A stretch of 64,000 bases of DNA. Origin: Dimorphilus gyrociliatus (Eukaryota; Animalia; Annelida). Each line of letters opens with the position of its first letter. The stretch's first letter is position 1. Positions 1-64,000 of the stretch are shown here, piece by piece. The stretch covers positions 3,426,408 through 3,490,407 of the forward strand of contig CAJFCJ010000006.1 in assembly GCA_904063045.1 (NCBI GenBank), in the 5' to 3' direction. The notes under the pieces were generated by a model that worked only from the letters and a program-made list of their open reading frames with translations, was not told the origin of the DNA and searched no databases. The translations under genes and the position numbers were made by a program.

Positions 1-1764
1 TATTCGCCCAGCGTCATGATTACAACGTTGATCCGAATCAAGTGAGTAGGAAATTGTTTACTGCGAAGACAACGGAGACGTTGATCGATATTTAGACGCC
101 TTAAGAATGACGTCGCTGTAGATCGAATACAAAGACCGGCATTCCTAATGAGCTTTTCTCTTACTCTCTGTCACTGTCGCTCCAATGTTTTATTTTAACT
201 ATGAGAGTAATCAAATTCCCTTATTTTTAGCTACTTTTCTTTCTGTTTTTATTCGTGTATACCTTTAAGCTCCAATTCGTTAACAGGAACTTCTAGCATT
301 AGGTTGGAGTAATACGATATCTTCCTTCTTTAATTGCTATGCTTGCTGCGCTTCCTTGTCGAGGAGTAGTGTTCAAGAATCAGTGGGTGGAAAGACACAG
401 GTGAACCATACATAATAGTCATTAATAAGTCAACAAAGATATACTAAAATATTAATACACATCCTTATAGCTTGCTGGTTTGTTCTCGTGTGCATTAATT
501 CTAATAGTCCTACTAGCCGCTGGTCCACTTTTTCAGCCATTACCAAAAGTATGCAATGATATATTCGAATACTAATCGTTTATTAATTAATAACAAAAAT
601 TAATTATGTTTATGTCTTTCAAATTTACCTTTTATTTCTTTCTATCAAGTGTGTTCTCGCATCCATCATAGTCGTTGCTATCAAGAGCCTATTCAGTCAA
701 TTTAAAGAACTAAAGCCTCTGTGGAAGACCTGCAAATACGACTTTGTAATTTGTTTTATTTTTATTAATCCTTGCCATTTCCGTTTTTCAATCTATAGTC
801 TTTTTTTTTCTATTCTTTCGTGAAATTAATTTTTCTTTTTTTTACTCTTATTTCCACATACTCAACGAATAGTTGGTTTGGATTGTGGCCTTTGTCGGAG
901 TCGTTATCTTGGACGTGGACATTGGTTTAGGTTTAGGAGTCATGTTCTCCCTACTAACAGTCGCATTTCGGTCTCATTATTCAAAAGTTCGAATTTTGGG
1001 AGTTGTTCCTGGCTCGGAATTGTATACAGATTTTAATGATACAAAAACTGTAGAAGAACTTCCAGGATTAAAGATATTGAAATTAGAGAATCCGTTAAAT
1101 CATATAAGCAGCCAACCATTTAAAAGTAGAGTTTATCATTTATCTGGAATAAACCCGGAAAAAAAGAAGAAAGAAGTATTAAGGAAACCGACAGCGTCAA
1201 CTACGGATGATAAACAGGTAATAAATCAACATTAATTCTATGTTGGTAATTAATCAGGATTTTCGAAGGATTCTATCACAGCGGAACTAGCTGAGAATGG
1301 TTTATCAGAGGCGGATGCACTGCACAGAAATAGCTTAAAAACAATTATTTTCGATTGTTCCGCAATTGCACACATGGATTCTGCCGGTCTTCATTGTCTC
1401 CTAAATGTAAGTAACCTATTTCATTAGAACAGAAAAACCACTTAAGACAATAAAACACATTTACATATCCGATTCATTTTCGTTTAGTTAATGAATGATT
1501 ACAAAGCCGTCGATATAACCGTTTTGTTGGCTTGTTGCACAAGTACGTTTGATTATGATTAATATGTATTTTTTAATTGTAACAAATATGATCATATGTT
1601 TACAAGGTCCGACTAGAAACATGCTGCGAACTGTTGAATCTCTATGGGATGACTGGCGACATCTGGTATTTAATACTGTACACGATGCCGTTTTGTTTCA
1701 TTATTATGGGAGAGAAACTGAAAAGTTGGAAGTTCACGTTCGATCAAGCAATACAAATGTGTAG
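1..1764 (+). CDS. SLC26/SulP anion transporter (prestin/SLC26A5-like), 3' part; 5' end lies outside the window
   Basis: Spliced exons give FAQRHDYNVDPNQ|ELLALGWSNTISSFF...SLSRSSVQESVGGKTQ|LAGLFS...GPLFQPLPK|CVLASIIVVAI, then a STAS domain (KTIIFDCSAIAHMDSAG, VFNTVHDAV). Stop at 1764. One acceptor (1257 or 1268) is uncertain. Confidence 0.9.
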
Positions 1765-1817
1765 GCGAACACATTTATATCTATTTTTCTTAGAAAAAGA
1801 TAGTGAATCTCTTCAAG

Positions 1818-1833
1818 CCCCCCCCCCCCCCCC
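1818..1833. repeat. C16 homopolymer (G16 on the minus strand) just 3' of the SLC26 stop
   Basis: Direct reading of the sequence. Confidence 0.9.
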
Positions 1834-3000
1834 ACTCCTCACACCCTTATTCTTCTTTCCCTTTTCTCTAATGTACATTTCAAACAAAAATAATTGAATG
1901 TTTTCCTTCTACCCTTCTATATTTTGTACATATTTCTTTCAGGTAAACTTATGAAAGTTGCATCCCTAATATATCTATATAAGTATAGATATACCTAGAT
2001 ATAATTAGCATATTCTAGCGTAATATTCAAAAAGAATTCCATACTTATCTATTACTTTTTATTTTTGTTATGATAAAATATTTTGACTTTCAAAGAATAT
2101 TTTATTATCAAAGTTGTTAGGATTAAAAAAAACAAAAAGTAGTTTTCGTAGAAACTAATGCTTCTTAATTATTCGAAGAAAAGAAAACAAAAGTATTCGA
2201 TAGCAGACGACGCTAATAATTATATATACATATAAATTTATATAAATATATAAAATAAGAACGTCTTTTTTGTTACAGAATTAATCCTTCTTAAAAACTG
2301 TTGAGAAGCTTTTTTCTATAATAAAAAAAGAGAACGAAATTCCAGAGATATCTTAAGAAAGTTAGAAATTTTACATACTGTAAACTATAAAAACAATTTG
2401 AGATGGATTTTATCTATCTAATCTATTTCGCAGTGGTTACAAACCTATCAAAATCATAGATTAAACTAAAAGAACTTAGTTATCAGTAGATATTGGATAT
2501 GCATGAAGAATTATTTTGTATTATTATTAAAATTTTAAGGTGTCAACTTTCATAAGACCTGGATTATATTTGTAGTTCTATCTATGTGGTATATATATTA
2601 TATATATAAGGATATATATATATATATATAAGATACTTCGTTTTTTTCAGAAGTGACATGCAAACTTGAAGCACAATGAATTGTTGATTTTAGGTATGAT
2701 TCATATAGTGATACAATAGTATTCCTGCATGACCGTTCTGCATTAGGATTAGTTTAATAGGAATTTTGTTGTTATATACAGTATCTAATTCAGAAAATGC
2801 TTTGTTAAGTGAAAAAAAAATAATAGGTCAAGGTATATAGATTTTATTTCAGAACGGATTAAAATTGCCGTTTTGTTTTATTTTCTTTTTTTTATGTTTT
2901 AATTTTTTCTTTTTTGCTTGTTTTACAAAATACTAAAATAGGTAATAAATAGAGCAAACAAAAAAAAAAGAGAGAGAGAGAGAATGAAATGCATAACAAT

Positions 3001-3822
3001 TCACCAAAAAAATTTAGTGTTAGCAAAATTATCTTTCACAAAAGTTGCCCAATTATCCGTACTCAATCTTCGACAATGAAGTTTCTCTGTTGCGTGCCGG
3101 AGTACAGCGAACCATTTGCTGTTATGTAAAAAGAAAAATAAGAAATATCGTAAATTGTTATTCAATATTAAATTATCGTATGGAAATTTTTCTCCCGAAA
3201 AATTGTTGTTTACCTCGAGTGCACAATACGACCAACTAACTTCACGTCATTTTCAAAAGCTTTGCATAAGCGTTTCTGTTTTGTTGCGCATTCAAATATG
3301 ATATTCTTCAGTCTTTTTTTCATGTGTGAATGCATGCATGGTCCTTTCCAGCTGGAAAGCTGCGATGCTTTTTTAGTAGTGCACGATTTCGTTGTCGTAA
3401 GCCAGTTGTTTACCTATTTACGAATTAAAAATAATATGCAAATAAGCTGTGTTCTTCGGAAAAATAAAGTTGATAATCTATTTTTAGAGTTATTTTCCTT
3501 TATTTTTACTACAAGTACATACCAGTTTTGAAGTCGAATGACTATGGTCGAAGATCTCATTAAATAATCTTATGCCACAATTGCCCCTGCGGTCATTCCT
3601 AGGTCGAACTTTTTTGTACCAAGAGAAAGAAGTTGAAAGATTATCGGAAAAGAAAAAACGAAAGAAGATAAATGATAAATTAGATAAATAGGATCAAACA
3701 AGTTACTTACTTTTAGCTAAGGATTTAGTTTTTCTCCCATCAATAGACGCTACTATAAGGGCGGCGAAAACTAAAGCAGAAGCTATAGCTTTACCGGTAT
3801 CCATAGCCGAATTCAAACGCAT
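3001..3822 (-). CDS. Orphan secreted protein, 171 aa, 4 exons, 6 Cys; missed by the ORF track
   Basis: Exons 3822-3711, 3608-3523, 3413-3214 and 3118-3001 join through GT-AG introns (phases 1, 0, 2) into one open frame ending in TGA. The N-terminus has a signal-peptide-like segment, MDTGKAIASALVFAALIVASIDG. The exon 2 acceptor is AAG, weaker but the first AG after the pyrimidine tract. Confidence 0.75.
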
Positions 3823-4504
3823 TAAAAAATGGCCAGACGAATCAGCGACAAGGCTAAAGATCGAATCACGTGTATCCCGAATGATCTTGTAGTAAACAAC
3901 TCTGAACGGAGCTTAGGTAAAAAGGGCAACTAATAAATTTCCATATCAACTACACGTTTTAACACGTTTGTCTTCCTAGAATCTTTAGAAAATTGGTTGT
4001 TTACTTTTATATTTACAAAATGCCTATTAGTAATGTACTTCTTCAAGTTCATATTTCGTAGATAGCTTGATCCTATCAGCCAGGGCAGTGTCATGTTTAC
4101 TATAATTAATACTTGATTACTCCCTTTATTATTCAAAGCAGGGGATTTAAAGTTCATTAATCATTTAAAGACTGGTGAAAAGAGTGCGCTGTAAACAGAG
4201 CAAAAAAGTGTGGCTGTACACTTAAGATTTGTACTTTCAAACTTCGTTTATTTTTTGCACTGATTTCCCTTTTATAACAATAGTTGACTTAAACCGAGAA
4301 TAGAGGCTGTCGTTGAACTTTCATTGCGATTTAGAAAATGAAGAATTATAATCTGAATTGTAATTTGCGTGGGTTTAAACAAAATACATAATTTGTCAAT
4401 TAAAATCTTAGCTTGAAGCTTTTATTGGTAGTGACATATAACAAAATAAATAATTTAATCAACTTTTTGAAAATGTAGCGAATAAACCTAAAGAATTCCA
4501 ATTG

Positions 4505-7500
4505 TTATTTTTGTAAACAGGTCGATAGTTCTTTCCTAATTTCTTCAATCATGTTTTCTCTTGGGACTGCACGCTGTGAAAAGACACAGATTTAAGCTAA
4601 ATATAGATTAAAAAATCGGATGTTACAGACCTCCTCCCTGGTCGAAACGTTTCGCAACTTAACAATTTTCTGCTCTAACTCTGACTGTCCGATAATTACA
4701 CAAAGTGGAATTCCATTTTCTTCACAGTATTGAAATTGATTTAATAATTTCGGATTCTTCTTGTAAGATTGCTCAGTTTTAATATCAGCATCCCATAATA
4801 AAGTGCATAGTTCCATTCGCTGATCTAATAAATTCTTTTGGGCAGCAGCAACAAATACCTCAGTTTCAGTTGTTCGAACACTCAACTTCTCCCTTTTTGC
4901 CTTGGCCTCTAATATAGAGAAAATTCTCTCAACTCCAATCGACAATCCTACACAAGGAACAGTTTTTTGCTTAGCAGCAAACATTCCTACAAGATTATCG
5001 TATCGACCGCCTCCGCATACGCTACCAACACCAACAACTTCGCTGTCAGAAGATTCATTAACTTTTGTACCCAACAAGACAGCTTCATAAATAACGCCAG
5101 TATAATAATCAAGCCCCCTAGCTAAGCTCAAATCGAAAGAAACACGATCCTCCATGCCAAATAGTTGGCAATATTTCAATAATAATTTCATATCTTTTAG
5201 ACCCTCAACCGTTCTTTTATCTCCCATGAGACGCTCGTCCGCTTCTAGTTTTGAGATAAGATCTGCACCTCCTTTTAGAGAAACGTATTCACCAATAAGA
5301 TCGGCAACTTGGGGATCAAGACCTTTTTCTTCGACCATTTCCAAACGTACATCTTCCCAGAACGTCTGAAATCGAAATTATAAAAGTTTTAACATTAAAG
5401 GGTTTTTAAAAGTAAAAATGTAAAATACCTTATCTAGCTTATCAACAGCTGAACAAATGGGCCTAAATTTATCCTCGGGTACTCCGCAGGTGGCAAATAT
5501 ACCATCTAAAATTTTTCTATGGTTTACTTTCACAATATAAGGACCAACATCAAGGCCACCCAATATCTCATGGACAATTCTTAAACATTCCGCATCAGGA
5601 ACCATAGGATCAAATTGACCAGCGATATCGAAATCCTGAAATAAAAACAAGTTTAAACAGTGTTTAATGTTGTTTTTTTGTTCGCTTACGCATTGATAAA
5701 ATTCTCGATACCGCCCCCTGGTCATAGCTGGATTGTCCCTTCGGTAGACCTTGGCAATATGATATCTTTATAAGAAACAAGTTCATGGTCAGAAAAACAC
5801 TGGTTTGCATGGTTTATCACTCACCTTTTTATATTATCAATTTTATTCATAGCCACGTATCGGGCAAAAGGCACAGTTAAGTCATAACGAAGAGATAATA
5901 TTTCTCCTCCCTGATCGGCTAAATCGTATATTAATTTTGAATCTTCTCCATATTTTCCGGTTAGAGTATCTTTTAATTCGAACACAGGAGTGTCTATGGT
6001 TTCAGCCCCATGGCGTTTGAAAGTGGAAACAATAACTTGAAAGACTTTTTCCCTCAACGCCATGTCCTTCGGGCTGTAATCACGGGTACCCTATTTGCAA
6101 AAACGAAAGAAATATATAAACGAAATCGATGTAGATTCTTTTTTAATCAAATTCACTTTTTTTTTTTTTTTGTAGTTCAATTATATTTTTTTGTTTGATT
6201 TTATATATCAAAATATTTACTTTGCCAGTTTTAAGGACGAATTTTTTAGGTCCTTCTCTTTCTTGCAACTCCGACTTAAGTTTCAAGAGCTTTTGAACTT
6301 CCTCATTGATCTATTAAAAACACAATAGAAACAATTAATTACATGTTCAATTTTTAAACATAAATGACGAATTACTAAGATAATAGATATACAGTATAAA
6401 TAAATAAATAAAAATTGAGAAAAAACTTTTGCATTGTCCATTTTTCGATTCTCACCTGAGGGATAGTTCGTCTAGAGAAGAAACGAACACTACGTACGAT
6501 ACTAATCATATTTGTAAAGTCTGTAAGAGAAAAATAACTAAATGGAAAGAAAAATAAGCAATTTTTTTAAAGACAATGCAAAATTTTTTTCTGCTACTCC
6601 AGTAAAAATGTCGAACCTTTTGTTTGAAACCACACGGTTTTTGAACACGAAGTAGTTGAATACCTTCTCCTATTTTGACTAGTTCTCTATATAAATTATA
6701 TTGTTGGTTGAAAATGGCATCATATTGGGCGATATATTCATATTTTTCTTTCTGAATATTCTCAAAACAAGAATTTCGCAGATCTACAACCGGCGCCATC
6801 GCTATCCAACTAAGTGAAAACGAACACTTCTACTCCACGTTTTATAGTCCGTATGTTAATTAATTCTAAGAATTTGTTAAAAACTTTTCCTCAAAATTGA
6901 GCACTATTAGCAAAATGACAGTATCTCTGTTCGAGTTCGATCAAAAGAATGAAGATAGTAGAAAACGCAACGACTTTTTATCGCATTTAAGATTTCATCA
7001 TCCATTCTGACAAGCACATGGTGGCGCTCGATATCATTTCTATAGCATGAGCATTATATTATATAGGTCTTTCGACTGATTTAAAGTTGCGTCATGCTCA
7101 TACGTTAACCTAGTAAAACACGAGTTTGACATATTTTATTTCAGATAAAAACGATTACAAGTCACTTATTGGCTTCACTTGCGAAAAGAAAGTGAGCTTC
7201 ATGTAAACAATTCCGTATCGCTTACAAAGATAGCAAATTTCTTAAATAAATAAGATAATTTTAAATAAGCGACGACTTTTATTAACAAATCACAGATAAA
7301 GAATAATCGTAAAGAATACAAAATTTCTAAATTCTATATATAGACTTATTTAAAATTGGTTTTTATCTCAAATAACATACGTTGTCGAGAGATGGCATCG
7401 CTGTAAATTTTTAAAGGAAGCGGTTTAAATTGAAATTAAACATATGCCTGATGCCACAACCGACAAATTGAAGTTATGAAAAACATTAATATTTACTCTT

Positions 7501-8275
7501 CATGTGTATACAGAATACAAAAAGTAATTATTTAACATTTTTTCTATTTATCTTATTAATTATAAAACTAGCACCTGCTCCAGAGTTAATAACTCTTTTC
7601 TTTTAAAATTAAGATACAATTGACTAGCAATGTTATCTACTATTTAATATATCTTTAATCTAGCTTAAAAACTACTACTGAGGATGTTCATGATAAGTGG
7701 AACAATTCTTTTTTTTTCATTTCATCCATACACTCACACACACACTCAAAATTCAAAGTTCAATGGTTATAAGGAACATTTCTTGGATTACTGATCGTAT
7801 CTCTTTCAACAAATGCGGCTATGAGTGATAGGTTCAATTGAAAGAGACGTACTCTAACTGATCTGATGTCCGTGTACGGCTTTTTTAGCATTTATCAAAG
7901 TCTCATAATGAAATTACGCTATGGCCTGTAAAAGTAATTTTAAATATTGGACAGCAAAGAAGAGCATACTGATCTGATTTCATTTCGTACAAATGTTAAA
8001 TTCAATTTCAGTAATTCGATAACTCTTTAAACTTGATTTTTGACAACATAGTTAGAGTATATGTCTATAAGAGAATGATGCAATATGCCGCATGGTTTCA
8101 AAAGGTTAGCCATTTATACAGATAGTAGGTGATTTATTGAAAAAATACTCAAACTCAATTAAAGATCATAACATACTTGTTCAATTGGTGCTTTTTCTCC
8201 TTTTAATTTTCTTACTAAATTACCCTGTTCAGTAATTCTTTTCTCAAGATCGGTGTCACGTCTAGCATCCGCCAT
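4505..8275 (-). CDS. HARS1: Histidyl-tRNA synthetase, single gene with alternative first exons
   Basis: WHEP domain split between exon 8275-8177 ([33 protein letters not shown]) and the exon starting at 6310 ([12 protein letters not shown]...FVLKTGK|GTRDY). Class II motifs [34 protein letters not shown] and GGGRYD. Anticodon-binding domain; stop at 4505. Confidence 0.97.
6456..6509 (-). other. Alternative HARS exon encoding a mitochondrial-targeting-like peptide ([18 protein letters not shown])
   Basis: 18 codons, Arg/Ser-rich with no acidic residues. Its phase-0 donor CAG|gtgag is in frame with the acceptor at 6310. Confidence 0.8.
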
Positions 8276-8702
8276 GTTTATCCGGGAAACCTGGCTTACG
8301 CAAGTTTTATTCAATGTCAAAATGAAAGAAATTTTATATTTGCTTTTTATAAAAAAAATATTATTCTACTTATTTTTAAGATTTTGATTTAGAAAATCTT
8401 TTAAAAAATATTTTTTTTTTATGAACTTCCGTTTTCCTAACTAAGGTCAATTTTCAAGGTCATTTTATTTGCGGCAGTTTCTTCGAATAAACTGGGAATC
8501 TGCTTTAACTATTTGGGTATTTAAAGGTTAATGCATATATTTTTAAAGGGCAGATAACATCTTTCGATTAGATGCGAACCTAGCGAATCATTTCACATTA
8601 ATATTTATTATTTCTCACCTATTCCCGAAATATACACCAATTTTCCGTTTAATTAAGTAATATAAAGAAGGACTACGTTTCTATTTCAGCTACTAGAAAA
8701 AT

Positions 8703-10598
8703 ATGGCTACAGGTTTATTGTTCAGAGCAGGCACTTCATTACTTAGACCTTGTGCCAGGAGTCTACCTGCCTCCCATCCTGCAACATTCTTCAACTTGGG
8801 TACAATACAATCAGTGACCATAAATCGTCTTCAACTAGACAAACAGGAAAAATTAACTTTTGTTGACTACAAGAAAAGGACTTTGTCATCATTATCTCTA
8901 AGCTCATTGGTGAAATCATGTCCACCAGCATATCAGCCGTATTTGAATCTAATAAGATTCGATAAACCTATCGGAACTTGGCTGTTATTCCTGCCATGCA
9001 CCTGGGCAATTGCTCTCTCAACACCGGCAGGCTCGCTGCCTAGTTTATACATGCTGGGCGTATTCGGATTGGGTTCTTTTTTGATGAGATCATCTGGTTG
9101 CATAGTAAATGATCTTTGGGATAGGGACTTCGATAGGCAGGTAGAAATGAAAATATTCGGCAGCTGTTTCTTTTTTAAAGTTCTGCATCTAATAGGATCA
9201 TGACCTTAAAATGCCTTGCAGGTAGCTCGCACTAAAAGTAGACCTTTGGCAAGTGGAGATTTGTCGTCTTTCCAAGCTCTTTGCTTTCTAGGCCTAAACC
9301 TCAGCGCTGCACTAGCAATATTACTTTCCTTTAACTTGTATACGTAAGTTTTTAATTTATTTATCTATTCTTTCTTTCCTTTTTATAAAAGATTTTTATT
9401 GTTTACAGAATTAAATTGGGATTTCTAGCAATGGTTCCTGTTATTCTATACCCCTTGGCGAAACGGTTTACCTACTGGCCTCAGGCCGTGTTAGGTAGGA
9501 AATCATTGAGAGAATTATTAAATAATAATCGTCGTATATAGTATCGATATCTTACTCTTTTCGTTTGTTTAAATTTTAGTGTTAGAAAGCAGGAGCGTTT
9601 AAAAAAGTTCATTAGCGTAATATATACAATTTACAGGCTGTACTCTAAACCTGGGCGTACTGATATCTTGGAGCGCCATACACGCTTCACTAACATCTCC
9701 CGCCATTCTCCTTTACACGAGCAGTATTCTGTGGACGATGTTTTACGACTCAGTTTATGCGCATCAGGTCAGATCGATAGAGAACCAAAGATGGCGCCTA
9801 TAATTAAACTTTTTTTAAAAGAAAATAAAAACTAATACTTCAGCTAAAAAATTTCCGTATAAGAAAGTCAAAAATAATCAGACATGAAAATTTCTCTTTA
9901 ATTTCCGCAGGAGTTACTTTCAATTGGGGATGCATGATGGGATGGTCAGCAACCCACGGAACTTGCCTTTGGTCAGCTGTTTTGCCTTTATACTTTGCAG
10001 GATTTTCCTGGACAATTCTTTATGATACAATTTACGCCCATCAGGTTTCATTTCATTTTGCTTTTACAAATTGGCGCCATTTTTGGGAGTAATAGCGGGG
10101 GTGTTTTCACCCACGCAACATCCCCCTTATCATTTCTCTTAAATTAATGACAATTATCAAATGTCTAAAATTTCTATTTCTTTTGTATAAATATAAATAG
10201 GATAAAGAAGATGATGCTTTAATTGGTGTCAAATCTACGGCCTTATTATTCGGGGATAAGTCGAAGATCTGGCTAACAGGGTTTGCAGGGGTGATGATTA
10301 GTGGCTTAGTAGCGACTGGAGTCGTGTGCAATCAGACGTGGCCGTATTTTGCAGGGGTCTGCGCCGTAGGCGCTCATTTGGCATGGCAAGTAAGTGAATA
10401 ATTTAACGGAAGACGAATGAAAAGCCAAGTGCAATTATTCCCTCTCAGATAGGTACTGTTCGGCTAGACGTTAATGATGATTGTGCAGCGAAATTTCGCT
10501 CCAACAAGTCACTCGGCCTTCTGCTATTCGCTTCCATTATGCTAGGCAATTTAATGAAGGAGGAAGAAAAAGCGGACAATTTAGAAGAAACTAAATGA
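8703..10598 (+). CDS. COQ2: 4-hydroxybenzoate polyprenyltransferase (UbiA family) with a pair of mutually exclusive exons
   Basis: Exons 8703-9140, 9222-9343, 9409-9494, [9637-9767 or 9911-10044], 10201-10389 and 10449-10598. Motifs [59 protein letters not shown] and GVKSTAL. The N-terminus resembles a mitochondrial presequence. Confidence 0.97.
9637..9767 (+). other. COQ2 alternative exon A (divergent, rhodoquinone-type candidate), 131 nt
   Basis: tacag|GC...CATCAG|gtcaga; encodes (G)[43 protein letters not shown]. Confidence 0.9.
9785..10086 (+). promoter_or_regulatory. Complementary intronic pair flanking COQ2 exon B (candidate splicing-regulatory RNA duplex)
   Basis: 9785-9798 CCAAAGATGGCGCC pairs with 10073-10086 GGCGCCATTTTTGG: 14 contiguous bp, 13 Watson-Crick plus 1 G.U. 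Confidence 0.7.
9911..10044 (+). other. COQ2 alternative exon B (canonical ubiquinone-type), 134 nt
   Basis: ccgcag|GA...CATCAG|gtttca; encodes (G)[44 protein letters not shown]. Confidence 0.95.
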
Positions 10599-10673
10599 TT
10601 GTATTGTAATAAATGAGAAAATTGTTTCCTGTTTTTCTTACTACGATTCTGTCAAATAATGATTATGAGGATG

Positions 10674-13047
10674 TTACTGTAGTAAGTAGAAACACCAGTA
10701 ACAGACGTTGAAAACGAGGAATAGTGAGGGAAAAGCCAGTCTAGAGTACTTGTCTATTTTGTTCACGTCCTTAACACTTGGCATCTTCTGTCGAAGTTCC
10801 TTGGCTCGTTTCTTCAACGTGTTCAATACCTTCTTCTTCTTTTGTGTATCTTTTTGTCCCCGCCGCCTAAGTTGAGTATGTCCACCTCTCATTGAAAAGG
10901 TGGGTCTAGGATATGCCATTCGTAGAGAAGGAGGCATACGGCTAGTTTCTGCTGACTCGTAATTGAAAGTTTGCCTATTTCTCAGGCTAAGTATAGGCGA
11001 CATTCTAACTTGCTGCAATTCGATCGTTTCGTGCTGCTGCTTTTATTATTCTAATTCAGAAATTTCCGATTATAATATTATTTTAACCTACCTGATCGTA
11101 ATCAGCATTATTTATTTCGTTGTTTTGTAGTTTTTGCTCTTTAAGTCTTTTTGCCTTTCTTTTAGCTCTAGCCCCCCAATAGGTATAATTGACTGCTGCA
11201 TATTCGAGTAGAGCGGCAAACACGAAAACGAAACACATAACTAGGTAAATGTCGATGGCCTTCACATAAGAAATACGAGGCAAGGACGATCTTGTACCCG
11301 TACTGATTGTAGTCATTGTAAGCACAGTTGTTATACCTAACCGGAAAATGGGTTAATTAAATAGTAATAGTATTAATTATCAAGGATGAATGTTACCTAG
11401 AGCTACCCTAGCACTAGTTGCCTCATGATTAATCCAAAAGGAGACCCAAGACAACATAACAATGAGTATAGACGGAAGATAGGTTTGGAAAATGAAATAA
11501 CCAATATTTCTTTGAAGCAGGAAGCTGAGCGACAACCTTTGATAAGTACCTGTCGATCAATTGACCCAATTATCTTAATTATCTTTTGCATAAATAGTTA
11601 GTTCATCAAACGCAAATACTTACCAGTATTAAGTTCTTCAACGGTCGATATTGTACGGTGTTTTACGACTGTAAATTGAGGAATTTCTACTTTATCGACG
11701 CCTTCAATACTTCCTTTATTATGCCAAACCATGACAACATCTTGCATAGGATATCCGTAACTTTCAATTTCGACCGTGCAGTTTTGAACATCCAATGGAT
11801 AGTAATGTAAATCCATCATACAGGCCAGAGTGGTCGTAAACCTCATACCATAAGCTATGGAACCATTCCCGTGAAGCCTCACCATCTTATTTTTTTCAGT
11901 AACGTCGTGCAGAAAAGATTTTTTATCGTTGGCGAAAAACGTGTCGGGAACCCAAATCTTCTCAGAGAAATCCCCAGTTAAAGTCATACAATCTGAATCA
12001 TTATTAGAGAAAGCCAATCTGTCATCCTTCCAGTACTGATTCAAGTAAATCGTTATGGTGTAGTCCTACAAAAAAACGATAGAGAAATTGAGTTAATTGC
12101 CTAAAAGGCCACAACGTCTCTCATGCCACATTGCATTTGCCAGGCTCAGTTGATTATATCACGCGGCGACGTCGGAAAGAAATAAAACTGACAACAATAC
12201 GCGCTTGATTGATGGCTGCATTCCATTTCTGACGAATCGATATTCACAAATGCAATCTTTCTACTCACCATATTCACTTCGGAAATGCTATCGAAACTTG
12301 CCAACGATAGTTCCATGCCAATATGCAAAGGGCTACCTAAACGCGGAATAGAAACAGATTGTTACTTTCCACACGAAATATTGGCTGCATTCGGAAAGCA
12401 AATATTCTAAATCGGTTCGCTCTTATAATCCGTTACGCCGTATTTCATAACTTATTCAATACGTTTAGAAAAAAGCCGATTAAAAATTACTGTAGACGGA
12501 TAATCTATATATAAATTATTAATTATGAAAGCAAAAAGTATAAAAAAAAAGGGAAATTTTGACGAGAAGAGATATTATTGCTAGTCTTCCCTACAATTCC
12601 CTACTTTTTCTACGGCAAAGGGAAAAAAGATATGTAACAAAAACGTATCGATTTTCAATTAATTTTTTGCGGGTTTCTCTTGGCGCGTTCGGTTTATTAT
12701 CCGTAATTTAAATCAATATATCTTCCAACCTCCGAATTGTGGTCTTAAACGAATGTCGTAACCATCTAGTAGATGGGCTATCGTTTTTGAGACATTATCC
12801 AATTGCAGGCCTAGTACTTCGTGCCTGGAAAACAATACGGAAGGAGATTATGACGAGGGTAAGAATCGTTACTTTGAATTTATTACAAGGGATAAGTACA
12901 TTAGAGTCGATAGGCCTATCGACAGTCGATTTCGACCTTTAATTAGTCGATAGACTCGATTATTGGAATAATTTTTTAAACTTACCTGAAAATAATGTTG
13001 AGAAACGTTAAGGAGAAGATGATTATCCGAAACGTTCTTCGAGTCAT
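10674..13047 (-). CDS. Cys-loop GABA-gated chloride channel beta subunit (LCCH3/GAB-1-like)
   Basis: Signal-peptide exon [20 protein letters not shown] (ATG at 13047). Motifs [25 protein letters not shown]|[15 protein letters not shown], Cys loop [16 protein letters not shown]2 [23 protein letters not shown], and M4 [16 protein letters not shown]. Confidence 0.95.
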
Positions 13048-13371
13048 GGCATTTCATTAATTAGCCTTAATGATTTCATAGTCCAAACCGAACATTGCGT
13101 TCACAGACAAACACTCGCAAACTACGCATGCGCACTCTGAGGCAACGTCTGGCCAATCCGCCCTCGTCTCTTAGCAAGTAATCACGTTTTCGCTTATTGG
13201 TGCGGGGCGGTTGCAGTTCTGCACCTATTCTGCAATAAGCTGTCTTTGGTACGGAATTAGTTCCAGTAAAATGCTTTAAAGATTCGATTCAAAAAGTGTA
13301 TTGTTCATTCATGGGTTTCAAATAAAAGGAATATTAAGAACAAACATTAACTTTCATTTGTTCTAACATGT

Positions 13372-15436
13372 TTATTCACTAAGTTTGCGGCAAATTCCTG
13401 CTGCAACTTGTCCTAATACGAACGGTTTGGCCTTTTCAATAAGGTTGATTTCAGGGTATAAACTTCTACCAAGACCCTCCACAATAAACATAGCAATCAT
13501 GATTGAAGCAAAATTACTTTCCAGTTTAACTTTATGCTTCGTTAAAATTTGAAAAACTTGGCCTAATAAAAGTGAAACATTAACTCTAGTTAAAGTTAAT
13601 GAGTTTTCTCTAAATTGATTAACTAAAGTTCCTAATTCTTTTCGGAATGCATTTTCGTTCTTGCATTGATGATGCGGTGCGTGCTTCAGCATCAAGTCAG
13701 CGACGTGTTCACCCTGTTTTGAATAAATGATAGATCGGTTATTCGAAAAAAAAAAATCTAAAATCTATTTAGAAAAGGAAACAAACTTCGCCTTGAATGA
13801 TGGATGTAAATACAGCCTTAAAATTGTCTAAATCGTATTCTTCCAAAGACGATGTAATACCAACGTCTAGAAGAACCAATTTAAGAGGCGTCGCAGCAGG
13901 TTTTACGTCAGCTACCAGAGTGTCCCCAATATCGACTAACATAACCTTATTTGCTTGTTTATTGCTCAAATAAGCTTCAGCGTTCTGAACTAGAATATTT
14001 CCTGGATGAAGGTCACCATGAACAAAATTATCGATGAAAATCTAAAAAAAAAAAAAAAACAATTGAAGTAAAGAAAATCGTTAAAAGCAGGTAAAACTTC
14101 AATTTTTTTTTACCATTTTCAATAGAGCCTCTATTCCATAGTTAGCTAAATCCTCTTTTAGATCACAGTCTATCGAATCACTTAAAAAGTTGCTAATCGG
14201 TTCACCTTCCTTCCAAGGGAAAATGTATTAAATAATACTAGATATTCTGATAGAAGAATTAATACATACCTCGAAGGTTTCGACCATTACATTCCTTTTA
14301 CAAAATGGTCGAATAACTCGCGGAAATCGAATATACGGAATGTCCTCGAAGTTTTGAGAAAACTCTTCAAGGCATTTAGCCTCGAACCTTAAATCAATCT
14401 GTTTCGTCATCAATTTTGTGAATTCTTCAACGCACTCTTCTATTGCTATCCATTGTAAACTAGGTATAATTTTTCGACATATTCGTGCAAAGTAACTGAT
14501 TATTTTTAAATCTCTTTGAACACTTCCATAAATGCCTGGATGGAGCACTTTAACAGCAACAGGTATAATCACTGGTTCCGGTTCATCTTCCCCTAATTTT
14601 GACTTCAGTAAATCAATTTTTGATCGGAGTTTAACATCCTCGTCTCCTTCATCGTTATCTTCGTCATCATCGTCATCCTCCCGTCTTCCAAAACCTATTA
14701 ATTCCAAACCATCAGCATAATCTATTTGAGCTTCATCTGACTCGGAGTCAAAGTTGATATCATGTAATATATCCTCGTCAGGGATCATGTTGGCTCTCAT
14801 ATAGGCCTTGTGGCATTGACCTACACAGCCGGAACCCACCGGTACTTTTTCCACGTGAATGAATATTTCCCGCCATTTGGGGCCAAAAGCCGAATGCAAC
14901 TTCCTTTTCGTGGCTCTCCACGAATGCTTGTAACATTCGTCATGCAATTTCGAGAAGAGGTCGCAAAAGAAATCGGAAAATAAGTCGCGGCGAGTGCTGG
15001 CCCATTGGCCGAATTTGATAACAGTTGGTCCTGAAATTTCAACGGCCCGAAGAAATATTTTTAACCAAGTATGTTGTAAAGATTCACTTAATGAGAAAAC
15101 CGGATATACTATCAACAATGGACCAAATGTTAGACTTAACCTAATCCCTCTCCAAAACAGTTTAATGAAATCGTAAATCTTTATGAAAATATTATCAATT
15201 CGTTTCTTAATAGTTTCTTTTGCGAATACTTCTTTTGGAATATTTGCAATAATTTCGTCAGACCGTTCATTGTGTTTACCGCGTCTGAAGGCGAAGGGCA
15301 AAAAGGTGAACGATAGTCGTAAGGGCCGAAGGACATGGGATTTCCTAATTAGCTGAACAACCTGAACGTTAGTTTGATTAAATTTGAATTTTAGCCTACT
15401 GGCAATTAAAACAGTTCTCCTCAACACAAGACGCAT
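13372..15436 (-). CDS. ADCK2: AarF/UbiB-family atypical kinase, ADCK2-like
   Basis: Motifs GPTVIKFGQWASTRRDLF, VGSGCVGQ, VAVKVLHP, QIDLRFEA, FVHGDLHPGNILV, LVLLDVGI and KVKLESNFAS...VEGLGRSL. Confidence 0.9.
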
Positions 15437-15752
15437 TATCTAAACCAGACTGTTCAGTCAAAGATAACCTTCGTACTATATTATCGCTCAACAGTTGTAT
15501 TAAATTTCAATACTTCGTCTAAAATAAATAACGATTACCAATGCATAAGTAAAGAATTAGCATAAAATATCCTGTTACTTTTTTAATCCTCATTCAATCT
15601 CTCTTATCTAAGTAGAAAAAAAGTTTTACATTTCTTGTAAACAACTAGAACACCGCAAAACCGTTCAACCAGGGGGCGACACAGTCTCGCGTATTTACCT
15701 ACGCCATTTCCCTCGGCGTCTTGCAGTTGTTTCCTTCGTTTAGTGGCCAAAA

Positions 15753-16717
15753 ATGGCCACTACCGAATATCATCCAGGTCTTACAGCTTCTCCTAACGTT
15801 GCACCTTCTTCGGAAGCACTCGACCGTTTAAAAAGAAGACTTGAGGACTATAGAAGACACGGTACAGCCAAACATAACCAATTCGATAATTGGTCGAAGA
15901 CTCACTACAGTCAAGAACGGGATCACACGTCTACGTTGCATACTAAATGGGTGGATCAACGAAATGCTGCTGCTCAGAGAAAGCCCGTACCAAGGAAAGA
16001 GCCTAATAATGATCAAAGAGCTGTTTATTTTAATGTAATTTTTTATTTTCCCGCGTTTATTCATGTTCTTTCATTAAAATCCGTCATCCGAAACAGAAAT
16101 TGAAAAGAAAATTAGATAATCAGAGCTCGACTCCAGGACAGCCTCAAGTCAAGTCTTCCAATGTGCCATCTTCAAATGCTTCTTCCTCCGTTAGCGTCTC
16201 TGTTGTACAGCAAATAAACCCTGGAGAGAAGAATACAATTGAAACTCGGTTAACAATTCACACTGGTGAGAACGCTCCACCAGCGGGTTCACCAGCTTCG
16301 GCTCCACCAGTTCCTCCTACCTCTGAATCTCCAAAAAATTACGACATCTGCGAGGGCTTAGAGGACCTGCAAGAACTTCATGAACTCATGAAATCGTTAC
16401 CGCCAGATTTGCTAAACGATTTTAACCCGGATCCGGAATCATCCGGTCCCCCACCTCCTGCCTACCCTCACGAACAAACGTTCGAACCCAATCCAACCCC
16501 CGTTTATAGTTCTGCCAATCAGACGATGTTAACTACGTCGACGGACACCGGTCAAATGTTACCGAATCCTCCTCCAGGCCCGGCGGCTGAGACGCTGAAA
16601 CAATTAGCGGCACAACACCATTGCAACGAGCCTCCGATGGCACCGACACATCACGATCACCCAGCTTATTCCCAACATTCTTCCCCCCCGGCTCCTCCAC
16701 CACCTCATTATTATCAA

Positions 16718-16759
<42 letters not shown>

Positions 16760-17293
16760 GCCCAACAGGCTTACGCAGCAGCCCCTCAACAAACGTATTC
16801 AACGGCAGTTGCAGCCACTGCTCCTCATCTATCTCAAGAACAAGACATACAACACATGCAGACGCATTCGCATACGCATTTGTCGACGTCACAACAAGTC
16901 CACCTGCAAGGTCGCAATATACACATGCAACAGCAAATGGCTATCAGACATCATACAAACCAAATGTATACATCACCCCAGCAGCCACAACAGCCGCCGC
17001 AACATGTCTACGAACAACAACATCAACATCAGCAACAACAGCAGGCATATTTTATGCAACAACATCAAGCAATGCGGCACGCGTATTATCAGAAAATGCG
17101 CGCTCCTCCCTATCCAACGCCACAAATGCGTTTCGCAAGACCACCGAATGCCATGACTAGAGATTGGCAGAGAACATACATGAGTCAATCGATGAGTATG
17201 AGAGCACAAATGCCGCATGAAGCGCGTTTCGACTCCTTTCCCACCGAAGCGGCGTTTATTGACGACCTACTCAGCAGTAAAGTTCCGACTTAG
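15753..17293 (+). CDS. mam: Mastermind-like Notch co-activator, about 492 aa, 2 exons
   Basis: N-terminal MamL-1 helix (LDRLKRRLEDYRRH...ERDHTSTLHTKW). Intron 16035-16096 joins it to KLKRKL, then acidic, Pro- and Gln-rich regions and a C-terminal FIDDLL motif. Confidence 0.85.
16715..16759 (+). repeat. CAG/CAA polyglutamine tract (Q15) in Mastermind
   Basis: Direct reading of the sequence. Confidence 0.95.
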
Positions 17294-18934
17294 TTGCTTC
17301 TATTTTTTATTGTTTTCTTTAAGTAGACTATATAATACTCGAAAAAATTTAACAGTTTTAGTTTATATATTATGTTAAGCTAATACAGTATTAGGCTGTA
17401 GATTAACGATATCTACCTGTTATTTTTGTTTTTCTTTTATAAATTGCCGTATTCTGCTGCATGTTATGGCGTGTGCTATAAATAAACAAAGCGTAGTGAG
17501 GAATATACAGTGTATGTAGCGTTTTTCGTAGAGGCGAAATCTCTTGGGAATTTCGTAGACAGTGCGCTGATTGAGCAGCGCGGATGTACAGATGACCCTA
17601 GGTTGGGCAATCGATAAAACTATTTTCTATTGACTTGGTGCGTCGTTCTTCTCTTTTTTTTCCTTTTTTATTCTCTCAACACTAGACGTCTTCGAAAACC
17701 TACTCGGCGCTAATGCGTCGCGAAAATTCGATTCTCGTCGGTGCCAAGAAAAAGATTCTTTTCGACGTTCCAACGATGTTAGGTAAACGGAGGTGACCGG
17801 TGTTTTTTCTATACATTTTGCTATCGTTGTTCTTTGACTTCTAGCCCCAAGGAAGAAGTCTGTACCTGTACTCTACATTATCAAAAACGGAAGATACTTG
17901 TTATTTTATTGTCAATAACGCACATTGCATACAAACTTATTATGTATGCATTCTCAAATTCATCATTTTACAGACAAATATAATGAATGAAGGCTGCTCG
18001 ACTTCTTTTTTACAGTATTAGTGGCAGAACTACACAAATTGTCAGTTTCTATAAATAGCGTCTGGTCGCACTTTTCTTTGACGGATCCTTTCCATTTATT
18101 CTGGTATCATTCTATATATTATTCATCAACAATCCTACCATTTTATCGTTTTTTTTTTTAAAGTCTTTTATCGACAATCTAACAACGAGCAAATGCTGTC
18201 AGCATATTTCCCATTTTACCTCATTTTCCCAATTATGACGACTATTATTGCACCTAGCATACAGTTACCCTTTTCTTATATAGGATTATTAAACTTCAGC
18301 TCTCGTTAGGAGAATTTATTACTCTTTCAATACATAGTAGAAAGTGGAGATTCAGAGTATAGTCATTGATGGTGAGCTTTAAATGTAAAAAAAACGAGAT
18401 AGTCTGCAAGACGAGACTCTCTTGTGATTGCTGAAAGCAGCAAAGAGGATAAGGTTTCTTTGTTGCGACACAAAATGGCTGCCTTCGATTCAGTTTCGTA
18501 TATGGGCTACAGAGCCTAAGTAAGTTTTTTTATATTCCGTAATCAGATGGATAATATTTATTAGTTATTCAAATACTTCCATCAATAGTTAGTTTTTTGA
18601 AGAAAAAATTCCGAACTATTACTGTGTTTAGTTTATACATGTCGACTACTATATCATAGGAAAATTGGAAGAGTTCTAATTCACTCAATATACAAATAGC
18701 TACAATATGAAAAAACTTAGAAATGTAGGACGTATTCTGTTGGTGTAAATTTTTTTCGGTACGAATACCAGTAAGTCAACCAGTATGAAATATTTTATGT
18801 TAAATTAAAGCGGGTATAAGGCGGTAACGCAATCATCACGCCGAGTATTAATTCAATTTGATATCAACAATTCTTCAATCAAGGATTGCAAAACTGTATT
18901 CAGAGTAAGAATACAAATTGAAAACGGTATAGCT

Positions 18935-20366
18935 CTAACCAAACAAGTCCAATCCCATATCGTCATCATCTGATTCTTCTTCTTCTTCAACCTTCTCTTC
19001 TTTCTTAGCCTCAGTTGAGGCAGCAGCTGGAGCTGCGGCTACGACAAACTTCGAGGGATCGGCCAAATATTCTTTAAGCTGTAAAAAAGAAGTCAACGTT
19101 AGCGTTGCAAACAATTTAATTTTTACTCAATATCTAAGTTAAAATCAGACAGCCTGTCGCTACATTCGTTTGTGTTTCCTCATAGATAATACGGAAAAAC
19201 GCTTCATCATCAAATTGTATATGCCCTACAGCGGCATCTAATCCAAGTGGAACTCAAATTCAGAGTTGTAAAGACTCTAATATATTGGTACGCAAGAGTT
19301 CCATTTCTATAATGAGAAATACTAAATAAAACAAACCATTTTGGCTTCTTCAAACTCTATGTCAGTTACTGCTGCAAGAGCCATTAAATTCTTGAATCCG
19401 TAGATGATTGAATGAGGAACGGAGGCGATTGTGGGATAGTCGATAGCCAAAGATAATGCGGCAACGTTTTGTAAACCACCCATGAATCTATTCATAATTT
19501 CCTCAGACGTGATGTCTAACATGGATGGATCGAAAATGGAACCCTCTTCGTAAACTGTGAGCATTTTCAAACCATAAGAGAAGGGAGAAATGTTCAACAT
19601 GTTTAATAGTGCAGCTTCGCTGGCACCAACTCTCTCATCTAATTTGATCAAATGAACTTCGTTCAAGATTTCAATGGTACCACGGGTGATCTTAGTGGCG
19701 ATTTGAAGAGCTTGAAAGAAAGATGTTTTTTCTGGACCAAGACCTGTGTTTTGTGCAGGTACAAATACATCTTTTGGGGCAAGTGCTCCTGCTCTTGCAG
19801 GGGCAGCTACTTTCTGCTCCAAAATGATGTCACGAATATCAGGCAATGATTCATTAGTGAAAACGAAGCCGATATTTCCCTTGATGTGAGGGAGGAGTCT
19901 GAAAATAAAATTTCAATTAGTAGCCGCTTACATAAATAGTAGTCATTAATAAACTGCCTAGTATCAGACTCCATGAAACATGGATTTTTAATCATCTGAT
20001 CATTACAGCATCAGTGGGTTCTGCCTTTATCAGGCGCTGACACTGCAGATGATTTAAGACGCGAGAGGTATCATCATACACTTAATTATATAGTTGTCTC
20101 TATAGTATTGTAATCATTAAAACTACTCTTACGAACCTTTCCAAAGCAGGATTGGATTCCAAATGTCCTCTGATAGCCTTTCTCATCATCGTGTTCTTTC
20201 CCATAAGAACCACAGCCTTTCCACGGAGTTTAGTACGAATGGACTGCATCTGTTTTGATCCGACATTGTCGGCTCCAACGATAAAGCATTTTGGAAATTC
20301 TTCAAAGAGTTGAATAATACGGGTAAAATAATTAGCCTTCCAAGTGGACTTGTCTTCTTTGACCAT
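18935..20366 (-). CDS. RPLP0: 60S acidic ribosomal protein P0 (uL10)
   Basis: [14 protein letters not shown]...[12 protein letters not shown]...[39 protein letters not shown], and an acidic tail [17 protein letters not shown]. Four coding exons. Confidence 0.98.
19142..19213 (-). ncRNA. Box C/D snoRNA candidate in the last intron of RPLP0
   Basis: On the host strand: C box ATGATGA (19210-19204), C'-like ATGAGGA, D box CTGA (19148-19145). The D box lies about 65 nt upstream of the 3' splice site in an oversized intron. Target not assigned. Confidence 0.6.
19961..20079 (-). ncRNA. Box C/D snoRNA or scaRNA candidate in the RPLP0 intron between coding exons 1 and 2
   Basis: gtATGATGA (C box 20077-20071), internal CTGA and ATGATCA elements, CTGAtac (D box 19967-19964) and a short GTAT/ATAC terminal stem. 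It lies about 64 nt from the 3' splice site. Target not assigned. Confidence 0.65.
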
Positions 20367-23300
20367 CTTTGTGAATCAAAGATTGCCTTACTTAGGTTTA
20401 AAGAAATGCCTGTGTAGAAAAGAGGAAGTCTTAGTTTTGCTCTCTTAATTTTATAATTCTATTAGAATTAACTCTGGCGCTTAATTATTCAATTATATAA
20501 GTTTTTTCACCCTCAGTGAAATGATATTTAAGGTCTAGTTTGGGAGTATATTGGCTACCATAAAAGACGATCGGCTTCCACGTGTTTAACATGGAGTCGT
20601 TAATATCTGCATTATTATATATTTTTTAGAGGTCATTTTCTCATTACTGCGATAAATTACTTAAACTTTAAAGAGGAATGAGAAAATTGTCGGAAAAATG
20701 ACGTAAATTTGGCATATTTGAGTGATTTTTTTGTTGAGACATGCTACTTACCACGCTATAACCAAACGCAAAAGGACGTCACGTGAGTTCCGGTTCTGAA
20801 CATTACTTTCGTAAAACTAATTTTATTTATATTACACCATGAAACTACATATTTTAAACAATTTTTTAATATATTACCGGATTTATATAATTAAATGAAA
20901 AGATTCGAAAATAATTAAAAAATTTTCTTCCCCAAACAGTAATTAATAATAGTTTAGAGCAAAAATACAACTCCCTGAAAGAAACAGCCACATTTCTAAT
21001 AATCTAATTAAATATACATGAAATGTAAGACTTGAGTAATAAAGCAAATTAAAAGATCCTTTTTGCAATTCTAAAAGCCTTTCTTTCTTACCATTCTTAA
21101 CGAATATATATATTTTTCGTATCTTTAGTAATAATTTATAAGGATCGCTAGAAAAAAGATATCTAAAATAAACATAAACTAGAATCTTCTGTTTTTTTTT
21201 GTACTGGGAATCTAAAAGAGCATCCTATGCTAAATAGGTTTTCTTTTTCTTCTCGCATAAAAATTGCATTTAATTCGACGCAGTGCTGACAATGTTTGCA
21301 CAACTTCATTGACAGAACAAAAAAGTACACCATCATGTCTCGAAGGCAAAAAATTCCCCTTGAAATATGTATAGTTTAATTTTCTAATTGTCAAGGTCAA
21401 TAACCTGCAAATATTCCAGCAACCGAATATCTTCTCTGTATTTCGAGGAACGAAAATATTATAGATGATAAATATGAGACTCTTATGACCAATTATATCT
21501 ATATAAAAAATTCTGGTTTGTCACAAACACAAGCTTCTGACGACATATGTTGCAGATTGATGAATTTTTGCCTAATATAACCGTATTCTTTACCATTCGA
21601 TCTCATTTCACTTTGTTCGAACATTTTTTTGTATGCGTTTCAAAGAAAAAGGAAATTGTTCGTAGTGAATCGGTTAAATCCATTTAATAGAATTCTTATT
21701 AACAGCACTTTCAATTGGTTCCTTCAACTTTCGTTCATTCGTCATTATGAATAATTAAATTTATTCGAATAGAATTCAATCGAACAAAGTGTAAATTTAA
21801 AAATTTAATTATAGTCGAAACAATCTTTGTAAATGAGGCATGCGAAGACACCAGATGGCAGAGGTGTCAATAAATAGATCAAGGAACACTCGAAAAAGAC
21901 TTTTGAATGTAAGACAATTTCCGTCATGGATTTATGTCAACAGCGTGAAATTACTTTTTTTAGTTACTTGTATTGGCTTTCTTTAACCATAGACTATATC
22001 AACTACGCTGCTCTATGCAGTCTATTTTAAAAAAAAATATGCAAAGACCCGTAATCCTTACATTCTGTATTTAGGTTATTCTAACTAAGAGAAAGTGTTA
22101 TGTTAAAACAGATCAAGAAATTTCGAATGAGCATTGAAATTTAAATGATAAGTTTAAACAGCTGGATTTTATGAAACATTCCGAGAATAGTATGTCTAAT
22201 TATAATAAAACATAGAAAAGTCTTACATCTTTCTATAACAAAGTAAAAGTATTTGTAATAAAACTTAATTTCTATTTTGAATTCGTATTAAAAGAAATAC
22301 AAAATTTGTAAACTTTGCCTTTCGTATACATCATATCTCTATTCCACTGTTCATACATTTCTTATCGTGAAGTCATAGTCAAAAATAACTTTATAAAGAA
22401 TGTAGCGTGTGTGCATAGAATCGCTATATTATTCAGTTATAAATAACAATTACAATAAAAACAAGCAGAAGACCTTAAAGTTCATGGACGCTAATCAGTT
22501 TAAAAACAATAAAGTCTTATAATGAGTTTTCTAAATCTTATATTACAAAATATTCATCTTATCTCTCTCTATCTTCAAACGGTTTCTCCTATGAAATTGC
22601 TTAGTCCAGCTACGTTAAGAGATCAGGTATTCTCTATCCTACTTTCCTTAATATCGCATTTTTTTCTTTTGGTATTTTCAGTTTATCCCTCCTATTTATT
22701 ATTTAAAATGGCTTGGAATGATAATAAAACAAATTTTAACTAATTCATTCACCACTGTGAATATAAATGTGTAAACGCTTGTTTCGGTGTTGACTATAAT
22801 AAAAAACAACGAAAACATGCAAGTTGAAGGTATACGGATCTCATGGAACAGGCTTTTCCTAATAATAACTTATTATATTATATGAAAGTATTGCCTACTA
22901 GTAAACGCTTAGTATATACATATATAGTATATGTATAGGTCATATTTTCGTAATATATTAAAAACTTTGGTTGGGTTATTCCAAATTTCCTTAACAATGA
23001 TTGAACTCTTTCTATGTTTCCTGGTATTTCTCATCTAGACAAATGACGAATGTAAAAAAACACTATGCTTAGCGGATGGAGGATGAATAGAAAACCATCT
23101 GGTTACGGATTGTAATAGCCAAAAGATTTAGATATCCTCACTCTAGAGCCATATTAATAATAAAACAGTAATACTTAAGTAAAATTGATTAACTAAATAT
23201 TCTATTATTAGTATTGAACTATTTTTTTAGTAAGATTTAATATTAAGTTTATATTTAGTCAGTTTGCTACGATAACAATAAAGATATTTGAGAATGTCAT

Positions 23301-23846
23301 CCAAATTTAATAAATTTTTCATTTGTCTCTCGAATATTCTACAAAACAAGTGGATTAATTATTTGAATAAGGTAGATTCACATTTCTTTCAGATGAGGAT
23401 AAGCTAATCACCCATTAATACAGGAGCACTTACAAGATCACAGAAGCAGCAAATAAAAATTGCATATGGTCTTGTCAAGAGAAAAGGTATAGCGGAATTA
23501 TAATAAAATACTAAGTAAAATTTTTCAAAATTCAAATTATCCGGAAAGAAAGGTTGATTAACGCTTGTATACATTATGTTCATACCTAATACAACTAATT
23601 AATTTTAGTTATATTAATCATTATCGTAATTAAATATATGATTGACTGAAAATCTCACTAGAAAGATGACGAAGGAAGGTTTTTTCTTTCGAACATTCTA
23701 AATAATCTTTTGATAGTTTAACAATGAAACAATAATTCCATAATCTGGGTTTAATAAAACTATATATATAAAATAATTTATACAGTATATATGCAAATAT
23801 ATATATATATATATTCTTATTTATTTATTATAGCGAGTATAAATTT

Positions 23847-24685
23847 TCACTGACACGAATTACCCCTTTTATGCTTCGTTAATAGAGACATTCTGGAAAA
23901 AGTCTTTAAGCATGAACAGGCATATTCTTTAGCAACTGAATGAGTTTTTACATGAGCTCTAAGATTTGACCGATCTGCAAAAGCCCTGCCACATTCATTA
24001 CAGCTAAACGGTTTTTCTCCAGTGTGTGTTCGAATATGACCTTGTAGAAGCCAGGGTCTCGAGAAAGCTTTTTCGCAAAATGGGCACTTACATGGAAGAG
24101 TGTGAGTCCTAATATGCATTTTCAAAGCTCCAGCCGAAGAATAAGTCTTTTTACACTGTTTGCATACAAATTCAGGTTTTCCAAAATAAGCATGACAATG
24201 AAATTGTTTATGTCTTGACAAGCCGTTGAAGGTAACGTAGAGCTTTCCGCAGCCATCGCATGGATACTTTGTGGAATTTTGCATTGTTGATGATTCTTTA
24301 ATGGTCTTTAATGCTGTTGGATACATGAGATTGGAAAAAAGTTTTGGATAAGAGAGCAATGACAGTCTTGAAACATTCCAACAAGCTGACCAAAATTCCT
24401 GACGAATTCCGGAATAATCTGGATTTTCTTTTCCCATGTTGAAATCTACAGAACATTAATATAGGTTGAGTTGACATGAAGGTTTAATGCTGGTTTAATT
24501 TTATTTTAGTCTTTTGGGACGCATTAGTAACTTTTTAAATCAGAAATAGTTTCACTCGATTTAATGGCCTTAAAATAAATCTTACCGTTAAGATTTTCCT
24601 CTGTGGATACGACATCAATAATTTCATCGTCTTGTTGTTTCCTCTCATCACTGAGAATTCTCTTAATTAGGAACCCTCCCGACAT
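23847..24685 (-). CDS. snail: Snail-family C2H2 zinc-finger repressor, 2 exons, divergent SNAG
   Basis: Exon 24685-24586 ([14 protein letters not shown]...) plus exon 24445-23847. Fingers [58 protein letters not shown] and KTFSRMSLL. Confidence 0.92.
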
Positions 24686-25862
24686 ATTATTGGGATTGTT
24701 GTGATAAATTCCCTAAAATGTATTCACTTAAGAGGTCCATATTCGGCCAATCAACTATCGCACTGGGGCAACAATTAACCAATCAGCAAAAGGTACGAAT
24801 TAAGTGACTGTTTAGTGAATTTCTGGTTTATAGTATCCAAATTGTAGCTACTACTATCTGATAATATGATTTGAATAAAATATTAAAGAGACAATAAGTT
24901 TTAAAGTCCTATACACATCTATAATATTTGAGAAAATCTTCTCAAAGACTTTTCTTTCATATATAGGGAAGTTAATAGAAAGTTAAAAGCCCTTGTATCC
25001 TTTTCACAAGAGGATAGAAGAAGTGACTAATTGTGACTTGTTCTTATATTTCGATCGTTACGACTATCTTCACCTATAAGTATCAGGTTATTGTGTAGAA
25101 AGTGGTATTTCAGCATTTTCAAGTATTACCTTCCTTTCGTAATTTTACAATTACACCTGCCAAATGTTACATTTTAAGATTTTTTATACGTTTATTTCAT
25201 CAAAGACTAAATAAATGAATAATTTCAATTTGTCTTGTTTACACTTTTAAAAAATAGATAGAAAGGAATCTCTTAGCTCTTTTGATCTTATCTTAATCTT
25301 ATCTGAGCCGTAAGTGTATCTGAATGTAATTAGATTAATTGACAAACCTTATTGTTAATTAGCCGTTTAATGCTTTAATCCTTAGAATGTTTATCGATTT
25401 TTTATTGGATTATCTATATTGAAAATGGCAAAGAATGTTAATTTTACAAATTGAATTAATTACAATCGTTCAAAGAGTGAATAATTACGTAATAGTATAA
25501 CTGTTTGAAAATAATCTAAAAGACCATTCCTAACAATTAATCCATCGATAAACTGACCTAAAGTTATAGGCTGACATTTAGCTAGCAGTATTTTTTATAA
25601 TTAAACTATTCTCTGTTTCCCCCTGGCTGATTAAGTACTCAGTTTCGCACTTAAAAAAAAATTTAACATTCACAACGCCACCTATAGACCTTGACCTTTT
25701 GCAATTTTTTTCCGGTAATTTCATACGTGGAGTAATTTGAGAAGCTTCGTTGACTTGTTAACTACTAGTTGCTGAAGTCTTTATGTGACAATAAATTGAC
25801 ATACCATTCATTTTTTGTGTTGTTGAGAGGTGTTGCCAACAATTTCGTTATAAATAAAAGAT

Positions 25863-27171
25863 ATGGGTAAAGAGAAGAAGAAAAGTCAATGGGGGAAGAA
25901 TGTAGTTTTATTGATGGTGGTGGCAGTATCAGCTGTAGCCGTCGGTGCTTTCTACAACCTAGGGTCGAGTAATACCTTTACAACAGAAACAAGGAAAATG
26001 AGAGAGGTTGTTGAATCATTTGAGCAAACTGTCAAAAAATCAAAACAACAAGCGACAAATGAGAAGAAAGTAGCAGATAGTAAGCTAAAATTCGAACCAG
26101 AGAAGGAGAAAATAGAACGAAGTGAAGATATTGGTGTTGATAAACAAAATACCATAAAAAAAGAGTCCGTATCAGTTCAAACTGAAAAAAAGACAGTAAA
26201 AGATTCAAAGCCAAATTCTAAAGAAGATCCAATGACAAAGCCAATAAATGTTATAATAACATTTACAAAAGCCGGTTATAATATAAGATTACAACAGAAA
26301 TTTAGGCTAACTGTCTCATCTCTATTGGAACATTCAAAAGCTTTTGTTAAATTACATATTCTAGGAGATCCTGAGAGTCAAGTTTTAGGTGCTGAAATAA
26401 TTGAACAGGAATCGAAAAAGACTAAAAACGATAAATTTGAGGTAAATTGGAACAAAGAATTGTAAAATTTAACTCTATTTTTTTTTCACTTGTTTTTAGC
26501 TAATCAAACTCGATATTGATGACGTCATAGCGAAATTAAATGAAATTGTTCTTCCAATGCAAGATCATTTTAGCTCAAAGTCTGGTTCATATTATAGCGA
26601 CGCTCTATTCTTCTTATCGATAGCTATTCATAGAATTCTACCACAAAGCTATGATAAAATCATAATGCTGGATTCAGATTTGAAATTCGTTTCAGATATT
26701 GGAGAATTGTACAAGTTATTTAATGAATTTAAGAAAGAAAATTTGATAGGGATCGGTTATGATTTACAGCCGGTCTATAGGCATACATTCTGGGAGTATA
26801 GAAATAAGAACCCCGGAACAAGAGTTGGTGAACCGAAACCTGAGGGATTACAAGGTTTTAATAGCGGTGTGCTACTGATGGACTTGAATAAATTACGTGC
26901 GTCAACTCTCTACAATTCTTTACTAAATAAGAAATCCATGACTGAATTGACAAAAGAGTTTCTCTTCCAAGGACATTTAGGGGACCAAGATTTCTTTACT
27001 CTGTTAAGCATGAAATATGAAAATTTGTTTTATGTTCTACCTTGCGGATGGAATAGGCAATTATGCGAATGGTGGAAAGATAAGGGATACGAAAGCGTTT
27101 GGGATAGTTATTTCTCCTGTGATACTCCTACTCATATTTATCATGGAAATTGCAATACACAAATTCCATAG
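25863..27171 (+). CDS. XXYLT1: Xyloside xylosyltransferase 1 (GT8, type II membrane)
   Basis: N-terminal TM, then YYSDALFFLSIAIH, IMLDSDLKF, QPVYRHTFWEYR, GFNSGVLL, GHLGDQDFFTL, LPCGWNRQLC and IYHGNCNTQIP. Two exons. Confidence 0.95.
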
Positions 27172-27296
27172 TTTTGCTGTTTCATATGTCTTTTTTTGTA
27201 CATGTCACGCCCTTTTTTCTAAATCTATTAGATAAAAAAAATACATATATTAAATCGGATTTTTTTTATTCATTTAATTTAAATCAATTACCGACA

Positions 27297-28652
27297 ATGG
27301 AGACTGTTGTTGAAAAGGTTCGATCACCCACAAAAGATGATATGCTAAACATGATTAGAGGAACATTAATTATTGATTTTATAACATTGATCTGCTTCAT
27401 CTTCAAATCCATTTGCTTGGGATTGTTCCGCTATTTCTTCCAACCTTTACCTTTGAAGAATGTAAGCGACGACATTGTATTGATTACCGGAGCTGGACAT
27501 GCTATATCGAGGGAAATTGCTGTGGAAATTGCGAAGCATAGACCTAAATTAGTTGAGGAAGAACAATTGAGATTGCTTTCGATAAGATTAACTAATAACC
27601 TTCCTTTTTTTCTTCCTTTTTTTAAAATAGATTATCTTATGGGGAAGGGGAAGAGAGGCTTTAGCATCAACCTGCTCAGCTATTGAGCTATACGGTAACC
27701 TAAATTTCATGCTTTTCCTATATAATTAAATAATTTTCTTTCATCTTCATTTCAAGGGGTGGACTGCATCTATCAAATTTGCGATATTACACATCAAGAA
27801 AGAGTGTTTTTAAAAGCCCAGGATATCCAAGATACGCATGGAAGTGTTACAATATTAGTATACAATTGCGGAGTAAACTGTTGTCAGAGTTATTTCAACA
27901 TTGATGAGTCAGAGACAGACAAGTCGTTAGAGTTTAATCTTATGGATCATTGTTGGGTAGGAGAGTGATTCTACTTTTAAGGTTTATTCCACTTAATTTA
28001 ATTATTTATTATCAACAGATTCTACAAGCCTTTCTACCAGCTATGGTAGAAGCTCAAAGAGGTCATTTGGTCAACATTAATTCAATGTTGGGTTTAATGA
28101 GTCTATCAGCGGCTTCTGAGTATTGTTCATCTCAATTATGCGGCCTAACTTTTAACGAAGCTTTAGCATATCAGTTAAAAAATAGTAATATATTTATTAC
28201 TTCTGTACACTCCTATGCAGTTGATGAATCCGTAGCAAGTGGTAAGCCCTCATATGGATTTTAAATTAGTAACTTATTTAAAGTAATCTAAAGGGATAAG
28301 GACGAAATTTCCTAAGCTCTTTCCTCGATTGAAACCCACCTATATAGCGAAGAGAGTGATTGATGCTTTGTTACACAATAAAAAAACAGTTCTTCTACCG
28401 AGAATAATGTATTGGATAGTATTTATCAACAGGTTTTGCTTCCTTAAATTATATATACGTTGTATTCGGTAATGGCTTTAGGAATAACCTTTAATGTTTC
28501 CCATCAGTCTTCTCCCTCAAGATTCGATGAGAGCACTAGAAAAATTTCTCGGAGTAGATGGAACGTTAAATCATATATCAAATAGGAGAAAATTGAAAAA
28601 GACAAGAACATCTTTGAGGAAGAGTACTTCGGTTGACTCACATAAATATTAA
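27297..28652 (+). CDS. SDR16C-like short-chain dehydrogenase (HSD17B11/RDH10 group) with degenerate catalytic motifs
   Basis: Six exons splice into an uninterrupted frame. The fold motifs are recognisable but altered: TGAGHAIS, LVYNCGV, YCSSQ. Confidence 0.85.
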
Positions 28653-29316
28653 AATTAAACATTTAAATAATACAATTTTTGGATAAATTATATTAGAATT
28701 ATGAACACTTTAAATGAATTCAAACTCTATTTAATTCTATCAGAGTTTATTTATGGGCGTGGTTATGACTGAAAAATGTTTAGGCAAGACTAATAGTTAG
28801 AATATACATATATATGTATTTCTAAAAATGGTAATGGGTGGAAATGTAGGGTAATAAGTTCAAGTTGGTAATTCAATTGTTGAGAATATGAAGGTTAAGG
28901 AAAATTTACCCTTTAATATATAAGGAATAAGTTTTAGAATTATATAATATATACAATATATATGGAATATATATTGTATATTTAGTCAGAATATAGAACA
29001 ACGAAATTGTAAAAATCAATAAATACATTGATTTCTGTCAAAAAAAATATTTTTCTGCCTCCAAAAACTTGTCTCAGTAGATATGTAAATTATTAACAGA
29101 ATAAATAAGACACAGTATTTACAATATTACTATTTTGTTCATTAAATTTTATTAATAATTTCATTTTCAAGTATCTTGAATTTTTCTGTAACTTATAATT
29201 GTTGAAATTGTTTATAGCATAAATGTATTCAACAGAATAGTTGATATTGCCATAGAAAATTTATGAAATATTAATATATTTCTTTCTTTTATGTAAAATT
29301 TTAAGCTATTTTCCCT

Positions 29317-30695
29317 TTAAAAAAACAATCCTCTTACACGTCTGCCCATACCCTGTTTCTCGTACAACGTGTTAAATTTCGTAACAAACTGTTCAAAGAA
29401 GAAATTTATGCATAAATAAATAAAACTATGAATTTATTAAATTGCGTACCTTATTGACATTATTACAGCTTTTTGTTATTGTTGCCAGATAAGCCATCAA
29501 GTGTACATCATTTGTTTGCTATAAAAATGATATAATTAAGAAATAATCTTGATAAGAAAATGTTAAAAATAACTACATTTAGAAATTCTTGATTGAATTC
29601 TTTCGTTTTAACAACTGGTAAACGATGGCAGAGACTGTGAACATCTCTAAGTATATCTGGGCGTTTCGGTAATTTTCCCTGTTCCATAGCTTTTAAATAT
29701 TCAAGGATTATTTTCACTCGAGAATGTAACATTCGGACGGCACTATGCTGAGCTTGCAGGTGATCGGCGGCCATGCTCGATCTAATTAAATTAGAAACTC
29801 TCAATAAAACGAAGTAATATTGATATTAATTTATTTGCGCACCCGATAGGGGATTGTGCTTCACTTAATGTTGAAGTTCGAGCAATGTGATCCACACCTA
29901 TTCTTTCGGCGTCTTCAGTGGCTAATATGTACTCTAGTTCGACAAATAGCATCTTTGTCTGAGGAATTTGAAAAAGCTTTAAAAACTTTAAGAGATAATT
30001 TTTTTTATATTTACCTCGCCTTTCTCTATATCTATGACAGATTCGTAGACAAAAACAGGGAGCTAAAAAGAGAAAAACTGCTTAATCATTTCTAAGAATC
30101 TATTGATCAGGAACTTACATCTGTGTGCTTAACTTGGGGATTGAGTTTCAAGAGTATAGGGCTAGCGTAAAGATCTCCCATCTAATAAAGATAAAAATTG
30201 TATAAGATAAATAATGAAAGTAAGGCTTATTCTTTTATAACCAACCTGTTTTTGGACTTGAATATCATTCTGTGTTGGAGATCCACCTGTTGTATACCAA
30301 CCAAGAACATCTAATTCACTAAATACTTGTTTGAACTGCGAATCTTTCTTTGTTAAATAATCCTTGTCAATGAAAATTTCACCATTATTTACTTGAAAGA
30401 CCAGTTCGAAAGAATTCATAACTTCCATATCTCTTCCGGAAAGTTTTCCGATTAAAGCGCCAATGACTATAAGAAAGTTGCAAAACTTTTTAGTTTATTT
30501 CTCTAAAAGATTTGGTAGTACTATAGAATCAAACCTTGCTGAGATTTCCCTTCGTTTTGTGCACGAATCCTAGTCCAGTGCTCAGATATATTCATTATAA
30601 CCAAAGGATGCAAGGCTATCGTTACACTACCAGGAGTACCGGATGGAGCCATCACATTTGTGCTATCAGCGTCCACTTCCATGCTTGTTGCCATA
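29317..30695 (-). CDS. COPS6: COP9 signalosome subunit 6
   Basis: [64 protein letters not shown], and C-terminal GRRVRGLFF. Confidence 0.96.
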
Positions 30696-31036
30696 TTTCT
30701 TGTTTGAAAGATTCCAATAAAAGACTTTTAAATCTATATAATATCGATATTAAAGCACAATCGGCGAAATCTTCTAATTTCCGGTTTCTAGCGCACGCGC
30801 TCTTCACATTTACTGTCAAGTCCGCGGTTAATTTTTATTCTCATAAGATATTCAAATTAAGATTAGAATTTAGTTACTATAAAGATTTAAGATTATACTA
30901 TTTTTTTGATATTTCAATTATTAATTTTAATAAGTATTATTATAAAACTATTGAATTTAAAAAATTTATGTCTTCAAAATCTTTTCTGCGTTCCGTCTGT
31001 TTGTAATTATCAGAGAGGAATCGGTATCCACACATC

Positions 31037-31890
31037 ATGTCTCAGGCAAATGTAAGATTAAATATGCAATTAGCAATGAAAAGTGAAAAGCAAAATTATA
31101 TTATCTTATTAATATAGTGTATAGTTTAGTTTCAATATGTTCTCTTTGCGCAAACAGCACATATTTTTTAAAGATTTTGATTTTTTTAAAAATTCAAGCA
31201 GATCATTATATCAGTTTCGTTTTTTTTTACAATTAGCCTGGAGATCATCGTCGAAAATGGGATTTATCCGAATATGAACAAATAGCACATGATAGATCTG
31301 AACTCGAGAGATCAAAATCAAATACAAATGATGAAGAAGTTAAAAGAGAAATGCTTAAACCTAGAGATTATAAAGTTTGCATTCTTTTTAATATATTAAT
31401 TTATTAAAATAACTACATATTGGCATTATTTAGCATTAATAAACTAATTTTCCATTAGGTGGATCTTGATTCCCATTTAGGAAAGTCTCAGGTTATTACA
31501 AAGACAACTCCGGCCTCACAAAGTGGAGGATATTATTGCAATGTTTGCGACTGTGTCGTTAAAGATTCTATAAATTTCCTTGATCATATAAATGGAAAAA
31601 AACATCAAAGAAACATGGGAATGTCAATGAAAGTTGAGCGTTCTACTTTAGATCAGGTGAAAAAGAGATTCGAAGTGAAAAAAAAACAAGCTGAAGAGAA
31701 AACAAAAGAAGTGGAGCTTAGCGAACGACTTAAAGCCATAAAAGAGGAACAAGACAAACACCAAGCTTATAAACGTGAAAAGAAAAGGAAACGAAAAGCG
31801 AATACCACAGAATTTGAAGTTGAAGAAGATCCAGAAATGGCAGCTTTAATGGGATTTTCAGGATTTTCAAAAGGAAATAAGAATAACTAA
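31037..31890 (+). CDS. ZMAT2: Zinc finger matrin-type 2 (Snu23)
   Basis: DHRRKWD, DLDSHLGKSQVITK, GGYYCNVCDCVVKDSINFLDHINGKKHQRNMGMSM, and MAALMGFSGF. Confidence 0.96.
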
Positions 31891-32521
31891 GTAATATTTT
31901 TTAAAAACCTAGTCCTCAAGAAACTAAACGACTCTATGAAATTCTATAAATAACACATAGTTCAAAAGTAAATTTGAAGTTTCTATTATAAAAAAGAAAC
32001 AATATTGTACATAAAGATTAGTAGTGTTTTTTGATTTATTTCATTCTTCAATGAAAGTATATTGATATTAAAGTTATAAAAATTCAAAACAATTACTGAT
32101 AAAGCATTTATTATTTTAGAACTCAATTTGAAACTTTTTTATACTATAAAAGGCTACTGTACAAATATTTAATTTACAGAATGACTAATTAATCCTTGTT
32201 CATTAATAAATAAACATACATAGGTTTGTGTTAATATGGTTTACAATGTAAGTTTTTACTTAAGGAAAAAAGAGACTCTTTGTACTTTAGAATCCAGGTT
32301 TGGAATAAAAAAGGCCTCAGAAAATGACTGCCTTACATAGGCAGTGTGCTGGATACGCTTATTAGTTAAATTTTTATGATAGCGGAAAGGGATAATTTTT
32401 AGGCCTGCTATAATTATCAACTATCTTTATCAGTAAAGCATATCGATTAAAAACTGCACTGTCTAGCTTCAATACTATTTAAATTTTGATAAAGTATATT
32501 TTTGGTGAAGACCCCATAAAC

Positions 32522-33604
32522 ATGAGGTGAGTGGATGAATAAACTAAGTCAATAACTGTAGTAGAGAGTATGTGATAATGATTAATGCAGTAATGAAGAT
32601 AAGACCGACAATGTGGCAGAAATGCAGGCGAGAGTAGTGGAAGCTCTTCCGAAAGAGTTACTCTTTAATACGAGTATAAAACGGACAAGATGGGTCTATA
32701 TTGCTGCTGGATTTCTTTTCGTGTCTAGTATCTTTTATATTACTGCGTTTACTACTCATGGCTGGGGATACGTAAAGTTAAAAGACGGAAGTTGGGTAGA
32801 GTTTGGCCTTTGGCAAATGTGCGATAATGAGGCACATTGCTACTCACCAGGATGGGCAAGTTTGTAGAATCTGTATTTTACTGTTTATAATGTCAAATAT
32901 GTAATTCTAAACTATCAATTACCATAAATTATACACAAACACTATTCTATTTCAGCTTTTTATAAAGGAACAAGAGCTTTGGCAGTAGTTTGTTTGATAT
33001 TTCAATTGCTCTCGTTTTTCTTAACAATAGGATATATAGCTGAACGTTTCCTTGAATATGATCCCTGTTCAATGATCTTTCTGGCTAGCTTGGACTTTAT
33101 TTCGAGTACAGTATTAATCATTCCTTTTTGTTGCATAGATATATCTATCTATATTTTGTTATTTTTATTATTATAGGTATATTTATCTTGGTACAAGTGA
33201 TTCTATACGGTATAAACTGGAAAAGAAGTGTTCTATCCTTCTTTCCAGATCCAGAGATAGTTAGATTAAATTTTGCTTTCGCATTTGCTGTCGTAAGTGG
33301 TGCTTTCACGTTAATTGCTGGAATATTTGGTATTATAGAATTAAAAGCATCTCAAAATCACTTTCGAAAAAAGCATGGAAAAGATGATAAAGAAGATTTT
33401 ACAAGAAATGTACAACTAGAAACAATAAGAGAGGAAGCCGAAATTGAAGAGAGCGATGTAATATCTGAATCATACTATTCAGCAACGAGAACTGAACCGC
33501 ACTGCGTTATTGATAATGAATACACTGAAGAACCTCATATGTTATTTGTACAGTCGAGAAGACATGCAGAGCAACCGTTTCAGGCACATAGTACAAGAGT
33601 GTAA
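32522..33604 (+). CDS. Claudin/PMP22-superfamily tetraspan protein 1
   Basis: Five-nt first exon ATGAG|gtgagt, acceptor at 32590. TM1 is followed by GWG...FGLWQMC-x6-C; four hydrophobic segments; long acidic C-terminal tail. Confidence 0.8.
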
Positions 33605-33967
33605 TTATCTGCTTCAGTCATTGTAATATCGGTGTCTTCTCTAAGTAAAAACTTTCACGACTGTGATATAGAAAAAAAGGAAATTATTGTTACTATGCAT
33701 CTTTTTACTTTGTATAAGATATGCTGTTCTCGTTGTTTGTATATTAACTCCGAAAGGTGATTACTTTAATTTGTAAACTAGAATACATCTTGAACATAAA
33801 CAAAACTATAAAATTTGTATTTGATATAACAATAAGCGCCATCTGTATTACTAAGATAAGGGCCTAACTTTGTATTAGGCTATCACAAAGAATATTGCTC
33901 TACTACAATGCTAATTCTTATCAGTTCTTACTTTTGAATACCTGTACAATTAGAGGTATATTGTAGA

Positions 33968-34880
33968 ATGGAAGAAAAATTACCTCTGCAGGATTTAAAT
34001 CCTGATTTTACGACAAAGACTGAACTGGAGCAGCATGATAATGTCTTTAAGGAGAATACAAATTACGAAGGACCCCCTAGAGTTTCTAAAAAACCGTATG
34101 AAATAAGAGATTGGGGCTTAATGGGAGAAGTAAAAATTCCAAAGTTTGGAAATTTATCAAAGAGAAGAAACGTATCGTTGTTAGGTTGGATAACATTGAT
34201 TTTCTTGTTATTAGCTTTTGCTCTTTCCGTAATCTCCTTTACGGTACCTGGATGGGGTGAAACAACTGAACAAGGGGTTAATGACGACCTCTTCAAAGGC
34301 AGATACGGAGTTTGGTATGTATGTTCAAGACCATTGGATGGAACCACTGGTAGAGAAGATTGTGAACCTTTGAATTTAGTTCAGAAAGTTCCAGGTAAAG
34401 CATAAATGCCAATTAAATTTCCAATTAGAAATTAACTAACAATAGAAACATTTCAGGTTGGTGGAAAGGATGTCAAGCTCTTCAAACAATTCAGTTATTT
34501 ATGGGGTTAGCAGGCTTAATAACAGTTATAGCTTATACATGTATGCCATCTTTCAACGAAAATGTATATGTTGCTCACGGATTGGTATTTTGTTGTGTAG
34601 TAGCAAGTTAGTTTCATCTTCCTGTTAATAATAGTTTTAATGTTGTTTTTTTATTATTAAAACAGCTATAGCTGGAATTATATCATGGATTGTTTTCTCC
34701 GTAATGTTTGTTAGATCAGCTTGGAAATGTTGCGAATATCCTATTCAACATCAGATATTTACTTATTGGCTCTCTTACGGATTTCATTGTGCAGTTGTTA
34801 CTAGTGGATTTTTTATACTTTCATCCATAACTGGAGCATACGAAACAATTAAAATCAGAAACGGTTCATATCATTGGTAG
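33968..34880 (+). CDS. Claudin/PMP22-superfamily tetraspan protein 2
   Basis: TM1-PGWG...YGVWYVC...C signature; three exons; TAG at 34878-34880. Confidence 0.8.
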
Positions 34881-35265
34881 AAAGATTATATTAACTATAT
34901 TTTATTATTATTCATTCAAACAGTTATAAATGATTGTTTTGTTTACTTCTTATATACTTATGTAAAATATTAATCTTATTTTTTAGACTAATTAACGTTA
35001 AATATTCTCTTTTTCAAATAAAAATATACAAAATTTACAACAAATGACTTAAATTGATGTTTTTAGCACATTGTTAATAATACTTATGCAATGATTTTCA
35101 CTTTGTTACTATAGTGTCTATATGTTTATTTTTACTTTAGATAATTTACAAAAAAATTTCATTCATAAATATTAAAAGTTTGAAAAGATTGCTATGGACA
35201 CCGTATTGTTATGTTTGGATAATGGAATTATTTCTTCGGTAGTGAGGTGAAGGTCACTATACAAG

Positions 35266-37203
35266 ATGGATATATACTTCCCTTTAAATGGATTTAATGA
35301 AAAAATCACTGTTTCAAGATCCTCAAAAGACATCCAATCAAACTTGGGTAGAAATTTGAATGATTATAGAGCCGATGGAACATTTTGCGATGTAGTATTT
35401 ACAGTGAATTCAACAGATATCTACGCTCATAAGAATGTACTTTCCGCATCCAATCCTTATTTTCGCTCTTTATTTAATGCAGATTGTGTTGTATCAAAAC
35501 AAGAAGTCAAATCATCAAGCGTAGAAATATTTCAGTCATTTCTGAACTTTTTATACACCGGAACGATCGAAATCAACAATGATAATGTTTTCGCTCTAAG
35601 TGAACTATGTGCCAAATACGTTTGTGATGAAGTTCTTAATTGGTGTGCAAAGTTTATGCAGAAGAATATGACGAATGAGAATTGTATTTTCATAAAAAAT
35701 TTGGCGGATAGAATGAATCTAACAGAATTGTCAGAAATATCGAAACATTACATTATTGACAATTATAGTTGCCTGATAAATAGTTCATATATTTTAACAA
35801 TTCCTCTTAGGCAGTTTCAGACACTTCTCTCTGTCAGATCGTCGGCCAATCGATCTCTAGTCGATATAATATGTGCTTGGGTTCGTCATAAGGAAAATGA
35901 TCGAAAATCACATCTAGAATCTCTTTTTAAATGTCTCAATTGGAAGGAAGTGAATGAAAAACGCTTAGAATCCATATTCTCGAATAATATATATTTGGAA
36001 GGAACCGATGACGTGTTAGCTTTATTATCAGCAGTTGCATGTCAAAGATCTCTTTCCGAGAAGTATATGGAATTATTAAATCAGATTAGAAGCGAATTTG
36101 AAAAAGTTAGTATCGAAGAAAGAGATCTACCAATTATTGAAGATTCTGAAGAAATAGATAAGATTCTTAAAGAAGATTCAAATGAATTATTATTAAAAGA
36201 AAGTATTCCCATTGTTAAAATTGAACAGAGAACAAGAAGGAAAAAGAGTAGGAAGAGCGGAGCAAGTACCATCAAAATGATTTCGAAATCTGGAAGAAAT
36301 TACAAATGTTTACGTTGCCCTTATAGTGCCCACTGCCCTAAAAGGATATCAGAACACTTCAAAGCAATTCACATTCAGTCAGATAACGAATATAAATGTT
36401 CACTTTGCAAGTTCCAGACTTGCTATAATAGAGATTTCTATAACCATATGAAAGAACATTATAAAGGTCCACCATACAAATGCGACTACGTAAATTGTTC
36501 TTTTAAAGCTCATCAGATTTATCAATTAGTCAACCATCAAAAGAAACATTCTGGTGATTATCCCTACGAATGCCCTGAATGTAATAAAAAGTTTTCTCAA
36601 AAGGGCAACCTCAATGTTCATATCAGAATGCATTCTGGTGAAAAGTCATTTTCGTGTGATATTTGTGGGAAAATGTTTAGAGCCAAAAATACTTTGAAGC
36701 AACATGCCGCTAAACATTCGAAAGGAAAGCCTTTTTTGTGCGATCAATGCCCGTTTAGTACCAAGTATCAATCTCATTTAGCATCGCATAGGCGAACACA
36801 CGATGAAAGTGCAATGTTTTATTGCAACTATGAAGATTGTAACTATAAAACCTATAAAAGGTGTATTCTAAAAACGCATCTAAAAAAACATTCTGGAATT
36901 AAGGAGCATGTATGTTCCACTTGCGGAAAAGCTTTCATGGAAAGATCTCATCTTATTCGCCATGAACGAATACATTCTGGTGATAAACCTTTTAAATGCG
37001 ATCATTGCAGTTATACAACCGGGAGAAGTGATAAACTAAAATTACATTTAAAGAAACACGACAGTAAAGGAATTATTGGTCCTGCTATTACCGATTCGCT
37101 AAATCAAGCCATCTTTAACGATAATATGATAAATATAGACAATGGCGGTATAGAACAAACTGATCTGGCTGATAGAGATATTATGGATTTGATTCAAGAG
37201 TAG
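35266..37203 (+). CDS. Intronless BTB-BACK plus 9 C2H2 zinc-finger protein, 645 aa
   Basis: BTB (FCDVVFTV..AHKNVLSASNPYFRSLF..FLNFLYTG), BACK-like region (NCIFIKNLA..WVRHKENDRKSHL), and nine C2H2 fingers with SGEK-type linkers. Confidence 0.9.
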   Translation: MDIYFPLNGFNEKITVSRSSKDIQSNLGRNLNDYRADGTFCDVVFTVNSTDIYAHKNVLSASNPYFRSLFNADCVVSKQEVKSSSVEIFQSFLNFLYTGTIEINNDNVFALSELCAKYVCDEVLNWCAKFMQKNMTNENCIFIKNLADRMNLTELSEISKHYIIDNYSCLINSSYILTIPLRQFQTLLSVRSSANRSLVDIICAWVRHKENDRKSHLESLFKCLNWKEVNEKRLESIFSNNIYLEGTDDVLALLSAVACQRSLSEKYMELLNQIRSEFEKVSIEERDLPIIEDSEEIDKILKEDSNELLLKESIPIVKIEQRTRRKKSRKSGASTIKMISKSGRNYKCLRCPYSAHCPKRISEHFKAIHIQSDNEYKCSLCKFQTCYNRDFYNHMKEHYKGPPYKCDYVNCSFKAHQIYQLVNHQKKHSGDYPYECPECNKKFSQKGNLNVHIRMHSGEKSFSCDICGKMFRAKNTLKQHAAKHSKGKPFLCDQCPFSTKYQSHLASHRRTHDESAMFYCNYEDCNYKTYKRCILKTHLKKHSGIKEHVCSTCGKAFMERSHLIRHERIHSGDKPFKCDHCSYTTGRSDKLKLHLKKHDSKGIIGPAITDSLNQAIFNDNMINIDNGGIEQTDLADRDIMDLIQE

Positions 37204-37329
37204 ATTATTTCATTAGATATAATAAAATATGACAAACCTTATTTATTGTTTTATGATATCGATAAGCTCTGTAAACATGACCAAGGTACAAATCGCTTTA
37301 GTTCTCATTTCATTTCAACCTTCTGAACA

Positions 37330-37959
37330 ATGTCATCGAAGGGCTTCTACTTTCTTTTAGGCTTAATACCAATGCTATTCATCTCTCAAATTATATCCAT
37401 CGCGTTACCATATTGGTCAATGTTCTCTTGCAGTCCGATAGAATGTAAAATAAATATTGGAATATGGAAAATATGTGTCGATCCACCCGGCCAGTGTCAA
37501 ACCCTTCATACTGGAATTGGTCTAAAATCTTTTTTTTTTGTTGTCGTTTACTTAATCTTCAAGTTTTATCTTCTTTATATTTTTCAGACTGGTTAAATAC
37601 CGTTCGAGCTTTTATGATAATCGGTCTAATTGGTCTGGCAGGGGCATTTTTCATTCTTCTACTTTTCTTAACTTTCCTATCAGGTTTGGGTAAGGCAAAT
37701 GGTAAAATTATTGTTAGCATCATTCTTATAGTAACAGGTAACTTAAACCAATTGGAATATAAAGGTATAAATGTAGGTTTAAATTTTAGGAATTTGTATT
37801 TGCGTATCGGTCGTTACATGGGCTGCAAATTATAATAATGGTAATAGAATATGGCTAGACAGCTTTACGAATGAGAAATTCCATTTACACGCCAGCTTTG
37901 GTTTAGCTGTCGCCAATTGTATTTTATGTTTATCAGGAACAGGATTGGCTTTTATTTGA
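37330..37959 (+). CDS. Claudin/PMP22-superfamily tetraspan protein 3
   Basis: TM1-PYW...IGIWKIC-x6-C, WLNTVRAFMI; three exons; ends at TGA 37959 directly after TM4. Confidence 0.8.
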
Positions 37960-38070
37960 AAACTTGCACTCATTACTACAATACTGCCTTAATCATTCAT
38001 ATAAAATATTCCATCTTTGAATTATTATCAATTGTTTTTGATTGTAATATAAATTTCCATCTGTTGTCGT

Positions 38071-39526
38071 TTATCTAAATAATAATAAATATACTGTATA
38101 TATATATAATTTATATATATTTAATTCATTAAAGCAAAATACGTTATTCTTTACCATGTCTATATTAGATGAAAATGTTATTTTTCCTTTAACGACAACT
38201 GAATTTTTCAAAACAATAACATACTGTGGAATGACTGACGATGGATTTTCGTATTCAACTGTTGGATCAGATTCGAATGAGACGGCTTTATGAAGATCTT
38301 CGAAAAGTATTTTATTATAGAATAAAAGTCCATCTATTCGGCTAGAAGAATCAAGAAAGAATTCAAAGTCTGTAGTTTTTGTAAATACTGATAAATTCAA
38401 GGTTTTTGCATCGTATTCCTTGAATAGTTTAGGAATACTCTTTATATTATTAGGTCCAATCGGACTTGACAGAGCTCTTCCTTCCGCTCTCGCTAAATGA
38501 TTCAGTTCACTCATATCCAAACCATACATGTTATTGAAGCAGTGATAGTTTTGTAACAATATTTTATTGTTAACCATAGGAGCAACATAAGTTTCAATTT
38601 TCCTAGGTAAAATAATACCATCCTGCTTCTAAGCAATATAAATAAAGAGTTAAATGATTACAAAATCAACACTTTAAAAACTAAAATGTACCAAATAGTT
38701 ATCCCTGAAGAATAATAGATTATTGATCATATTTGATGGTTTAATGAACTCTGACTGCCAATCGCAAATTAAAATATCAAATATTTTAGGAAGAGGCGTT
38801 TGCTTCATGTCACGAGGAACTACTGTAACGTCTGCAAATATATGGCTTTTTTGGCTATATTTCGAATAGATAAATGAAAATATTCACGATCATTGTATCC
38901 ATTATCTTTAAGAATTTGCCTGGTTATTGAATAGAATTCGGTAGGTTCAAAGGTAAATACGTATTTTGCTCCTGCTTCTAATGCCCATATTGTAAATAAT
39001 CCTGTTCCTCCGCTTATATCAGCTACAATTCTATCTTTAAAAAGATGTTTGTTTGATAAAATACTCTTCTTAAATGCTAACATGTAGTTCTTATGATTTA
39101 TTCTTGTCTAAATGAAAGGATAGAAAGACGATTATTATAGAACTTTTATAATAGACAAGTATCCAATTTGTAAATTAATTTGTCATACTCGTTGATAAGA
39201 AAAATGTAAAAGCGGCTCTCTATAAATATCCTTTGAAGTTATATCGTCAATTTTACCATATTTCTTCTCTACAACTTCTTCAAAGTGTATTAATTTCTCT
39301 AAAGCCTAAAATCAAAAATATCCGACAGGGAATATTATAAATATACTACGAAAGTTGAATGCATGCTTGTTCTACATTGATAAAGAGAGATAGGTTGGGA
39401 TCTCTTCTACCGCCTCCTAATATTATTTTTCTTCTTTTAATTTCCCTTTCCGTAATTGTTGTCTTCTGAAAAAGTAATTTGAATATATAAAATACAGTTA
39501 CGAACCTGTCTATAATTTCCGCCATG
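38071..39526 (-). CDS. Divergent PRMT1/8-like protein with degenerate active site
   Basis: Spliced exons give DDITSKDIY..HF, NKHLFKDRIVADISGGTGLF..EAGAKYV, FDILICDW..RDNYL|KQDGIILP and NNMYGLDMS. The 5' exon boundaries (ATG 39526) are less certain. Confidence 0.8.
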
Positions 39527-39882
39527 TCTTTTTTTTTACGGTTTTACAATTGAACTTTTAAAACATTATTCAGAACTAAGGTTATAAAGAAGAAAACCCT
39601 ACTTACCGACATTTTTTGGGTTACTTAAACTTTTATAAATGATTGAATATTCAAGTTTTCAACGAATTTTAATGAATAACGGGGGAAATAATTCTTATTA
39701 CAATGTAAGATGATATTTCCTTTCCCACAGTCTTTTCCTATCACGTGACTAAAAGGAAAGTAGTTTTCTCTATTGAATTAATGTATTCTTAACTAAAGAT
39801 TTATTTTTTAAATATGAAATAAATTAACAATATATTTTCATAGAGTTAAAAAGTCTTTATATATATATATAAATATATACAT

Positions 39883-42869
39883 TTAGGATTTGGCGCCATT
39901 AACCATAACTCTGGAATCTTTTTCAGGATATTGGAATTTTTTTGGATTAGTCTGCAAAATAAATTTATATAATTACACTATTAAAGATTATTAAAATATA
40001 ATATTTACAAAAGACGTTGGAGATGGATTATGTACATTACAATCATCATCATTGGGAGAAGAAGAGGCAACTACTCTAGTTTTTCTAGAATAAGATGACG
40101 GTTTCGCTGATATTCCACCAGTTTTCTTTGTTTTGAGATTATTTATCAAATTTTGCATTTCACGTAACTCCTTCAAACGTAAAGAAAAAGCAATGGTTTT
40201 ATTTAATATATAAAAATATAACTTATTTTAAAAGTAAAAAACCTCGTTTTGTAATAAAAGAGATTCAATATCTCTCTCAGACTGCTTTTTCAATTGGAGT
40301 AAGTTATTTCGTTCTTTTTTTACTTTTCTGCAATTATTTTTGAATTGGTAAAATAAAAAAATGCCTTCAATAAAAGTATCACATACTGTAAATCATCCTC
40401 AAAACTCTCCAAACATTTCTTCTGATCATTAATTATTCCATCTCTGTGTTTTAAAGCTTCAACGAGATAATGATAAGGCTGATGACTATTATCGATAACT
40501 TCATTTGCTTGTCTCAATTGTTCAAAGGTTTTTTCCTTCTTCTCGGCTTCAATTTCCTTTTGTTTTTTAAGAAGAGTGCATTCTTTTTCTAATTGAAGAA
40601 CTCTTCTAGCCAATTGAACGCTATGTTGTAGTCGTCTTTTCGACATGCTTGGTAAATTGGCTCCATATCCATATGAGAGTAAGATATCTTCGCCATTTCT
40701 ATCACTCTCCGAAGCTATTTAAATTAATATTAATATATGAAAACAGTTGTTAAATGATGGAAATATTCAATTTCTTACATTCTGCTGCTTGCATTACGAC
40801 GTCATCTAGTTCATTTTCCAATTTTTCATATGTTTCTAATTTACACATTACTTCTTGTAACCTCGTTTGTAATTCGGTTATCTTCTTATCTTTTTCGCCA
40901 GTTGCTGAGTAGTATTCCTTTGTCATTACTTCTAATTTTTTATTCAATTTATCGCACTCTTTCTGACATTCTTGTACATTTCGATTGCTTTCTTCAAGAA
41001 CAATCGCTGTTCTTTCAACTTCAAAAGCTTTTAAGCGAACTTCGTTCGTCAACTCTCCAATTTTCTGATCGGTGCTTGATTGTTTCTGCCTGAAGCTGAT
41101 GATAAAAAAAATAGCATTCTTACGAGTTATTTTTGATAGAGTATAGAAATCTCACTCCATAAGTAATTGATCGTATTTATGCTGTAATTCATTTTCACTA
41201 GCAGTAGCTCTATCCCTTTCCGATATTGCCAAGTCCCTTGCTTCTCGAAGACTCCTTAAAAAATTAAGTATGATATAGAAAAGTGGAAAAAGCACAGATT
41301 CTTCCCGGATATTACCTGTTCTCTCGTTCATAAACTTCTTTAGCAGATGTTTTTAATCTTTCAATTTCATTGTCAGTTTTAAATCGCATTTTATCCAGTT
41401 GTTCTGACATCTTTCTTTCATATTGTTCTTTATATTCATCTCTAAATTTGGAAAAGACAAATTTTATAAAAGAATAAATAAAGCGAAAGAATAAAATAAA
41501 TAATTTAACCTCGAAGTAACGTATTTATCATATAGTTCTTCTCGTGATTGTTTTGCTAATTCTAGCTGATTATTTAATTGAATTTGCCGTTCTTCCAAAT
41601 ACATTAATTTTGTTTGTGAGTCAAGAAGCTGAAGAAAGGATCACATATAATGAATTGTCTCAAGAAATTGAATAAACCTAGTTTTTTTTATGACAAACCT
41701 GTCTTTGCATATAATCCTTATCTTGCTTCAACAAAGTATTGGATTTTTCAGATGCTGATAACTATAGAATTGTAAAGATAAAAATCCTTAATGATTAGAT
41801 TGACTAACTAGTACTGAAAGAGGAAACTTACGTGTGAGGTTAATTCGTCTCTTTCTCTTGTTAGGACGTCATTTGCAGTATTTATGTATGAGAATCGTTT
41901 TTGAATATCTATTAACTCCTTCTCGAAGTCATCCCTTTCCCTAAATTTACAATCCATTTTATAAATCATTTATACTGATAAAGAAATTCTGCTTTTTGGT
42001 TTACCTGTGAACTCTATCATAGTTCTCTACCTTATAAGTATCAATGGTTGTATGCTGTTTTATTTCTGCTAGAGATAGGACCAATCTTTCATTCTTAATA
42101 CTATGTTCTTCGAGTTTTTCTTTCATAGTAACAATATCCTAAAAATAGAGGAAAAGTTTATTTTCCAGTTTACGAAAGCAACGTACAATATTATATTCTA
42201 GAATATAATAAAAACCTCTGTTAATTTGGTTACTTCTGCTTTTAAACGGGTATTTTTATCTGAAGTTACTTTATGTTTGTGTCTTAATTCTTCATTTTCT
42301 AATTTCCATGGTTTTAACTCTTCAAATAATCTCATAGCAACAAATTCCTTTAAAGGTATATCTGTATCATTCTGTTGTCTTAGGTCTAGATATTGTTGTT
42401 CAGAAATGGCAAGGTCGAAAAGTGTCTTTTTTATATCTTCTGTTGCCGAATGTAATTTTTCATTTTGAGTTTCCAAAATTTTTTGTCTATTAACTAGTTT
42501 TTCTACTTGATTTTGAATAGCTACTTGTCTTTTCCTGGCTTCTTCTTGCGATTTGGTAATTTCTGCATCTAACCTTAGTGCCAAAACTTGTTTGGCATGA
42601 GTAACATCTGCTAGTTGTTCTTGGAGATCATCGATTCTTTGAGTGTATTCTGATTTTATCGAGTCAATGAGCATACATTTTTGAGACAGTTCGATCTTTG
42701 TAACTTGCAGATCATGCTGCAACTGTTTTTTCTCTAGCTGTGATCTTCCAACTTTGCTTTTGGAGGGGTGAGAGATGTCAGGCGATAGGGATAAGTCAGT
42801 TGGGACAGTAGTTTCCAGACTAAGATCATCCGAATCTAAACCAGAACTGGCGTTACTCTTGTAAGCCAT
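39883..42869 (-). CDS. PIBF1: PIBF1/CEP90 centriolar coiled-coil protein
   Basis: N-terminus LDSDDLSLETTVPTD...KIELSQKCMLIDSIK..LALRLD matches PIBF1, as do EVRLKAFEVERT and RLQHSVQLARRVLQLEKE. The last exon ends at TAA 39883. Confidence 0.93.
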
Positions 42870-43105
42870 TCGGATGCAGTTTTTATTAGCCTAAGCAAAC
42901 TCTCGTAGGTCGATAAAATGAGAGATGAATTTGTAAAGATATTTTTGAATGAGTCCAGACTTGAAATTGAAAACGGAAGTTCTTCTTTAGAAATTTTTCG
43001 TACAATTTATTTAAATTTCATTTTAAAATATTCCCTAAAAGCAGAGACAATATTGTCTTTAAAATAACAACAATGCCTATTCACCTGAATACGAAGGAAC
43101 GTTTA

Positions 43106-43155
43106 CGCGGGAAATTATAACCCGTAACCAGGCTAATATCGTTTCCATAGACAAC
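43106..43155. promoter_or_regulatory. E2F-like site and RFX X-box-like site in the PIBF1/IQCA1 bidirectional promoter
   Basis: CGCGGGAAA at 43106-43114 (TTTCCCGCG on the minus strand); GTTTCCATAGACAAC at 43141-43155. Confidence 0.45.
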
Positions 43156-43285
43156 CAACAAACTAAATGTTATTAGGAAGATCGCTTGTTTTTATTTAGC
43201 TATTATAACAGAAAAAAGTTTTATCCATTAAAAAATATGTCCCACAGGTTTGTATTAATTGGCTTCTTATTATTTGTTTACAACA

Positions 43286-46872
<3,587 letters not shown>

Positions 46873-47396
46873 TTTGAATGTTTTAAGCAATCAAATAAAA
46901 CAAACTATTTCTTTATATACATATATATATATATGTATTCAGTACATTTTATATTGTAAATATTCAAAATTGAATAAGAGAGTATGGTATTTTTGAAAAT
47001 TATTGTGCCTTTCTATTTATTCTCTCTATATTTAAATACAAAGAAAACTTAAGCAGCACCCATACAAACTTAATTACAGATGTAGGAAAGGTAATTTTTT
47101 TTTTTTTTTTTTAAAATTTGTATCGACTTATCTAAATAGTTCAAAAGAGTAATTAGAGTAAATTAATAACTAATTTAACAATCTGACATTAAGGTGTACA
47201 CTATTTTTAAATTTGAAACATCATTGACAAAAAATTCCTTTATTTAATATAAATATAATGGGTATATCTCATTCCCTCTGGTAAAAATCGATTCGTGATG
47301 ACTTTTCAGAGTGCACAGAATCCTTTAAATACCCTTTAAACTGAATTTCTATTAATAGACCTCATAAGGTTAAAATTAAAATAGCAACAACGATAT

Positions 47397-49133
47397 ATGG
47401 ATGATCTTGCCCCAAATGCTGAACCCGGATCGATTTTAGATAGACCTATTAGATTTTATAATCTATCTGATTTGTTAACCTATTATTCTGGTAAAGTTTC
47501 GGCTCATGGTTGGTGGTCTTTAAAGGTATCCAGAGGGAAGTGTAGAACTTGGTATTGGATTGTTTTAATATGTATTTGCATTGTTCTATTAATAACACTA
47601 TGCTCTTCCACCTTATTAGAGTTTCTTATGTTTCCCGTTACTACAAGTGTCTTAATTAGGAAGGAAGTTAAACTATCCTTTCCAGCTATTACTATATGCA
47701 ATATGAATGCTATACTTAGCGACGAGCAAGCCGAAGGTAGGAAGGCCGGCTATTCGGCTATTAAGCAAGAGTTGGCCGAAAAACTAGGAAACGAAAATGA
47801 CTATATTAAATCAATTAATTTACAAAGATACCTTGGATCGAAAGAAGAGGAAATACGAAGAACATTAGGTCACAAGTTGAAGAATATGCTGGTCTATTGT
47901 TCCTACTTTGGAACTCCATGCTCTAGCAAAGATTTTATGCTGGTACTGAGTACTTCCTATGGCAATTGTTATACTTTTAACGCATTTGGAAATCGAACAG
48001 CTTCTACGTTCGGTGTAACTGAGAGCCTCTTTCTTGTTCTTGACACCCAAGTTAATGAGTACAATAATATATATCAAACATCAACAGGTTTTCGTATAGC
48101 TATTCATAACAATTCGGCTTTTCCTTTCCCAGAGGCCGATGGTTTTAACATTTCTCCAGGCATGCTTACATACGTTGGAGTTCATAGAAAACTATTTAAA
48201 CACATTAGATATCCATATTCGGATTGCAAAATCTTAACAAAAGATGAAATGAGAGATAGAGACGCCTACGTTGGTGTTTTACCACACGTTACCTATAGCG
48301 AATTGTCTTGTATCAAAACTTGTAATCAAATTGAACTATTTAAGCATTGTTATTGTTTCGATCCAGCTTTACCCCGTTATAGGAACAAATCTCACGCATT
48401 CAATCAATTAAAAGAGGAGCTGGGTAAAGATCGATTCGATAATCCAAAAGAGACTATTTACTGTCAACCGGAAAGGGATAAAAAAGTTAAACAATGTATG
48501 GATTGGTTTCAAGAATTATTCATTGCTAGAAAAACTGCAGAAAACTCCAAAGTTGAGGATAGACTTTGTCCAAAATGTATTCCAGTTTGTTCTCAAGTAA
48601 AATACGAGACGAGATTATCATTTGGCGCCTATAGAAATTTGGAACATTTTAGAAATACGAATAATAAAAAATTAAAGAATTTCTACGATACGAGAAAGAA
48701 TAATGAAGAAAGATTGAGCTATCTTATTAAGAATTTAGCAGCCATTAATATTTATTACGAGAATCTTGAGCAGACAATCAACGAAGATGCAGTTAAGATA
48801 ACAACTTTTAATTTTATTGCAGATTTAGGAGGTCATATGGGTCTTTGGATGGGAGCTTCCATTATAACTTTATTCGAATTTATTGAATTTCTATTTGAAA
48901 TTATCTATAATTATATAATATGCCAACAATTTCTTGGTAAAAGAAAATCAGAGTATGATAATTCAACAAGAAGGAAGATAATTAGAAGAAATTCTATGAG
49001 AAAAATTCTACAAGAGGAGGAAGACAAGGAATTAGACTTACTCTTTATTCAACACATCCTAAATAAGGCCAATTTACCAAACACCTACGAGAAATTGTAT
49101 CATCAAAGATTCTTTGAAGAGGAAACTAGTTAA
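47397..49133 (+). CDS. Intronless DEG/ENaC (ASIC-like) channel subunit, 578 aa
   Basis: N-terminal HG motif, TM1, FPAITICNMN, GNCYTFN, Cys-rich domain, and ADLGGHMGLWMGAS selectivity filter before TM2. Confidence 0.95.
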   Translation: MDDLAPNAEPGSILDRPIRFYNLSDLLTYYSGKVSAHGWWSLKVSRGKCRTWYWIVLICICIVLLITLCSSTLLEFLMFPVTTSVLIRKEVKLSFPAITICNMNAILSDEQAEGRKAGYSAIKQELAEKLGNENDYIKSINLQRYLGSKEEEIRRTLGHKLKNMLVYCSYFGTPCSSKDFMLVLSTSYGNCYTFNAFGNRTASTFGVTESLFLVLDTQVNEYNNIYQTSTGFRIAIHNNSAFPFPEADGFNISPGMLTYVGVHRKLFKHIRYPYSDCKILTKDEMRDRDAYVGVLPHVTYSELSCIKTCNQIELFKHCYCFDPALPRYRNKSHAFNQLKEELGKDRFDNPKETIYCQPERDKKVKQCMDWFQELFIARKTAENSKVEDRLCPKCIPVCSQVKYETRLSFGAYRNLEHFRNTNNKKLKNFYDTRKNNEERLSYLIKNLAAINIYYENLEQTINEDAVKITTFNFIADLGGHMGLWMGASIITLFEFIEFLFEIIYNYIICQQFLGKRKSEYDNSTRRKIIRRNSMRKILQEEEDKELDLLFIQHILNKANLPNTYEKLYHQRFFEEETS

Positions 49134-49335
49134 TGTTCTAACGATTTCCTTTTTGTTATATACTTTTAATAATCAATTGAACAAAGTTTTCTTTTTTCTA
49201 ATATCCTTCATAGTTATTTTATTGTACAATAAATTATTTACACTTACGTTTCCTTTATAGTTTTAATTGTATGATTAAAATTGAAACATTTAATAATCCG
49301 CTTTCTATATGAGAATTCCTTCCGATCTTTCTTAT

Positions 49336-49371
49336 GTTTGTTTGTTTGTTTGTTTGTTTGTTTGTTTGTTT
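49336..49371. repeat. (GTTT)9 microsatellite between the convergent ENaC and Josephin 3' ends
   Basis: Direct reading of the sequence. Confidence 0.95.
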
Positions 49372-49400
49372 AAGGTTGTAGATTTCAGAATAAAATTGCC

Positions 49401-50266
49401 CTAATCTGGACTTTTAAACCACGAAGATTTTTCTGCTACATCTTGCTTAACGATAAGTAGAATGTTTGTATCGTCTCTTTGTAGATTTTCTTGTAGACAC
49501 TTTCTTAGACTATCCTATTTATAAAATTTAAATATATAAGAAGATATAGTTAATTCACCAATTATCTACCTCGTTTCCGATAAATGTTGGCTCAGCTGCT
49601 TTTGAATCTAATAAATAATACTGGCCAGTTATTTTCTTTACGGCTACCCAATGACGTTGTCGTATATATGGTATAGAAAAGGCGCCAATTTTCCAGGTAA
49701 TTGGAACATTTAGGATAAAACCTTCTATTTCTTGAAGAACCAAGCAGTTTGGTGATCTAACATTAAATGATTATTAATTAAAATACAAATATTCTCAATC
49801 ACTAACTTTCTCCTATCCATCCAAATTGTTTCTAAATTACGACTTTGAAAAGCTGCTATTAATACATTGACATCATAATTACCCAAACCCAAAAAGTTCC
49901 TATGAGGATTAATGAAGCTTCCTGGCGTTAAGCTGTCCATTTAAATATAGTTTTATTAATTAAATAAATAATTTAAGCATCTCGGACACTAATTTTTCTT
50001 TAAATGAAAGGAAACTATTACGAATAACTACAAAAATAGAGGTTTTTTATTATTTTCTTTAAACAACGTTCTAATAATGTAAGCTAATAGATAACAAAGA
50101 CTTACCGTTCACATATCCTATCCAATTCACTCTTACTAAAGGGATGATCATTTTGGAAGAAGTTATTTAGAGCATGCATAGCACACAAAAGACGACTCTG
50201 CTTCTCATGATAGATTTCACTCTTGGTTGGTAAATCAATATTTTTTCTATTACTATCCCTCTCCAT
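49401..50266 (-). CDS. JOSD2: Josephin-domain deubiquitinase (JOSD1/2-like)
   Basis: IYHEKQSRLLCAMHALNN (catalytic Cys), GNYDVNVL, RQRHWVAVKKI (His) and YLLDSK (Asp). Four exons. JOSD1 versus JOSD2 is not resolvable. Confidence 0.9.
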
Positions 50267-51572
50267 AAGTGATTAATGCACACAATGACAGGATTCTATA
50301 AATAGCAGCAAAAGCATCAGTTGAAAATTAGAGTAATTCAGACTATTCTTGTGAAAAACTAATATTACATAACAAACTGGGATAAATAATTTATGGATAT
50401 ATTATAAACTATTTATAAGCATACAGTACTATTGAGTAGTTTTTGTTTGATATTACACTTAAAAACACTTGTTGCACTTACAAACAAATAGAAAGTATCA
50501 AACTGAAATAGGTCTAGACTTTTTAGTAGAAGTTTCATTCTCTTTTAACAAAATATAAAATACTATATAAATTTAATATTAAAATAGAAAGATATTTTTC
50601 TAGTAAATACTACAATTAAAGTAGAATATAAAAAATAATTATTCTTCAATTTCTCTAAAACCAAAGAACGAATTTTAAAATATTCTTTCAGTTCCTTTTG
50701 TCAATAATAATAATAATAGGTCATAAATTATATAAGTCAACATATTTACCTTTCTAAGTCTTTGCTTTATAAGTTGTCTGTTACGACATATCTCTATGAT
50801 TTTCAATTGTGACAGTCTTACTGGTAAAGAGCCGATTGTATTATGGTTATGACTTCCGCATTTTCGTATTATTTTTAAATATAAAATATTAAATAAAATT
50901 TTGCATATTAGCTAGATCTTATTTCTCTTAAATAGAATATTTTAAAAAAATAATTCACTAATAAAGTATTTGTTAAAAGTTTCTTTGCTGAATAATCATC
51001 TCTTTTCAAAAGGCTATAGAAATACTTTTTTTGAAAGCAGGTTAAGTTATAGGATAGCATTATTTTATGTTTACTGTAAGATATAAAAATAAAAAAGACA
51101 ATGTATTACCAAATAAAAGTTTTAACTGATTTCAATTTCAAAAAAAGGTCTTATAATATAGTTTATATAATACAAGGATTATTCAAAACAATTTTTTAGA
51201 AAGTATTTTAAATTTTACTCAATAAATAAAGATAAAATTCTTTTAACGTAGTTAAATTAAATGATAAAGTTACTGGAAATTTTTAATCTACTTCCATTGA
51301 AAAAACGACTTATATTCAATTCCATTGTACGAAAACGACAATAACTTACAATATCCGGTCTAAAAATTACCTATAGTGTTTCCATCTACCGACTCTCTTC
51401 TCAGTTCTTGAAGTTAGAATGAAAATTGAAATGTCCGTTACATAGTTAGTTTAATAGTTCAATAGAATACAGTAGGACTTTGGAAAGTAATTTTGTGCCT
51501 GAAATTTGGAAAGGATCAGTTCCTCTATCATGATTTAGGATAAAAAAATCTTATCTGAAACTTAAAAAGGAT

Positions 51573-52438
51573 ATGGAAGTACCATGTATAAGAATTTTGA
51601 ACAAGTTTGGCATGAGCTATACTTGTACTTTGATAGCAACATTTATTACTATAGACTGTTATATTTTCTTTCCTTATGCTTTCAATGACACTGGTGTGTT
51701 TGGCTTTTCAAGAGTGATAATATTATATCTGACTGTCAATATTTTGGTCAATTATTATTTGATGTTAACAAATTATTCATATAAAGATGAGGCCATTTCC
51801 AAGCATCTTTTGGATAGATATTGCAGTAGTTGCCAAAAAGATGTACCTGGTTTTGCAAATCATTGTCCTTTATGCAAAACCTGCGTATTAAGAAGAGATC
51901 ATCATTGCTTTTTCACAGGTAATTATAATAACATAATGTATCTGTATATATACTAATAATAACATTTTCGATAAAAACAGGAGTCTGTATTGGAATTACG
52001 AATCGCCATTATTTCGCAGCCTTCTTATTACATTGTAGCATCGGATGCTGTTTAACTTTTATCTCATCGGTGATTTACATAAAATCTCTACAGTGGAAAA
52101 GCTATTGGTCTCTTTCACCTTTAACAGCATTCATAGACTGGTTAAGAGGATATAACAGTTTCCTCTTTTTGACTACAATTATTATAATTTACTTTTCATT
52201 TATATCATTCATAGGAGCAGTCCACTTTTTCATATATCAAATTTATTTCATTTTGAAAGATACTACTATGTATCATTATAGGAAGGGAAGAGTAAATGAT
52301 GGCATAGGACTTAACGGTAACGGTGTATCAAAAGCATGGAACTTTCAAGAAATTACTTTATCGTTTGCACTGAATATGTTATTTCCTTTTAAATTTTTAA
52401 AACAAATTACTAAATTCTTAAGAATTTCACAAAAATAG
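51573..52438 (+). CDS. DHHC palmitoyltransferase (ZDHHC22/24-like)
   Basis: YCSSCQ..ANHCPLCKTCVLRRDHHCFFTG|VCIGITNRHYF; intron between 51919 and 51980. Confidence 0.9.
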
Positions 52439-52580
52439 ACAAAAGAAAGAGATTTATAAAAAAAAAACTTAAACCGGACGTTATTTATTGCACCATTAGG
52501 AAATCAAAGGAATTTTTAGATACAATCTATATTATATTGTCGATAATATCGATTGAAAATTTTTAACTGTTTTTGCGAAA

Positions 52581-53785
52581 TCAATTATTACTAAATTTTT
52601 GAATTTCTTTAGAAGCTTCAGATAATCCTTTAAGTAATGATTTTGCTTTCATTTCTAAGTCGTCCTTACGGGAAAGTTCTTCTTCAAGAGTACTTTTAGC
52701 GCTGAGAAGTATTGCGGAGAGTTTGCCTTCGTTTATTTCCCCATTTAATTGATCATTTATCATGTTTAAATGACTTATTAATATCTTTAATTTATCGTAG
52801 CATGAAGCCAATTTAACAGCATCCGATTCCTTCTCCCACAAAAATATTAGGTTATTATGCTGAAAAAGAGAGAGTTGATTGACTTCCGATTTATTTTATA
52901 TATATATATATATATTTATTTAATTCTCACGTGGTTTTCAAGGCTAATTGCTCTTAAGCATTTATTCAGACGACCTAATTCTAATCGTAGACGCTTATTT
53001 TCTTTCTCTTCACTTTCCATTTTCATTCGATAAAAAGCGTTTTCTAAATGATTGTTCCTCTTTTGCATTTTCTTCTTCTCTTCTAAGGATGATAATTCGG
53101 TGGTTAAAGTTCTACAATTACTAGTTAAATCTTTTATATTTGATAAAGTTTTTTGAAAATCATTTTCTTGCTGTTCTAAATCGGATTTCAAGGTTGCAAT
53201 CAATATATCTTTGCTTTCTATTAGCTTCTCTATAGATTCACTTTCTCCAATTAAATTTATTGTTTGAATTTCTGCTTCCCTTTTAGACGAACGACTTTCT
53301 ATCGGTTTCATTAACATTTTATCCATATTGTTATCATTGAAAGCATTATCATCATCGGTAATAGAGCATAGAGATTTTGCGCTTTTAGGCTTATCGATTA
53401 CTCGATTCTCTCCATCCCTGGCTTCTGTGTTTTCGGTTAGATAGGAACTTTCATCAGCAGTCACGCAAAAATTACTAACATTTTCCAATTTATTTTCAGA
53501 GATTGATCCCAACTTTGGCATGAAATCATTTACATTCCTTGTACTATTAAAACTCTCGGATACAGAATATCTAGACGACTCTTTCAAACGTAGCCAATTT
53601 TTTAATCTATTACTAAACTTACGACCGAGTTTACTATCGCTAGATGGATATTTCTTCCCCTCCCCCGGATCTTTTGGCGTTGAACAACTCCTCGCCGATG
53701 TAAGAAAACTAAAAGATTTATTAAACTTTTTGAATTTTTTCGATGAATTAGAACTGCCATCTCCAGCGGCTAATCTATCATTCAT
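52581..53785 (-). CDS. Uncharacterised coiled-coil protein, 2 exons, about 380 aa
   Basis: ORF 53785-52916 has a donor CAC|gtgaga spliced in phase 0 to ttttcag|CAT at 52860, which continues into ORF 52841-52581. Ser-rich N-terminal half, heptad-rich C-terminal half. Confidence 0.7.
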
Positions 53786-54492
53786 TTTAATAATACCTTA
53801 CAAGATCTGTATAGTTTAAAAACTTAAAAGACTACGAATTCATAAAGTTTTTTTTTCAAATTTTTAAATATCCTATTATCGCTACTTTATTTTTTTGAAT
53901 TGCTTTACGACTTTCGTTTGAAAAAGTATTTATTTCTATTTTCGCTGTCTCAATTAATAGAATAATAGAACATATTTTAAGTACACTTTTAATCAAATGA
54001 AAATTGATTATTCTACATTTCGTGAAGCGATACAATAATTAATTTCTGAACAGATGAAATCGATCAGGTTAATTTGTTTCCACTTAAATTAAAGCTCTTT
54101 TTCTCTTTTAGTGAAAAATTAAAAAGGTGACATTCGAAAATTGCAATATATTGTTGTTGTATTCTTGTAACTTTATTGTTTTATTGTAAAACATAAAAAC
54201 GATATATCGACTTTATAGATTAAGGTTTCACAAGAATGACTTTTATTGTTATTAGCATACACCTTTTCATAATATGCAAATAGTTAGTTAGTTTTAATTA
54301 ACAATAAATCCATTCAGTTATTCTTTTTCTATAGTATAAATAATGTTATTTTTTTTCTGTTTGTGGAAAAAAGATCAATAAAATAGCTTTTTACACATAA
54401 AAAATACGCTTTATTTTATTACTTTATCGCAAAATTTATTAGCTTATTTAGGAAGCATTTTTTAAGAACTAGCAATTTAAACCAGTTGATAA

Positions 54493-54507
54493 CCGGAAGC
54501 GGAAGTG
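54493..54507 (+). promoter_or_regulatory. Tandem ETS (GABP-like) motifs upstream of MRPS30
   Basis: CCGGAAGCGGAAGTG, followed by a probable 5'UTR intron (donor 54541, acceptor 54656). Confidence 0.45.
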
Positions 54508-54697
54508 CTAGTAGAAGCAGAATTAGGGTATAGTACAGAAGTAAGTGAAGACTAAAATTAATAAATGGCGATTATTAAAAACCTATAGTACTTCATTATT
54601 GTTTCTTATAGATCATATTTTTTCCATATAATAGTATATTATTATCCTCTATACAGAAGAGGACATCGCGCACGTGCACCAAACTTATCCTTGAAGC

Positions 54698-56159
54698 ATG
54701 CGTCTAGATACACAGTTGCTAATTCGTATACAACGCTTAACATCGTGTAATCTGTTAGCAAGATCATATTCAACTGCACAGCCTCATCAAAAGGAAAAAT
54801 TAAAATATAAATATCCCAAAGTTAAATCAGAATATCCTCCAGGAAGATGGGATGAAGAAAATATTAAACCAAAAGCTGCTTGGAAAGTGTTTGAAGAAGG
54901 AGAAAAAATAAAATCAATTCCTAAAGTAATAGATCGCTTGGAACACATAGCCGGTGAGGAGGAATGTCGCTTCTTCTACGTAACCCCTGGTAGAAATTAC
55001 ACCAGAGCCAAATTAGAATATGAGCAATTTTTAACTCAAACTCATCTTATTAACAATGGAAAGCTACCTGATATTTACGAAAATTTAGAATACAGTAAAT
55101 ATTTGGACCGTACGAAATCTTTACTGGAACAATCGTTTGATTTACAGAAATTTCAATATAGAAATCTGAATAGTCTATCTCAAATTGATCAGAAGCATCA
55201 AATAGCTCAAGCATCGTTTAAACAATTATTAGGTAATTTATTACCCGAAATTTCTTCCAAATATAAACATTTATGGACTTGTCAACTTGATGAAAATGTC
55301 CTAACGCAAGCTTTTTGGGATAGAGGACCAATAATTCAAACAGATGACGACGGAGATTTAAAGAAAGTAGTTAAATTCAGAAACCCTGATAATCTATCCA
55401 TAAGATTTGCAGTATTAGGAGAAGCAGATTTCCAGATAAGAACTGAAGATCCTTTACCAAATGTAAGTTTTTTAGATATTCTTTTATAAACCTATTTTAT
55501 ATTAAAAAATATCTAAAATCTAATGTTTATAGTTTATTGATATGGAATCTGAAACCTGCACGTTATCGCCGATACCCTATTTGCCTGTTCATCCACTTTG
55601 TCATGGTTATCATAGTCAGGTCGGAAGAAGAAAAAATGTTAATGGTCACTTACTGGGTGACCCATGTGAATTTACTCATTTAAGAATTCATATTCTGAAA
55701 GATAGTATAGAAAATGGTGAAAAATTGGACGATTGGGATATTTTACATTGTGGTCTAATGAGCTCGTTTTCCTCAACTATGGCCCAGGCACACAATAATG
55801 GATTTAATATGTTTAACGATCTTCCGTTTCCGTTCGTGACACAAACTCTGGTTACAAATGGAGAATGGGTTCAAGGTTTCTCTTACCAACTTAACAACAT
55901 GAAATTATGGCAAAAGGACGGTTTGAGAAATATTTGCTGGTCGACACCCAAGTTAAATCTAAAAGATGCTGAAGGAATTAGTTTGTTAATGAAATTCTTA
56001 GTTCAAAAAACGCAATACAGGGAAAATTCTAGGATTGCCTTACCAGAAGACCCTTCGCCGGCATCTAAAGAAAAATTTATAAACTTTAAAGGCGAAGAAG
56101 AGTTGCCTTATCAAAAACTCGAACGCTATCAAGCACCTAAAAAAGCATTGTATTATTAA
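54698..56159 (+). CDS. MRPS30: Mitochondrial ribosomal protein S30 (mL65)
   Basis: Presequence-like N-terminus, EYPPG, FQIRTEDPLP, GDPCEF and PFPFVTQTLVTNG..YQLNNM. Two exons. Confidence 0.88.
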
Positions 56160-56394
56160 AAATAATGTTGACAACTTAGGCCTATAATTTCGATTATTTT
56201 GTTTATATTTATAATACACATTCGAGAGATGGCGTTGCCAATTTAAATAGGTTGCTACGTTACGGAAGCACTGACACCTGTTCCGCCTTAATTTTGAATT
56301 CAACAATTTGGGTATTTCCGGAACCAGACAATTAGTTATTAGCAGACGACCAACAAGCTTGGCTATTGATTTTCACTTGATTAAGCGTTTATAG

Positions 56395-60681
<4,287 letters not shown>

Positions 60682-61008
60682 AGAATTTCGTCTTTTTGCG
60701 TTGTTTTTTTACTTTTTTTTTTTTAAATTATTCTCTCTATCCGTTTTAATTATTCCTTTTTTTTCTATTTTTATTATCATCCTTTTTATGATCTTTGTAT
60801 GAATGAAAACTTGCCAAATCTTTGCTAGTTTGTCAGGTAGCTATATTTTTAATACTCATTTAAAATATTTGATTTTTGTTTATTGTAAATGAATAACCAG
60901 TGTTCGAAACATGCATTTTTTTTTTACATAATAATGTATGTAATCAATTATTCCTTAAAAGTTTTAACTTTCTCTTTAATACAAATTTGTACAAGCCGAA
61001 CGCCTTGA

Positions 61009-63528
<2,520 letters not shown>

Positions 63529-64000
63529 TTTATTACATAAATTTACTTATTGTACGTATATATACAAAAATATATATATACATACGTAATACATGCACAC
63601 CGTGCTAAGTATCAGTATCTTTAAACGCAGATCCATTGTCAGTTTGAACACCGAAAAGGACAAAAAATTCTTAACATCTCTGTGAGGTAGAAAATTCGAA
63701 ACAAAACTCACAGATTAACAAGACGTTCATAAAATAAAGAAAAAAATATAAATAAAAACAGAGTGCAATTAGCAAAAATTAAGCACAAAAACCTCTATTC
63801 ATTTAAAAAATATGACTCAGACCACGACAAAAATATTACGATTGGTAGAAGAAACAGAATCAAGTATCATTTGATTGACTTTCTGTCGTTTGTTGTTCAC
63901 TTACCGTCATTCGAGTACCGTGCCGTTCCATATGCTTGCTTAAATAGTCTTTTCGGATAAAGCCTTGATTACAAATTGTGCATGTGTATGGTTTCGCCTC

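Follow-up and report, generated by a model that had tools for sequence, protein, structure and literature searches.

The DNA analysed here, referred to as the window, is a stretch of 64,000 nucleotides from the annelid Dimorphilus gyrociliatus, which carries on its + strand a seven-exon gene for COQ2, the 4-hydroxybenzoate polyprenyltransferase (Table 1). All COQ2 introns have GT..AG ends. Two alternative exons, termed A and B, lie between exon 3 and exon 5, and the reading frame stays open in either isoform. The donors of A and B are located at 9768 and 10045, respectively, and the shared acceptor ends at 10200. Both exons are 3n+2 nucleotides long, and transcripts that include both or leave out both run into a premature stop. 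The introns around the alternative exons measure 142, 143 and 156 nt, compared to 59-81 nt for the constitutive introns; the A-B intron (143 nt) is indeed longer than the latter, as a first-pass annotation of the sequence had remarked. Direct joining of exon A to exon 5 removes an intron of 433 nt.

Table 1. Exons of COQ2 and conserved elements in the introns around exons A and B, in window coordinates.
Feature	Position	Strand	Remarks
COQ2 exon 1	8703-9140	+	
COQ2 exon 2	9222-9343	+	
COQ2 exon 3	9409-9494	+	splice sites, frame; donor chooses A or B; RNA joints 9494 to 9637 and 9494 to 9911
Exon A, e-like (putative rhodoquinone-like) alternative exon	9637-9767 (131 nt)	+	translation, motif TLNLG...VYAHQ
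Exon B, a-type (ubiquinone-type) alternative exon	9911-10044 (134 nt)	+	translation, motif TFNWG...IYAHQ
Exon 5, common acceptor exon	10201-10389	+	splice sites, frame; RNA joints 10044 to 10201 and 9767 to 10201
COQ2 exon 6	10449-10600	+	
Last 50 nt of the exon 3-A intron	9587-9636	+	47/50 identical in L002; predicted hairpin at about 9589-9616
Exon A donor and leader to the helix, 11 nt	9768-9778	+	11/11 identical in L002
H0, 5' strand	9779-9783	+	AGAGA here, AACGT in L002; pairs with 10135-10139
H1, 5' arm (arm 1)	9785-9798	+	CCAAAGATGGCGCC; inverted repeat, chance tests; 14/14 in L002
H1, 3' arm (arm 2)	10073-10086	+	GGCGCCATTTTTGG; inverted repeat, chance tests; 14/14 in L002
Island between the 3' strands of H1 and H0, 47 nt	10087-10133	+	43/49 alignment columns identical in L002
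H0, 3' strand	10135-10139	+	TCTCT here, ACGTT in L002

The coq-2 a/e switch (exon 6a/6e), which has been described for several animals including annelids (Capitella), selects between ubiquinone and rhodoquinone (RQ) synthesis, and the RQ signature consists of a Phe to Leu and an Ala to Ser exchange, the Ser being reported as invariant (PMC7434440). Exons A and B form a tandem pair of homologous 3n+2 exons at this very position. A more distant locus, L001, has one exon at this place and no second; its identity amounts to 66% with exon B (VTFNWG...IYAHQ) and to 42% with exon A (CTLNLG...VYAHQ), and hence exon B is regarded as the pan-eukaryotic, ubiquinone-type form. Exon A contains the Leu of the RQ signature and keeps Ala where Ser is expected, i.e., one of the two signature residues, and the same holds for the related locus L002 described below. 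Judged by its sequence, exon A would thus be the candidate RQ exon. In Caenorhabditis elegans the coq-2 exon pair is separated by an intron of 678 nt, and its exclusivity is reported to depend on nonsense-mediated decay (PMC4165533). The annelid pair is alike in gene, exon position, 3n+2 class (134 nt in C. elegans, 131/134 nt here) and the location of the e-like exon upstream of the a-type exon, but differs in the short intervening intron (143 nt) and in the lack of the signature Ser in exon A.

The introns downstream of exons A and B harbour the top inverted repeat of the region found by a repeat search. The two arms pair over 14 contiguous bp including one G.U pair (G9790.U10081) and form a helix, H1, of -24.0 kcal/mol, exactly where the first-pass annotation had placed it; owing to the G.U pair the complementarity is specific to the + (RNA) strand. 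The annotation was also right that the pairing encloses the entire exon B (9911-10044) and that the introns carrying the arms are otherwise AT-rich (GC 0.28 and 0.31), while the gaps between donors and arms are 17 and 28 nt instead of 18 and 29 nt, a trivial difference that leaves the layout intact. Chance was assessed by the energy of a contiguous helix in 3000 draws for each null; a folding of the whole introns as a duplex had been tried for the same purpose and was discarded, as it yielded a gapped pseudo-duplex rather than the arms. None of 3000 dinucleotide shuffles of the two introns reached -24.0 kcal/mol (best, -20.4 kcal/mol). Among pairs of window segments drawn with matching lengths and spacing, 2/3000 did so, and since both scored exactly -24.0 they most likely represent the H1 locus itself. 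No further copy of the arm 14-mer was found elsewhere in the 64-kb window, and therefore H1 does not belong to a repeat family.

Upon folding, which had been suggested together with the comparison to shuffled introns, H1 is present in the minimum free energy (MFE) as well as the centroid structure of the A-to-exon-5 intron; the overall stability of this intron is not exceptional (z = -0.9). The predicted pair probability of H1 is 0.91-0.99 in all contexts, the longest of which is the entire pre-mRNA, and at least 0.99 in L002. H1 is also the strongest helix common to both species (-24 kcal/mol), followed by a helix of -9.6 kcal/mol. The arms share the palindromic core TGGCGCC, located 24 and 27 nt after the two alternative donors, and because GGCGCC is a palindrome, they are direct as well as inverted repeats over 7 nt. 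Seven further base pairs of H1, formed by CCAAAGA with TTTTTGG, lie outside of the palindrome.

The direct repeat brings up a different reading, in which the arms are kept as separate binding sites and their complementarity is incidental. The core TGGCGCC might be bound by an RNA-binding splicing factor, or a DNA-binding factor might recognize the GGCGCC palindrome, which may resemble E2F-type sites. Such sites would leave the seven additional complementary base pairs unexplained, and the G.U pair fits pairing of the + strand RNA. The comparison between species bears on this reading from both sides.

A search with the protein encoded by exon 1 identified one close cluster of matches, a member of which led to L002, a 12.6-kb genomic locus from another species; the exon 1 proteins are about 74-85% identical. 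The flanking genes, coding for a histidyl-tRNA synthetase and a GABA-receptor-like protein, are syntenic in L002, and both exon A and exon B are present. An alignment of 792 columns around the alternative exons has a mean column identity of 87%. Identity amounts to 72-73% at the third codon positions of the two exons and to 42-62% in unconstrained intron sequence, and both arms remained without a single change where neutral sites diverged by approximately 28%. Exon A differs between the species by 10 synonymous and 8 non-synonymous codon changes in 43 codons; it changes as coding sequence does, and therefore its splicing to exon 5 must matter under some condition.

The same search returned L003 from the close cluster, as well as the more distant loci L001, L004 and L005. 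L003, L004 and L005 end upstream of the alternative exons and were left out of the helix comparison, and L001 carries an a-type exon only. Loci identified via the neighbouring genes either contain the receptor gene without COQ2 (L007, L008) or are too short (L009). The read-through peptide of exon A and arm 1 yielded no match as a query, the exon 3 open reading frame retrieved solely the L002 species, and a metagenome scan with an exon A peptide pattern revealed no relative. A metagenome contig matching a 20-mer of arm 2 has a GC content of 67%, is unrelated and was rejected as a chance match. The species comparison of the helix thus comprises the window and L002 (n=2).

The conserved arms are embedded in larger conserved blocks, namely 9768-9800 and 10045-10133, the latter at about 82-100% identity, and consequently conservation alone does not prove pairing. 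This spread of conservation past the paired bases and the lack of covariation in H1 are what binding sites would predict, as are the direct repeats. The island that separates arm 2 from the 3' strand of H0 contains a 6-bp G/C hairpin, H2 (10095-10100 with 10110-10116), and a C-run; both species differences within H2 fall into the loop, and H2 is without covariation. A search of 9400-10300 against Rfam returned no family, the best E-values (1.2-1.4) being far below the gathering scores.

An RNAalifold analysis of the window/L002 alignment retains H1 and adds a helix of 5 bp, termed H0, just outside of it. Three of the five H0 pairs differ on both sides between the species, and all of them are still Watson-Crick pairs. 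The A-B intron begins with a stretch of 33 nt (9768-9800) in which the only substitutions are the three in the 5' strand of H0, each of which is matched by a compensating substitution 355 nt downstream. In each species a single exact complement of its own H0 5' strand is found downstream of arm 2, at the homologous place and at an equal offset past a conserved TATCAT anchor. Upon shuffling of the downstream-intron columns, such a helix appeared next to arm 1 in 0.07% of the cases (P=7e-4), and among all position pairs of the 792 columns H0 is the only 5-bp helix with at least three compensatory changes (null mean, 0.02), in a test that was framed post hoc, after the helix had been seen, and that comprises two species. 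The predicted probability of H0 is modest, at 0.4-0.6 in the context of the intron and about 0.02 in longer contexts. An alignment of orthologous introns had been proposed as a check: the arms turned out to be fully conserved, compensatory changes are lacking in the invariant H1, and direct covariation is confined to the adjoining 5-bp H0.

The three compensated changes in H0 are left unexplained if the arms serve as independent protein binding sites, a reading that we consider quite improbable. The same changes weigh against the view that the helix reflects either chance or a functionless remnant of the tandem duplication that gave rise to exons A and B. Clusters of mutually exclusive exons (MXEs) do arise by tandem duplication, a process that can generate complementary intron pieces (PMC6071210), and the arms are found at similar offsets past both donors. 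Yet, none of the 3000 shuffles attains the energy of H1, and the arms are perfectly preserved against a neutral divergence of about 28%. We disfavour chance or a duplication remnant and regard it as very improbable. The stable complementary arms in the introns on either side of exon B, the invariance of H1 and the three compensatory pairs of H0 in two species instead make a selected RNA structure likely.

Selected intronic pairings are well known from docking-site/selector systems, where competing pairings operate in Dscam1 exon 6, 14-3-3 zeta, Mhc and srp (PMC6071210, PMC4691838). COQ2 resembles these systems in that conserved complementary elements are found in introns beside tandem, homologous exons of equal phase (17 and 28 nt after the donors), and also in the proposed control of exon choice by base pairing across hundreds of nucleotides. 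A second pairing in competition with H1 was sought among the neighbouring sequences. Between the arms and the exon 3-A intron there is no conserved helix; the strongest candidate pairings range from -4.6 to -9.3 kcal/mol and lie at positions that do not align between the species. A pairing of exon A (9673-9679) with arm 1 at -11.1 kcal/mol was dismissed as a competitor, since it is broken in L002, and a pairing of exon A (9652-9658) with 9794-9800 at -9.6 kcal/mol is kept in both species and is uninformative, as its strands are constrained otherwise. One docking site with at least two mutually exclusive selectors was thus not found, and in the absence of a second selector H1 is to be viewed as a looping-out helix rather than as part of a docking/selector system. 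The analogy to Dscam1 and 14-3-3 zeta drawn in the first-pass annotation holds loosely, i.e., for the conserved complementary elements beside the exons, but not for a competing second pairing. Unlike selectors, which de-repress the adjoining exon, the single pairing in COQ2 encloses an exon and would remove it.

With H0 and H1 closed, exon B and its two splice sites are contained in a loop of approximately 275 nt. The distance to the helix is then 11 nt for the exon A donor and 61 nt for the exon 5 acceptor, which reduces the 433 nt of the A-to-exon-5 intron to an effective length of approximately 72 nt, within the 59-81 nt of the constitutive introns. Intron stems that shorten the effective distance between donor and branch point have been described for introns of yeast and Drosophila. 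The COQ2 helix would be similar to these stems in bringing the donor and the branch/acceptor region of a long intron to the spacing of a short one, but differs in that its loop holds a complete competing exon, such that the stem would affect an alternative choice and not only efficiency. On balance, the single reading that explains the data best is a helix that loops out exon B and thereby allows the rhodoquinone-like isoform to be made. According to this model, the arms and H0 would form a conserved intronic helix (H0+H1, approximately 19 bp) in the COQ2 pre-mRNA, the A-to-exon-5 intron would then behave as an ordinary intron of 59-81 nt, and exon A would be joined to exon 5 under skipping of exon B. 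If the helix formed late, the exon B donor would be spliced to exon 5, and transcripts already committed to A would end as intron-retaining, prematurely terminated RNA. The helix would have to form in vivo, the effective intron length of approximately 72 nt is the main mechanistic argument that it may promote splicing of A to exon 5, and by this route it might influence the choice of quinone and the ubiquinone/rhodoquinone (UQ/RQ) ratio.

RNA contigs on 8650-10700 from four public runs, one with the window sequence (X5) and three from relatives (X6, X8, X15), put this model into perspective. Spliced joints are present in all four runs. The joints of exon 3 to A (word depth 210 in X5, 88 in X8 and 14 in X15), of exon 3 to B (245, 49 and 3) and of B to exon 5 (624, 181 and 12) each occur in three runs, and A and B are chosen by the exon 3 donor to about the same extent. 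The joint of A to exon 5 is found in X15 only (depth 5.7; none in X5 and X8), where it has GT..AG ends at the exact exon boundaries. In X5 and X8 a single contig extends without interruption from exon A across the entire A-B intron and into exon B, its depth being 362 and 70, respectively. The exon 3-A intron is also retained in X5 (depth 165). The B-exon 5 intron has a depth of 0 in both of these runs, and next to no RNA covers the constitutive introns. Among 40 of the 132 base differences listed for X6, X8 and X15, none falls within the arms of H1.

The depths in X5 add up along the gene: exon A is entered at 210+165=375 and left through the retained intron at 362, and exon B is entered at 362+245=607 and left at 624 by the joint to exon 5. 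Approximately 40% of the X5 transcripts are estimated to be the productive B form, most exon A transcripts to be of the type exon 3-A-[intron]-B-exon 5 with a stop 11 codons into the intron, and the productive A form to account for at most a few per cent, all of these proportions being estimates, as contig depths are flat averages from which rare branches have been dropped. Since contigs drop rare variants, the missing A-to-exon-5 joint is weak evidence. Taken together with the retained A-B intron in X5 and X8, it implies that the helix is at most permissive or conditional, and the depth of 0 for the B-exon 5 intron in these runs indicates that the helix does not stop the use of the exon B donor there.

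These RNA data leave room for a real, selected structure with a job other than promoting the splice from A to exon 5, as conservation and covariation support a structure and no particular function. The helix might block the joining of the A donor to the B acceptor and thereby account for exclusivity, or it might control when the flanking introns are removed. Neither an A-to-B joint nor a joint skipping both exons was found among the contig joints of the runs, the former even though the A-B intron, at 143 nt, has sufficient length for splicing. Retention at high depth is seen for the A-B and exon 3-A introns, and the other four are essentially absent. The structure might further set the level of unproductive, intron-retaining RNA, or promote back-splicing of exon B into a small circular RNA. 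Inverted repeats that flank an exon, as H1 does, are the known layout for circular RNAs. A backward joint of 10044 to 9911 is absent among the contig joints, a weak counterargument given that linear contigs would rarely show one. Upon joining of B to exon 5, moreover, arm 2 is gone, yet the A-B intron stays unspliced, and hence its retention does not need the helix. Only the looping-out model explains why the effective length of approximately 72 nt matches the normal intron size, and we deem a different job for the structure rather unlikely.

Within the looping-out model, the choice of quinone might be set at a second, structure-gated splicing step and not at the choice of the exon, a speculation to which we assign a low probability. 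About half of the transcripts would then take A at the exon 3 donor, and these would be productive only if H0/H1 closed before the exon B donor is used; otherwise, they would constitute dead-end, intron-retaining RNA. The outcome could represent a conditional switch that is set by the elongation rate, a helicase or a protein binding to the arms, perhaps under low oxygen, and the helix would turn a large pool of wasted RNA into an alternative enzyme. Should this hold true, similar helices might occur in coq-2 of parasitic helminths.

A related case is the human ATE1 gene, the exons 7a/7b of which are governed by the competing stems R1-R3/R3-R4 and the looping pairing R2-R5, where the isoform ratio is determined by a single long-range pairing that relies on co-transcriptional folding (PMC7797038). 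ATE1 and COQ2 have in common a cluster of two MXEs with intronic base pairings. The ATE1 system involves five elements over up to 30 kb, with competition and mutational proof, in contrast to COQ2, where one compact three-way structure spanning 360 nt is predicted. For coq-2 itself, no cis-acting RNA structure is described in PMC7434440 or PMC4165533. A literature search combining coq-2 with docking/selector or RNA structure terms did not retrieve an earlier description either, in agreement with the first-pass annotation, which knew of none.

The proposed looping-out helix represents a known kind of mechanism, found here at a switch of metabolic interest, since worms and molluscs have been shown to change between ubiquinone and rhodoquinone synthesis by alternative splicing of COQ2. 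A conserved helix around the ubiquinone-type exon provides a concrete and testable hypothesis for the cis control of this switch. Rhodoquinone synthesis is a drug target in parasitic helminths, and the finding indicates which kind of element might be sought in their coq-2 introns.

In RNA contigs of run X5, which are identical to the window, the two introns flanking exon A, the rhodoquinone-like alternative exon of COQ2, are retained: the exon 3-A intron (9495-9636) reaches a depth of 165 and the A-B intron (9768-9910) a depth of 362, versus approximately 620 for the exons. The remaining four COQ2 introns are present at near-zero levels in the same contigs, and therefore, most exon-A RNA is the intron-retaining form. 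The A-B intron harbours a stop codon 11 codons past exon A. Contigs of run X8, which stems from a relative, reproduce this retention pattern.

The exon 3-A intron ends in a 50-nt stretch (9587-9636) that is 94% identical between the window and L002, the aligned COQ2 locus of a related species, a value above that of the exons. RNAalifold, applied to the two species, predicts a local hairpin at approximately 9589-9616, where changes are one-sided only. This segment is a candidate regulator and may govern the choice between exon 3-to-A and exon 3-to-B splicing. A second conserved element adjoins arm 2, the downstream strand of the intronic helix that encloses the ubiquinone-type exon B (see table). 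Both interspecies differences within its hairpin occupy loop positions, and comparison of the island with Rfam matched no family.

Two weaker helices involving exon A are common to both species. In one, positions 9647-9654 and the donor site of exon B at 10041-10048 could form 8 bp (-8.4 kcal/mol); in the other, positions 9652-9658 could form 7 bp (-9.6 kcal/mol) with 9794-9800, the 3'-terminal half of arm 1, which is the upstream strand of the enclosing helix. Their conservation is uninformative, because other constraints act on both strands.

Features adjoining arm 2 or flanking COQ2
Feature	Window positions	Strand	Remark
Conserved G-run/C-run island with 6-bp G/C hairpin	10087-10133		directly 3' of arm 2
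Histidyl-tRNA synthetase gene (WHEP domain exon)	8200-8270	-	flanks COQ2
GABA-receptor-like Cys-loop channel gene	10674-12044	-	flanks COQ2, convergent

Two odd joints appear within 9767-9911 among the RNA contigs of run X15, likewise from a relative: 9767 to 9847, which carries two extra letters, and 9803 to 9911, which has TT..AG ends. Either could stem from artefactual alignment, from more than one organism being mixed together or from a deletion in a related genome; the former joint would delete arm 1.

The two-residue Leu/Ser rhodoquinone signature has been termed invariant (PMC7434440). In exon A (window 9637-9767; L002 6969-7099) the Leu is present and the Ser is absent, its position being occupied by Ala in both species.

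The COQ2 gene neighbourhood is syntenic in L002, and the Cys-loop channel exons encode nearly identical protein in the two species. Several coral, marine and invertebrate metatranscriptome runs contain 5-9% of the 31-mers sampled from COQ2 (window 8700-10600), and these sequence matches suggest that relatives of the worm occur in such samples.

Follow-up and report, generated by a model that had tools for sequence, protein, structure and literature searches.

In nematodes, flatworms, molluscs and annelids, an architecture of two alternative COQ2 exons, termed a and e, has been known since 2020 (PMC7434440), and this a/e switch is a known genetic mark of animals that are able to make rhodoquinone and to respire without oxygen. 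In this study, we asked whether the COQ2 gene of the annelid Dimorphilus gyrociliatus carries such a switch, whether both of the exons are used, and what might govern the choice between them. The gene lies in a 64 kb stretch of contig CAJFCJ010000006.1; this whole stretch is referred to below as the window, and all positions are counted from its first letter.

The gene for COQ2 (4-hydroxybenzoate polyprenyltransferase) extends from its ATG to its stop codon over positions 8703..10598 of the plus strand, on which all of its parts are located, as delineated by open frames, UbiA matches and spliced RNA contigs. Translation gives a product of ~372 aa for the exon B form and of 371 aa for the exon A form. 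Exon 1 (8703..9140), identified by its ORF, a match to UbiA profile positions 2-50 and a joint 9140>9222 with GT..AG ends, encodes the targeting region as well as NDLWDRDFD, the first of two Asp-rich motifs. Exon 2 (9222..9343) is delimited by the joints 9140>9222 and 9343>9409, both of which were recovered in all four RNA runs, while the constitutive exon 3 (9409..9494), defined by UbiA profile positions 94-120 and by RNA contigs, ends at base 9494, which is the first base of a Gly codon. Two alternative exons follow, namely the 131-nt exon A (9637..9767), assigned to the e type (rhodoquinone-type), and the 134-nt exon B (9911..10044), assigned to the a type (ubiquinone-type), each on the basis of translation, profiles, RNA joints and pN/pS. 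Exon 5 (10201..10389; UbiA positions 165-228 and RNA contigs) opens with the second Asp-rich motif, DKEDD, and exon 6 (10449..10598), the last coding exon with the stop included, was established from its open frame, from RNA contigs and from an alignment with a relative, designated L009. Membership of the UbiA/COQ2 family was apparent in that exons 1, 3, A, B and 5 each match the Pfam UbiA profile, in an order co-linear with it, and both Asp-rich motifs of UbiA (NDxxDxxxD and DxxDD) were found, in exon 1 and at the start of exon 5, respectively. The introns of the gene are short (59-156 nt; 143 nt for the intron between exons A and B), and the exon switch region, with introns of 142-156 nt, spans 0.7 kb. 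An exact look-up of two ORFs of the window gave no record. The neighbouring ORF at 14228-15436 of the minus strand encodes an atypical kinase domain of the ABC1 type (ADCK family) with only a remote likeness to COQ8A/B (E ~1e-7), and a ubiquinone gene cluster is not claimed. At 47397-49130, the window also carries a single-exon DEG/ENaC gene, for which the closest named relative is a D. gyrociliatus paralogue (46% identity), followed among the named hits by one from Owenia (24%).

A prior reading of the window from its sequence alone (here called the sequence-only reading) had proposed that exons A and B, of 131 and 134 nt, are homologous and encode the same segment of COQ2. This was borne out by their coordinates and by their matches to the Pfam UbiA profile (250 positions), which cover positions 125-164 in the case of exon A and 122-164 in the case of exon B. 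Since both match the same positions, they are taken to be alternative versions of one segment rather than products of chance likeness; the protein identity between them is 42%. Each exon is directly preceded by AG and directly followed by GT, opens with the two bases that complete the Gly codon started at 9494, and ends in YAHQ, just ahead of the DKEDD motif of exon 5 (10201). The phase-1 start and the YAHQ end abutting gt that had been described for both exons are thus seen in the sequence as well as in the translations. When either A or B alone is spliced in, a single open frame runs into DKEDD, while inclusion of both (265 nt) or of neither leads to stop codons, in agreement with the frame shift that had been predicted for these two forms. 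We consider it likely that the gene is COQ2 with the known pair of mutually exclusive exons, in which exon B represents the pan-eukaryotic 'a' core of the enzyme and exon A the 'e' core.

RNA contigs of four runs representing three samples (X1 and X2 from one sample, X4, and X11) were compared with the window, and spliced contigs were present in all of them. Those of X11 are identical to the window, and those of X1, X2 and X4 derive from a lineage that is ~92% identical to it. All of the predicted COQ2 exon boundaries were confirmed by these contigs. Mutually exclusive use requires four joints, for which the sequence-only reading had proposed to look. Three of these, 9494>9637 (3>A), 9494>9911 (3>B) and 10044>10201 (B>5), were found in each of the four runs, while the fourth, 9767>10201 (A>5), was found in X4 only, in one contig with 26 letters on its shorter side and exact GT..AG borders. 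Neither a joint of exon A to exon B (9767>9911) nor one of exon 3 to exon 5 (9494>10201) occurred in the RNA contigs of the four runs. As contigs can hide rare variants, the missing A>5 joint in three of the runs constitutes weak evidence. A further, non-canonical joint (9503>9586) reflects an 82-nt difference of the 92% lineage in the intron before exon A.

In addition to the spliced forms, X1, X2 and X11 each contain a contig (9635-9938) that continues without splicing from exon A across the entire A-B intron into the first part of exon B, and X11 also contains a contig (9466-9664) with the unspliced intron ahead of exon A. The intron after exon B is uncovered in X1, X2 and X11, and X4 has one low-depth unspliced contig at this position (10016-10228). 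Because other introns are without cover, the unspliced contigs around exon A are attributed to RNA rather than to DNA carry-over. Reading on from exon A into the retained intron yields 11 codons followed by a stop (9801). Contig depths, which are rough and unsafe for ranking, suggest if taken at face value that most exon A RNA in X11 is the unspliced form. These observations would be expected if exon A were mainly an unproductive branch, in which the combination of 3>A and B>5 produces a prematurely terminated RNA that retains the A-B intron, so that exon A would serve to lower COQ2 output or to keep RNA in reserve and not to provide a second enzyme. We nevertheless regard this explanation as unlikely: the productive A>5 joint is present in X4, its absence from the other three runs counts for little given that contigs drop rare variants, and exon A belongs to a conserved exon class (see below) with an enzymatic function that has been proven in C. 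elegans (PMC7434440). Furthermore, the protein sequence of exon A is selected, which would be needless for a pure poison exon. The latter point derives from L009, a public contig of a relative that was aligned over 3.5 kb at 81% identity, and in which exons A and B have the same lengths as in the window and align gap-free. Between the two versions of exon A there are 13 synonymous and 9 non-synonymous changes, corresponding to a pN/pS of 0.23 (p = 6e-4 against neutrality). Judged by this pattern of substitution, exon A is a working coding exon under purifying selection.

The assignment of exon A to the e type and of exon B to the a type was evaluated against published exon pairs. According to Supplementary file 3 of Tan et al. 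2020 (PMC7434440), all of the species listed have their e exon upstream of their a exon, and in Capitella, Crassostrea, Biomphalaria and Ascaris the e exon measures 131 nt and the a exon 134 nt; exon A (131 nt, upstream) and exon B (134 nt, downstream) fit this order and these lengths exactly. When exon A was employed as a phmmer query against 1.84 billion representative proteins, the best matches were 43-aa exon fragments of the form TLNWG...YSHQ, and the named e-type exons among the matches were those in COQ2 of the leech Helobdella robusta and of the flatworm Macrostomum lignano. No match was obtained when the ORF that surrounds exon A (9621-9800) served as the query. Additionally, 58 exon fragments were divided according to the indel (43-aa versus 44-aa class), and not according to the signature residues, and one profile was built for each class. 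On the 43-aa (e) profile, exon A reached 80.5 bits, compared with 60.1 bits on the 44-aa (a) profile, while exon B scored 83.4 bits on the a profile against 63.6 bits on the e profile, i.e. a gap of ~20 bits between the two profiles for each exon. Beyond the second signature site (considered below), the e-class features of exon A are a one-residue deletion, GV, I-S/A-W and WTM. The earlier assignment of a coq-2 a/e architecture with exon A as the e-type exon is therefore upheld by order, lengths, phmmer matches and profile scores alike and, in terms of these sequence comparisons, exon A is a member of the class formed by annelid, mollusc and flatworm e exons. Two other loci from eukaryote genomes, L010 and L011 (11600-12900, ENA assemblies), carry a COQ2 with an exon 1 that is 55-63% identical to that of the window, and with a single a-type exon and no e exon, which indicates that some near relatives of this COQ2 lack an e exon.

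Two signature changes of e exons, Phe204>Leu and Ala243>Ser, were defined by Tan et al., with the Ser described as invariant (PMC7434440). At the first site (F204), exon A has Leu (TLNLG) and exon B has Phe (TFNWG), i.e. the Phe>Leu change is present; at the second site (A243), both exons have Ala (YAHQ), and the Ala>Ser change is absent. In the sample of the 43-aa exon class, Leu is found at the first site in 26/29 exons, and Ser at the second site likewise in 26/29. The combination of Leu and Ala seen in exon A is also retained in L009. It could accordingly be argued that the A isoform, having the Leu without the Ser of the e signature, is a working enzyme with a non-classical (dual or shifted) substrate choice, and the occurrence of YAHQ both in exon A and in its L009 counterpart is compatible with this. 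A further example is provided by L004:5600-7400 (Logan SRR26425194 contig), where COQ2 has a single e-like exon of 43 aa, P0007, with Leu and Ala (YAHQ), positioned between the YWPQ exon and the DKxDD exon. A tblastn search of the L004 COQ2 locus revealed no a-type exon anywhere in it, and the e-like exon may be the sole version there, in which case it presumably supports ubiquinone synthesis. We consider a non-classical substrate choice for the A isoform to be improbable, however, at a level just below that of an unproductive exon A, since exon A is otherwise of the e class in the features listed above and since, according to the Alvinella genome paper (PMC12403961), the A/S site of e exons follows no clear pattern in annelids, it being the first site that is diagnostic. 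In Helobdella (L003; KB095959.1), the first signature site of the e exon is occupied by Gln instead of Leu, and the exon closes with YSCQ. The annotated COQ2 of this species (XP_009012311.1, 462 aa) includes both types of exon within a single product, an apparent mis-annotation. Exon A of Dimorphilus, which has one of the two 'invariant' residues and yet is selected, can help to decide which residue sets substrate choice.

The preferred reading of exon A as the e-type partner of exon B was also considered in the light of its divergence. In the comparison with L009, pN/pS was 0.10 for exon B and ~0.11-0.12 for exons 5 and 6, so that exon A is perhaps slightly less constrained than exon B, the difference between these two exons not being significant (Fisher p = 0.49); in the 92% lineage, five of the eight listed changes in exon A alter the protein. 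That exon A is a decaying duplicate (a pseudo-exon) spliced in by accident, as might be read from its roughly two-fold higher pN/pS and from these five non-synonymous changes, is hardly credible, given the open frame and unchanged length in three lineages, the significant selection on exon A, the non-significant difference between A and B, and the perfect conservation of its splice sites and flanks. A block of 66 nt at 9602..9667 of the plus strand is identical in the alignment with L009. It extends across the 3' splice site of exon A and over 31 nt at the start of this exon, contains zero synonymous changes, and is put forward as a candidate element for the control of splicing. The intron that precedes exon A (9495-9636 versus L009:4280-4468) is the most variable part of the gene, at 56% identity with 49 gap columns, and the final 35 nt of this intron are invariant. 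The last COQ2 intron (10390-10448, 59 nt) is 98% identical to that of L009, which is above the value of any exon, the other introns being 56-85% identical.

The introns on either side of exon B contain two complementary elements, detected as an inverted repeat and supported by folding and conservation, which may bear on how one exon is chosen over the other. The 5' splice site of exon A is followed at a distance of 18 nt by arm 1 (9785..9798, plus strand), and that of exon B at a distance of 29 nt by arm 2 (10073..10086, plus strand). The two arms can pair without interruption over 14 bp (13 Watson-Crick pairs and one G-U pair), at an energy of -24 kcal/mol. Segment pairs sampled from the window with the same geometry (n = 1472) averaged -8.5 and went no lower than -19.2 kcal/mol, and the energy of the duplex was likewise matched by none of 1000 shuffles. 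Both the MFE and the centroid structure of 9768-10200 contain the duplex, and its motif occurs in these two places only within the 64 kb. The fold of 9768-10200 as a whole is not unusually stable (z = -0.9), and only the long-range stem stands out. RNAduplex analysis of whole introns was abandoned in favour of the contiguous-helix test, as 82/500 shuffles performed equally well; the former is uninformative because AT-rich introns yield long bulged duplexes. A second pairing, of exon A positions 9673-9679 with 9791-9797, was rejected on the grounds that its exon A side is unconserved in L009.

With regard to conservation of the duplex, arm 1 is situated within a 17-nt run (9784-9800) and arm 2 within a 19-nt run (10068-10086), both of which are identical in L009. 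The introns that hold the arms are only 74% and 70% identical to those of L009, and the joint chance of the arms being conserved is ~0.7%. Arm 1 has no listed difference in the 92% lineage. The arms are conserved relative to L009 without any compensatory change, and an alternative reading of them as a protein-binding motif is accordingly retained. Past arm 2, the intron between exons B and 5 contains two further conserved runs (10090-10101 and 10107-10121), whose stretches of G and of C might fold locally into a hairpin; the sole change in the stem of this potential hairpin (10090-10121) in L009 is non-compensatory. In the leech, the a exon is flanked by a 19-bp helix (reached by 0/60 shuffles), which is a weak case in view of the kilobase introns there. 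This cross-species comparison of the stem was confined to the leech, as one of the two exons or the intron downstream was missing from the other loci.

A mechanism may be proposed in which pairing between the A-B and the B-5 introns assists exon choice. The stem would loop out exon B together with both of its splice sites and would place the 5' splice site of exon A beside the 3' splice site of exon 5, thereby favouring the e form. Should B>5 be spliced first, arm 2 would be lost; if this were to happen after exon 3 had been joined to exon A, the A-B intron would be left unspliced and a premature stop would result, a sequence of events that would explain the abundant unspliced A-B contigs. That the 14-bp stem sets COQ2 exon choice by looping out the ubiquinone exon, with the A-B-retaining RNA arising as the by-product of a lost race or representing a held-back pool, is a tentative proposal to which we attach a little less than even confidence. 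The conserved stem around the ubiquinone exon nonetheless offers a concrete and cheaply testable candidate for the mechanism. The Dimorphilus switch is the most compact version (0.7 kb) and, with introns of 142-156 nt, would therefore make a handy minigene for the question of exon choice.

As regards function, analogy with C. elegans genetics (Tan et al. 2020) would have the A form prenylate 3-hydroxyanthranilate and thereby feed rhodoquinone synthesis, while the B form would prenylate 4-hydroxybenzoate and feed ubiquinone synthesis. On the same analogy, it is reasonable to infer that the animal makes rhodoquinone, and it may use fumarate reduction, as the sequence-only reading had suggested. 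A literature search on Dimorphilus and hypoxia returned nothing useful.

The tandem-exon design has already been published for annelids and very probably for D. gyrociliatus too: Fig. 9 of the Alvinella pompejana genome paper (BMC Biol 2025; PMC12403961) names this species as one of the annelids in which COQ2 exons are duplicated in tandem, and the legend of the figure remarks on the non-diagnostic A/S site. On this account, the exon pair and the occurrence of Leu without Ser in exon A are both rated as already known. The finding of the switch in this species is thus nothing new in kind. The additions made here are RNA joints for D. gyrociliatus, selection on exon A, the intron-retaining form and the conserved stem. 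As far as can be judged from its available part, the Alvinella paper contains no RNA evidence for Dimorphilus, no intron retention and no RNA pairing (PMC12403961). No paper on RNA pairing at coq-2, or on the mechanism of coq-2 exon choice, was found in the literature, and the duplex around exon B is new as far as these searches reach.

When compared with known systems, the Dimorphilus gene resembles the 6e/6a pair of C. elegans coq-2 in possessing tandem homologous exons with e upstream, in encoding the same core segment, in mutual exclusivity and in the Phe>Leu change (PMC7434440). It differs in that both C. elegans exons measure 134 nt, as opposed to 131 and 134 nt in Dimorphilus, and in that the second signature site is still Ala in the latter (PMC7434440). 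Moreover, function in C. elegans has been proven by CRISPR in combination with quinone measurement (PMC7434440), while that of the Dimorphilus exons is predicted by reference to C. elegans. Capitella teleta, Crassostrea gigas and Biomphalaria glabrata share with Dimorphilus the 131-nt e exon upstream and the 134-nt a exon downstream on the same strand (PMC7434440), whereas the switch introns of these three genera extend over hundreds to thousands of bases compared to the 143 nt of the Dimorphilus A-B intron. With respect to the pairing, the closest parallels are Dscam, 14-3-3xi and mrp-1, in which mutually exclusive splicing is steered by strong conserved intron pairing that loops out one alternative exon and brings together distant splice sites (Yue et al. 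2017, cited in PMC7434440). In COQ2 of Dimorphilus, one pairing only, conserved without compensatory change, was found, in place of a docking site with competing selectors.
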